From positions 18,600,001 to 18,664,000 of the forward strand of contig OZ281501.1 in assembly GCA_965637545.1 (NCBI GenBank): DNA of 64,000 nucleotides, given 5' to 3'. A program made the translations under genes and the position numbers. Of the stretch, positions 1 through 64,000 are shown piece after piece. Origin of the DNA: Phallusia mammillata (lineage: Eukaryota). The first letter of the stretch is position 1, and each line of letters opens with the position of its first letter. Below the pieces are notes generated by a model, which was not told the origin of the DNA, ran no database searches, and saw only the letters and a list, made by a program, of their open reading frames with translations.

Positions 1-11
1 ATTGTATATAT

Positions 12-227
12 CAGTGGTTCTCAAACTTTTTTATTGTCGGTGCCAAATGGTATTTTTTAAGTGTGTAGGGAGCCGCAAAAAAATGAAACCTTGCGAAAAT
101 CACTAAAGAAGATGACTTTGAAAGCTAAAATAGCAATGTTTGGTGGTTTTCTGAGGTCTGGTGCGAGCCGCAAAATAAGTAGTTGGGAGCCGGGTGCGGC
201 CCCGAAAACCGAGTTTGAGAACCACTG
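12..227. mobile_element. hAT (Charlie/Buster-type) MITE
   Basis: Terminal inverted repeats CAGTGGTTCTCAAACT (12) and AGTTTGAGAACCACTG (ending 227); flanks GTATATAT / GTGTATAT form a 7/8 matching 8-bp TSD with central TA. Confidence 0.85.
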
Positions 228-1172
228 GTGTATATTGTTGTGTATAGTGTAACTTGCTTACATACCTTCAAAATGCAAAATTTTGTTCAATTGTACATGC
301 TTTTTCATTACTTCAGAGGTGTATTATAAAAAACTCCAAGTCAAAGCAAATGGTTTGAAACTAATCCAGAATGCACTTCAATGCAATATTGTGTTTAGTT
401 TGATTTGTTTTTGTGAATTTCCTAAATCAAAAAAAAGAGAAAAAAAAAGAAAACGACCTGACAATGATTTTAAAAATAGTATCCGGTGGTTGTGAGGTAA
501 ATTTGTCAAACTCGATCCCAAAAAGTTTATTTGAATGCAACTTGCATTATCTTTGTAAAACCTGCGGTATTTGTGATAAGTATGGTTAGATCTGTTGTGT
601 GGTGAAGCAGCAAACACTTGTAAAAGTTGAAGAGCAATCAGTGAGCTAAGTTTCAGATGAAGAGCTCTCGCACCAGTCACAAAACAATGCCACTTGAAAT
701 TTATTGCGGGTCTGTATCAGTTTTTCAACCCTTGAAATATCAAGCGGACCGACACAGTGCAAACATTGTAGTACAGAAGTGTAGAGAAACTTTCAAACTA
801 CTTGCAGAAGCCTTTTTGGGAATGTTTTTGTGACAGAACTGTACATTTGAATAAATAAAACCATTATGAGTTAGAGGTAGGTTATAAATTAACTTTTTTA
901 TGCAGCATCTACTTGCTAACCAAGGTTTAAGGATATATATGTAGTTTGGATAAAAATGACAGTGGCAGAAAAAACTGACTAAAACTGTTTAATGAAAGAT
1001 TTTGATCTAAACAATATACTAAAGGTATATCAGCAGATATGACAAGTTAGGTAAAAGATTTCTGCTTCTGGTAAATTTAGTTTTATATTCTTACATAAAG
1101 AATAATTGCTTCTGTAGTTTAGGATATGGTAAAAATTCCTGAGTGTTTGTTATTGATTTGAGGGTTGCGTAA

Positions 1173-4100
1173 ATGGCACCTTGTATACAACTGCATAGAT
1201 TTTTAGCTTTGCAAGACAAGGAAAGGACAAATATTTTTACATTTCTTGTTGAAAATCCACAAGAAATATCCAGTTTTGATGTTCGTTCAAGAGAATTTCA
1301 GTTTGCTGGCCACCGCTGGTATGTTTATACTGGAAAACCAAACAACGAATACTTCAGGTAAGATCTCTATACGCATGTAATATCTTACTGGTTACTAAAC
1401 ATTGGTTACATAAGTTTTGCTGTATGTATCATTTAAAAACTATTTGACCATGAAATTAAACAAATTTAATGTAGTACTTAATAACTGAGTTTTTGAAAAC
1501 GGGTTGATTGCACAAATGGTATTTAAAACAATTTTATTGATGTTTTATGTTATACATAAAGACTGTTCTTTGGCATTACCTAAATTGACTAATTTTGTAT
1601 TATGGTAAGACTTTCTTTTGCCACATCCACTAGTCAAATAGATGTTTTAATGATTTTAAAACCTGTTATGTTTCTAGCTTCTATTTGAGAATTGTAAACC
1701 TTGGCAAAGAAGTTCGTGTGACAACTGTGTATTCGTTCAATGTCGTGAATCTTGTGAACTACCAGAACAACTACACATATCACAGTCCTCCTGCTGGCAG
1801 GGTTTTCTCTCGAGATGATGACGCGTTGTCGTGGGGATGGAAAGAGTTCATCCGTAGAGAGGTAACACCACTAGGAGGCGCTGTTTATAAATCACACAAT
1901 TTTGTGGCTAAAACTTGGCCGAATGACCCTGGGCGCCTTACCCATGTACAGACACAAAAAACCTGATCGGGATTCATCCTGAGTCGAAACCCGAAAAAGT
2001 TCCTAAATAGCATAATGACCAAGACAAGTAACAAGAAACATACATTTTTTGATAGTATGGTTTGAGTACATATATTTTGGTTAGTTGCATTACAAAGTCT
2101 TGTTAAAAAATTGCAGAAATTGTGTTTATTATGCAGTGTTACAATTATTCGAAACAAAATTCTGTAAAAGGCATAAAATGTTTACACCAGCAACCATAAA
2201 TAATAATGTTTAACTTTGCATTTTTTATTAAATGCCAGAAAATTTGCTTTCAGACTCTGTTAAAACCAAATGGTGGGTTTCTATTTGATGGGAACAAGGT
2301 TTTGGTTGAGTTGGAATGTAAGTCTTATAAAACTGTATTTGAGGAACCGATTCAACTGCCAAAGATTACACAAGAAAACCCGTTTCCTATGATCCACACT
2401 TCCCCATTCAGTGTTGGTGGATTTGCATGGCAGGTGATTTAAATTTGCTAAAAAATGATTTAAAACCAACTAACTCAAATTTAAAACCAGCGTTCTTGCA
2501 CAAATAGAAGTGGAAACAAATCCACATAGAATCAAAGTTTTTATGTGATCAAATGTTATCAGTAAATTTTCCAAAACTGCTTGAAGCAAGGTTACATAGT
2601 CTGAGGTTTAGTTTAAGTGTGTCCAAGTTTTTCTATAATACAATTTCGTTTGGTGTTTTAAATATGTCTTTGGCATGCTGCTACTAAAGGGTATATATAT
2701 TTTACTGGGTTTTAAGGACAATTTTGGACAACAGGAGTTAAAGGTTTATCAAAAACGACTCCAACTGTAAATCAGACTCTGCAACCCTGGGTTAAAGTTT
2801 GCTAACAAACAAACCAAATTGGACAAATGAGGATTTTCTGGCTTTTGACATGACAAAATAATTTTTGTTTTAGATAAGAATATTTCCTGATGGGCCAGAT
2901 GAAGACAATAAAGGGAATGTTGCTTTATTTCTGCATTGCACAACATCAAATCATTTGGCAAAAGTCAAAGCAAGATTTCTGATTGAAGGACAGGTGAGTG
3001 GGTTAATGTAAAAATTAAATCTAAGCAAAATAAAATCCCCATTGAAGTCCCCTAATGGAATAGACTGTGTTCATAAATTTATGTTTTGTATTACATTAAA
3101 AGCCCTAGAAACGATCGCTTGTGTTTCAGTCAGTTATAAGACCCAAGTATAACAGACAAGTTTGTTCCATGACATGCCAGTTTATTACAGTGTTTTCTGA
3201 ATCTTTAATTTGTCAAGAAAATATTGTATTTGCTGCATATTCCCGTTATTTGCATTAAAAGCATGACAAGTTGCATATGCAAATAACCAGATTTGTCTTT
3301 ACAAATTCTTGTCCATATTTTTCAGCAATCACCTGCTGTGTATGAACATACTTTTCCTCCCAACAGCATCAGTGAAATGCCAAGTGGCGTCGCTTTCCCC
3401 AATAAAGGAGATTTCATGAATTCACTGAAGGAAAATAAACTGAGAGTGGGAATTGAATTCATGACAGTCATGGAGGTATTTAATGCTTTCCACAAGGTGT
3501 ATGAGAACAAAAATATTGTTAAAAGTTACAAAAACAAACTATAGAACTAAATTGTCTTTAAATTAGCATGAAACTATTTTGTATATTTGAAACCTTTTTT
3601 TAATTACTTTTTTTAGTTTAGTTACTTTTAAGGTCTGTGTCATGTGTTTCTAAGCTATTAACTCTTGTTAGGTAAACGAGGTCCATGTTACACTCTCAGA
3701 GCCCAACATGTACCCAACTGTTTGTGTAACTCCATTCGAAGACATCAACGGCTGTCCGTGGGTGCTGAAAACCCTACAAGCCACAAAACTTAAGTTAAAA
3801 ATGGATCAAAACGAGAAAACTACAAGTGGATTGATGGAATTTTACCACAGACACATTATGTGGAATGCTACACTTGTATCACCAGGATCAGAAGATGTTT
3901 CATTAAACGTTCCTCTCAACACCAAAGGGCCGTTGATTGGTTATTTTGGTGAAAACTGGTCGGACGCTGATGTTATAAAGTCAGATTTGGCTGTTGAAGA
4001 CCTTGCTGTCACTGACAACCCATACAGGACCGATGTAGATGACGGATATGACAGGTTTGTACTGTACTTGTTGTTTAACATACACTGTGCTTTCATAGTC

Positions 4101-7100
4101 AAGTATTGTGGGTTTGACAGAGTATAAGTTTGATTTGCTTGTCAACTTTTCAAAAGTGACTTTTTCCATATTTGGAGACCATTCTAATTGTTTTTCATGC
4201 AAAATTGTATAGATTTTTTCAATTAAAAAAGCGACACCCTCTTCTGCATGTAATCTAGCTTGCTTGTCAGGCCTTGATTAAAATTGTGACAACATTGCAA
4301 ATAAGTGTGGTTGAGAGCCGGATTAAACCCTTTACCGTCTCTAAGCACGAAGCCTAAATCCCCTTAAGTGTCAAATTCAGTGTAGGCTTATGTCTGGAGA
4401 TAAAACAGCTGGTTGATAATTACTTTGCCTAATTGGTAATCCAGCCCTTGTGTATGAACTTGCAGTACTCCAAGCATACTGTGGTCAAGAAGCATATGAA
4501 TTTAAAAAAATACTGTGAAGCATTAAGAGTCTCTAGTATAAAATGTATGTTGAACTTTTGCATGTATCTAGGTGTTGCAAGTGTACAAAGAGTTGTTTTT
4601 TTTAACAGGTATTCTTATGTGTCTATACATGTTGAAATTGTGTCGAACCACTTACTTTATAAAACACCAGCTCCATCTCCAACTGGTGACAGAGAAAGAA
4701 AGCTTCTTTACAATGCAAGGTAGAGAACAAATTCTAAAACATAGGGTTAAGTGAGCTCATATAGGTGGTACAACAATCTTATGTTGCAAGAAAGTTTAAA
4801 CCTTGTCTTTTTATTAAGTTTGTCATTGTTAAACGATTTTATCAAACAGCAAGAATATTAAAAAAATGGGTTATGGAAAAAAAGGGAATTATCCATTTAT
4901 TTAAAAAAAATTGTAAACATTGAAAAAAATGTAAGGTGAAGTACTGTAAACTGGTTTAAATTACTTTTAGAGTACAAAAATTGTGTTGTACATAAAAAGC
5001 AATAGTTCTGCTCATAATAAATTTTATAATTGGTTCACCTAATGCAGTGGTTCCCAAACTTTATCTACTCGCGTACCATTTTTTTGGTTCATGCAGCGTT
5101 CTCGTACCACCTACAATCATGTTAGAATTTAATGAATAAAAATGTTACTAAACTTTACTAACTAACTTTACCTTAGTAACTTTGGCCTTCAGTAACCAAA
5201 GTCTCGTAAATATTAAACAAAACTTAGTCAAACTTTTACCGCCCTCGCTACAGTGCTACTGTCAACACAACTAGTAGCTTATTACAAAAACTGACTTTAA
5301 GGACTTATTACGTCGTAATAACAGATTCATTACGTCATAATAAATCTATTTCGTCACAAAGAAACCTTGCTTAACAGTTCAATGCGGCAATACACCAATG
5401 AATTAGAATTTAGTAGGAAATATAGTGTGAAATTTCACGCTCTACGTAATTTGTGTGAATTAAAACTTGTGTGAAATAAAGATCGCTTTGTGTGAACTTA
5501 ATAAGTTGCTTGCGTACCACCTTGGAGACCTTCGCGTACCACTAGTGGTACGCGTACCATAGTTTGGGAACCACTGACCTAATGTAAAGGTGGTTGTCGA
5601 ATTTATGTCATTTTTACAATTAACCCCAGTTTTCTGACCATCGGCAATTCATGTAATTTACTTCCAGGAAGGACAGAGCCCACGTGCACAGCAAATATCA
5701 GGATCTTTTAAGACAAAAAGCAACTCTTGAAAATAAATGTGAAAATTTGACACGAGAAAGAACCAGATTAATTGGAAACGACGGCGACACAGATGCAGAT
5801 TCTCTGATTCAAATTGTCCCAGATTATTCAAAGTTCCTGTTTGATGTACTGAGCGATCTTGCATTGTGTGGAACAACAAAAGGTAGTGATTTAATGTGGA
5901 GGACCACTTGAAACTTGTAGTGAACAAATAAAGTACTTGAAAACAGCTGTTAACTTGTTACCGATCAATAACAGATACACTTCTCAACACTTTTATCGCT
6001 TGGGCAAATGTGAGAATTATTCAATAATAATAACTAGGTTCCAAATTAACAATTTTAAATTAAATTAAGGACAATTATTGTAAAATGTGGGCGGTTGAAT
6101 ACTAAAAATTTGTTTCTACTTGTTTTTTTTTTACTCATAGAAATTATGTCTGCCTGTGTCTTGTGTACAAACTAAGCCAAATTGTTACAAGTTATTCCAC
6201 TTTTTTCTGTGTACCTTAGCTTTAAAAGCTTTAACGTTTCATGTCGCACCATACCAATCAAACTTTACAAACAAAATTATATTTAAAGTAGCATAAAAGC
6301 TAACTAAGCCAAATGGTAACAACTTATTGTAATTTATAGGTAAAAGTGTTGAGAGCAGATCAGGCAGAGCTTTCCTGGTTAAACCTCAACCACCAGAAGC
6401 TGAACGGATGAGCCGGTTTTCAGCTTATAGAGAAAATTTCAGCCTGTAAGTAGTGAACCCCTAACAAGTGTATGCATGTACAGACACATCCTGCAATTTG
6501 CCCACTTTGTATGCAATTAACCAGATTATTTGATTAACTCAGTAGTTCCATACTGGGGAAGGGTTTTTAAACTTGAGGGGAGGAATTTACTTTAAATATG
6601 TATATCTGGTATGTAAATAAACACTCAAACTCTGGAAATATAACCTGTGAAGTGAAGTTGATAAAATAACCAACTTTATGGTTTAGTATCCACTATGTAG
6701 TATATTAGGGAGGAATGAAAATGTTTTCAATTGTTGAAAAATGTTCCACTGGATTGACTAAATGACTCGTAACATTTCATTACAGTTGGCTTTAACAATC
6801 TTTATGCAATTAAATGGATTATGTGATTAACCAGATATGTCTGTGTAATGTAGATTAGATATTTTTAACAAGATCCTGTTTTTTTAGGTTGGTTTCTGAT
6901 GCCAGACCTGACCCAGCAGAACTAGCAGCAACATGCAAACAAGTGGAAAATTTCAAAACTATTCTGATGCAATTTATTCAAGCCAAGACTGCTTTGAGAC
7001 TAACAGACATAATAACATCAGGTAAACAAGCACAATATGTGTGTTCTCAAAGTTTTTGAATAAGTTTGATTTGGTGCATTATCTATGGACAAATGTATTT

Positions 7101-8783
7101 TATAAATTAAAAATGTAAAAATGTAAAGTGCTAAATTCGTATCGAAGACATAAAATCAGGAAACAGCTACAAAAACCTCATGGTTAAAAATACACTAAAC
7201 TAATCCTAAAATTATGGACCTTCTTCTGCTAATTCTTCTTGCTTGATATTATGTGAACATTATAATTTCATCACCAGGTTCTTTGGGGACGAACACAACA
7301 TGTAGCAATCGTTGGGACGTTGATTTGGTTCTTCTGAGTGCCGACATTCCACGTAATGGTCATGCAACGTGGATGCCTTCGTTTATTGTGGCGTTGGCCA
7401 GAATGTTAGAGGAAGGAAGTTTAGATGGAAAACTTCCAGGGACATCAAACTTTACCTACACGTAAGATGGAAAAAAATCGTTATGGTCAAGCTTGTAATT
7501 TAAAATGTAATTTATATCCTGCTGGTTATTTCAATTATTTTTTTTACAGGACATACAGTGTGCAATTTGACTTTAAAAGCAAGGTTGAAATAGATTTGTA
7601 TCCTGTGTATGACTGGCCCAATGAGGAAGGTTATGAAGCATTGTATGATGAGTTGCTACGGCAACGTACATCTGAGAATCTGTCGTGGTTTTGTCCTGCA
7701 GCTGCAGAAAGACAAAAAACATTCATTGAGGAACAGCCAGACCAGGTATATGACCTTTTTGGCATTTTGCATGAGTTATGACAAGGCATATTGTAGTGGT
7801 CATAATGCCAGTAAATACGGAAATATTTGTGTCTATGATAAGTTAAAAATCGACATGTATGCCTTTGCCAAGATTTTGTTTCAAAATAAAAATGTTGCTA
7901 AATATATACTGCTCTAAATAAGTGAACTAAATCTAGTATATTAGTTTTTAAGCATTTCCTCATTGTAATACTTTTGTCTTGTATCTTATGATATTTATTT
8001 CAGGTTAAAGACTTGATGAAGGTGATTAAATTTTGGAGGAATTCTGCCGATTGGAACGAGAAGCGTTGGAGGCCATCTTCATATTTGCTTTGTTTGCTTC
8101 TAATCCGTGCATATGAAAATGCTTGTCATGTTATCGAGGGCAGTTTGCCCAGCAATCGAACGGTTCTGAAATGCTTTGTAAAACTTGTTCTGTCCACTGG
8201 AAATGCCAGGTAACATGTTGAATCTGCATGTTTTTCTAGTTCTCATTTACAATGTTATTTACTCGACATGACCCTACAATGGCAGGCCTATTGTTTTGTC
8301 AAGGATTACTGAGATAGGAAGTAGAAATATCTCTGCATTGAATGTCCACATTTATTGCACTTTTTAATTCCCTTTATATAAACTTATTGCATTTTAACCC
8401 AATGCTTAAGTAGAAAAAAAATGTGCATTTGTCCAAAATTGTTGCCCACCTGCGTTTAGAACTTTAGATGGTCTTTGCAAATATCTCATGTTTTACTAGT
8501 TTTTAAACTATAAAAACTAATTGACATTGCTTGTTGCAGACCTGCACCAATGAGAATCTCATGGGCTCGCTTTTATGATCCAAAAGATTACAATATTGAG
8601 TACAGTAGTAGTTCGAACACTGAGTGCCCACCAATTGTGCAAGACCCAGCTAATCCCGCAAACAATGTAGCAGAGAGACCAGTGTCATGGCTACCATTCA
8701 GACAACTGCTTGAAACTTGGGCACATGCACTGGGCATGATGGAAGAAGGAACATTACTACCTATTGAATCCAGTCGACGTTAA
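1173..8783 (+). CDS. MATH(x3)-coiled coil-OAS-like nucleotidyltransferase fusion protein, ~865 aa, 14 exons
   Basis: Exons 1173-1357, 1678-1861, 2254-2433, 2874-2993, 3326-3475 (alternative in-frame donor at 3496), 3672-4054, 4609-4719, 5668-5882, 6340-6445, 6888-7021, 7278-7461, 7550-7745, 8004-8209, 8540-8783; all GT-AG and phase-consistent, 2598 nt in total. MATH signatures: FQFAGHRWYVY..YFSFYLRIV..FNVVN..SWGWKEFIRRE..GGFLFDGNKVLVELEC; SPFSVGGFAWQIRIFPDG..GNVALFL; a degenerate third copy (TPFEDINGCPWVL..YVSIHVEIV). OAS signatures: IITSGSLGTNT..DVDLVLL, VEIDLYPVYD, QKTFIEEQPDQVKDLMKVIKFW, PSSYLLCLL, IVQDPANPANNVA. Confidence 0.88.
5045..5576. mobile_element. hAT (Charlie/Buster-type) MITE in intron 7 of the MATH-OAS gene
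   Basis: TIRs CAGTGGTTCCCAAACT / AGTTTGGGAACCACTG; perfect 8-bp TSD ACCTAATG on both sides; subterminal CGCGTACCA repeats. Confidence 0.92.
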
Positions 8784-9157
8784 TTTGGGGAAAACTTTTT
8801 GATATAACATGTCTTCCACAAAGCATTTGCAATTTCTTTACCATTGAATTTTGTGACGTTAAATATTTTAGCTCGATGAATACTGCTTCCAACAACACTG
8901 TTTATATTGTTGTCACCAATTTAATAAATGCTTTTTTTCACTATTTGTGTGCAATTGTTTTCGTGTTTGTGAAATAAATGGGCATCAAAGTATTGAATGC
9001 ATTGAGTGCAGAAAACATTACTGTGTGTTTATTGGTGGTTTGATATTATTTTTGTTTTGTTTAGTTAAATGCAAATTAAAAATACTTGTTTATGTATTAT
9101 GTACACATTTACAGCTGATATCAATACATATCTAAGAAAAGTTGATTTGTGTTTTAG

Positions 9158-12064
9158 CTGACATGTGAAAACCATGATGACGGAGCAACCCCAGCAATTA
9201 TTCAGTGCAACGAATGTGGGAACTTGTGTTCAGAGTGTGATAGATACCTTCACTTGCATCGCAGAACACGATCGCATCAAAGACAGGTTTGGCTGATGTT
9301 ATTTGACTTTACTCACTAAAACTATGAGCAATGGCAACATGGTTATGACTTCACTCAAAAGAATTGTGTCATTTTTGTTTTCGTTGGTAATTTCCTGTCA
9401 CAAAGCTTGTTGTGTGCATGCAAGCCTGCCAAGCATATTCTGTATTTGTTGTAATCAAGAGAATTGACTTGGCAGATATTTAAAGAAGAAGAGGAGGCAA
9501 TTAGAGTGGATTTACATGAAGGCTGTGGAAGGATTAAGCTGTTTTGGTTTAAAGCTTTGGCAGATTCCAACACCTTAAAGGCAATGGTGGAATTTAAAGG
9601 CAGATCTACAGGTTTCTACAAATATAAACAACTAAACAAGTTTATCATGTGACATGCAGCTACCAGTTTCAATGCTTAATGTTGAAGGAATTAAAACATG
9701 ACATAATATCAAGAATGCTTGATAGCCTGATATTGTGGCTTGCATTTGAAGCAATTGCTCATAATTTAATTATAGAGGCAAATGGAATGTTTAGATGCTG
9801 TTTCTTAATCCACTAAGTTGTTGTGTTTCAGGTCAAATGCAACTGGTTGCAACCGATGCTTGTAGATTTTGTGGAAATGCATGTGACAACACTCAGTTGG
9901 TTTTAAGCAATGTCTGCAGTGATAAATCATGCCAGAAATATGCTACAGCTGTAAGTTTTGTAATGTTTGTACACTGAGCACACTAAAGTACGTAGAGAAC
10001 ACTAAATAATATGAAATGACCCTTGACAAACAACACATAAAATAAGGTTGAATGCCTTTCCTGGATTTTCACATTCCTCACTGGGGAAGAATACCTTACA
10101 GTCCTGGTACCAATACCAGCTAAAAAACAATGTTATAATTATTTTTTTGTTATGAAACAGGTTTGTGCAAAAACACACCCTTGTGGTCACCTCTGCGGTG
10201 GAGTCAAGGACGAAGAGACTTGTCTATTATGTCTTTACTCATCCTGTAATCCAGGATTGAATCAGGATGCTGACGATATGTGTATGGTTTGTTTTACCGA
10301 TGCATTGTCGGCTGCACCTGCAATTCAGGTAGGTCAAATTTAAAATTTTATTAATTATAAATATTCATTTCAGAGCAAAATTAGCCTATTGCAAAGGTTC
10401 TATCTCTTTCTCTAATTTACCCTTGGGCAGACTTTGAAGCAATTTTCTTTGAGTTCATTAACTTAACTAATCCAGCTTACTTTTTGGCTTATTGATATTT
10501 ACCACATCAAACTTTTCCTCAAGCATTATAATGTACCCTTTGTTAAGAATTACTGGGACCAACCCTAAAGTAGTGAAGTAGTCCAAAGTGTTATCACACC
10601 CATTTCATCAATCTCGGTGTTCTCCCACTTCAAATTCCACTGTAGACTTTTCAAACCCATTTACACACATAAAAGTTTGGATACCAACATAATTTGATAT
10701 CATGACCCTTACTGGCATGGCATAATCTATCAAACCTCTATTTTTGACACTTTTAAAATGTAAATGAACAAAAAAAATGATTTGAAATGCTTGCTTTTTT
10801 GCAGTTAAAATGTGGACACATATTCCATCATCACTGCTGCCAAACTCAGCTCCAGAAACAATGGGCTGGACCAAGAATCACGTTTGGCTTTCTACTTTGT
10901 TCTATTTGTAAGGTATGTGATTAAATTTCTAGAATGCTGTTCAACAAGTAAAAATTGTGCAGTATGCATGTAGACAATTTAAATTTATTCATGATAAAAA
11001 AATAGGTGAATGTCCTAATTAAATGTTTAAAAAGTTATGTTTGCGTACAAGTATTCGTTTGATATTCTTTGTGTAAAAATTCTAGAAAGAGTTTGACCAA
11101 ACCTTTTTTTAAGCAGGTGCAGTTGAAAAACAAATTAAGAACTTTGGAAAAGGATAAACAATATAATCTGATTGTTCTATTTGATTTTTTTTAGAATGAA
11201 ATTAGCCATCCTGCATTGGAGAGTGTTTTAAAACCATTACGAGAACTCATGCAAGAAGTTAAACGAAAAGCATTGCAAAGACTGGAGTATGAAGGTCTTA
11301 AAGAATGTGAATCAATTACCACTGTTGGAGGAAAATTCTACAAGGATCCAACAGGATTTGCTTTGAATAAATATGCTTACTACATGTGTTGCAACTGCAA
11401 TAAGGTATAAGGCTGATAAATGTGTATTTTAAAGGAAAGAAGTGATAATTATTCATGTTTATTAGGCCTATTATGGTGGAGAAGTAAGGTGTGATGCTGA
11501 AGCCGATGGAAATTTGTTTGATCCAAAAGAGCTAATTTGTGGTGCTTGCTCCGATGTATCCTGTGCGCAAATATGCCCTAAGCATGGGACAGACTTTTTG
11601 GAATATAAGGTAAAACAGTTATCCACTATTTTGGCTCAAGAGCATTTTTGGAAATTCGTATTTCAACTTCGTAAAAATATCTGTTTACCCATTTTGTTGG
11701 AGTCAAAAATTTTGAAACAAGTTTTTTAGGTTGCAAAGGTAAAGTATATGTTTTATATGGAACTTAAAAACAATTTTTTGAACCATATACAATGTTTTAA
11801 TCTATGTTGGTGTACTTTCAGTGCCGATATTGCTGCTCCGTAGCTGTATATTTTTGCTTTGGCACAACCCACTTCTGCCAACCTTGTCATGATGACTTCC
11901 AAAGGATAACTGGACTGCCCAAAAATGAACTACCACATTGTCCAGCTGGACACAAGGCAAGGCAGTTGGAAGGCAAAGAGTGTCCACTGCATGTTCAGCA
12001 TCCACCGACCGGGGAAGAATTTGCTTTAGGTTGTGGTGTTTGTCGAAATGCCCACACCTTTTGA
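9158..12064 (+). CDS. MYCBP2: MYCBP2/Highwire/RPM-1-like C-terminal module (B-box-like, RING-H2, tandem-cysteine RCR E3 domain), ~418 aa, 5' end not found
   Basis: Exons 9158-9286, 9476-9611, 9832-9950, 10161-10328, 10805-10912, 11195-11404, 11466-11609, 11822-12064; phases consistent. Translation [118 protein letters not shown] matches the human MYCBP2 C-terminus as I recall it. It begins at a splice acceptor with no in-frame ATG. Confidence 0.93.
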
Positions 12065-12336
12065 AATCAATGCTTAGCTCAGTTTGCTATTGAAGCAAAT
12101 ATTAAGAAACCTTTCTTCTGTTGTAAAGTTCATTTTTGTTGTCTAATGTTGTCTCAATGGTGTTAAACTGCTATGGCAACAATAAAATATAATTGAGGCC
12201 TGCATACACAAAGAATTGTCCCCAAATTTCTAGTTGTAAAGGACAAGAAATTCATGTACTGTACACATAAACAACCTGAAGTACACATAATATATAGATT
12301 TCATTGCAAAAAAAGATAAACAAAACGTAAAAAAAA

Positions 12337-13695
12337 TTACTGCTCATGTAAAATACCATTTTCCATTAAAATTTTCCAATCCTGATCTTTAACTATAACA
12401 CCATCACTTGCTAAATCTTGCTCGTCACTTTCAAACGTCATCATGTCATGTAAAGCAGAGGAAAAGTCCAAAGGAGTGTCTGCGCATTTCATCAAAGAAA
12501 AACAAGCTTTGCGAAACACATTGTTGCAACTATACTTGACGATATCGGTTATAGCTTCTACTGTGCACTTTGTTGCGGTTGCACGACTTTCATTCTTATC
12601 TGACTGATTCTTGGCCAGAAGACACTTCTCCAAACAATTCATACAAACCTCATTTATATTTGTTTTGTTAAGTTCAACAATTTCTTCATAATTCTGCTGG
12701 ACATATTTCAGGCATTCCCACTTTGCAGGTACTTCTGACATTTCAATGTTTGCGTTGACTTCCAAATTTATAATTACTATGATGCTTAATGGGGCAAAAC
12801 TTTTTTTCCAAATTATTTCCCAATTACCATTCGGTAGTAAGTCATCACACAGTTTGCTATTCACTGCTTCAAGTACAGTAAAGGGCAAGTTTTTTGATGA
12901 TATAAAGTCCAAATATGATGCAATTTTACATGGCTCTAGTGACACATAGGGCATTCCGAAGGGGCCATATAAAAACACTGACAAAGCGGGGGCAGATGTT
13001 TTCATTAATGTAATTGCTGTGGATACATTGTAGGAATAAGTGTTGTATGTGCAAATGACTGGTTCACTTACTATAAATTCTAATGTTTGTTTTGGGCAAT
13101 GGCCAACATAAAATTCCGGTGTTAAAACTAGCCCTGTGGAGCACATATTGCAATTCATTTCCCATGTCATATCGTTTTTACCATCTTCTGTCAAAAAGCA
13201 GAAAGACACCGACGTAAATTCGTTAAACATGTTGTAAATGTGTTTAAGAAAGGCCATTAGACGAAGTCCAACTAGTTGTGCAAAGTTTGTGGAGCATACC
13301 ATTTTTAGAGCAAACGCAGATGTAAACTTCTCCGTCGGTGAACATTTCGTGTTGGTTTGAACAATGTCAAATTGGCTTTCTTCTTCACAAACTATGGTTT
13401 CGACTGTACTGTCAAGCTCGCTAGAAGTTTGCTGTGTTTGAAAACAAATGTTGGTCGCATTTTCTAACTCTATACAGCCGGACGCAAGTAGATCGTGTAG
13501 CTGAAATATCACCAGCCCTTTCGCTGCAACTTTGAACTTGTATTCACATACGTTTGTTTGCAAAGTTCGACCCGGACAAACAGTAATGTCAATCCAGCAA
13601 GGCGAACTGTCCGTTTTAGAAAGAAACGACAACTGTAAAACATTTGTTACCGTGTTGTAAAGTGAGCATAACTTTTTTTCCAACACAGCATCCAT
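12337..13695 (-). CDS. TOP6BL: Type II topoisomerase VI subunit B-like protein (TOPOVIBL), single exon, 452 aa
   Basis: Uninterrupted 452-aa ORF. LSVFLYGPFGMP resembles vertebrate TOP6BL VSIFLYGPLGLP, and AITDIVKYSCNNVFRKACFSLMKCADT resembles the transducer-helix segment [27 protein letters not shown]. Recognised from recalled motifs, not from a search. Confidence 0.72.
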   Translation of the reverse strand: MDAVLEKKLCSLYNTVTNVLQLSFLSKTDSSPCWIDITVCPGRTLQTNVCEYKFKVAAKGLVIFQLHDLLASGCIELENATNICFQTQQTSSELDSTVETIVCEEESQFDIVQTNTKCSPTEKFTSAFALKMVCSTNFAQLVGLRLMAFLKHIYNMFNEFTSVSFCFLTEDGKNDMTWEMNCNMCSTGLVLTPEFYVGHCPKQTLEFIVSEPVICTYNTYSYNVSTAITLMKTSAPALSVFLYGPFGMPYVSLEPCKIASYLDFISSKNLPFTVLEAVNSKLCDDLLPNGNWEIIWKKSFAPLSIIVIINLEVNANIEMSEVPAKWECLKYVQQNYEEIVELNKTNINEVCMNCLEKCLLAKNQSDKNESRATATKCTVEAITDIVKYSCNNVFRKACFSLMKCADTPLDFSSALHDMMTFESDEQDLASDGVIVKDQDWKILMENGILHEQ

Positions 13696-14115
13696 GTTGC
13701 AATTCCAATCTCAAAGCTGGGAAATTTACCTGTGGTAAAATTTATTCGCAGACAATTCAACCACGTGACCAATTATTTTCACTCGATTTGAGGTTCATAA
13801 GATATCGATGTTGTTTACAACACCATGTGTAAACTGTAAAACAATAACTTTGTATTCTTGCTGCAATTCAAAAATCTCGTGGAACCTTTTAACCTTTGCT
13901 TAAACAGAAAGTTGAAACATGGACTAAAGGCTACAATCCCTGAAGTAAACAACGAACCCAGGTAAATACACAAAAAGGGGTTAGGCAGAGTGACACATGG
14001 CGTTGTCTCACTTGCCAAATATTTACTAACTTTTTGACAGTATAATAGCGCAATAATCACATGCCTGCACTTTGAACTGAGCGTGTAGCAGTGATAAGGT
14101 ACTTGATCTTACAAG

Positions 14116-15497
14116 ATGGATTTTATGGATGTATCTTTTGATTCTGTTGAAAAAATTCCTTCACAATTACAATGGAAAATAGCAGGCGAACCCACGCTAA
14201 CAAAACTGACAAATGGAGAAGGGTAATTATAAATTTGTCATGGGTACTTGTGTAATATCAATGCAATCTTTGTTTTGTCTAAAATTGATTAGGTTATGGG
14301 TGCGGCCAGATTTTGAAACAGATTTTTGGAAAAACACTTACTATGATCCAGTTTTGGATGTTTACAATGGCCATGTTCTTGGACTGGACACTGCAGAAAA
14401 AATGTTTGTTGCTGAGACAAGGTTTTCCTTTGATCCAAAAGTAGGCAATGTTTGGACACTTATAGTTTAAATTTATGTTTTGTTTTGCTTAATTACAAAG
14501 GTATATGCATTCTCCATCCTATTGAATGTTGACTTCTAAAAAAACTAAATGGTAGAAAGAAACTTTCTCAGTCCATAAAAGAAAAAAAGTTTGGCAAGTT
14601 ATATATCTTACTAAGTGTTACTAAATTGTCTATATTTCCTTTTTTGAGCCTTATGAACTTATTTGATGCTACTTGAACCCTTTTGTGTGCAGGTAAAATT
14701 TGATCAGGCTGGTTTATTTGTTGGTCAAGATGAAAGTACTTGGCTTAAGGCTGGAGTTGAGTTTGTTGATGGTGAAGCCTGGCAAAGTGTGGTTGTTACC
14801 AGGGGCGACTTCTCTGATTGGTCGACTGCAACTGTACCTTGGAAACAGGGTGCTGATGTTTATGTGAGGGTTTACAGGTACCTAAGATTGTTTTGGTTTT
14901 GATTGTTTATGGCAGTGGTTAGGTTTAGCTTTTAAGGGCATGTGCTTTATATCTTTTTTCAAGGTTTTTATTTACATGCTTGCCAAACTGTTAATGTTTG
15001 TGTTTGTTGTAGGTGTGTCAGCTTCGAAAACATTGTGATTGTTTTAATGACTTTTGTCTGTTGTATGTTTAATTTGATACTATTTTAAATTCCAGATTAA
15101 ATTTCACTAAATTTTAATCGCATGAAACTATTCTTTTTCCATACTCAAAAAACATGTTTTTAAGCTGAGGTCTTATGCATTCTAAGTTTTGCAATGTATG
15201 TAAAAACCAAATGATCTTTGTATTTAGGAAAGTGTAAGATCATAAGATCAAATTGAACAGCATTTGTGCATGTGTTATTCCAGGGAAGGTACCAGCTATG
15301 TTGTTGAAGTGAGTGATGATGGTGTCAACTATAGATTTGTGCGAATTGCTCACATGCCTACTAATGACAAAGTTACTGTCGGTATGATGATGTGTCGTCC
15401 ACCAAAGGATGGAGGAGTTGGCAGTGAAAATATGGCAATGTTGTTTAAGCATTTTAAGCTTGCAGAAAATGATGGATACCACCACAGTGCAAATTAA
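14116..15497 (+). CDS. DUF1349 / Ree1-like concanavalin-fold protein, ~217 aa, 4 exons
   Basis: Exons 14116-14222, 14293-14440, 14693-14877, 15284-15497 (654 nt, phase-consistent). Family motifs [47 protein letters not shown]. Confidence 0.85.
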
Positions 15498-16267
15498 TGT
15501 TATTGCACTAAAAAACTTACTGGATTTTGCTATTATTGCATTTTATAATTTTATATATTATTGCAAAATCAAAATTTTCCTAAATCTAATCATATGCCTT
15601 AATCAAAGTAATTTACATTTTTATTGAACGTGTTTATTTCAGTGCTTTACAATACGACTTTATCATCAAATTTAGTAATTTTAGGCGTAAAGTGAATGTA
15701 TTTTCCAACATTAACCACTGTTTAACTTTTCTCACTACTTTGAAGTGGCTTTGGTGTCATGTCCTTTTTAGTGGTGCAGTCTTTTTCAGATAGCTCGAAC
15801 CTATCAGAAATAATAGCAGTTGTAGTGTGAAATAGTTGAGTTTTTGTATCACTCACCTTATTTAAGCTACGAAAAATCTGTCGAAACAAAAGGTGGGTGA
15901 AAAATGCGGATCTTTCATTGTCCCGTGGCGGACCTTTTAGGTCAACACGAATTGCTTTTGCGAACCTGTTATTTCAATGCAATTCAGTTTCGTGATAACC
16001 TTCTATCAGTTGGTAGTGGATCGTGTTATAATTGTAATCGGATAACGGGTTTGGTCTGGCCAAAATCGACCGCGAAACATTGAAAATTGAGAATTCAGAA
16101 GCAATTGCCGACCGTATCCGCCTCGCGGTCATGTTTTCGTGGCTTTGATCAATCGACAGTAACATAAATTTGGTGGGAAACTGCTCTGTTGCAATTTGTA
16201 AAGTAAAAAAAATCCCTCGGGGCCAAATACTGGTGTGAAAACGCAAGCAGAAGTTGAAAACAGAAAG

Positions 16268-18591
16268 ATGTTGCTACAAATAGTTCTAGTTACTATCGTT
16301 GTTAGATTTGCACAAGGTATTGTTCTTGTTGTGGTTTTCTTTAAATAAAACATTAAACGTTCCTAAATTATAGGCTTGGAATGTTGGCAATGTTCGGCGA
16401 ATAGCTTCAAGGAATGTCAGAAAACTGGAAAGTTGGTAACTTGCAGCTCAAGTGAGGTTCGAAATAATATTGTGTTTTCTATTGCTAAAAATCGTGAACG
16501 TTGTATTCCCTGACGAGGTTGTATTCACTACTCACAGGACGTTTGTTCAACAGTGGTTCGAAGATATTTTGTGGTTCATAGAATTTGGAAACAATGTAAA
16601 CAGAAACAATCGTGTTCAAGTGATCGTGAACAAGTAAGTGAAAAGTTTGTGCCACATTTTTGCCAAAAATGCTTGATTGAAACCCAGTGTTTAAGAATTG
16701 GGACAAATTTGGTGGTGGAAACAACCAGTGCAATGAGAACTTTCGTTCATCAGTTTGCACTTGCTGTTGCGAAAAGGATTCTTGCAACGTCAATGAAATG
16801 TGTAAAGGTAATGTGTACATTGGGTTGTCAATTGCGAAGTTTCTATGCCTTAAACTTTTTTGAATTTTAGCCAAGATAACATCAAACACTTGCAGCGCTG
16901 TTCGACCCAATTTCAAACATGGAAGGATGTTTTGCACGAATGGAAACAAAGTTGGATCAAAATATTTGTTCAGTTGTACTGATTCCGGCTTCTATCTCAA
17001 TCCGGCGGGTCATTCAACATCTCAATGTATGGGAAACGGGGAATGGACGCTCAAACCACCTTGTTGCTCAAGTTCGTATTACAGGACACTTAAACTTATT
17101 TATACAAAACTGTCACCATCTTGTTATCCTACATGCAATATGAACCTGCAGTTTACAGGTGCTTTAACCTTGTAACCTGGAAATTTTACCAACCATTGGT
17201 TAAAATAGCACGCATATGTTCATTTAAAACGTTTTTAAAAAGATGTACTTGATGCTTTTGTGTCACTCTCAAGATACAATTCAATGTACCCTTTATGCAG
17301 CCAACTTGCATTGATGCAAGATTTTACAAATAGCATAACTATACTGTTTTCATGTACAACAGAACAATGTCCACCGTATATTCCTTTTGACTTGGTCTGG
17401 GTTTACACCAGAAAAAGCAGAGAGAAGTTTGGATTGATCCGACGGACACTAAGGCAAAGTTTTAGGCGGTAAGAGCCAAGTCTAATCTATCCCGTGGTGG
17501 TATTCGAACCCACTAATAAAAACTAACTAGGTTCACCCGACATATATCAGTTTTGAAATGTTTACAGACTGCGACAAGAAAAGGAAAATCTTCGTGTGGG
17601 AAGAATCGTTTACAGTGATGTTGTTCACGAGGAAATCAGTTTCAATCTAAGAGCTGATTGGCAGAGCATTAGCCTTGAATATATTCGGGCCCAACTTGAT
17701 TTTTTGCCAGGTTTAAACTCCAGTTGCTGAAGCATTGATCCTCAAACATTTTTCTCATTTTCTAAACTAACAAATTATTTATTTTCACCAGACTCGGAAA
17801 TTGTCAACACGGGCGCCGCGCTTAAATATATCAAAGAAACCTTTTTTGCGAAAGATCACTGGAATTTGTCCCACGCCGACGTTGTCATAGTAACCACCGA
17901 CTCCGATTCCGACGATGACGTAACAAAAGTTGCAAAATCACTGAGAGATGACGGAGTTTTGGTGGGTTGAACTGAAGATAAATGTCCACGTAATATAAGT
18001 TAAAAGTTTCATGATAAGTGGACAGCTTCATATTGCACTATCAGTCGATCAGTTCTCAACAAAACATCCACTCAACTTTTACCATAAGACGGGGCACGAT
18101 CAACAGAAAAATCTGCTTGGCGGTACATTTATAGCTCTTGCAATCAAAAATTCGGCACTGAAATGTTTCTATGGTGCCCTCTTTTACATCTGTGACCAAA
18201 GTTCGTATCTACCAGTTAATCCAGCCCTTGATGTATTGAGGACTATCAACTTAACACTTTATATGCGATTGTTTGTAGCTAACAAAAGGTTAACACGTGC
18301 TTTCCTTACCTACTGGTTAATCCAACTACAAAACACAATGGATACGATTAACTATTGGTTGATATTATGCGATTGTATGTATCTAAGAGAAAGTGAATAT
18401 GATGATATATGTTTCAGGTGTATTCGGTGTTTCTGAAAACCAGCGAGAACAAACCCAACATGCAGGAGTTACTTGATATTGCTGGAGAGGAGGACCACGT
18501 GTTTATTGCTGATGAAAATGTAGAAGGGATTGGCGATCGAATAGCGGATGAGCTGATCGGCCATCTTTGCCAAAACCTTTGTGATGAATAG
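16268..18591 (+). CDS. Secreted Ly6/three-finger-Sushi(CCP)-VWA protein, copy 1, ~377 aa
   Basis: Exons 16268-16316 (signal peptide MLLQIVLVTIVVRFAQG), 16374-16456, 16538-16633, 16696-16807 (LECWQC..C..KQCKQKQSC..QC..VCTCCCEKDSCN), 16871-17071 (Sushi, ..GEWTLKPPCC), 17363-17468, 17568-17710, 17792-17961, 18418-18591 (VWA: PFDLVWV..RVGRIVYS..NTGAALKY..VIVTTDSDSDDDV..VYSVFL..LLDIA). Phase-consistent. Confidence 0.85.
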
Positions 18592-19098
18592 AATGTAAAT
18601 CCTCTGCTTGTGTTGCTTTTCATTTCACGAGTATTCACACCTGAAAAATACACGCAAAGCACATATTTCTTGCATGTATGCACTCACGAACAAACAAAAT
18701 ATGACTTTCTCATTTTATTTACAAAGTTGCGTTCAATTGTTACCAAAAAGCCGAAACTGTTGCTGAATCTGTTATGAAGTTATCGGTTTTCTGTGTTAGT
18801 GTTCTTTCAGTTCTTTAATGTTGTGACTTGCAGAAGACTAAGACTGTTTTTAAGTGTCAGGACTCAACGGGTGAAACGAAGAAAAGTGTTTGTATTTCTG
18901 AAACCATAGCCATTTGAAGCCTTGCGGCACAGGACTGTTTGACTTTGATTGAACGGTAAAATGTAAAAATCTGTTGAGTTAAGCAACTATCTACGCGAGG
19001 CATAAAACTCCTGGGGGCGGAACATTGACACAAAAAGGTTTGACACTGACCAAAAATCGCCCATTTGACCGGTCAAGCAAAAGTTGAAACCAGAAAAG

Positions 19099-22000
19099 AT
19101 GTTGTTACAAATATTTGTCGTTACTGCAGTCCTTGGGTTTGCACAAGGTATTGATCTATTATTTGCAAATACATAAAAACGTGCCTATATTGTAATATGG
19201 GATAAAACCTTGTTATTTTTTAGGCTTGGAATGTTGGCAGTGTTCGGCAAACAGCTTCAAGGAATGTCAGAAAACTGGAAAGTTGGTAACTTGCAGCTCA
19301 AGTGAGGTTCGAAATAATAATAATAATAATAATGATGGCATGAACCAAACGTTTGAACTATAAAGCATCCCACGTCTATTTGTGCCGTTATATTCATCAT
19401 TAAACTTATGAACAGATCCATGTATAGTGTTTCAAATAATACTATCGTTTTGTGTTTTAGCGTTTAAAAAGTTGGTTGTTCTAACGAAGTTGTATTCACA
19501 GGACGTTTGTTCAACAGTGGTTCGTAGATATTTTATGGTTCATAGAATTTGGAAACAATGTAAACAGAAACAATCTTGCTTAAGTGATCGTGAACAAGTA
19601 AGTGAAAGTTTCTGCCGAATTTACTCTAACAATGTTAGTTTAAACATTTGTTTTAAGAATTGGGACAAGTTTGGTGGAAACAACCAATGCAATGACAACT
19701 TTCGTTCATCGATTTGCACTTGCTGTTGCCAAAAGGATTCTTGCAACGTCAATGAAATGTGTAAAGGTATTTTTTTAACTTTCCTGTCCGTTGTTTAATT
19801 TCCATGTCCTCAACATTTTGTCGTATTATTTTCCATAACAGGCAAAGTTACATTGAACACTTGCAGCGCTATACGGCCAAATCTCAAACATGGAAGAATG
19901 TTTTGCACGAATGGAAACAAAGTTGGATCAAAATGTCTGTTCAGTTGTACTGATTCCGGCTTCTATCTCAATCCGGCGGGTCATTCAACATCTCAATGTA
20001 TGGGAAATGGGGAATGGTCGCTCAAACCACCTTGTTGCTCAAGTTAGTATTTTGCACAAAGACTTGTTTGTATAAAACTGCCACCCAAATGTTTATCTTT
20101 CTGCATACGATATGACCCTGTCGATCAACTTGAGCTGTTCCTTGTTTTTGCAACCAACATTATTGTGTTTTTCTTGAACATTTTGCCTCATCAGCAATAC
20201 TTAACAATCTGTTGTTTTATCTATTAGGACCATGTCCACCATATATTCCCTTTGATCTGGTTTGGGTTTTCACTAGAAAAAGCAGAGAAGATTTGGGGTT
20301 GGTCCAACGAACGCTGAGGAAAAGCTTTTCAAAGTAATAGTTTAGTTTGAAACTGTTATTGAATATCTACTACGAAAGTTGTTACGTTGTCATCTATGAT
20401 GTACACCAGTCATGTCATAAACCACAACATACCAGGCCTATTAGAGACGTGATACCGAGTCAACATAATCTCCCCATATGGCAAGAAATTGTTTTCAAAA
20501 CGTTAACGGTGGGATTCAAAGTCACTAGCCAAGAATAAAATTTGTCTGGGACTGGAACGAAATAAAGTCTCTTTAATTTCCATCTATGATATCAACCATC
20601 CATGACATAAATAACGGCACACCAGGCCATTTTGTGATACTGAATCAATAATATGAAAATGTACAGGTGGGATTCGAACACACGACTGTAGCTTATCCAG
20701 AATTGGCATGGCATAAAGTTCGTTTTAATTCCATTGCAGACTGCGTCGTGAAGAGGAAAATCTTCGTGTGGGAAGAATCGTTTACAGTGATGTTGTTCAC
20801 GAAGAAGTCAGTTTTAATCTGACTACTGACTGGTGGAACGTTCCCTTTGGAAAACTTCAGGCCATGCTCAAGTTTTTGCCTCCAGGTTTGAACTCAAGCA
20901 GCTAAAGCAGACAGTTTTCTTTCGTTCTCAGTCTTGCACATTGCATCGATAACACTTGTTGTTTTGTTTCTTGACATGGTTACATCTCCCGCAAGAAAAC
21001 GTACAGTTCGTTTATTAAACTTAAAACTAGAATCATCCAGCTTGTTGCTTGGCAGATGAAGATTATAATGAGCCTAATGTCTATTGATCTAACTTCATGA
21101 AAAAAACATTAGGCCACTCGTCCATAAGACTTAAGGATATATATATATATATATATTTCGCCTTTATAGCATTATCATGCAGTATCTTATTTAAATAGAA
21201 TGATGTTGGAAATATACATATAACTTATCTTAATATCTTAAGAACGAATAACTTAATGTTTTCATGAACTAAAACTTACAGCTTACTTGTGTTTACCCTA
21301 AAATATGTCAATTTTTCTATACAACTAGTTTCGCATTTGAGCTGTACTGACAAACAATTATTAATTTTCCCAGACTTGGGGATTGTTAACACAGGAGCCG
21401 CCCTCAAATACGTCAAAGATTACATGTTGGGCAAAGATCACTGGGATTTGTCGCACGCCGACATTGTCATAGCAGTCACTGATTCCGAATCCGACGATGA
21501 CGTAACAGTGATTGCGAAATCACTCAGGGATGACGGAGTTTTGGTAGGTTGAACTAATGAGAGATGGCCGCTTGGTGATAGACAGCCGTGTCTTACATAA
21601 CTACAATGTCGAAATTTTTTTAATATAGTCCAGTGATGACCATTTGTCTATTATTGTTTTTGGTTGTCTTGGTCTTTCCTTAGGCTTCAATGCATAGGCC
21701 TGTCAATCAAACTTACAGGCCTAAACGGACAAATACGATTCGGGTTCGGGCCCGGTTTTGGGCCCACATTTCAGGCCCGTTTACAACACTGATACAGACA
21801 TAAAAAACCCTGATCGGGATTCGTCCCCGGGTGGGTCCTGGGTTCGAACCCCGTGAAAACAGAAATACCAGAAGACCATAGATTAGACCTTAAGACTTTA
21901 AAGTAGACCTGGGCATTTTACGGCCCGCGGGCCACATCCGGCCCGTTGGCTGTCCCTGTCTGGCCCGCGTGAGGTTTAAGTAAATTAATAACATAGGTCT

Positions 22001-22796
22001 ATCTATGCTGTGCATGAAATACGGCAATTTTGCTGTTATTTTTAAAAGCCACTTGTTATATATGATTACGTAGTGATGACCGTGCTTAGTGGAACAGCTA
22101 CGTGTGATGCTGGTCAAAATCGTCATAAAACACAGATTGTTCAACCCATTGTTATGCGATAGAGCCTATAGTGCTCTTTTGTGTCAAAATAATATAGCGG
22201 GGATGGGAAAAACACAAAAATCTGATTTTCACAAACTGGAAAGCTTAAACGCAAATTTGATCAACCTAATTGAATAAAAACTTTGGGTTTTAACATTTCA
22301 GCGTAATATTGCAAGCTGCTATTTTTCATGTCAATTTGCCCGCTTATTTTTATGAAAACAATAAATATTTGCATTACAACGCTCAAATGTAGAACAAAGT
22401 TTAACCAAGTTATCGTTGGTTTGGCCCTCGGACATAGGTCAGGTTTCTTATGTGGCCCGTTTTAAAAATTAATTGCCCACCCCTGCTTTATAGGCTTAAA
22501 AGCACGCATCTTTGGTGACCTACACAGTGGTAGTTTCAGAATTTAGAGTGGGTGGGTGGCGAACCTGAAATGATTGTCGTACTGTTGATTGTCGTAAAAT
22601 GATTGTCGGATTTATGTTTCAGGTGTATTCTGTATTTCTTAAAACCCCTGAGAACAAACCCAACATGCAACAGCTGCTTGATATTGCTGGAGAGGAGGAG
22701 CACGTGTTTATTGCTGATGAAAATCTAGAAGGGATTGGCGATCGAATAGCGGATGAGCTGATCGGCCATCTTTGTCAAAACATCTGTGATGAATAG
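19099..22796 (+). CDS. Secreted Ly6-Sushi-VWA protein, copy 2, ~377 aa
   Basis: Exons 19099-19147, 19224-19306, 19502-19597, 19658-19766, 19842-20042, 20228-20333, 20740-20885, 21374-21543, 22623-22796; same structure as copy 1; 1134 nt in frame. Confidence 0.85.
19313..19333. repeat. (AAT)n microsatellite
   Basis: aataataataataataataat in intron 2 of copy 2. Confidence 0.8.
21136..21156. repeat. (TA)n microsatellite
   Basis: Run of about 10 TA units. Confidence 0.8.
21904..22485. mobile_element. hAT Charlie/MER1-like MITE in intron 8 of copy 2
   Basis: Ends TAGACCTGGGCA / TGCCCACCCCTG (imperfect TIR); subterminal CGGCCCGCGGGCCACATCCGGCCC; flanks CTTTAAAG / CTTTATAG (7/8 TSD). Confidence 0.7.
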
Positions 22797-23455
22797 AATG
22801 TAAATCCTCTGCTTGTGTAAAAGAAAAGTACAGGCAAAGCACATTGTTCTTGCATGTATGCACAAACGAAACAACAAATATGATTTACTCATTTGTTTGC
22901 AATGAATTGTTACCCAAACACAGAATGTAACATTTTTGCTTGTCTTGCTTTTAGAAATTTTGAATCTGAGTTGTGTGTCTGTGTTGCAATTCACGAATTT
23001 TGAACACCAAAAAATACACTTTTAGCACTTTTACACAAACAAACAACTTTCATTTAATTACTTTTTGTTTATTATTTGTGTCGCAAGTTGTCAAAAGCAC
23101 ACAATTGTTGCAAAATTTCGACCGCCAGAACCCAGTTAACTTTGTTACAAACACACAATTGTTAGTTTGTTTTGTACTTTTCTTAGTGACTTCTACTACC
23201 ATCAAGCAATTGCTTGATTTGCGACAAAACAGTCTTATAGTTAGCATTCATACATGTCATTATCATTTCAACAAGTTCAAGTCAGATCCGCCCTGCGGCG
23301 CAGGAACATGCTTCCGTGTGTTTGATTAAGCTGAGAATAAATCGTCAACTATCAAAACCCCCCAGGGCCGAACATTGACACAAAACCGTTCGACACTGAC
23401 CGAAAATTGCACTTTGTTCGATGAAACAGAAGTCGCTACGAGAGATACTACGAAT

Positions 23456-26400
23456 ATGATACTACGATTAGTTCTAGTTACTTCAGTAATTGGATTTGCA
23501 CAAGGTATTGCTGTTATTGTTTTGCAATGTATGAAGTCTTTGATAAAAACGCGTTCATACATTTTAGGTTTGGAATGTTGGCAATGTTCGGCAAACAGCT
23601 TCAAGGAATGTCAGAAAACTGGAGAGTTGGTAACTTGCAGCTCAAAAGAGGTTTGGATGATAAAACTGTTGAAAGCTTGGTTGAAACCTATTGAGTGTTA
23701 ATGAAGATTGCATTCATAGGACGTTTGTTCAACAGTGGTTCGTAGATATTTTATGGTTCATAGAATTTGGAAACAATGTAAACAGAAACAATCTTGCTCG
23801 AGTGATCGTGAACAAGTAAGTGAAAAGTTTGTGCCACATTTACTTTAACAAAGATAGCTTAAAATCTTTATTTTAAGAACTGGGACAAGTTTGGTGGAAA
23901 CAACCAATGCAATGACAACTTTCGTTCATCAGTTTGCACTTGCTGTTGCGAAAAGGATTCTTGTAATATCAATGAAATGTGTAAAGGTAATGTTTATGTT
24001 TCAAATGTCAAATTTTTCACATAATTATAAAGTGTTTTTTGACCTACTAGATGTGGCTGCTTCTAACCCTTGCAGCTCTGTTGGACCCAAACTCAATCAT
24101 GGAAGAATGATTTGCACGAATGGAAACAAAGTTGGATCAAAATGTCTGTTCAGTTGTACTGATTTCGGCTTCTATCTCAATCCGGCGGGTCATTCAACAT
24201 CTCAATGTATGGGAAACGGGGAATGGACGCTCAAACCACCTTGTTGCTCAAGTTAGTATTTTATATTTGTGAAAAAGTTTTTACCCGTAAGTGCAGTGGT
24301 TCCCAACGTTTATCAACCAATTCCTCACTCAACAATTCAAAACATTTTAATTCCTCCCAAATAGATTACATAGTGGATGCTAAACCATACAAAGATCCTT
24401 GAAAATTGGCTCTTATCAACTTCACTGGTTATATTTCCAAGGCTAAGGTGTCTATTTACAAACCACAAAGTACAAATGAAACTAATTCCTCCCTTCAAGA
24501 TTAAAAATGGGAACCTGTGGCCTCTGGGTTAGGGCATAGGAATTTATATATATTACAGATTGATGGAGTTTCGATATGATATAATAACAATAAACTTATC
24601 ATCTGTCGGCGTTTATAGCAAGCGCCAAGTGAGAAAACGAATATTTTTAGTTGGAGACAGTAGCTGATTTTTTCACAAAATATTTTTTTAATTCCTAAAC
24701 CTAGATACCCAGATCTTTATTCAACTTTACGGTAAAGTAACTCGGCTTGTTTTACTGCACGAAAGTTTTGCAGCAAACACGATTCTTTCCTAAACTTTTC
24801 TGAAACACAAACCATTTTTAATTGATTTTTTTACACACAAAGATACTCAATTCTTTATTAACCAGATGAAGGAATGCTATTGCAAGTTAGCTTGGGTTGC
24901 CTTCAACACGTTCGCAACGACATGAATATTTCTTTTGCAAAACACATTAGTAAACATATCTGTTGTAACTACAGGAAAGTGTCCACCTTACATTCCCTTT
25001 GATTTGGTTTGGATAATGTCCAGAAGAAGCAGAGGGAATGTCAGATTGGTGCAAAGGACACTGACGAAAAGTTTTCGCAGGTGATAATTTGTAAGGTTTT
25101 TTTTGTTAGATCAATCAGATCAGAAAAATAGGGCAGAAACCGGTTTAAGTTTAAAGGCCAAAATTTGTTGATAAAACCTGAATTAGGCCAGAAACGTTGA
25201 GCTTAGTTTATTTGCTTGTTGAAAGAACACATACCGACCAAATAGCACTAAAACAATCACTAAGCCGGAAATAGCTGCGCAACGTTGAAACGTTATGGAG
25301 CGCAAATCATTGGAATTGGTGGATGATGGCTGAACGCGCTGCAGCGACGCCGTATTGTATAGTGTTGTGTAAAATGATCAAGGTGGAACTACGGCCATAA
25401 TGGGACAATGGCCCTTTTATTTAAACTTTTAAATTACGTCCGAACCTGACTCGAATATCCTGGCTTAACCTACAGCTGTGATACGTTAAGTAAGATTACT
25501 TATATATAACTTTTAAGCTGATGGGAAATGGGAATCACAAATTTAGTAAATTTATAACAAGCGTCTGTAATCACAAAAAGGTTGGGAACCATCTGTTAGA
25601 CCTTTTTTACGTTTTTAACACCTGAAATAGTTAATTGTGTTTTTATATTTCACACAATTGCTTCCACAATGTGTAGTTGCATCCCGTTTAATCATGATCC
25701 ATTAGTTGTGCCCTCAACTTTGTCGCGCTTTTTAACGTCTTAACATTGCGCAGCTATTTCCGACTTGGTGAATATTTTAGCACAATTGTGCAGCTACGAT
25801 TTTGCCCGGTGAAATAAACTCAACTCAACTTATAATATTTTGCAGATTAAGAGAAAGTGACGGGGAAGATTTTCGATTGGCTCGTCTCATTTACAGCGAC
25901 GTCATTCACCAAAACCTTAGTTTCAACTTGAGGTCAGATTGGCAAAGCATCGACTTTTCGCAATTTCGAAGAAGATTTCAGTTTCTGCCCCCAGGTTTCC
26001 ATGTGTTAAAATATTTACATAAAAAAACTAAATTAGATTCGGTTGCAAAAGCCTGATCGACCTTGGTGGAATAAAACAAGATACTGAAGAACTTTTACAA
26101 AATAAAAACCGCTTATAGCAACTCAAAACCTTAATTTATCCACAGACTCAGGAATGGTCAACACAGGGGGCGCTCTCAAATACGTCAGAGATCACGTGCT
26201 GGTCAAGGATCACTGGGATTTGGCTCACGCCGACGTTGTCTTGGTAACAACCGAATCCGACTCCACCGATGACGTAAAAGAGATTTCGAGGTCACTCAGG
26301 GATGACGGGATCATTGTGAGCTCATTCATTTGTGGAGCCGTTCAAGAGCATTAACTTATGATGAGGGTGTTTTAGCCGTTTATCACTACTATTGGGCGGT

Positions 26401-26967
26401 CACCAAAGGCGCCAAGACGTAGGGACAAGAGGAGGCACTGCCTTCCCCCTCGAATTTTAGTATCGCAAAGTTAACATTTTGTCGAAAATGCTGATAATTA
26501 AGATGAAGTGAAAGAGACAAAGTCAGTGAATATACAAACAGGCCAGTTTAACGATGTTTGTATCTCAAAGTTAACATATTCTGTCAGAAAGATTAAAGAA
26601 GTATTTTAAAAAGAAGTAAAACAGAGAAAGTTGGTGAATGTCTAAATAAGCGACGATGTCTGCATGGCAAAAATTGACCACGCTTGCAAATTTGTCTCCC
26701 GGCAACCATTGCGATTCCTATTATTTAAAAATTTCAGCAAATACAACATTCATTTTTTTTAAAGAAAACTGAATGCGATTATATATGTTCCAGATGTATT
26801 CGGTGTTTCTGAAAACCAGCGAGAACAAACCCAACATGCAGGAGTTACTTGATATTGCTGGAGAGGAGGAGCACGTGTTTATTGCTGATGAAAATGTGGA
26901 AGGGATTGGCGATCGAATAGCGGATGAGCTGATCGGCCATCTTTGCCAAAACCTCTGTGATGATTAG
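23456..26967 (+). CDS. Secreted Ly6-Sushi-VWA protein, copy 3, ~378 aa
   Basis: Exons 23456-23504, 23568-23650, 23720-23815, 23878-23986, 24051-24251, 24975-25080, 25846-25994, 26146-26315, 26794-26967; 1137 nt in frame. Confidence 0.85.
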
Positions 26968-27271
26968 AATGAATAGCAACTCCTCTGCTTTTTATTTCCC
27001 GAACTTTTACATCTACAAAATACAGGCAAAGCAATTTTTCAAACGTGTAAATTGTTTGCATTTAGCTGTCATTATCAGTTCAGCGAATTAAAGTTAGGTT
27101 TCGCCCAGCGGCGTAAAACATACTTCCGTGACATTGATTAAACGGAAAGGTGAGAAGAGCTAAATTTTCTGCTGAAGTATAAACCCCTGGGGCGTAACAT
27201 TGGCACAAAAAGGTTTGACACTGACCGAAAATCGCATTTTGACCGGTCAAAGTGAAATTGAAACCAGAAAG

Positions 27272-30200
27272 ATGTTTCTACAAATATTTGTAGTTACTGC
27301 AGTCGTTGGATTTGCACATGGTATCGTTATTTTTGTTACATATCCAAAAAAATGTGTTAAGTTTTGTTGAAAGTGTACATTCACAGGACGTTTGTTCAAC
27401 AGTGGTTCGTAGATATTTTATGGTTCACAGAAATTGGAAACAATGTAAACAGAAACAATCTTGCTCTAGTGATGAACAAGTAAGTGAAAAGTTTGTGTCA
27501 TAAATGTTGCATTAAAAGACATACACCAAGACCTAGAATACCTGCGAAACATACAAACTTTGGCTAGCAACACTGTCAGTTTAACCTGCTTGGAACGTAT
27601 TTTCAAACTCTGTGTTTCAGAATTGGGACAAGTACGGTGGAAACAACCAATGCAATGACAACTTTCGTTCTTCGGTTTGTACTTGTTGTTGAGACAAGGA
27701 TTCTTGCAATGTCAATGAAATGTGTAAAGGTGATGTATATATTTGATTGTCAATTGTCAAGTTTTTATGCGTTACCATTTTGTCGTTGTTTTTCATAATA
27801 GCCAAAATGACTTCGAACACTTGTAGCGCTGTTGGACCCAAACTTAAACATGGAAGAATGTTTTGCACGAATGGAAACAAAGTTGGATCAAAATGTCTGT
27901 TCAGTTGTACTGATTCCGGCTTTTATCTCAATCCGGCGGGTCATTCAACATCTCAATGTACGGGAAACGGGGAATGGACGCTCAAACCACCTTGTTGCTC
28001 AAGTTCGTATTTTGTATGTTTGTGGCAGCGGCAGGCTCAGTTGCATGAGGCCCTGAATAAAACTTGAGAAGGAGGCATGTCCATACATATGCAAAGGTGC
28101 CCTATGTATCTTCTTTTCGGGTTTATAGCAAGTAAACCCATTGTTGAACGACGATTGTTATATTATCTGGATCTAGCATCTGTATTCATGTCATTACAAA
28201 AATGCCATTGTAAGCTAAGTTTAATTGCAGCCAGTAAGGTTTCGCTAAAAAAACGTTAATTGTTCTCTCTTAACCACTTTATCACTACAGTTTTTTTGTG
28301 ACCACAGGACAGTGTCCACCTTACATTCCCTTTGATCTGGTTTGGATATTTTCCCGAAGAAGCAGAGAACAAGTTGAGTTGGTCAGAAAAACTCTGCTGC
28401 AAAGTTTTTTCAGGTTATGGTTTGTGATCTTGCAGAGTTGTAAACGGGTCTGAAATCGGAGCCTAAACCCTTTCCGAACCCAAATCGTTTTTGAGAAGCT
28501 CGTTTAGGCCCGAAAGTTACATAGACGTGCCAATGGATCCCTATATACATTGAAGCCTCGGGAAAAACAATAATAGACTATTGGTCTAGAACTCTAGAAC
28601 AACGTGCAAAGTCGGACTGAGTGTAAAGTCAGTTCCGAATCAATCCCATTTTTTAAGAAACCTAAGCGCGAACCTGGCCTGAACCCGACTAAAAACCCTG
28701 TGTTGTTGTGTTTTTCACATGGTTTGAACCTTAGCTTTTGAATGTCTGAAACTGGGACCAAAACCGAGAGGTTATGAAACATATAAGGCCAAGTTGGAGT
28801 CACGCCAAATTAAGTCCTTTTTCATTTAACTTAAACCCAACCCTGGACCAACAACGTCCTGTCCAAATTACATTACTGACAAGTTTTGTAAACTTTGTTG
28901 GCCGTTTTTGTTATACAACAAATGCAATTTGCGGGAAATATATATATTTTTTGTCAATGTGATGATGGTAAAAGGTTGTGAAGCTCTACCTTATTCGCAG
29001 TTACTATATTTTCTAGTCTAAAACCTGTATTGTACCAATAACTAGAATTGTTAATGCAGCCTATATAGAGAATGTTATTATAGGTTTATAAACTTGCTCC
29101 CATAATCTGTTACAGATTAAGGCAAAGTGACGGGGAAGATATTCGTGTGGCCAGGGTCGTTTACAGTGATATTATTCACCAATATGTTGGTTTCAATTTA
29201 AGAGCTGATTGGCAGAGCGTCAACTTTTTGGAGCTTCGTAAACGACTTAAACTTCTGCCTCCAGGTTTTAATTCCAGCATCTTGTACTTTTAAATCCCTG
29301 GTTTTAATGTTATTTGGTCACAACACATAACTCACTTAAACTCATCGAAACTCCTATTTTTCTCTATATGATGCTGGTTTAAGAATTCAAAAACCTACGT
29401 TAGTTTCAGCTAAAAAATCTGTGGCCTTGATATAATGAAATTCCTATATGTGATGGTGTTAAAAAAGAGACTATAAGCTTTACAAGTCTGAAGTCATCAA
29501 CCGTTTATTGTGTATAGATATATTTATATTTCACTGTATCATCAAGTATTGTATTCAAATATAATCTTAGGCATTAAAACAGGCGTAAAAAACGTTTTCC
29601 AATTTAAATTTTCCATTTAAAATTAAAATACTTGGCCCGACTTTGTGTAACCACTTGTAAGTATGTTGCCAAAGCTTTAATATTTCCAGACTCGGGAATG
29701 GTCAACACGGGCTTCGCCCTCAAATACGTCAGAGATCACGTGCTGGTGAACGACCACTGGGATTTGGCTCACGCCGACGTTGTCTTGGTAACCACCGAAT
29801 CCGACTCCACCGATGACGTAAAAGAGATTTCAAAATCGCTCAGAGATGGCGGGGTCATTGTAAGTTCATTGATGGAGTTGTTCTAGAAACTTAAGAAGAT
29901 TCGAATCCCTGACCGACTCTGCTGAGATCTTAAGGGGATTCAAATTCCTGACCGACTCTTTTAGGAAGGAATCGAATCCCTGACCGGTTCTTTTGAAACA
30001 AAGCCGAAATAAGCCAAAGTGTGGAAGTTAGGCCCAACTTATAGTTTTGGGCCGTTCAGTAAAAACCATCTGTTTATGACGCTTCTCATAGCCTTGAAGT
30101 ATATTAGCGTGTATTAGTTGTATGTCGGTATTTTTGCTTTAAGGAATTCACAAAATGAATACAAAGTCTAAAAACAGTTATGCTAAAAAACTGAATGCGG

Positions 30201-30387
30201 ATTTTTGTTGCAGATATATTCGGTGTTTTTAAAAACAGCCGAGAACAAACCCAACATGCAACAGCTGCTTGATATTGCTGGAGAGGAGGACCACGTGTTT
30301 ATTGCTGATGAAAATGTGGAAGGGATTGGCGATCGAATAGCGGATGAGCTGATCGGCCATCTTTGCCAAAACCTCTGTGATGAATAG
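27272..30387 (+). pseudogene. Ly6-Sushi-VWA copy 4 with disabled Ly6 module (pseudogene, or a Sushi-VWA-only gene)
   Basis: Exon 1 at 27272-27320; exon 2 (LECWQC..) is absent; exon 3 at 27387-27479; exon 4 at 27621-27729 has TGA at 27690-27692 in place of the third Cys of CCC. Exons 27802-28002, 28308-28413, 29116-29264, 29690-29859, 30214-30387 are intact, and exon 1 spliced to exon 5 is in frame (282 aa). Confidence 0.6.
29890..29991. repeat. Three imperfect tandem copies of a ~31-39 bp unit (GATTCGAATCCCTGACCGACTCT)
   Basis: Units start near 29890, 29929 and 29960; the core resembles a tRNA B-box (TTCGAATCC). Confidence 0.7.
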
Positions 30388-30703
30388 AATCTAACTTCTA
30401 ACGAGAGCTAACAAAACTAATTTGTCAATGAAAAAAAAAGCAATAATGCATGATAAAATATGAATTTATTATAAAGTAAAATATGTGAATTGCAGTTTGA
30501 GTTTTACAGATGAAAGTTTTTCACAATTGTACAGAAAAAAGCAACTTAATTTTGTAGTACAAACTTAAACCAGTCAAACAATTATCAGACAATTTGTGAG
30601 ATGAAAACATGTGATTTACAATTTGTACATGCAATACGATATAGTATATAACATGGTTTTATGTGGAGTGTGACTGTGGTTGACCATACACCCGATTCAC
30701 TAG

Positions 30704-32496
30704 TCAAAACCAAGTTAAACATTTGTAAACAATAAACGCAGCCAGAGCTACGTAGAAAGTCATGCTAATCAGAAACTGCCGTTCAGACGCTTTGATAATT
30801 TCGTTTGATTTTCTGTATTCTTCAAATATTTCTGCCCCCTTGTTTTTGTGTGGGAATGGAATTTCTGGAACATCAATATTAAGGAACTCGCATAATGGTT
30901 TCCAACCGTCTGTCACTTTGTAGATCAGGAGTCTGTCCTTTGTAGCTTTCTGTTAAGACACTGTTTTAAACCCACTTGGTGTTGGTAACTATTCTCACAG
31001 TGGCAGTACAAAATTTTAGTACACAGATGTTAAACAACTTTAGAACTTTCTTTGGTGACATAATTAAAGTAAATTTTTATCTTTTTTTGATAAAATTATT
31101 TTTAACATGAGAAATTGTTGAACGCTCTTTAGACAAAAGTCTGCTAAATATATTTACCTCATTTATGTAAAGTTTGTGTTGTCGGAACAGGCGCTTCAAT
31201 GTGCATTTGTTGCGAACTTCAATTCTATTCATCGGCCAACCCGGTCGCTCTGCTATTGGTGTAACTGTCCGGAAAAAAGTCAAATCAACAATTCAAAAAA
31301 AACCGCGTCGATAGCAGCCAGTGTTTTTAAGGGAGCGGTTTTCACGCCCAATTAGGATGGTTTTTGACATAGGCTGGAGTAGCGGTTGATACCGATGATT
31401 GAGGGTTGCGTTTTTGGGGGGCGGGTTGTCGAGAAAGTCATATTTTTGCGATGTCAAATACATCTTGACATGCATGCGTCTTTGCAAGCAGTTAAATGAA
31501 ATTGCTTTGTTAATAATTTACTTTGCAGTTACATTTTGGTCTAGTTTCAGCGATCAGATTTGCAGTTTTGAGAATTGCTGGACCTGACAACTGCATACTT
31601 ACAAACACCCCTTCGGTAGCTTATCCTTGTAATCCCCAAATATGTAAAACTCTGAATGCACCATAACACCCAGCTACTGTTCAACTCTTCAGCCTGTTTC
31701 ACGACGCTTTTGTACCATCTGTCTTCATCTCTCTCCATTAAAATAATCTGCAAAATGTTAAAATATTCATAGTAAACGCCAACACATATATACTACTATT
31801 CCTTTTAGGGATAATACTGTTTCTGTCATGCATAGTTTTCTACGTCCTATTAAGACGTAATTAACATTAATTGCGCTCTTAATCAATAACTTACCCTTCA
31901 AAGTCTTGATAAACCAGCTAAACAATTAAACAAGTTTAAAACGTTTTCATCTCGTTAACACCAGTCGGCCCGTTCAACCAAGTACAATATTTTCAACCCG
32001 GAGAGTTCGAATATACATCGCTGTTTATTAAAAGTAGTTGCAAGGTTGCGGGTTCTAATCCAGGTGTTGAAGGTTGTGAAGGATTTTCGGTTTTGTAAGT
32101 TCATAAACTCGTAAAAACATTTACTTACTAAAAAATTTTAAGTGGGTTGATGAGAAACTGGTTTTGTAGATTAGCCATCTAAGTTATAGGTGTTGACGGA
32201 CACACAGGTAAAAAAGAAATAATAAAAGCAGCCCTGTATACCTTCGCTGCAGGAAAAGCTTCTGCAAGTTCTTCCCAGTAATAACAACATGGGGCATCCA
32301 CAACTGCATCGACGCCATCGTACATTCGTCTCAATTGTTCTAACTTTGGCCCTTCTTTAAATATTTTAACCCATTCCTTGTACAGATAATACGAATTTTC
32401 AGGATAGTCGTAGATTGTTTTACAGCCGAGAACGCGAAGAGCAGTGTTCATGGTTTTGGTGCCGGTTTTAGGCAACCCTGCTACTATTACTTTCAT
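30704..32496 (-). CDS. Sulfotransfer_4 (PF17784)-type sulfotransferase-like protein A, ~250 aa, C-terminal TM helix
   Basis: Exons 32496-32242, 31747-31603, 31264-31158, 30949-30704. MKVIVAGLPKTGTKT (5'-PSB loop), DAVVDAPCCYYWEEL..FP.AKIILMERD..WYKS, LLIYKV.DGWKPLCEFL..P.FPH.N, hydrophobic tail FLISMTFYVALAAFIVY. Confidence 0.88.
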
Positions 32497-34261
32497 GATT
32501 GTCAGATTTAAAGCTATACCTGCCTGTACAGAATGACACTGAAGCGTAAGACAGTTTAAGGCGAGATACATTGTTAAGAATCTTTCTATTCTATATTTTG
32601 CGTGTGTCAAATTTGTTTCTACTTAACTGAGTATGATTGTCTCTCTGGGCCGCATGCGGCTCCCAACTACTTATTTCGCGGCTCCCACTAAACATTGCTA
32701 CGTTAGCTTTCAAGGTAATATTCTTTAGTTATTTTTTGAGGTCTCGTTTTTTGCGGCTCATTACACACTTAAAATCTACCATTTGGCCCCGACTATAAAA
32801 AGGTTGAGAACCACTGAAGCAAATGCTCTCAGAGTATCTGAATATTGTGCGTAAACTTGGCAAGTTTGGCTCAGTGTTATAACATAGCGCGTTTAATGTT
32901 TAACCTTCGCGCTCAGTGCAAAGGTTACGGATTGTCAAGTTCCAAATCACGGCAATAAACGTAATCCGGCTGCGGAGTGTTTTGCGGACCGCCCCTTAGC
33001 AAATCTTTGGTCGATGCAAACTTACTATAGGCCTACTAATTGGCACCAAGTATTTGCTAGACATTGGGGTTGATAGTAGATAATCAAATATATAGAACAA
33101 CTTTCTATTAAGCAATCGCAGATCGGCGTAAACAAAATGGCAGTGGCTCTGACTTTGCACAGAATAGGATCCATGGATTTTTGCATAGCATGAAGTGCAT
33201 CATACATGTGAATGCACTCATGGTACAAAATGAAAGCCACGACTAACTTAATTGTTTTTATTTCGCCATACCAAGCTGCAATTACATTGACCAAATGTGC
33301 CCTCCACCTGTTTGCACCGCATAACGTTACAAACTTGCGCAGCTGTTTTGTGCTTGGCGATTGCTTCACTGCCATAGTGTTCATGACATGTGTTCTTACA
33401 CCAAGCGAAATACACTAAACCTTAACTCACGTACAAAGTCGCATTTATAGCTGAAGCGTATTTTAGGCTGTTGTAGACGAAACAACTGTCCTGTAACGAC
33501 TCGATCGTGACACAGAAGATTAATGATTAACATTCTGGGTTTAGAGTTCAAAGCAATTGAATGCGTCATGTGTTTGCTGGCGTTCCTCAGTATCATTCCT
33601 TGGTTAATGTGCCAACATTTCTGTGTATAGTTATGACTTATCAAGCCAGCTGATTTAATGTACTAAACGTACACCGATTCGTTTGTTCGGAGAGTCAGTT
33701 TTTAGTTCTTACATATCAACATTCTGTAACGTAACAGTTTAAATTATGCCTGAAAGCATGTCATGAAAAAACGCCTGTCAGGTGTGATCGAAGGAACAAT
33801 TTTTCCAGTAAATTGACTTGAGTATGGCGGTGAAACTTGTGCAAACAAACTGCTTGTGCAAGGTAAACTTTGTTCTGATTTAGTTAAGATGTACATAAAT
33901 TCATAACTGGGATCAGCGTCGATGGAGACCAGCGATCGCGACACACTCATATATAAATCACAGTACACCAGGCCCATTGAAGACGACATACCGATTCAGC
34001 CGGTCAGCAAACATTTTAACTAATTTCCTGTCGCAGTTTGTAACAATCAGCTATTGTGAGCTATTTCAAAAATATATAATTGTTTATTTTCCCGAAATCA
34101 TTTTTGGTGTATCTGATGATAACAACCAGTTCTTGTTGCAAACGCAATTGTCAACAATTTGTGATGAGATGTAATGTACAATTTGTAAATACAACTGGGT
34201 TTGGTGTATAAAGCAGGTTTATGTTGAATGTAAGTTGCTTGTGGTTATCCATACATTGGGT

Positions 34262-36019
34262 TCACCAATGAAACCAAGTTAAACATTTGTAAACTATAAA
34301 CGCAGCCAGAGCTACGTAGAAAGTCATGCTGATCAGAAATTGTCGTTCGACCGATTTTACGATTTCATTTGACTTTCTGTATTCTTCAAATATTTCTGCC
34401 CCCTTGTTTTTGTGTGGGAATGGGATTTCTGGCACATCAACATTAAGGAACTCGCATAATGGTTTCCAACCGTCTGTCAGTTTGAAGATCAGGAGTCTGT
34501 CCTTTGGTGCTTTCTGTTAAGAAAAAGTTTTTTGTATCTCTCTGAGCTCACTCGGTGTAAATGTTCTGATAAAATTAACTTTAATATCGGCCATTGTTGA
34601 AAAGTCATTGCACCTAGCACAAGTGGTGGGATTCATTCGGTTCGCACCGGTTCTATATACAACCGTCTGACGAAATTTTATGAGATCAGCGAACCGGGTA
34701 GTATTACTGGTCTGTCAATGAACTTTTTGTAACATTACTGGCTAAAAATATGACTTTTGTGATAGAACCGACGGACAAAAAATTTGAATCCCACCACTGC
34801 ATAGCGCTAAACAAAAGTATACTGTGCATGGTTACCTCTTTTATGTAAAGTTCGTGTTGTCGAAACAGGCGCTTTAATGTGCATTTGTTGTGAAGATTAA
34901 TTCTTTCCGTCGGCCAACCAGATAATTCTGCTAGTGCTGCCACTGTTAAAACAACTCAAATCATCAATTCCACACTGTTGCCAGGGTGGCGGTTTTCACG
35001 CCCAATTGGGCTGGTTCTTGACTTCGAGTTGCGGGTTGTCAATTATTTGGGGTATGTTACTGGTAAATCTAGACACTTAAGCACTTAAATCACGAAAAAA
35101 TTAGGCTCATTTTAGGTATGTGGTTTAATTTACTTTCAGTTGCTTTTATTAGGACAATTTTGGCGAACGGGTTTGTGGTTTTTGAGAATTGGACCTTGGG
35201 ACACTGACGACAGCATACTTACAAACACCCCTTCGGTAGGTTACTCTTCTGATCCCAAAATATGTAAAACACTGAATGCACCATATCAACCAACTACTAT
35301 TTAACTGTTCAGCCTGTTTCAAGAGGCTCTTGTACCATCTGTCTTCATCCCTCTCCATTAAAATAATCTGCAAAATGTTAAAATGTTCTCAGTAAACGCT
35401 AAGGCTTAACTTAGAATTCATATAATTAAGCCAACACATATATGTTACTATTCCTTTCAGAGACAATATAAACTGATTGAAATATTTTGGCTTTGTGTTT
35501 CTAAGTCCTGTTTAGGCGTAAAAACATCATAATTTACACTTTAAATGTGCACTGACAATTCAGTGTCTTGATACTCAAGCTTTACGCAACAACTCTGCCA
35601 GCTAAACAAGTACCCGAAGGTTTTACGGCTTTGTAAGGTCATAAATTCGTAAACAAAATTACATTACAAAAAGAAATAAAGTGGGTTTATGATAAACTGG
35701 TTCCGTACATCAGCCATCTATAGGTGTTGACGAACACACAGAGTAAAACTTGACCTTTTTTTACCTTAGCATCAGGAAAAGCTTCTGCAAGTTCTTCCCA
35801 GTAAAAACAACATGGTGTATCCATAACTGCATCGACGCCATCGTACATTCGCCTCAATTCTTCAGGCTTCGATCCTTTCTTGAATATTTTAACCCATTCC
35901 TTGTTTAGGTAATACGCATTTTCAGGATAATCGTAGATTGTGTCACAACCAAGAACGCGAAGAGCATTGTTCATGGTTTTGGTGCCGGTTTTAGGCAACC
36001 CTGCTACTATTACTTTCAT
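34262..36019 (-). CDS. Sulfotransfer_4-type sulfotransferase-like protein B, ~252 aa
   Basis: Exons 36019-35765, 35367-35223, 34942-34836, 34513-34262; near-identical paralogue of A with the same intron phases. Confidence 0.88.
34622..34799. mobile_element. hAT-type MITE (CAGTGGTGGGATTCA TIR) in intron 3 of sulfotransferase B
   Basis: AGTGGTGGGATTCA..CGGTTCGCACCGGTTCT at the left end, TTTGAATCCCACCACTG at the right; degenerate TSD. Confidence 0.75.
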
Positions 36020-36066
36020 GATTGTCAGATTTAAAGCTACTGTCAACCTGCAAAGTATAACACAAT

Positions 36067-36277
36067 CGGTGGTGGGATTCAACCGGTTCGCATCGGTTCT
36101 CTAAAACCGTCTCACGAAATTTTATGAAATCAACAAACCGGTTAGCATTACTGGTTACTGTCAATAGAATTTTTGCAACAGAACCGAATGAAAAATATGA
36201 CTTTTGTAACAGAACCGGCTCAAAAATATGACTTTTGTGATAGAACCGACTGACAAAAAATTTGAATCCCACCACTG
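36067..36277. mobile_element. hAT-type MITE of the same family, just upstream of the sulfotransferase B ATG
   Basis: CGGTGGTGGGATTCA / TTTGAATCCCACCACTG; flanks AACACAAT / GATACAAT (6/8); internal repeats of AAAATATGACTTTTGT..AGAACCG. Confidence 0.78.
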
Positions 36278-37339
36278 GATACAATGCTTCAAAGCAGACG
36301 CTCTTAATGTACTGACACCACCTAAATACTGCGAGTAAGCCTGGTGAACGTTACCCATTGTCAAAACGTAACTTCTCGTTTAATGTTTAACATCAGCGCA
36401 CGGTGCAAAGATCAAGGATTGTTAAGTTCGCAAATCACTGTGATGAAACATTTTGGCGCGGGTGACCAAGCAGAATGTTTTGAGGGTGGGCCTCACAACT
36501 CCCTTTTGGTCTGTGCGAATTTACTTGGCCCACAAAATATTTATCAATCAAAATGATACTGATTGTTTGCAAGACATTAGGTTTGATGGCAGAAAAAATA
36601 TAAGGCATAGATGTTTACAATATTAAGCTATGATTCGTGCTTCTTGCTAAAAATACTGTAATGTAAAAGTTTACATTGTGCCTTAAGACGGTTGAATATG
36701 AATTCGCAAATGGTTTCTCATGTCACGAAAAACTTTGCGTGCCAATAGTAGCCGACCCCTAATTTACTAGAAGCCTTAAATTATTATTGTCAAATCCTTT
36801 TGTGATCGAAGTGTCAAGTTGACGTTTCTTATTTCCAGTAAATTGGCTTGAGTATGATGTTGAAACTTGTGCAAACAAACTGCTTGAGCTATGTGAACTT
36901 TGTTCTAGTTTAAATTGAAGTTGTCTTGCCATAGATCATGTTACAGTTAAAGCGCTTAATACCCACCAGATAATGTGGGCCGTTACTGAAAAATTGTGTT
37001 TATTTTTGAATCTAGAAAGCATTTACGTTTCAAATTTTGAAATCTCTGTTTTCTTAATGCTGAAAACACATTTGGTGCATATGATAATAGCATCCAGTTT
37101 TTTTTGACTTTCGCAAACTAAGGACAAAGTATGCAATGGTTATAACCTGCTTTTCTTTTTCTTTTATTTCAATCCTTAATAGATAAATCTCTTTGATATA
37201 ATTAACTTTTCAAATACTCGAGCAAAAACGCACTTTCTAATGTGTTTTAGTTCACTTGGGAAATGTCCACAACAAAATTTCGACAGATAAAAGTGTTAAA
37301 CACATACGGGTACAATAATGTTAATTCATCACTAAAGAA

Positions 37340-39329
37340 TTACTTTCCAGTGATCAAATGACGGAATATGAAGTAGTGTATTCTAGCCACATATCGAGTA
37401 TACGAGAACGGCCACAACTGATAACACTTGTACAATGTGTAAGAACCAACCAGGGCAAACCCACCCAAGCTGATCAACGCATGTCTTACATATTTTCGAC
37501 CAACATTCTTTTTTGTTGTCAGCATATTTTTTGCTCGAGAGCCATCTTTGTTCTCGTGAGGGAACGGTTTATTTGGAATTTCCTCTCCCAGAAATTTGCA
37601 CAAGGGTTCCCAGCCTTCAGATACTTTGTACACCAGCAGCTTGTCTTTAGGCGCTTTCTGTATATTAAAACCGTTAAAATGTAATAATTAAAACTGGCTA
37701 TTAAACAAAAAGAACGTAACAATTTTGTTGTGTCAAATTGTTGGACCTGTTTGGCATCAATGTGCTGGTAATATAAAAAAATACTTATAGCGTCCCAATT
37801 AATTAAACCTCTCAAATGAGGTAGTACAGTACGAACAACCGTGTTCAGCTAGCATTGGGCTTATTTATTGGCCATTATATTGCAAAAAATACAGTCCATT
37901 TTGAAGGCAGGCAATTTAGGTTCAACAGTTGCATTTTTTCCTTCAGCAAAAAAGTAAAAGAAAATATTATCTGTAACTATGTTTTTCTATCACGTTCTAA
38001 AGTTTCTGTCTGACACACAGATTGAAACTTGGTTTGCTTACCATTTGAACGTAGAAGTTGTGTTCCCTATACAGTTTCATTAAATAAGGTTTGTCTTTAA
38101 TTTTCAACTTCCTGCTGGGCCATCTCGCAACTGTGAGGAGATACTCGTCTTAAAAAAAAAAATAATAATAAGAAAAGATAATTATACATAATGATTGCTA
38201 AACCAATACAAATTAACATAGGGTGATCAGTGGATTAAATGTTATACTATTCTTGACAAAACAGCTCCTCTCACATCATTTTCGGAGTTTTAATCAATGC
38301 ACGGCAGTCATTGTATGGGCATTTCATTGAATGGTTTGCAGTTGCATAAAATTTTATCCGTGATTACACACAACAAGCATTTCCGAAAAAATCACTTATT
38401 ATTGAAGTGTAGGTTCTCTCACCTCTAACTCTGGAGTAATAATGTTGAGTGAACGCGCTCAGAGTAAAGTTTGACATTATCCAGTAGATGAAGCTGCTGT
38501 TTGCCATGTCGATCTGGTGTGCAAGACTTCTGTACCACGATTCCTCATCTCGAATGGTGAGAATGATCTAAAACAGGTTAAAAATGACATTCGTTTGAAC
38601 GAAAAAACTAAAATGTTGGCAGTAAGTAATAATTGTGCTGATATTACGTCGAAGTGTTGAAATAATCCTCTCATGCACCTTTCTCGTTATTGCGTTTTTT
38701 TTATATTTCGTATGTTTTCAATGCAATTATCGCCTAGACTAGATGGCCTAGTGGTTAGCACAACTGTCTTGTTGTGTTCACAAGGTTGTGGGTTGTAATC
38801 CTAACTCCGTTTGCTTGTGTTTGCTTGAGCAAGAAACTTAAGCGGCATTGCCTTAAGTTAAGGTTAAGGCCCTTAACCCAGTGGTTCACGATAGGTTGAA
38901 CTAAATTTTAGTTATCAACTGCTTAAACGACAAAACAAATTAAAAAAAGAGATTCAACGGTCTTGCAATAAAACAGGCAGCTCGAAGGCGGACTGACTGT
39001 AAGCATAACGCATTCAAGCGTTGGCCGCCAACCGAGGATAAAAATAAAATAGTCAAAAAAACAATAGTAGTCGATACCTTGGCTTCTGGAAACGCCTGGG
39101 AAAGTTCCTCCCAATAATAACAACATGGTGTATCAACTACGGCGTCCACGTCAGTGTACATGCGGCGAAAATCATTGGCTGTTCCGCCGTTTTTAAATAT
39201 TTTCGACCATTGCGCGTGTAGGAAGTACTGATTTTCAATGTAGCCATAAGTGCTATAACCCAACAAGTTTAAAGCAGAAGCAATGGTGGTTGTGCCTGTC
39301 TTTGCTATTCCTGCAACTATTACTTTCAT
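37340..39329 (-). CDS. Sulfotransfer_4-type sulfotransferase-like protein C, ~273 aa (more divergent)
   Basis: Exons 39329-39078, 38567-38423, 38148-38042, 37657-37340. MKVIVAGIAKTGTTT, IILTIRDEESWYRS, LYREHNFYV..APKDKLLVYKVSEGWEPLCKFLG, TM tail. Confidence 0.88.
38738..38950 (+). mobile_element. tRNA-derived SINE (SINE2-like) in intron 1 of sulfotransferase C
   Basis: A-box TGGCCTAGTGG (38744), B-box-like GGTTGTAATCC (38791), central TTGAGCAAGAAACTTAA resembling the common SINE2 core TTGAGCAAGACACTTAA, A-rich tail. Confidence 0.65.
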
Positions 39330-40197
39330 TGCGACTGTAAAGTTTCTGCTACATCTGCAACATATACAAGTCGTGTACTTTGATTCTGATGTGCGCTTTT
39401 GCACTGTTTCTCGATAGAACAAACATCCAGTGCAATGTAGGTTTGCTTTCAAAACCTCAAAGTCAAACAAAACAAGGCACTGTAAACATACAGGTAACAC
39501 GGATGCTAACTTGCTTTAGGTGGCCAGCGCCCTTGAAAGTTCTCTTTGATAATTCGCACATTTAAATTATTGAAGCCTTTTTAAAAATAAAATAAAATGA
39601 AATTTTTTGTACACCTAGAAAATATGAATTTGTTGAAATAAATAACGCGGCGAAATGTTCGCGAAATATAAAACTTTACGCGACACGCGACATATTTGCC
39701 ACTGCAAACAAACGAAGAGGGCAAGTGCAAAAACAAATCAGGGCTATTTCTGTTTGTTGTTGTGCTTTATTTGGTTGGTTGGGGCCGTTTTAGTTTCAAA
39801 AAACGTTTCACTGTTTGCTAATACTGGTATATAGATGTTTTTTTTTATTCTCTTCTCTTGGCAGGACAATGCGGTGTTCACATGTTTAGCCCTTGGGAAA
39901 GTTGCTTGCCTTATTGCAGTTCTTGCCAATTATTTTAGGTTATTTGTTGACTAAAATAATTCTGAAACTAAAGTTATACTCGAGTTTTTAATTTCTGAAT
40001 GAAACTCAACAAACGTACACTTATTTTGGTGTTTAGTTGAGAGAATAATAGCAGCTTTCTCATTTAACTTTGTTCCTTTTTGGTGCAGGTTTTTGTTGCA
40101 CAACTGTCAAATGATAATGGTTTAAAAGTTGGGGGTTTTGCCCAATGTTCTCTGCTTTGTACTTACCCTACAACAAAAACATATAAAGAGTAAAAAA

Positions 40198-48461
<8,264 letters not shown>

Positions 48462-51400
48462 ATTTCCTGTTTAACTTCCGGAAAAAAAACTCCTGATTGA
48501 AAAGTTTATTTATTTCCTGTCTGTCTGTATGAGTGGCATATCTGGTTTGCGTTTGTTCTCAAATACAAAAAATCGATATTGAGTTCAAGTAATTAAAGGC
48601 TTGTTATTTACTACCACGCGTAGCGCTATGGAGCTTTTCATAGGCTGATTTGAATTCAGTCCGACGTAACTTGAACATAAGTCGTCCAGGCATTAACACT
48701 GTGAAGAGTGCCATTATGTGCATCAGATGCATATTCCTGTTTGTTTTATGGTTCGGCTTCGTAAAATGACTTCAAATCTGAAATTTTACCACCACGCAAT
48801 CGACTAGAAAAAATTACCGCAAAGCATCTATGGGCATTAATAGCTACATTTTTGTTAAAATTGCTTTTTTTGCGTAGGTATTGTGGGGTAAATGTTCAGG
48901 TATTTGCTGTGCGCAGAGTTGGTCAAGTTTTTTTAATCATTTTTGAATAAAGTCGCAACAAATAAGAATACTTGTATGGTGTCGGTTGAGCCCTTACAGT
49001 TAAAGTTATTTGAGATGAGTAGGCTGCATTTCGCTTGGTGGAAGAAAACAGAACACAATTAAACAGCGTTTCAAACCCCTTAAGGACAATATGAGGCAAT
49101 ATTACAATAATGAAAATGTATTTTTTTGTGAAAATAGAATTAGTTCGGAAATACTTGCGTTGGTAAAGTGGTTGCTTACTAAATAAAACGTTCACTGACT
49201 TTTTATTTAGACCCTTGGTTGAGAAGTAATGCTACTGTACAATCAGCCAATCGGAAATGCCTTCGTAACGTTATGAAGCGAAAAATGTAGGGCACATTTG
49301 GTTGATCAGGTGGTGCGCTCTTTGGCTGCATCAGAAATCAGTTGGACGTAATTACTCGTAGAGAAATTTCGCCTGACGGCATTAAAATTAGGTTTGGCCA
49401 AATCTTTAGACTTGGAGAATAACGCAGGGTGTTGGGATGTACACACAAAGGTTTATAACCACATAATCAACAAAATTATGATCAAAACATATTGATGTTA
49501 GAACTTTTTGACATTTTGACACAACTTAAATAATACAAAGGCGACCCAAAAATAAACCTTTGCCAAAACTTTGTTTAATGCATATGAGTGGTTCAGGACC
49601 GAGCATTTTTTTGTATTTTTAATTAAAAAAAAACAACTACATGCCAACGGCGTTTTTGTTTCCACCGAAATTAGTTTAAAATAGGCACATAGCACACGTT
49701 TTCTACGTTTCTTTCTATAGGAGATCGTTTCTCCAAAAAAGGTAATCGAATTTCTTGAGGAAAAAATCGAATCATTCCAAATGCCAGGGTCGGAGTCTAA
49801 ATTTAGCTCAAGAACGCAAAGGTTTTTATTTGTGCTAATGCATGAAGAAAAAAATAGCCCGACGTAACTTTAATTATAAATTTGTCGACGGTCATAACAT
49901 GGTATTTTTGTTCTAATTTTTTAAATATTTTTTGTAAAACTACATTTTATGTTAAAACATTAGTAATATTTGTCCCAAAAACAAGAACAACAACGTGAAA
50001 CAAATTTAGGACCAAATAAACAAATACAAAATTTTGGAACAAACCGCCAAACACACAAAGCATTTCAAGCCTTTTGTTGTCCCCCGCATATTTAAGAACA
50101 AGCAACCGTCTACACTGCAAACTTTTTTCTTTTTTTTTGCAACAAGGAAGGGCCGGTGCTTCTGGCCGATTTCGGATGCAGCAGCTAATTACTACCAAGA
50201 TCGAAGTCGGAATCATGAGCGTGTTTCTCTTTTTCCTCCGGCGTGTAATAGTCGGTGTTATTGCTCCATCTCCGATTTTTGTTTCTTTTATTCTCTTTGT
50301 CAGTGCGCGCTTTTTCGTCGCGACTCAATAACGATTCTTTTCACTGCCATCTCGTCATCTATGCGAGGTGCTCTTATTGTCTTTGGCAGTGCTTGATCGT
50401 AGCAAAATGCAATGGATACCTTATGACAGTTTTTCTTAAGATCAGCAGGTTTAGCTACGTTTTTAGAGAAAGTTACAGGGCAGGTACATGGTTTTAAATT
50501 TAATATTTTGCCAGTAAAACGCTTAAAATTATAACATTTGAAAAATGCACTTTGTAAAGGCAAAGATGCTAAGCAGAGCACAAACTTTGTTATGAATTCA
50601 TCTTGTTTTGCTAAAGTAATATAAATTTACAACAAAAGCATTTTATGTTGGCATTTTTGAATAATATTGACAACTGTCACGTTTATATGAGTTAGGTTTA
50701 TTTGCAAGACGGTGTTGTTGTTTAAGAAATGTTTTCTAAAACCTTTGCAGTTATTCAGTCGTCACAATACCGCCATTGTTTATTGTGGAATTTTCCATTG
50801 TGCAGCTGTGCAGACTGTAGGCGGTGTTGGTTGCAGTAATTTGCTTGATTAAAAATCAATTTTGTTTGACGAGTATTGGAGGTAGCATTCTGCTGGTGTC
50901 CAATAGTCAACTGTGCGGTCGTTCAAGGCTCACCGCTTAATCTGCAAGCTGCTTTAAGAGGTAGGCTGTGCTACTAAAACTTACACTATATAATATGACA
51001 GCCAAATGTGTATTACACTGGCTTAAGGCTTCTACGAATACAGGCATTCTCGTTGTGTTGTTTTGTATTACTGCTGCCTTAAAATACCGAACAAACGTTT
51101 AAAGATTATGGCAACAAGTCTAAAAATGTCCACAAACAAGGACCACCAAAAAAGCAGCTGCCATGTTGCTTAAATTTCAGAGTTTTTTCGAAGACCTGGC
51201 ATTTTTGGTTACCCGGTCATGAAGCAGAACAAAAACATTGGCTTGTTACGTTTGAAGTTTAGTTAAAATGACCTTTTGAAATCTGACACGAATAGCGCCT
51301 TAAACCAGAAACCACCAAATTGTTGTTTGTACGATTGCACTGTACATTGTGTCAGATGTCATGCATTATCGATGCAAAAGATTAGACTTGGTATTTAATC

Positions 51401-52006
51401 CACGACCCTGCCCAGTCTGGTCAATACTAAATCCACGCCACATTTACTGTCATTCAATGCTGGGCTTCAAACCACAAATATTCTCCGAGACGTAAACTAA
51501 ACGCTTAGTACAAATCTAACAGTCATTTTATGTTGAAATAGTTTGACCTAAAAAGCCACTAACTGACGCTAACTAAAGTTACATACAAAAGCGTATCCTA
51601 CATTAAAACTTAAGGCCGTAATTTAGTTCAATATGCGTCAACATATTCACCATTAAAAAATAAAAGATGTCTATTGATCTTTCAGTGTGTAATAACTGCT
51701 TAAGGCTACTGGCATTGATGTTTGAATTGCATGTTAAATACTAGGTTCTTATGGCATGCGGTTTGTATCAATACATCGTGTTGTTCGTAGCACACAGAAG
51801 GTAACAACAGGTTTGGCCTCCATTGCATAATTTCTACATATCTTTTCCAATGAAACGGCCACAACTTGAACTTATAACTTTACCAATGCGACGAAAAAGG
51901 TTTGTCTGTTTAAGTCCTTTTTCTTTCAAACAAAACGTACTTTTAACGCGATTGTATGCGATATGATATGTATCGTTTGTGCTATGCGAGAGGAATTACT
52001 TTAAAG

Positions 52007-52204
52007 CAATGGTTCTTAACCTTTTTTCCTTGCTGCACCCCTTTCCAATCACCAACCAATTTTCGCACCCCTTTCTAATCACCAACCAGTTTTCGCACCC
52101 CGCTGGGTTTTTGTATTTATATATAATAGACCTAACCAACCTTAATGATTCAGCATCCCCGCACCCCCTAGGAGCAGTTCTCGCACCCCTGGTTAAGAAC
52201 CCTG
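52007..52204. mobile_element. hAT-type MITE
   Basis: CAATGGTTCTTAACC / GGTTAAGAACCCTG imperfect TIRs; perfect TSD CTTTAAAG; internal tandem duplication of AATCACCAACCA.TTTTCGCACCCC. Confidence 0.85.
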
Positions 52205-52945
52205 CTTTAAAGCGTTTCGTTGGCATGTGTAACATTTGATATAGGTACACATTTGAATGTAGTTTGTTTATGCCGAAATTCCAAGTTACATTATGACGAA
52301 CAATTAACACTATAGGTGGTTTAGTTCTACGGCACGGTTAGATGATATTGCGTCATGTACAGCTTTGAAGTACTTGAGAATGGTATTTTGTTGAGCATAA
52401 TTACAAGGTTATGTCCACACACGAGTCGACCAGAAGCCACTGAATGCAATGCTGTCTTTTCGACGGCACCGTTTGTTTTATTTGATTGTGAACTGCACGA
52501 TCTTTTGAATTGGCTGTTTGTCACGCGAAAATGTTCTGTTAATTTCCTTGAAAACATCATAGGCCATGAATTGCGGTTTTCGCGCCTTTATATAATGTTT
52601 GTCTTAGAAGCGAATGGAAGTTGTTTGCGCGAAATAATGTTGTAAATTGAAACCGAAGCTAACATTTTTACAATATGTTTTGATTGTTTAAACTGTTTAC
52701 GTTTTTTTGAGGTTTTTAGGGTGGCAAGCATTATTATTTTGCAAACGGTTTGTGTCGTCAAACGAGTGCTTAATTAACTAATTTTCCATTGCAATCGTAA
52801 AAGAGTTTTCGTCATAAAATTTCAAGACACTTTAAGCATTACACAGCGAAAAGCGTTTTCTTGTGTTACTAAGCCCCGTCTAAGAACCTTTTTCACACTC
52901 TTATCCCTTTTTCGACTTTTCTAACTTCTGACGCCCTCCCCTGCA

Positions 52946-53038
52946 TAGTGACGTCACTAGCCACGTGACCAATGTGCGCCTGAAGGTGCATTAATTATTT
53001 AATATTGGTGGTGGCGTTTAAAGGGGTGCGCATGCGCA
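52946..53038. promoter_or_regulatory. Cluster of palindromic TF motifs: CRE, E-box, CCAAT, NRF1
   Basis: TAGTGACGTCACTA (52946-52959), CACGTGAC (52962), CCAAT (52969) and TGCGCATGCGCA (53027-53038) within 93 bp of CpG-rich sequence. The target gene is unknown. Confidence 0.55.
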
Positions 53039-56000
53039 GTGGGTAGCCACGCGATGTACTGTCGTTGGGGCGGCCTGGTGGTTCTTGAAGCTGAAAACTT
53101 AATTTGATGGAGTCTTGGTCTAAGTTTCGTTCGTTTGTGTTTGTGGTCAAAACCTGAAACAAAAAAATGTGATTTTGTTTTGGGTTTTCACCCAACATAA
53201 ATAATAATTAGTGTGTTGGTAAAAAAGGGTTTCGTAAAAACGGCGACCTGCAAATGCACCCAGGACATTACATGTTATTCACAATCTTCTGTGACGTTCA
53301 CAGTGTTTGTAAGCTGCACTGGTGTACGTTTATATGTATTCAGTCAGTAGCAGAGGTAAAAACCAATACCGTAACACGCGTAACTTTGCGTCGGTCGTCC
53401 CCAACTGAAATAGCGCGAGGTAATTTTATTGATCCGTGGCGGTGGGGGCACCGCATCTGTTCTCTCATTATGCCTAATTCGCTTCATCTGTGCGTGTCGT
53501 AAACTAGCGAGTTTATTGCCTCGCGCGCCCGCTCACAACGCACGTAAAAACGACATTTATAACCGAACGCGACACGCGACATGTTGCGCGCTAATTTGTT
53601 CCGTCGCTTTGCTTTTCCTATCGACGTCATCTCACTTGAAAGGTGAAAGCTACTTGACCCGAGAATCAGTTTGTTAAGTGCCGCATCATCCCTGTTAATT
53701 CCCCCATCAAAATTAACCCCGCATTTTTGACCCAGATCGCTCTTGATTAAAGTTTATTTTTCACAATATTTATCCTTTATTTGTTTACTTAACAGTTTTC
53801 TAAATGCATGACGTCATTGCTTACGTCATACTTTCTATATGCTTACGTCACGTAGACTATACTTCGTTTATAAGTCGCAGTATAATCTTTTAACATTTAG
53901 CTGTATTGACGGGAACAACAATTGTTGAAACGTGGATAGCAATGTATAGTGCATTATACAAGCCCTTTGACTTTTGGGTATTTATTTATTCTAGTCACTT
54001 TTTTTTAAGTTTCCGTCTCGTGTTACTGAATTTGTGGACCTGACTTTACATTTGTTATCATTTGTGTCGAAATTAATCCAACTATCGGGCTTGATTCGGA
54101 TTTTGTTTAAAAATTGGGCTGGAGCTGGGTTTCGAGTTTGTACTTTTCGCTCGAATACTAACCGTTCGCTGGTTAAATTGGGACTATTTCAATGATTGTT
54201 CAAAAGGGAAGTTTCTCTCTTAGGGGTCGGCAGTAGTAAAAAGTTTTTATTGCTCAGATTTATAATGATACACTTACTGTAAAACTAACGATAAAATGTT
54301 TGTCTTAGTACCGTATTTATTTTAATGTGGTAGTTTTAATTATTCCAATACATGCCACGTAACTGTCGAAGGTTTTGACGCAAAGCGTTTAATGGCCGAG
54401 ATCCACAAACACATTCTTTTACACAATTACGGCCATTCGGTGCATATTTGCGGGAAAGTTTGAAATTGGAAAAGCGACAGATCAAAATACTAAGACTCCA
54501 ATTAAAAGTTTATTGTTGTACAAAGAAGTCGTTGTATGAAAGCAATTCAAAGATCTCGTTTTGTAAGTTGATTTTATGCGTTTTTTGGGGGTGGTCAATT
54601 GCGCGAAGAGTAGTTTACCTTGTTTGTGACATTCATAAGTTTAATGAAGAATATAATGGCCTAAAATACATCTCAGCGTTTGTCGATAATTGTAATACTA
54701 AAACATGTCGCCTTAGTCTACTTGATCATTATATTCCTCATTAAGCCTACCTTCTTCGTTTAACTTTTGTTTCGTGTTTACCACTAAACACGTTGTTTGC
54801 AGTCAGTATGATTCCCTATGCTTGGTTCCGTATGCAATAGTCTTGAGGTTAATTATTACCGAAGTATATTTTGCCATGATTTGTTAAGTAAGTACTTGTT
54901 ACTGAGTTGTCCGCAATTAAGTGCATGATCTCAAATATTTAGTCCCAATGAAGGTCCAATGGGCAGCAATCACAAAAAAACTCCCAATCATTTCAATACA
55001 GTTGAGGTCTGTGAGTCATGGTCAGTGTGTGTTCTGGCCTGTTTATATTTGTGTATTTTTTTTCCACCAAATTTAAGTGCAAGGTAAAGCACTCACATAA
55101 AGTCCTCAACATCTTTCAAACCAAGTCGTGGTATGAGTTGAGGAGTTCAGGTCTTAAGGGGATTAAACCCGTATACCTTATGCTGGAACCAAGCGCAGAG
55201 TTAAAGGACCAGAGACATAGCACCAAGGCAATTAGTAACCAGCATATACATTGGCAATGCGGGATTGGATTATGCTACAAAGGCACGGCTTGATGCACGC
55301 AGTCTGGCTTTCAAGTCCAGGGACATAATTCCCACGAGTGCTTGGAGGTGCTGCTGCTGTGATTGTGGCGATGTCACAAGACGATTTGAAGAGTTTCTTC
55401 TGTTCTGAAGCAATTACCAATGTTTACAAACCGCCATATTTAAGCTGTTACGCAACACAATGCTACACAATCAATACGTAATATAAGACCGTCTATATGG
55501 GACACTTTTAAAAACAAACATTTCCTGGTTAAAATCTGTCAGCTCTTTTATTGTAGACAAATATTTTTCGTTTTAAAAGCATCTTCAGTGTCTGTAAAAA
55601 GTGCTATCCCTAACTATAACACGTCACTGTAGGTACGGGTTATTGTTAACCTTTTTAATTGGATAATATAGAAACATTTGTTCTGTAACAAATTTTGAAC
55701 AGACGGGCAAGTACCGCGATTAGGTTGATTTGTTCATTAAAACAAACACAAATATCCTCTTGGAACAGTAAAATTTACGAAGTGGGTTTTGTGTTTCCTA
55801 GATAAATTTAATTGTTAAAGCGTCCCGTTGTTAAAATTTTGCGAGCGTTGTGTTCAATTTCAGCATTATGTCTCACGCGATTTCTCAGTTGCGCAATATG
55901 TTGTTTTGCACTCGACCATTTATTGCTTAACTGCCACAATGGCATGTAGATAGGCACAAAAAGTAGTCACATAATGTGAGTATCTTTTGGTTTATTAACA

Positions 56001-57551
56001 TATCATTGACCTTTGGTTTATTTTCTCAACGAACATGTTTAAAATTTTCCTTAGTGGTTGCATACGTCCAATAACGTAAAGGTAGGGTGCAAAAAAAACC
56101 CTTAGTCATTTTTTTTTCGACTAAATGTTACAGATTACGTTTTTTTCCGTCTATGCACAACATTACTTGATTTACAACCAGGTAAATTTGACATTAATTG
56201 AGGGTAGACACGAGGAAATATTGTCTACCAGTTTCAGTAATTTAGTCTGTACTGTTTTTTACGATGTTACCCAACTGATGAAAATCATGGACATAAGTTT
56301 GTTCTTATTTTGGAGGACATTTTGTTTATTCTTGTGAGATAAATCCTGAACTCTAAGCATGACAATATCTATTCGGCGTGAAAACTTTTTCGTTTGTGGT
56401 GCTCTCGGGGAAGATGCCCGGTTCCGATGAAGTTGGGTAATATTTTTCGGCAACGTACTTTAGCCGTTGGCGTCAGAGGACCTCATCAATTATTCAAACG
56501 GCCACCCCGGGCCTTTCCTGTCTGTCGTTTTCACATTTAGTCAAAACCCGCTGCATCAGCAGGTTCACGCTTTGTGACGTAGACATTTAACTCGTTTATG
56601 ACGTAACTATCGCGATTATTAATTGACTCGTTCAATTTAGTGATTTTGAGTGCTTTTGAAGTGTTCCGTTCCGTTTTAAAGACGATTAGAGACAGTTGAG
56701 ACAGTGGCCTGAAAGTTGTTTCTAAAAAAGTTTGTTTCCAAGTTATGTGCATGGTCTTGCAAGATTTCTTTAAAAGTGGCCAAATCTTTCTTGTGAACAT
56801 TAGTAAACTTACTTGAGAGTTTTGACCTTTATTAACCTGATGTGCCAGATACGTCAGATACACGTTTAGTAACAGTTTTATTCTGACGGCCTAAGGCGCA
56901 CTTTAAAAGTTATTCAGGTGACTTTTCCAGCAGCACTTGTGATGTCATAGAAATGTTTGTGTGAAGTCATAGAGATGGAAACAAGTCAAGGCCATTTTCA
57001 AGGTCATGATTTTTGTCGAAATATTTTTCACCTAAAAGTATTTGGCGCACATTTATCATAAAAAGCAGTTGCATGGTAAACAGTAATCATTGCGTTTGTT
57101 GCTCTGGTGCCCAAATACACCTGAAAAGTGCGAAATTAATTTGCTTGTTGTCAGAAATGACGAAAAGTTTCGAGCACTTGAAGGCACCACATCGAGATAT
57201 GAGATTCTCTTTTTCTCTCTCGAACATTTCTGCATCGCGATGACGCGTCACGCGTGGTTAAAATGCGTAGTCGAGGTGCACTTATGACGCAACAATACCC
57301 ACGTCTCTATTGTTTCTCAGAGCATTGATATAAAAATAAACACAATTGTACATTGTTTGTAATTTAGCTTAAAATTTCCTAGTGATCTTGGTTGTATATT
57401 GGTTGTATGTTTTTTGTGGTCATTAAAATCTGGATACTTTTTTAGCAGGTGCAATAGTTAAGTTAATTTTATGAATTGTGCCACTTTACAAGGCGTTTGA
57501 TCTTCAAGCAAAACACGTTCCAAACACGTAAGTTTTACATCAGCTGTATCC

Positions 57552-57727
57552 GAAATAACTGATTCGGTTGATTGAGCCCAAAGGGAAAATGTTCCGTTCC
57601 GTTTTAAAGACGGTTAGAGACATTCGAGACAGTGGTTTAAAAGTTGTTTCTATAACGTGTTCCTAAAAAAGTTTATTTCCAAGCCTTGAAATAACTGATT
57701 CGGTTGATTGAGCCCAAAGGGAAAATG
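57552..57727. repeat. 40-bp exact direct repeat flanking a 96-bp segment copied from ~56664-56742
   Basis: GAAATAACTGATTCGGTTGATTGAGCCCAAAGGGAAAATG at 57552-57591 and 57688-57727; the insert TTCCGTTCCGTTTTAAAGACG.TTAGAGACA.. matches 56664 onward. Confidence 0.85.
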
Positions 57728-59037
57728 GCTGCAAAATACTTGCTCACTGAAGCGTGTCACTTAATTAAAACTCGCCGGTGCGTGACGTTTCTGGTCGCAG
57801 GTGACCAGAGGGAGCTTCATGAATATTTCAAATTCAAAGCAGGTCAACTGTTAAAAGTCTCAGATTGCTTTGCACCACGAATACAGCGACAGAAGGGGAC
57901 AGATAAACATACGAAACGGAGTTGCTAATTTAAATGTTTTGTAAAACAACGACAGCTGAGTTCTTTTTGTGGTGAATCTTCTTAAACGCGTGATTCTAAA
58001 ACTTGTTACGTCAGCGATTCGATCAAATGTTCATCCAAAACCGGTTTAGCCTCACCCCGTACTGCGAAATATAAATGAATATATTTTACTCATGTTTTTC
58101 ACTTTATTTCTTAAGCAAAACAGCTAATTGTATTACAAAACTGTATTAGCTGATGCAATAACTCGGTTGGCCATTGAATATGTTTATCCATAGCTTTTTT
58201 GGGACCAACGACACAGTTCGGAAAAATAATGATTAAACAAGCAAAACTTAGGACTTTATGCAGATCTTTATAAGCTCAAATCTTTTTCAAAAGCACGTTA
58301 CTTTTTTGTTATAAGTAGGTAATGCGGCTCGTTAAGTAAACAAAATGGTGCGTTTTGGTAAAGTCTGGCTGTTCACGAAAAGGCAAACAAGTTGACGATT
58401 CTTAGCGCTTAAAAATAATAAAATTCAACTGAAAATTAGCACTGTTAAATAAAACAAACCAAATTACAACTCTTAAAAATAGTTACTTTAAAATAGATAT
58501 TTGGATTTTAAAGAAGTTGTATGGAAAAGGTAAATCAAAATGTTCATGTGTAAACGACAACATGTGCTTTGTGTTTGAACATGGCCTAGTTTTACCAAAT
58601 AGTGGAAGCCTCGCTGATGCAGTTGCATATAGGTCATTCAACTGCTGAACATAATTATTATTGATCGTTTAGCTAAGATGAACCTGTGCACGTCTTGATC
58701 GAACTCAAAGTCAGAATTGCTCTTTTCCGCTTCACTCTTTCTATTAGGGCGCTCGGCTTAAATCAGAACAACAAACAAATTAGTGCAGTATGATTTCTAT
58801 GATTGACTTATTCAAATAGAACCGATATTTTAAAATGCTTCAAGAAACAATTTTGACATTATTTTGAAATGCTGGTTTTAACCAAGAATGCTTTTAAAAT
58901 GCTTTTAACATAGTTTTTCAAATCCTACATTTTTCAAATTTTACATAAATTTTAATAAATTATTTTAAAATGACGTCATAATTTTTCAGGGCTTGAACAA
59001 AATTTCCCTCCGAATGACGTAATCGGTTGGTGACGTC

Positions 59038-62000
59038 ATGTCAACACTCACCCTGTTGGAGGTCTTTTTCACCCCCCTCACGGAAGAGAAAATTCGAGAA
59101 CAGGAGAGGACCGTCGCGTTGACAAACGATAAACGAAGGAAGAAGACTTTCAAGGTCAGTCTGTGAAGGTCATCGAAAAATACATATTTTTTTCACGAGC
59201 TCGCCCATGCAGAAATTGTTTTGACAAACTTGTCTATGTTAAACGGATTAGGGTGGTTTGATGCCATAGTTCGTTGGCAGTTTGTTCGATAATACGATAT
59301 AACGTAGTGTGCTGGTAAGAAAACCTCCTACGCCATAATATATAATAATAATAATAGTGACAAACTTAACTTAATCGGTTTAGGTTAAATAACCAACGTT
59401 GCTGAAACGGAACAAAATAACTGAAAAAACAACCGTGAAATGTTAGTGCTGATTTATATAATTCTGCTTTGTTTGGGGTGCAGCCTAAAATATTTCGCAA
59501 GACATTGTTAAACTGTGATTATGTATTCGGCGGGATGCAGAAATTTGAAGTTAAGATTAAATTCGCAGTCGAGTTGTAAATTTGATTAAAACATAAAAAT
59601 ATGGAAACTTTTACAAAACCTTTCTTAAGAATATTCTGATATGTTTTAATAGCGTTTCAACACACTGTTAGGTAGATTGAATTAGTAAAAGGGGCCAATG
59701 AGTTTGATCAAAACTTTGTGTATTATGTTTTCTCTCGGTCATTGGCTTTAGAATCTTCGGTAGCTTGTTTGAACCGTTTATTTAAGTTTTTACCTTTTTT
59801 ATATGAAGGGTAGCACCTTTTTTAAATTAAGCATCACCACATATTTCACCATATGATAGAAGTTAGAATCATTATAGGCATAAACTATAGTGATTTACCA
59901 GTGTGGAATATTTCAATTTTGGAAAAAGTTGACTTTCAAGTCTAACTTGATGTTGTGTGGAAGGTCCTGCTTTCCTTCGAGTGCAGGCATCTACATAATG
60001 ACCTTTTAAAATATTTATGCGGCGTCTTTTAGCTTCTTTATCCGTCGATCGATGCCTAACTTCCTCATGTGCGTGCGCAACCCCCTTTATTTTGGGGTTC
60101 TTGACATTTCGCTTTGCCTTCATACGGGCTCGGGACGCTACACTCAATGCATTAGACCGGATTTGTACCCGTCCATAACCGATACCAGTCGAATCCCGGT
60201 ATTGCGCTGAAAAATTCGGGAAACTTTTCCCGAAAGCCACCCCCTTCGCCGCCTTGTCAATACTATTGATTTTCCGTGGAAACTCCTTCCTCTCATTCGA
60301 AGTTAGCCAAGTTAGAGTTCGCCTTCCTTGCTTCTTCTTTGTGTTTTGCTTCTGCTGTTTGTATTTGAGCAGCATCGAATGCAGAGCACACAAACAACGA
60401 AACTATCGACTTTTTCTTTATGCAACTAAAGCCACAATAACCTTTGTATTGTTTAGTAATGCTGCGTGTGCTTTCCAAACAAAACGTAATTTGCAAAACA
60501 ACTTTGGAACACTATATACAGATCTGTTCATGAGTTTAATGGTGAAAATAACGGCCCAAATAGACGTAAAAACCGACATGCTTTGCTGAAACGTTTGAAC
60601 AATAAAGCATGCCGCATTTGACGTCCATTTGGGCCGTTATTTTCACCATTAAATCCCTGTACCTTTCTTAACGAAAAATGTAGATTTTAAAGTAACGTTT
60701 GTGTCTGAGTTTGTTTAACGAACTATCGGTCAAATCTTAATCAATAAAATCAAGCTAGCGTTTCTCTCATCCTACTTATTATAATTTTTAGGAGGATGAG
60801 GCGGAGGAAGCATCAAAAAACTCTCACGCGACCTCTGACCTCGAGGCGGGGAAAACCCTACCCGAATACCTGCAAGGGGATGTCCCTGAAGATTATAAAT
60901 TCCGCCCTCTAGTGGACCCAGATCATTATTACGACGACAAAAATGTAAGTGATCAATTGTGAAACAAGAACTGCTGTGTTATAAACTACGTACGAGCATA
61001 TACTGGCAACTGTTGGTTGGGAAAGTTGAGCGATTTCAAGCATGGGGTTAATGTTCCCACAAAGGGCGCATGGGTTTTTCTGGGGTTCTTATGTTTATGT
61101 TGATAAAAATTTGTTTAATTTACTACATAACGTGTGAAAGCTCCATATCTAAGAACTACTTTTTTCATCATATTTTGCAAATGCTGTCTACTGCATTTTG
61201 TTAAACGTCCCAACCATAGACCATCAAAGCACATTCATATGAATTTACTTTGACGTCCGCAGACGTAGTGTCTTTATTATAGGATCTAGAACTGATCTGG
61301 TTAAGGCTTTTAATCTACTTTATTTTCCGAACAATCTTCTCTTTAAAGTTGTCGTTTAAAGAGGGCAGTACTAGACAGTTCTGTACATGTTTTTGTTTTA
61401 CCTTTTTACGCATGCACCCACCGTGTAACAGCCTTGAACCTGTTTCAAACCCTACAGACTGTGTTAAGTAATTACTTTCCACTTTGCATAAGTTGCCCAG
61501 CAAAAGGTTTAAGGAGAAAGCTTCTTATTAAACTTGTAGCTGCAGTTGATTGTTAGCTGTGATCAATAATTCATGGCGGACGGACTCGAAGCGCAAACTG
61601 CACCAGCAGCGCATTTGCAGGTCGAACACAATCTACTGTCGTTTACCTTGCAGACCTACATCGTATTGGATCAGAACTACAACATCTACCGGTTCAGCGC
61701 CACACGAGCGCTTTACTGTTTTGGACCACTCAGTTTTGTCAGGAGGATAGCAAACCGAGTCCTCGTTCATTCATATCCTTTGCTTCTTGTTTTTTTGTCT
61801 GATTAAATAAAATTTCTTTAGGATGAATAACTTTATGTTTTTCATGAACTGAATCAATGAGCATTAGGTTCATTATAGTCTTCATCCACCAAGCAACAAA
61901 CTAGGTTATTCTTGTTTAAATTGTGCAGTATTGTCCAATTGGACAGTTTTTTTTAACGTGCTGAAATGGCAATACCGAAAACAACGCTGTCTTTGGGCAG

Positions 62001-64000
62001 ACGAGTCATTATATTTGGATATATTAACACAATTTTCTAGGAAAATTTAGACATCGTTAAAAACTTACTCAAATAGAATAAGCTGGAAACAGTCATATTT
62101 ATGATTTCTATGCCATCATATTATGTGTTAATTTTTAACCTTTTGGATTTGGCTAGCTTCATAGTAATTTAATTTGAAAGGATTGATTTGTAAAAAAAAC
62201 TAAATTAAACGACTGCAGATAGGCGTTAAGGGTACGACGTATTTGTAAAGGTAAAGAAGTGCTCACCCACTGGAAAGACGACGATGCAACATAACATTAC
62301 CTGAATAAATAACCTTTTGCTGCCATGCAAAATGTATAAACGAGTATTTCTCTTTCAACAGTTTTTATTATATTTGTCTTGTCATTATCCTGATGAAGAC
62401 GTCTTGTATGGAAGACATCGACTATTTATAATAAAACTGTTGGAAGAGCAATACTGATTTACATAACATTACCTTGTGCAGAACTTTAAACGCCTTTTCG
62501 CGCTTTGGAAAACTTGAGTGGTAATGTGTGAACTCGAAGCTACTACGGATTTCACAGTAATCCACTTGTAACATTCAACCATTACCAGCTGGTAAACGCC
62601 TTTCCATTAAGTGACATGTCCGTCTCATAGGTCAGGACATTCCGTTGGTTGATCTGAGTCAGGTTTCACTTCCGGGATTTACCAGAAAATCGCAAATCAT
62701 CACGTTTGTGGCCACAAAAATATTTTTGGATTCAAATTATACGAAAATCAGTTAATTAAAACTTCTCAAGACTTTGAATACCATGACTATTTTTGGCTAT
62801 ATTTTCGCACTTGTATAATTTATTACTTTTTTAAGAATATAGTTGTTTATTTTTTACACTAAGCTTATATTAACGTTTTTTTTAATATCATGTACCATGG
62901 GTATTAAAAATTTGTGAGGATTAAATTTTGAACCAGATTGAATAAAAAAGCTTCCTTAACGTTAATTCGTGTCAGCACGCTTTTCAACAGCTTTATCATG
63001 CTTACCATTCTCGTCAACTGCTTCTTCATGACTCAAAACACATCCAACATGCCCTGGGTGAACAATTATGTCGAGTAAGTATTACATACAGTGAATGGTA
63101 TCGCCTAAAGTTATTCTGTGTTTATCGAAATGAGAAATTTTAAAAGATTAATAATAATGAATGCGTTGAAGTATTGATTGTGTGTATGTATTTTCGTCAT
63201 TTTGTATTGTTCCATTTTTTTGTATTTGTTCCTTTTTTAGCTTTTTTCTGGCTTAAATTGCTGAAAATTGTGCTGGTTAGAACAAAGGCAAGAAAAAGTG
63301 CAAAATATTGTTAAAAGTCACTCGTGTTTTATCGTTCTGGAAAACTAAACGATTTTTCATGCGAATAGGCTTGATTTTTGCAGACGCATTTTTCTTGGCA
63401 TCTACACGTTCGAGATGATTGTAAAAGTTTTGTCACGTGGTTTTATCTTGACCCACTTCACGTATATGAGAGATCCGTGGAACCTGCTGGATATCAGCGT
63501 CATAGCAACAGCGTAAGCGAACTGTGATGTTGTTTGTAAATAATTAAATATTTCTTGTTACTTTATAACACCAGACACCGACTTAAAGAGTGTGACATAG
63601 AAGTGACGTTAATATTAGTCGTATTTTCAACTTCAGAGAATTCACACAATCTATTTCCATTATCAGTAAAATAACGCAATTGGCTAGCATCTTTTTTTTG
63701 TTAAGTTACGTTTACAAATTTGAAGAAAAATGTTTGAATTTCGCGTGAGAATTTTTGCACATACGCAAATACCTCTATTAAGAAGTAAACATCTGCCGTT
63801 TTAAGATTTTTATCCTTTTTTGCTTCTGCAAACTTTTACAAATACCTCAGTACACTTGGTTTAGCTTTAAAACTGAACTGTATATATTCCTTTTCTTCTT
63901 CTTACTCTATACCTCCTCCTTTTCACATTTACCACAGTTTCTTCTCGGAACTTATTATAATTCTCGGTTTACAAGTGAGCAGTCTTACTGGTCTACGTGC
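59038..64000 (+). CDS. Voltage-gated sodium channel alpha subunit (Nav family), 5' part (N-terminus to domain I S4)
   Basis: Exons 59038-59154, 60792-60944, 61654-61772, 62979-63074, 63384-63512, 63938-64000 (continues beyond the window). [98 protein letters not shown]. Confidence 0.93.
60535..60653. repeat. Long inverted repeat (hairpin) in Nav intron 1
   Basis: TTTAATGGTGAAAATAACGGCCCAAAT (60535-60561) is the perfect reverse complement of 60627-60653; a further ~23 bp pair at 18/23 around a ~19-nt loop. Confidence 0.88.
61773..62978 (+). other. U12-type (minor spliceosome) AT-AC intron in the Nav gene
   Basis: 5' site ATATCCTTTG at 61773; branch TTCCTTAAC at 62952-62960; 3' CAC ending at 62978. 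Splicing restores ..VLVHS-LFNSF.. in frame. Confidence 0.93.
62303..62460 (+). mobile_element. Short TSD-flanked retro-insertion with a degenerate hammerhead core (Penelope-like remnant)
   Basis: 14-bp direct repeat ACATAACATTACCT at 62289-62302 and 62461-62474; inside, CTGATGA (62390), a stem-II-like hairpin, GACT in place of GAAA, and flanking inverted repeats at 62343-62369 / 62429-62455. Confidence 0.55.

What the first reader, a model, noticed from the sequence alone, without database searches (positions are those of the whole stretch)
1173..8783. Single gene fusing three MATH/TRAF-like domains and a coiled coil to an OAS-type nucleotidyltransferase
Seen in sequence: 14 GT-AG exons join in frame into one ~865-aa ORF with the order MATH-MATH-MATH(degenerate)-coiled coil (KYQDLLRQKATLENKCENLTRERTRL)-OAS. 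Established knowledge: OAS/cGAS-family enzymes make oligonucleotide second messengers in antiviral immunity; vertebrate OAS are OAS repeats or OAS-ubiquitin-like (OASL), and MATH domains are the peptide-binding modules of TRAFs, SPOP and USP7. I do not know of a described MATH-OAS architecture. Inference: this may be an invertebrate-chordate sensor/enzyme in which MATH domains, oligomerised by the coiled coil, recruit or activate the NTase through protein ligands rather than, or in addition to, dsRNA.
Basis: partly seen in the sequence, partly recalled or inferred. Interest (0 to 1): 0.9.

Follow-up and report, generated by a model that had tools for sequence, protein, structure and literature searches.

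The report
Sea-squirt MATH–zipper–OAS fusion gene
A sea-squirt gene really does join peptide-binding MATH domains and a leucine zipper to an apparently active OAS antiviral enzyme, a conserved and transcribed but so far undescribed layout that hints at an OAS controlled by protein partners rather than by double-stranded RNA.

Summary
Fourteen GT-AG exons (window 1173-8783, + strand) give one 865-aa ORF. RNA contigs from three runs (two studies) show every junction from exon 2 to exon 12, and single contigs run from the third domain into the OAS core. Full-length colinear orthologues exist: Ciona intestinalis XP_078489267.1 ("uncharacterized protein", 866 aa, 80% identical), a marine metatranscriptome mRNA (886 aa, 62%) and genomic contigs of a third species.

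Domains 1 and 2 are MATH domains by Pfam and by fold. Domain 1 keeps the SPOP-type peptide groove. Domain 3 has no sequence match, but a low-confidence model matches USP7, SPOP and TRAF MATH domains best, so it is probably MATH. After the invariant motif YKTPAPSP comes a five-heptad leucine zipper. The C-terminus is a complete OAS domain with the catalytic residues G-S, D-x-D and D intact. Part of its basic dsRNA-binding helix has turned acidic.

More distant relatives from marine metagenomes have lost the catalytic residues. The gene is nested inside an intron of a giant MYCBP2-like gene. It is not part of an operon.

No paper in the searchable library describes this architecture. Function is inferred only: a zipper-oligomerised, MATH-docked nucleotide-signal synthase. 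The scan has no note of this architecture elsewhere in this genome.

The parts
1173..8783 (+). Whole coding span of the MATH-zipper-OAS gene (14 exons, 865 codons plus stop)
   Evidence: Exon joining and translation. RNA joints. Colinear orthologues P0013 and P0018.
1173..1357 (+). Exon 1: start codon and N-terminal half of MATH1
   Evidence: ATG preceded by an in-frame TAA, GT donor. The N-terminus MAPCIQLHRF is identical in P0013 and P0018. Not covered by the laid reads.
1678..1861 (+). Exon 2: C-terminal half of MATH1
   Evidence: Pfam MATH_2 E 0.008 on this exon alone. Joint to exon 3 seen in run X2.
2254..2433 (+). Exon 3: last strand of MATH1 and start of MATH2
   Evidence: Joints on both sides in RNA contigs.
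2874..2993 (+). Exon 4: MATH2 core
   Evidence: Pfam MATH_2 E 0.008. RNA joints.
3326..3475 (+). Exon 5: end of MATH2
   Evidence: RNA joints 2990/3323 and 3473/3670.
3672..4054 (+). Exon 6: most of the third (MATH-like) domain
   Evidence: RNA joints. This exon is split by an extra intron in C. intestinalis and in locus L007.
4609..4719 (+). Exon 7: last strand of domain 3 and the YKTPAPSP motif
   Evidence: RNA joints 4050/4605 and 4717/5666.
5668..5882 (+). Exon 8: leucine zipper and start of the linker
   Evidence: RNA joints in X1, X2 and X5.
6340..6445 (+). Exon 9: variable linker
   Evidence: RNA joints in X1, X2 and X5.
6888..7021 (+). Exon 10: first helix of the OAS N-lobe
   Evidence: RNA joints. 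Aligns to OAS1 and OAS2 in the profile search.
7278..7461 (+). Exon 11: NTase core carrying G-S and D-x-D
   Evidence: RNA joints. Alignment A10 and the PDB profile hits.
7550..7745 (+). Exon 12: third catalytic Asp and acceptor-site helix
   Evidence: Joint 7461/7550 in three runs. Alignment.
8004..8209 (+). Exon 13: OAS1_C core
   Evidence: Pfam OAS1_C at 18.9 bits on this exon alone, against a cut-off of 19.9. Orthologues are colinear.
8540..8783 (+). Exon 14: end of the OAS domain (DPANPANNV) and the stop codon
   Evidence: Translation. Orthologues end at the same place.
1173..2322 (+). MATH1 (aa 1-146, introns included)
   Evidence: Pfam MATH_2 and MATH above their cut-offs in the orthologues. 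Confident AF2 beta-sandwich in this region (pLDDT about 70-88). The full-length model matches the USP7 TRAF-like domain at TM 0.8. That search does not say which MATH domain aligned.
1829..1849 (+). SWGWKEF strand of MATH1 (aa 113-119)
   Evidence: Aligns with SPOP DWGFKKF, residues 130-136. Invariant in all family members.
2323..3475 (+). MATH2 (aa 147-273, introns included)
   Evidence: Second MATH_2 stretch in P0013 and P0018. The profile hits only SPOP MATH in the PDB, E 0.02. AF2 pLDDT 70-85.
3672..4666 (+). Third conserved domain, probably a degenerate MATH (aa 274-420)
   Evidence: No Pfam or PDB sequence hit. The low-confidence model gives best structural matches to USP7, SPOP and TRAF MATH domains, Z 6.6-4.5. 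The three top language-model clusters shown carry MATH families. 93% identical to C. intestinalis.
4658..4681 (+). YKTPAPSP motif (aa 418-425)
   Evidence: Invariant in every clade of the family. Function unknown.
5669..5776 (+). Leucine zipper, about five heptads (aa 439-474)
   Evidence: The d positions read V/I/L-L-L/F-L-L in the same register in three species; 2-6% of shuffles do as well. The P0013 model has one long helix here, residues 425-478, pLDDT about 80.
5777..6897 (+). Variable linker (aa 475-548, introns included)
   Evidence: 29-56% identity to the orthologues and pN 0.30. AF2 pLDDT is mostly below 50 here.
6898..8780 (+). OAS nucleotidyltransferase domain, both lobes (aa 549-865, introns included)
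   Evidence: Family profile against PDB sequences: OAS2 7e-33, and OAS1 3e-22 over OAS1 residues 30-326. Foldseek top hits are OAS1. Pfam OAS1_C at 54-64 bits in the orthologues.
7278..7291 (+). G590-S591 of the NTase signature (SGSLGT; its first codons lie at 7018-7021 in exon 10)
   Evidence: Aligns with the G-S of the OAS1 motif GGSSGKG.
7316..7324 (+). Catalytic D603-V-D605
   Evidence: Aligns with OAS1 D-A-D. Kept in L007, P0013 and P0018. Lost in P0008, P0012 and P0015.
7593..7595 (+). Third catalytic acid, D666
   Evidence: Aligns with the Asp of OAS1 EFDV.
7689..8036 (+). Acceptor-site and RNA-binding helix segment (aa 698-727, spans intron 12)
   Evidence: Aligned with pig OAS1 residues 185-205: T187 to P, T190 to A, Q193 kept, R194 to K, R198 to E, R200 to Q, K203 to Q. 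Pig numbering is taken from PMC6307210.
8923..8928 (+). AATAAA, probable poly(A) signal
   Evidence: Pattern search. The lengths of RNA contigs X1 record 5 and X2 record 16 place the transcript end about 110-150 nt after the stop.

Best explanation
**What is shown.** This is one transcribed ascidian gene, nested in an intron of a giant MYCBP2-like gene. It encodes an 865-aa protein with no signal peptide. Its parts, in order:
- two genuine MATH domains, the first keeping the aromatic peptide-binding groove of SPOP;
- a third, very strongly conserved beta-rich domain that is probably also MATH-like;
- the invariant motif YKTPAPSP;
- a five-heptad leucine zipper;
- a fast-evolving linker;
- a complete OAS-family nucleotidyltransferase with all catalytic residues.

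**What is inferred.**
- The zipper makes dimers or trimers, so the MATH domains form a multivalent array that docks on short linear motifs of partner proteins, host or viral.
- This docking localises, concentrates or allosterically switches on the OAS domain.
- The OAS domain then polymerises ATP (or other NTPs) into 2'-5' or mixed-linkage oligonucleotide signals for cell-autonomous defence.
- Activation by dsRNA in the manner of mammalian OAS1 is doubtful, because part of the basic RNA-binding helix is acidic and the domain has a net negative charge.
For: **One gene.**
- The RNA joints, and contigs spanning exon 6 into the OAS core, are.
- Colinear orthologues are P0013, XP_078489267.1/P0018 and loci L006-L009.

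**MATH1 and MATH2.**
- Pfam MATH_2 scores 66-72 bits with two stretches, and MATH scores 31 bits, in the orthologues.
- Foldseek matches the USP7 TRAF-like domain at TM 0.8 and rmsd 1.7-1.9 A, and SPOP MATH at TM 0.7-0.79.
- In the alignment to SPOP, Y87, F102, Y123, W131, F133 and K134 correspond to Y64, Y80, F105, W114, W116 and K117. Five of these (all but Y64) are invariant across the family.

**Third domain.**
- VIA-align gives Z 6.6/6.5 to USP7 MATH, 5.0/4.8 to SPOP and 4.5 to TRAF1/3/6. The best unrelated fold among them is at Z 5.0, and the remaining unrelated folds are at 3.5 or below.
- The three top language-model clusters shown carry MATH families.

**Zipper.** Heptad analysis and a long helix in the model.

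**OAS domain.**
- The family profile hits only OAS proteins strongly (7e-33 to 4e-6), over both lobes.
- Foldseek top hits are OAS1.
- G-S, D-x-D and D are intact in the window and in three orthologues.

**Constraint.** Synonymous sites are saturated (pS 0.75-0.95), while pN is 0.05-0.23 in all folded domains.

**Doubt about dsRNA.**
- Pig R198, R200 and K203 correspond to E, Q and Q.
- Net charge is -10 for the N-lobe and +4 for the C-lobe.
- PMC6307210 infers that early-branching OAS enzymes act without dsRNA.
Against: - No biochemical or expression-under-challenge data exist. Every functional step is inference.
- The OAS N-lobe is the fastest-evolving folded part (63% identity against 92-93% for MATH1 and the third domain).
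- More distant family members have lost the D-x-D (P0008, P0012) or both G-S and D-x-D (P0015). The family can therefore live without catalysis, and the conserved function may sit in the MATH part.
- The basic residue equivalent to human R195 is kept (K707), so RNA binding is not excluded.
- The third-domain model has low confidence: pLDDT 61 for the best model, 35-39 for the other four.
- The oligomeric state of the zipper is unknown. Its a positions are largely polar.
- The domain assignments by Pfam and by structure were made on orthologues at 62-80% identity. The spliced window protein itself could not be submitted whole to the tools.
Confidence: 0.55

Rival explanations
1. OASL-like scaffold. 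The OAS domain acts mainly as a non-catalytic binding module for RNA or protein. The conserved MATH-zipper array is the real business end: a TRAF- or SPOP-like adaptor that assembles signalling or ubiquitin-ligase complexes. Catalysis would be dispensable or vestigial.
For: - Distant family members have lost catalytic residues while keeping the whole architecture (P0008 D.Q, P0012 N.Q, P0015 GG and D.T).
- MATH1 and the third domain are far more conserved than the OAS lobes.
- Vertebrate OASL is a precedent for an inactive OAS domain fused to a protein-interaction module (4xq7 is among the hits).
Against: In the ascidian clade (the window, C. intestinalis, L007, P0013) G-S, D-x-D and the third Asp are all retained, although the N-lobe is only 46-63% identical. 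Retention against that much change argues for selection on catalysis.
Confidence: 0.2
2. Canonical sensor with a new output. The OAS domain senses nucleic acid as in OAS1. The MATH-zipper part is the downstream arm that recruits effectors, or it is a substrate-recruiting arm as in USP7. It would not be the sensor.
For: - The domain is homologous to OAS1 and OAS2 over both lobes.
- The equivalent of human R195 is still basic, and K718 is kept.
- In USP7 a MATH domain sits N-terminal to a catalytic domain and brings partners to it (top structural match).
Against: - Several basic residues of the OAS1 RNA-binding helix are replaced by E or Q, and the domain is net acidic.
- No known 2-5A receptor (RNase L) is described outside vertebrates. 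This is my own knowledge and was not tested here.
Confidence: 0.2
3. Annotation artefact. Two neighbouring genes, a MATH protein and an OAS, were wrongly merged. Alternatively, the main product is an OAS-only isoform from an internal promoter, as the older Ciona model XP_026691711.1 (370 aa) suggests.
For: - The older RefSeq model is OAS-only.
- Run X5 shows no depth on exons 2-6. This could reflect 3' bias, low coverage or a shorter isoform.
Against: - Spliced RNA contigs bridge exons 6 through 11 and beyond in X2, and exons 7 through 12 in X1 and X5.
- The 370-aa model starts inside the exon-8 equivalent, so it is a 5'-truncated model.
- A complete mRNA contig encodes the full fusion (P0013/L003).
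- The newer RefSeq model is full length.
- Intron-free ORFs in metagenome contigs encode the same order of domains.
Confidence: 0.03

Closest known systems
Vertebrate OAS1/OAS2/OAS3 (2'-5'-oligoadenylate synthetases)
   Same: - The C-terminal 317 aa are homologous over both lobes: profile E 7e-33 to OAS2 and 3e-22 to pig OAS1 residues 30-326.
- OAS1 is the top Foldseek hit.
- The catalytic G-S, D-x-D and D residues and the DPA(N/D)P motif are present.
   Different: - A roughly 550-aa N-terminal extension (MATH domains, zipper, linker) is absent from all described OAS proteins.
- Several basic residues of the dsRNA-binding helix are replaced by E or Q.
- The equivalents of pig T187 and T190, proposed determinants of 2'-specificity in PMC6307210, are P and A, as that paper reports for sponge enzymes that also make 3'-5' links.
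OASL (OAS-like domain plus two ubiquitin-like domains)
   Same: An OAS-fold domain fused to a protein-interaction module. Some family members here (P0008, P0012, P0015) have lost catalytic residues, as OASL has.
   Different: The partner module here is N-terminal MATH domains plus a zipper, not C-terminal ubiquitin-like repeats. The window protein keeps the catalytic residues.
SPOP, USP7 and TRAF MATH domains
   Same: - MATH1 and MATH2 have the MATH beta-sandwich (Pfam above cut-off in the orthologues; TM 0.7-0.8).
- MATH1 keeps the SPOP groove residues.
- As in USP7, MATH lies N-terminal to an enzyme domain. As in TRAFs, MATH is combined with a coiled coil.
   Different: - There is no BTB, USP, RING or TRAF zinc-finger domain.
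- The coil follows the MATH domains instead of preceding them.
- There are three tandem copies.
- The fused enzyme is a nucleotidyltransferase.
Stand-alone multi-MATH (plus coil) proteins of arthropods and flatworms (e.g. AFDB B7PSE9, H2KSD0; ESM Atlas MATH clusters)
   Same: The N-terminal 340-530 residues of the model superpose on these proteins. The MATH array plus coil may therefore be an older module.
   Different: They lack the OAS domain. Relatedness was judged by predicted fold only.
Bacterial CBASS type III CdnC with HORMA and TRIP13
   Same: A CD-NTase of the same clade as OAS (CdnC appears among the hits). In that system activity is switched on by a peptide-binding partner protein rather than by nucleic acid. 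This is a working analogy for the proposed mechanism.
   Different: The peptide sensor there is a separate HORMA protein, not fused MATH domains. The analogy is functional only, and nothing here tests it.
AlphaFold DB cluster A0A6P8HGE7 (812 aa, unnamed) and the amphioxus-type 'trichohyalin-like' coil-OAS proteins A0A6P4ZUN8 and A0A6P4ZQT8
   Same: A0A6P8HGE7 aligns with the model from residue 4 to 860 (E 8e-33), so it appears to have the same overall architecture. The A0A6P4Z entries match residues 416-866, the coil plus OAS part.
   Different: Identity is only 18-27%. The tool does not show the organism or the sequences, so their domain content could not be checked by sequence.

Membership tests
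OAS family (2'-5'-oligoadenylate synthetase, CD-NTase clade C relatives) | OAS1_C domain (Pfam PF10421) above the gathering score | tested here: met
   Orthologues P0018 64.1 bits, P0013 54.5 bits and P0008 44.7 bits, against a cut-off of 19.9. Window exon 13 alone scores 18.9 bits, just under the cut-off because it is a 68-aa fragment. The spliced window protein could not be submitted whole.
OAS family (2'-5'-oligoadenylate synthetase, CD-NTase clade C relatives) | Homology to both lobes of solved OAS structures | tested here: met
   The profile that includes window exons 10-14 (A10) gives OAS2 7e-33, pig OAS1 3e-22 (residues 30-326), human OAS1 9e-18, OASL 1.5e-15 and OAS3 4e-6. No Mab21 or cGAS chain is listed. 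Foldseek top hits are OAS1, 1e-9.
OAS family (2'-5'-oligoadenylate synthetase, CD-NTase clade C relatives) | NTase catalytic signature G-S ... D-x-D ... D | tested here: met
   G590-S591, D603-V-D605 and D666 align with the OAS1 motifs GGSSGKG, DAD and EFDV.
OAS family (2'-5'-oligoadenylate synthetase, CD-NTase clade C relatives) | Basic dsRNA-binding surface and dsRNA-dependent activation | tested here: inconclusive
   Pig R194 (human R195) corresponds to K707, so that basic residue is kept. Pig R198 (human K199) corresponds to E711, R200 to Q713 and K203 to Q716. The OAS domain has a net charge of -6. Only one helix was examined. Binding itself cannot be tested with these tools.
OAS family (2'-5'-oligoadenylate synthetase, CD-NTase clade C relatives) | Synthesis of 2'-5'-linked oligoadenylates | not testable with these tools
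   Needs an enzyme assay.
MATH/TRAF-like domain superfamily | Pfam MATH_2 (PF22486) or MATH (PF00917) above the gathering score | tested here: met
   P0018: MATH_2 71.8 bits with two stretches (cut-off 32) and MATH 31.3 bits (cut-off 21.2). P0013: MATH_2 66.1 bits. Window exons 2 and 4 alone each give E 0.008.
MATH/TRAF-like domain superfamily | Eight-stranded beta-sandwich superposable on USP7, SPOP and TRAF MATH domains | tested here: met
   Model of P0013 (62% identical): USP7 TRAF-like domain at TM 0.79-0.81 and rmsd 1.7-1.9 A over about 131 residues; SPOP at TM 0.70-0.79.
MATH/TRAF-like domain superfamily | Peptide-binding groove residues (SPOP Y87, F102, Y123, W131, F133, K134) | tested here: met
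   In MATH1 these align with Y64, Y80, F105, W114, W116 and K117. Five of the six (all but Y64) are invariant in the family. The role of these SPOP residues is from my own knowledge of the SPOP literature. MATH2 lacks the WGF-type strand.
MATH/TRAF-like domain superfamily | Third domain (aa 274-420) is also a MATH domain | tested here: inconclusive
   Against: no Pfam hit; no PDB sequence hit; hhalign against MATH2 gives E 0.33; Foldseek finds nothing significant. For: seven of the nine best VIA-align matches are USP7, SPOP or TRAF MATH domains, and an eighth is Siah1 (Z 6.6-4.1, up to 124 of 137 residues aligned), on a model of pLDDT 61; the three top language-model clusters shown carry MATH families, scores 0.83-0.86.
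TRAF proteins proper | N-terminal RING and TRAF zinc fingers, then a coiled coil, then a C-terminal MATH domain | tested here: not met
   No RING or zf-TRAF hit in P0013 or P0018. Here the MATH domains are N-terminal and the coil follows them.
OASL | C-terminal tandem ubiquitin-like domains | tested here: not met
   The protein ends about 30 residues after the OAS domain, and there is no ubiquitin-family Pfam hit.
cGAS-like receptors (Mab21 superfamily) | Mab-21 domain (PF03281) | tested here: not met
   No Mab-21 hit in Pfam scans of P0008, P0013 or P0018. The strong solved-structure hits are all OAS proteins, and no Mab21 or cGAS chain is listed.

The most novel reading that the evidence does not exclude
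The MATH array is the sensor and the OAS domain is the output. Binding of a short peptide motif, viral or from a damaged host protein, to zipper-clustered MATH domains switches on an OAS that needs no dsRNA. This would give a protein-triggered oligonucleotide second-messenger pathway in a chordate lineage that, as far as I know, lacks interferon and RNase L, so it would imply an unknown downstream receptor. The invariant YKTPAPSP motif, which fits the USP7-type P-x-x-S MATH ligand pattern, could act as a built-in pseudo-ligand that keeps the enzyme off.
Probability: 0.15. Interest if true: 0.8.

Novelty: new variant of a known kind. Interest (0 to 1): 0.58.

Why it matters
- **A different control logic for OAS.** OAS enzymes are textbook dsRNA sensors. 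The accessory modules described so far are extra OAS repeats or ubiquitin-like domains. An expressed, conserved chordate OAS fused to a multivalent peptide-binding array suggests regulation by protein partners. In eukaryotes that logic is known for bacterial CBASS relatives but not for OAS.
- **A tractable model.** Ciona can be electroporated and edited with CRISPR. It sits at the base of the vertebrate lineage and has no described 2-5A receptor, so the gene gives a direct handle on what OAS products do outside the interferon/RNase L system.
- **A natural comparison set.** The repeated loss of catalytic residues in more distant family members offers natural enzyme and pseudo-enzyme versions to compare.
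- **An annotation correction.** The widely used Ciona "OAS2-like" protein (370 aa) is a 5'-truncated model. Papers that modelled the Ciona OAS as a stand-alone enzyme (e.g. PMC6307210) probably used such a truncated model and so missed more than half of the protein.

Tried and rejected
- **Single-exon searches.** Pfam on single exons gave only sub-threshold hits. phmmer of exon 13 against PDB sequences found nothing. Both are fragment effects, overcome by using orthologues and profiles.
- **Whole-protein alignments with exon fragments.** Several exons were misplaced (A1, A5). I rebuilt the alignments domain by domain or without exons 8-9.
- **Internal repeats.** BLASTP among the three N-terminal domains shows no similarity. 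hhalign between their small profiles is not significant.
- **Third domain.** There was no Pfam hit. The profile search against the PDB gave only a spurious acidic match to SEM1. AF2 in the full-length run gave pLDDT below 50. Foldseek on the domain-only model found nothing significant. Only the alignment-based VIA search pointed to MATH.
- **Paralogues in the window.** None found.
- **The search for related loci.** A three-sequence alignment worked.
- **dN/dS against C. intestinalis.** Synonymous sites are saturated, so only pN per domain is reported.
- **ESM Atlas.** The search by features with P0008 gave only weak OAS leads and no MATH+OAS cluster of 50 or more members.
- **Two-gene operon with the downstream RCR E3 module.** Rejected. 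In C. intestinalis those exons are annotated as the 3' end of a 4,724-aa gene that encloses the MATH-OAS gene.
- **The window protein itself.** I could not submit the spliced window protein to the search and folding tools, which accept references only. All whole-protein tests were therefore run on orthologues at 62-80% identity or on profiles containing the window's exons.

Full report
**1. The observation**

Reading the + strand of window 1-9200 in three frames gave stop-free blocks that join through canonical splice sites. After adjusting boundaries by one base where needed, 14 exons with GT donors and AG acceptors give a 2,598-nt CDS of 865 codons plus a stop. It starts at the ATG at 1173, which has an in-frame TAA immediately upstream, and ends at 8783. 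No paralogue lies elsewhere in the window.

**2. Transcript evidence**

Ten runs labelled as probable RNA, from three studies of the same organism, hold part of the 3600-8800 stretch. The best hold 0.28-0.34 of the sampled words, which matches the exonic fraction.

Contigs of three of these runs, plus one DNA-like run, were laid on 1650-7649.
- The RNA runs have no depth in the introns except over repeats. The DNA-like run is flat at about 300x.
- GT..AG joints sit exactly at the predicted boundaries for introns 2 through 11.
- One 1,791-nt contig (X2, record 16) runs from exon 6 through exon 11 and continues for about 790 nt. That equals exons 12-14 plus about 150 nt of 3' UTR, ending near the AATAAA at 8923.
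- Contigs of X1 (1,470 nt) and X5 (842 nt) bridge exons 7 through 11 and 7 through 12.
- The DNA run shows none of the joints, so there is no processed copy.

The MATH half and the OAS half are therefore on one spliced transcript. The exon 1-2, 12-13 and 13-14 junctions lay outside the single 6-kb lay that was allowed. They rest on orthologues and on contig lengths.

**3. Orthologues**

phmmer with exon 6 against 1.8 billion cluster representatives found only 11 proteins. The family is small, and in that library this lineage appears only as short exon-sized pieces. Follow-up searches recovered the following.
- **P0013** is an 886-aa ORF on a 2,948-nt marine metatranscriptome contig. It is 62% identical and colinear with my model from MAPCIQLHRF to the C-terminus.
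- **P0018** is RefSeq XP_078489267.1, "uncharacterized protein LOC113474517 [Ciona intestinalis]", 866 aa. It is 80% identical end to end. I rebuilt its CDS exactly from the genome as 15 GT-AG exons. The one extra intron splits the equivalent of window exon 6.
- **XP_026691711.1** is the older C. intestinalis model, "2'-5'-oligoadenylate synthase 2-like", 370 aa. It is the 3' part of the same gene and starts inside the exon-8 equivalent.
- **L006-L009** are four metagenome contigs of a third species (GC 44%). They carry the same exons in the same order on one strand.
- **P0008, P0012, P0009 and P0006** form a more distant clade, 31-33% identical overall (about 40% in the MATH domains). They are encoded as long intron-free ORFs on compact eukaryotic contigs from marine metagenomes and have the same domain order.

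The window therefore comes from an ascidian close to, but not identical with, C. intestinalis.

**4. The N-terminal domains**

- **Pfam.** P0018 scores MATH_2 71.8 bits (two stretches) and MATH 31.3 bits. P0013 scores MATH_2 66.1 bits.
- **Structure.** An AlphaFold2 model of P0013, built on the family alignment that includes the window's exons, has two confident beta-sandwiches at residues 1-125 and 138-273. Foldseek places the USP7 TRAF-like domain (TM 0.79-0.81, rmsd 1.7-1.9 A) and SPOP MATH (TM 0.70-0.79) directly after OAS1.
- **Peptide groove of MATH1.** The MATH1 profile aligns with SPOP so that Y87, F102, Y123, W131, G132, F133 and K134 correspond to Y64, Y80, F105, W114, G115, W116 and K117. 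All of these except Y64 are invariant across the family. From my own knowledge these are the SPOP substrate-groove residues. MATH1 very probably binds a linear peptide. MATH2 lacks this strand.
- **Third domain (aa 274-420).**
  - It has no Pfam or PDB sequence match, and hhalign to MATH2 gives only E 0.33.
  - It was unmodelled in the full-length run. A domain-only run gave one model at pLDDT 61 and four at 35-39.
  - Foldseek on that model was blank.
  - An exhaustive VIA-align comparison with 48,161 PDB chains ranked USP7 MATH first (Z 6.6 and 6.5, 124-125 residues aligned), then SPOP (5.0, 4.8), TRAF3, TRAF1 and TRAF6 (4.5) and Siah1 (4.1). One unrelated protein, AvrL567-A, also reaches Z 5.0. 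The remaining unrelated folds start at 3.5.
  - The language-model feature search gave MATH clusters as its best hits, at 0.83-0.86, below the 0.9 level at which such hits are more than leads.
  - I rate "third MATH" as probable, about 0.7-0.75, but not shown.
  - Whatever its fold, it matters to the protein. It is 93% identical between the two Ciona-like species, the same as MATH1 (92%) and well above the OAS N-lobe (63%).

**5. Hinge and zipper**

The motif YKTPAPSP (aa 418-425) is invariant in all clades. It is followed by about 36 residues free of Pro and Gly. Their d positions read V/I/L-L-L/F-L-L in the same register in three species. The model shows one long helix there at pLDDT about 80. 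The a positions are largely polar, so the oligomeric state cannot be predicted. The following 70-residue linker is poorly conserved (29-56% identity, pN 0.30).

**6. The OAS domain**

- **Homology.** A profile of the family's C-terminal region, including window exons 10-14 (A10), hits OAS2 (7e-33), pig and human OAS1 (3e-22 and 9e-18, over residues 30-326), OASL, OAS3 and, weakly, bacterial CdnC. It hits no Mab21-type chain.
- **Catalytic residues.** G590-S591, D603-V-D605 and D666 align with the OAS1 motifs GGSSGKG, DAD and EFDV. They are kept in the window, C. intestinalis, L007 and P0013. They are replaced in P0008 (D.Q), P0012 (N.Q) and P0015 (GG and D.T).
- **Acceptor-site and RNA-binding helix.** Pig numbering comes from PMC6307210.
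  - T187 corresponds to P and T190 to A. That paper links these two residues to strict 2'-specificity.
  - Q193 is kept.
  - R194 (human R195) corresponds to K.
  - R198 (human K199) corresponds to E, R200 to Q and K203 to Q.
- **Charge.** The N-lobe has a net charge of -10 and the C-lobe +4.
- **Reading.** The domain looks catalytically competent. OAS1-style dsRNA activation and strict 2'-5' specificity are both open.

**7. Constraint**

Against C. intestinalis, synonymous sites are saturated (pS 0.75-0.95). Non-synonymous differences per domain are:

| Domain | pN |
|---|---|
| Third domain | 0.054 |
| MATH1 | 0.059 |
| MATH2 | 0.099 |
| OAS C-lobe | 0.123 |
| Zipper | 0.128 |
| OAS N-lobe | 0.228 |
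| Linker | 0.30 |

All folded parts are under purifying selection, and the NTase N-lobe is the fastest of them. Whether that reflects an arms race or relaxed constraint cannot be decided at this divergence.

**8. Genomic context**

In C. intestinalis the MATH-OAS gene lies inside a 4,724-aa gene on the same strand (L011 10001-17501). They match the terminal exons of that giant gene at L011 18212-21996 with 71-89% identity. The block at 9158 begins at a splice acceptor and has no start codon.

The MATH-OAS gene is therefore nested in a late intron of the MYCBP2/PHR-like gene, and the arrangement is conserved between two species. It is not an operon, and the E3 module is not an orphan. Intron 7 and the region upstream of the gene carry MITE-like elements with the terminal inverted repeat CAGTGGTTC(T/C)CAAACT.

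**9. How it most likely works**

Shown: one protein with a peptide-binding-competent MATH1, MATH2, a third conserved domain, a zipper and a catalytically intact OAS.

Inferred: the zipper oligomerises the protein. The MATH array docks on linear motifs of partner proteins. Docking or clustering then places or activates the OAS domain, which makes oligonucleotide signals.

Rivals:
- An OASL-like scaffold in which catalysis is secondary. It is favoured by the catalytic losses in the distant clade and by the higher conservation of the MATH part.
- A canonical nucleic-acid sensor whose MATH arm is the output.

The two-gene artefact is essentially excluded.

**10. Comparison and novelty**

Seven full-text searches found no paper describing MATH fused to OAS. 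The 2018 survey of OAS evolution modelled the Ciona OAS only as an OAS domain. The 2023 survey of eukaryotic CD-NTases discusses domain shuffling for STING, not for OAS.

The architecture is nevertheless already present in public databases without a name.
- RefSeq XP_078489267.1.
- AlphaFold DB cluster representative A0A6P8HGE7 (812 aa), which aligns with the model from residue 4 to 860 at E 8e-33. The tool does not show its organism.
- Amphioxus-type entries named "trichohyalin-like", which match the coil plus OAS part.
- Stand-alone multi-MATH proteins of arthropods and flatworms, which match the N-terminal part.

I class it as a new variant of a known kind: an OAS family member with an undescribed MATH-zipper regulatory or adaptor arm. 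It is real, expressed and conserved, and its function is entirely untested.

Noticed in passing
window 9158-12061 (+), compared with L011 18212-21996: The RING and tandem-cysteine (MYCBP2-type RCR) coding blocks downstream of the OAS gene start at a splice acceptor without a start codon. They match the terminal exons of a 4,724-aa C. intestinalis gene that encloses the MATH-OAS gene on the same strand. The MATH-OAS gene is therefore nested in an intron of the giant PHR/MYCBP2-like gene. The 'orphan E3 module' and 'two-gene operon' readings are probably wrong.
   Followed up: partly
window 5-234 and 5045-5576: Two MITE-like elements with terminal inverted repeats CAGTGGTTC(T/C)CAAACT. One lies upstream of the gene and one in intron 7. 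The DNA-like run shows 100-400 times the single-copy depth over 5050-5650, and RNA contigs also cover it.
   Followed up: partly
window 1850-2049 (intron 2) and 6450-6850 (intron 9): Further high-copy segments: depth about 16,000-17,500 against about 300 single-copy in the DNA-like run. They are probably SINE or other interspersed repeats and were not classified.
   Followed up: no
window 3672-4054, compared with L011 12317-12473 and 12945-13170, and L007 5335-5613 and 6107-6286: The window's exon 6 is split by an extra intron in C. intestinalis and in the third species. This is an intron loss in the window's lineage or a gain in the others.
   Followed up: partly
L001 2906-5857 and L002 9446-13519: The distant homologues are intron-free ORFs in compact, gene-dense marine eukaryotic contigs of GC 37-39%. 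In L001 the ORF starts at 2906, upstream of the called start at 3071. Both have lost the D-x-D motif. The organism is unknown. A compact-genome tunicate such as an appendicularian is my guess only.
   Followed up: partly
P0014 / XP_026691711.1 compared with P0018 / XP_078489267.1: The public Ciona intestinalis 'OAS2-like' protein of 370 aa is a 5'-truncated model of the 866-aa MATH-OAS gene. Studies that treated the Ciona OAS as a stand-alone OAS may have relied on such a truncated model.
   Followed up: yes
run X5: Run X5 shows no contig depth on exons 2-6 but 7-8x on exons 8-12. This could be 3' bias, low coverage or a shorter isoform. It cannot be decided from contigs.
   Followed up: no

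What the first reader, a model, noticed from the sequence alone, without database searches (positions are those of the whole stretch)
9158..12064. Orphan MYCBP2 RING-Cys-relay E3 module with no N-terminal ~4000 aa nearby
Seen in sequence: only the last ~418 aa of MYCBP2 are present, starting at a phase-0 acceptor (9157), and the preceding 9 kb on the same strand are occupied by the MATH-OAS gene. Both relay cysteines (EVRCDA and VYFCFG, matching human C4520 and C4572) and the PKELIC Glu, CHDD His and RING-H2 ligands are intact. Established knowledge: MYCBP2/Highwire is normally a ~4600-aa protein and the RCR ligase that esterifies threonine. Inference: either (a) a stand-alone minimal RCR ligase from a 3' partial duplication, perhaps using a mini-exon ATG-GGC-ATC-AAA at 8978-8989 with donor GTATTG or SL trans-splicing, or (b) the true MYCBP2 3' end with MATH-OAS nested on the same strand in a >9-kb intron. 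Both would be unusual.
Basis: partly seen in the sequence, partly recalled or inferred. Interest (0 to 1): 0.75.

Follow-up and report, generated by a model that had tools for sequence, protein, structure and literature searches.

The report
MYCBP2 gene tail, not an orphan
The eight exons are the ordinary, expressed 3' end of the sea squirt's MYCBP2/Highwire ubiquitin-ligase gene, spliced to MYCBP2 exons that lie left of the window. The only unusual feature is that the MATH-OAS gene apparently sits on the same strand inside the long intron in front of them.

Summary
Window 9158-12064 (+) carries eight GT..AG exons encoding 418 aa: a B-box plus a complete RING-Cys-relay (RCR) module. It is 72% identical to the solved human MYCBP2 fragment. 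33 of 34 Cys/His are kept, as are both relay cysteines and the Glu, His and Phe residues tied to threonine esterification. No other MYCBP2 exon lies in the 64-kb window.

The "orphan" reading is refuted. Spliced transcript contigs from four independent studies confirm all seven introns. At 9158 they all continue upstream for 112 to 1710 nt. That sequence is not a 16-nt spliced leader, not the proposed mini-exon, and not found anywhere in the window. Its last 32 nt read, in the only open frame, SAKSAHNKNK|LTCENHDDG. Ciona savignyi MYCBP2 has SSARSNQTKNR|LTCTNHDDG at the same place.

So 9158 is an internal, cis-spliced exon of a longer MYCBP2 mRNA. By inference the preceding intron exceeds 9157 nt, against 61-476 nt for the other seven. 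It contains the multi-exon MATH-OAS gene on the same strand. This scan has already noted two other same-strand nested genes in this genome.

This is an ordinary ortholog in a moderately uncommon nested layout. The upstream exons themselves could not be seen with these tools.

The parts
1..9157 (+). Window-visible part of the long MYCBP2 intron in front of E1. The intron exceeds 9157 nt and its donor lies left of the window.
   Evidence: Contigs joined at 9158 continue into letters absent from the window. There are no MYCBP2-like exons in 1-9157. The intron assignment is an inference.
1173..8930 (+). MATH-OAS gene, which is multi-exon and on the same strand, lying inside that intron. Its stop is at 8783 and AATAAA signals start at 8923 and 8973.
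Evidence: A separate spliced contig covers 6888..8930 with four GT..AG introns and has no joint to the RCR exons.
9158..9286 (+). E1, with a phase-0 acceptor. It encodes the B-box-like zinc finger (LTCENHDDG...).
   Evidence: Weak Pfam ANCHR-like B-box match. 84% identical to C. savignyi MYCBP2. Cis-spliced to an upstream exon in four runs.
9476..9611 (+). E2. It contains the first in-frame Met, residue 80.
   Evidence: Joint 9286/9476 seen in 4 runs. tblastn result. Met position.
9832..9950 (+). E3, a cysteine-rich linker.
   Evidence: Joints seen in 4 runs. tblastn result.
10161..10328 (+). E4. The RING begins here ([11 protein letters not shown]).
   Evidence: PDB 5O6C, E 1e-7, chain residues 4-28.
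10805..10912 (+). E5, the second half of the RING ([10 protein letters not shown] ... CSICK).
   Evidence: PDB hit at 4e-12. RING Pfam hits below cut-off because the piece is short.
11195..11404 (+). E6, the linker helix and the start of the tandem-cysteine domain.
   Evidence: PDB hit at 8e-23, chain residues 65-134.
11466..11609 (+). E7, carrying the upstream relay Cys (EVRCDA, equivalent to C4520) and the PKELIC Glu (equivalent to E4534).
   Evidence: PDB hit at 4e-21. Residue mapping.
11822..12064 (+). E8, carrying the downstream catalytic Cys (YFCFG, equivalent to C4572), the CHDD His (equivalent to H4583), the C-terminal zinc sites and the TGA stop.
   Evidence: PDB hit at 1e-45, 88% identity. 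Residue mapping.
12065..12225 (+). 3' UTR, with AATAAA at 12181-12186. Contigs end at 12198-12225.

Best explanation
Exons 9158-12064 are the last eight exons of the sea squirt's MYCBP2/Highwire/RPM-1 ortholog. They are cis-spliced at 9158 to upstream MYCBP2 exons that lie beyond the left edge of the window. The encoded C-terminus is a catalytically competent RCR module. By homology, the RING binds E2~Ub, ubiquitin passes to the first Cys (window residue 299, equivalent to C4520), is relayed to the second Cys (residue 350, equivalent to C4572), and is discharged onto Thr/Ser hydroxyls with help from the conserved Glu, His and Phe residues. The intron in front of E1 exceeds 9157 nt because it contains the whole multi-exon MATH-OAS gene on the same strand, and that gene makes its own separate mRNA. 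Shown here: the exon structure, expression, cis-splicing into upstream MYCBP2-like coding sequence, residue conservation, and separate mRNAs for the two genes. Inferred: the position of the upstream exons on the same scaffold, a full-length (about 4000 aa) product, and enzymatic activity.
For: All seven introns are spliced exactly as predicted in contigs of four runs from four studies. Every contig runs on upstream of 9158, by 112, 226, about 454 and 1710 nt, with one identical 30-nt consensus. That 30-mer is absent from the window on both strands at up to 3 mismatches. Together with AG it reads in the only open frame SAKSAHNKNK|LTCENHDDG, against C. savignyi MYCBP2 SSARSNQTKNR|LTCTNHDDG. The 418 aa are 80% identical to C. 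savignyi MYCBP2 and 60-69% identical to full-length animal MYCBP2 proteins, always at their extreme C-terminus. The runs holding 0.26-0.39 of the sampled words hold exons only, so they are RNA; the DNA runs hold 1.00. The three differences in the X17 contig are all synonymous. The other seven introns measure 61-476 nt, against more than 9157 nt for this one. E1 offers no usable start: the first in-frame Met is residue 80 and it follows four out-of-frame ATGs. Same-strand nested genes were noted elsewhere in this genome.
Against: The upstream exons were never seen in genomic DNA. Only 30 nt of the upstream mRNA could be read, and the rest is known only as contig length. The run type 'RNA' is the tool's guess. 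Contigs drop rare isoforms, so a minor short isoform cannot be excluded. No protein of this species appeared in the protein databases in the length ranges where tunicate hits could have been listed, so a full-length product is not documented here.
Confidence: 0.86

Rival explanations
1. The region is a stand-alone minimal RCR ligase gene. In this reading the 418-aa module is its own gene, started by the ATG mini-exon at 8978-8989 or by SL trans-splicing at 9158, possibly as the downstream cistron of an operon with MATH-OAS.
For: The MATH-OAS 3' end lies close by on the same strand: AATAAA starts at 8923 and 8973, and the acceptor is at 9158. Tunicates use SL-resolved operons (PMC1488885). Short RCR proteins with both relay cysteines do exist in other organisms.
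Against: Four of four contigs pass 9158 into 112-1710 nt of other sequence encoding MYCBP2-like residues. No joint 8989/9158 was found, and depth over 8964-9157 is essentially zero. There is no in-frame ATG before residue 80, and four out-of-frame ATGs come first. Ciona operons typically have no intercistronic DNA, whereas here the gap is about 180-230 nt.
Confidence: 0.03
2. The region is a partial duplicate that is larger than the window shows. In this reading a truncated second MYCBP2 copy, with at least about 570 aa upstream plus the RCR, is expressed here while the full-length gene lies elsewhere.
For: Only 1710 nt of upstream mRNA is documented. The rest of the gene is unseen.
Against: There is no sign of a second copy. 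Every contig carries one and the same upstream sequence. Conservation is very high and the polymorphisms are synonymous only, as expected for the single essential ortholog. This reading is also less parsimonious.
Confidence: 0.06
3. The layout is an assembly artefact or the product of genic trans-splicing. In this reading MATH-OAS was misplaced between MYCBP2 exons by a misjoin, or the RCR exons are transcribed separately and joined in trans to the MYCBP2 body.
For: The donor exon is not visible. Chimeric trans-spliced RNAs are reported in Ciona (PMC11155486; abstract only).
Against: Two DNA runs hold 100% of the sampled words of 8000-12400, which includes the MATH-OAS/E1 interval, although they may be the source of the assembly itself. 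The window has no N and no composition break. Cis-splicing is the default for an acceptor that has an upstream donor (PMC1488885).
Confidence: 0.04

Closest known systems
Human MYCBP2 (PAM/Phr1) RCR module, PDB 5O6C and 6T7F
   Same: The order is the same: RING, linker helix, tandem-cysteine domain. Identity over 262 aligned residues is 71.8%, and 33/34 Cys/His are kept. Both relay cysteines and the Glu, His and Phe residues associated with threonine esterification are kept, and the C-terminus ...[11 protein letters not shown] is identical. The mechanism is as described in PMC9120709.
   Different: There are only ordinary ortholog-level substitutions. One non-conserved His (H4477) is Lys here.
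Ciona savignyi MYCBP2 fragment H2YTX0 (P0001, 1119 aa)
   Same: It is 80% identical over all 418 aa. The residues just upstream of the B-box match the letters the transcripts carry upstream of 9158.
   Different: It comes from a different species and is itself a partial model. Its gene structure could not be fetched.
Same-strand nested (host/included) gene pairs, e.g. in Drosophila (PMC3814207) and two cases noted in this genome (eIF2-alpha in RPL30, ADAT2 in GLO1)
   Same: A complete gene lies inside one intron of a host gene on the same strand, and each gene yields its own mRNA.
   Different: The included gene here is large (about 7.8 kb) and multi-exon. In Drosophila, 72.5% of same-strand nested genes are single-exon. 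The host's donor exon was not seen.
Ciona SL-resolved operons (PMC1488885)
   Same: Two same-strand genes lie close together in a trans-splicing organism.
   Different: The downstream acceptor is cis-spliced to MYCBP2 exons and not to the 16-nt leader. A gap of about 180-230 nt is present, whereas Ciona operons usually have none.

Membership tests
RCR-type E3 ligase (MYCBP2/PHR family C-terminus) | RING zinc ligands and tandem-cysteine-domain zinc ligands are present | tested here: met
   33 of 34 Cys/His of the solved human chain are kept. The one change (H4477K) lies in the linker.
RCR-type E3 ligase (MYCBP2/PHR family C-terminus) | Two relay cysteines (human C4520 and C4572) | tested here: met
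   Cys at window residues 299 (EVRCDA) and 350 (YFCFG) align to them.
RCR-type E3 ligase (MYCBP2/PHR family C-terminus) | Esterification-site residues (E4534, H4583, F4573, F4578, F4586) | tested here: met
   All five are identical. The list of residues comes from my own knowledge of Pao et al. 2018.
RCR-type E3 ligase (MYCBP2/PHR family C-terminus) | Thioester relay and threonine esterification activity | not testable with these tools
   This needs a biochemical assay.
Full-length PHR protein (RLD, two PHR domains, RBD, FBD1, MBD, then RING-TC) | The large N-terminal body lies on the same mRNA | tested here: inconclusive
   Transcripts extend at least 1710 nt upstream, and the 10 readable residues match C. 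savignyi MYCBP2. The domains themselves are outside the window and unseen.
Same-strand nested gene in a host intron | The included gene and the host exons are on the same strand | tested here: met
   The introns of both genes read GT..AG on +.
Same-strand nested gene in a host intron | The included gene lies wholly between a host donor and a host acceptor | tested here: inconclusive
   The acceptor at 9158 is shown to be in use. The donor exon is absent from the window, so it must lie left of position 1, but it was not seen.
Same-strand nested gene in a host intron | The two mature mRNAs are separate, with no cross-splicing | tested here: met
   The contigs are separate and there is no MATH-OAS-to-E1 joint in four runs. 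Rare forms cannot be excluded.
SL-resolved operon (Ciona type) | The first acceptor of the downstream cistron is joined to the spliced leader | tested here: not met
   The upstream letters run for 112-1710 nt, encode MYCBP2-like residues, and end in ...AAAAATAAG. This is far longer than a 16-nt leader.
SL-resolved operon (Ciona type) | There is no intercistronic DNA | tested here: not met
   AATAAA starts at 8923 and 8973 and the acceptor is at 9158. The criterion comes from PMC1488885.

The most novel reading that the evidence does not exclude
Because a polyadenylated, multi-exon immune-type gene (MATH-OAS) sits on the same strand in the last long intron before the catalytic exons, the two outputs could compete. 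Use of the MATH-OAS poly(A) sites on MYCBP2 pre-mRNA would yield an RCR-less MYCBP2. Alternatively, read-through or SL trans-splicing at 9158 could yield a minor RCR-only isoform starting at Met80. Either would couple antiviral-gene expression to the activity of an axon-integrity ligase.
Probability: 0.06. Interest if true: 0.55.

Novelty: already known. Interest (0 to 1): 0.15.

Why it matters
This result removes a false lead. There is no minimal stand-alone RCR ligase here. It also weakens the companion idea that MATH-OAS and the E3 module form a two-gene operon or immune unit. What remains is a well-conserved tunicate MYCBP2 ortholog, useful mainly for correct gene annotation. The RCR exons must be joined to upstream exons across an intron of more than 9 kb, and a gene finder may split the model there. 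It is also a further example of same-strand gene nesting in a trans-splicing chordate, which may interest people studying how cis-splicing, intronic polyadenylation and SL trans-splicing are kept apart.

Tried and rejected
(1) Getting this species' own MYCBP2 protein from the word-indexed protein search failed. The search with a python full-length query was swamped by vertebrates. The searches with the C. savignyi C-terminus, covering candidates of 615-1958 aa and 230-733 aa, returned no protein of this species.

(2) Reaching the left flank through the look-up of encoding contigs failed. Window ORFs 657-830, 1173-1358, 11804-12061 and 12340-13695 and protein P0001 are all not on record.

(3) Earlier scan notes contain nothing on MYCBP2 exons in this genome, by words or by sequence. 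Coordinates left of the window cannot be queried.

(4) The upstream 32-mer was not found in JGI metagenome contigs.

(5) The mini-exon at 8978-8989 is rejected because no joint uses it and no depth covers it.

(6) The operon reading is rejected.

(7) The spliced 418-aa protein was not typed into any search tool, so whole-protein Pfam and PDB scans were replaced by exon-wise scans. Short pieces give sub-threshold Pfam RING hits.

Full report
**What is in the sequence**

Window 9158-12064 (+) holds eight open segments with AG acceptors and GT donors: E1 9158-9286, E2 9476-9611, E3 9832-9950, E4 10161-10328, E5 10805-10912, E6 11195-11404, E7 11466-11609 and E8 11822-12064. Together they give 418 aa ending in TGA, with no internal stop. 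The window has no N and an even composition of about 35% GC.

Each exon was searched on its own against solved structures. All five exons searched (E4-E8) hit only human MYCBP2 (5O6C, 6T7F) strongly: E8 at 1e-45 with 88% identity, E6 at 8e-23, E7 at 4e-21, E5 at 4e-12 and E4 at 1e-7. Pfam on the short pieces gives only sub-threshold B-box and RING matches, as expected for fragments.

Aligned to the 263-aa human chain (P0425), the module is 71.8% identical and keeps 33 of 34 Cys/His. It keeps both relay cysteines (equivalent to C4520 and C4572). It also keeps E4534, H4583, F4573, F4578 and F4586. The human numbering assumes the chain ends at residue 4640, and the role of these residues comes from my own knowledge of Pao et al. 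2018. The relay mechanism is summarised in PMC9120709.

tblastn of full-length MYCBP2 proteins (4673, 4454, 3169 and 3114 aa) and of the C. savignyi fragment finds nothing else in the 64 kb window on either strand.

**Organism and neighbours**

Earlier notes of this scan identify the genome as a sea squirt. They place a MATH-coiled-coil-OAS gene at 1173-8783. The best protein relative of the 418 aa is Ciona savignyi H2YTX0, at 80% identity.

**The decisive test: transcripts**

Fourteen runs guessed to be RNA hold 0.26-0.39 of the sampled words of 8000-12400, which corresponds to exons only. Two DNA runs hold 1.00. I laid contigs of four runs from four different studies on 6600-12500.

- All seven introns are removed exactly at the predicted GT..AG sites in all four runs.
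- The transcripts end at 12198-12225, just after AATAAA at 12181.
- At 9158, every contig continues upstream into sequence that does not lie on the laid stretch. The extensions are 112 nt (X5), 226 nt (X6), about 454 nt (X1) and 1710 nt (X17).
- All four contigs share one identical 30-nt consensus next to the joint.
- The MATH-OAS transcript is a separate contig (6888..8930, four GT..AG introns on the + strand). No joint links it, or the proposed mini-exon at 8978-8989, to E1. Depth over 8964-9157 is essentially nil.

The 30-mer occurs nowhere in the 64-kb window on either strand, even with three mismatches. With the two further letters AG it is open in one frame only, the frame of E1. It reads SAKSAHNKNK|LTCENHDDG, and C. 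savignyi MYCBP2 has SSARSNQTKNR|LTCTNHDDG at that point.

The exon at 9158 is therefore an internal exon, cis-spliced to a canonical MYCBP2 exon that lies outside the window. A 16-nt spliced leader or a 12-nt mini-exon cannot account for 112-1710 nt of upstream sequence.

Independent of the RNA data, E1 is a poor first exon. It has ATGs at 9163, 9174, 9177 and 9214, all out of frame, and the first in-frame Met is residue 80.

The three differences in the X17 contig (at 9511, 9577 and 9920) are all synonymous. This is a small sign of purifying selection and of an independent individual.

**What follows by inference**

Cis-splicing needs the donor upstream on the same strand. Since it is not in 1-9157, the intron in front of E1 exceeds 9157 nt. 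The seven introns inside the module measure 61-476 nt.

The whole visible MATH-OAS gene lies on the same strand between the unseen donor and the 9158 acceptor: ATG at 1173, stop at 8783, AATAAA at 8923 and 8973.

I could not see the left flank:
- Coordinates left of the window cannot be queried in the notes.
- No note mentions MYCBP2 elsewhere in the genome.
- The exact-product look-up has nothing on record for window ORFs.
- This species' proteins did not surface in the protein searches.

The location of the upstream exons and the full length of the product therefore remain inferences.

**Comparison with known things**

As an enzyme module, this is an ordinary MYCBP2/Highwire/RPM-1 C-terminus, and all sequence-level defining features of the RCR were tested and met.

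As a gene arrangement, it is a same-strand nested pair. Nested genes are common. In Drosophila, about 29% are on the host's strand, and 72.5% of those same-strand nested genes are single-exon, a pattern attributed to selection against mis-splicing (PMC3814207). A large multi-exon included gene is therefore the less common case.

This scan has already noted two same-strand nested genes in this same genome (s1-351709 and s1-351713). Tunicates, with SL trans-splicing, may tolerate such layouts.

The arrangement is not a Ciona-type operon. Those lack intercistronic DNA and have an SL on the downstream cistron (PMC1488885). Neither holds here. This contradicts the companion note s1-369050.

**Rivals**

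- A minor SL-9158 or Met80 isoform cannot be excluded from contigs, but it has no support.
- A partial duplicate longer than 1710 nt of mRNA, or a misassembly, is possible only because the flank is unseen. One shared upstream sequence in all runs, very high conservation, and full coverage of the MATH-OAS/E1 interval in DNA runs argue against both.

**Verdict**

The "orphan" reading is refuted, and the nested-gene alternative is supported by inference. Interest is low: this is an ordinary conserved ortholog, with a modestly uncommon host/nested gene layout that matters mainly for annotation.

Noticed in passing
window 12337-13695 (-): There is an intronless 452-aa ATG ORF on the opposite strand. 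It ends about 110 nt beyond the MYCBP2 poly(A) region, so the two are convergent neighbours. Its only family match is a weak one to Pfam DUF4554 (E 6e-5, below cut-off). The exact product is not on record in the gene-position index.
   Followed up: partly
proteins P0150, P0348, P0349, P0073 (about 890-906 aa) and P0456, P0469 (about 493 aa): RCR modules occur outside the giant PHR context. There are Hsp70-domain + RCR fusions (one is annotated 'Hsp70 chaperone', Blomia tropicalis) and macro-domain (PF01661) + RING + RCR proteins. Short protist proteins also carry the module (Thecamonas 876 aa, Balamuthia 629 aa, Tetrahymena 693 aa). In the eight of these that I aligned (all but P0349), both relay cysteines and the CH motif align with human C4520, C4572 and H4583. 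A stand-alone or re-fused RCR is therefore a real category, just not here.
   Followed up: partly
window 8783-9157: The MATH-OAS 3' region has two AATAAA signals (starting at 8923 and 8973). Contigs end at 8912-8930. No transcript contig covers 8931-9155.
   Followed up: yes
window 9511, 9577, 9920: One run (X17) differs from the window at three third-codon positions (GAT>GAC, TTA>TTG, AGT>AGC). All three are synonymous, so this is ordinary allelic variation.
   Followed up: yes
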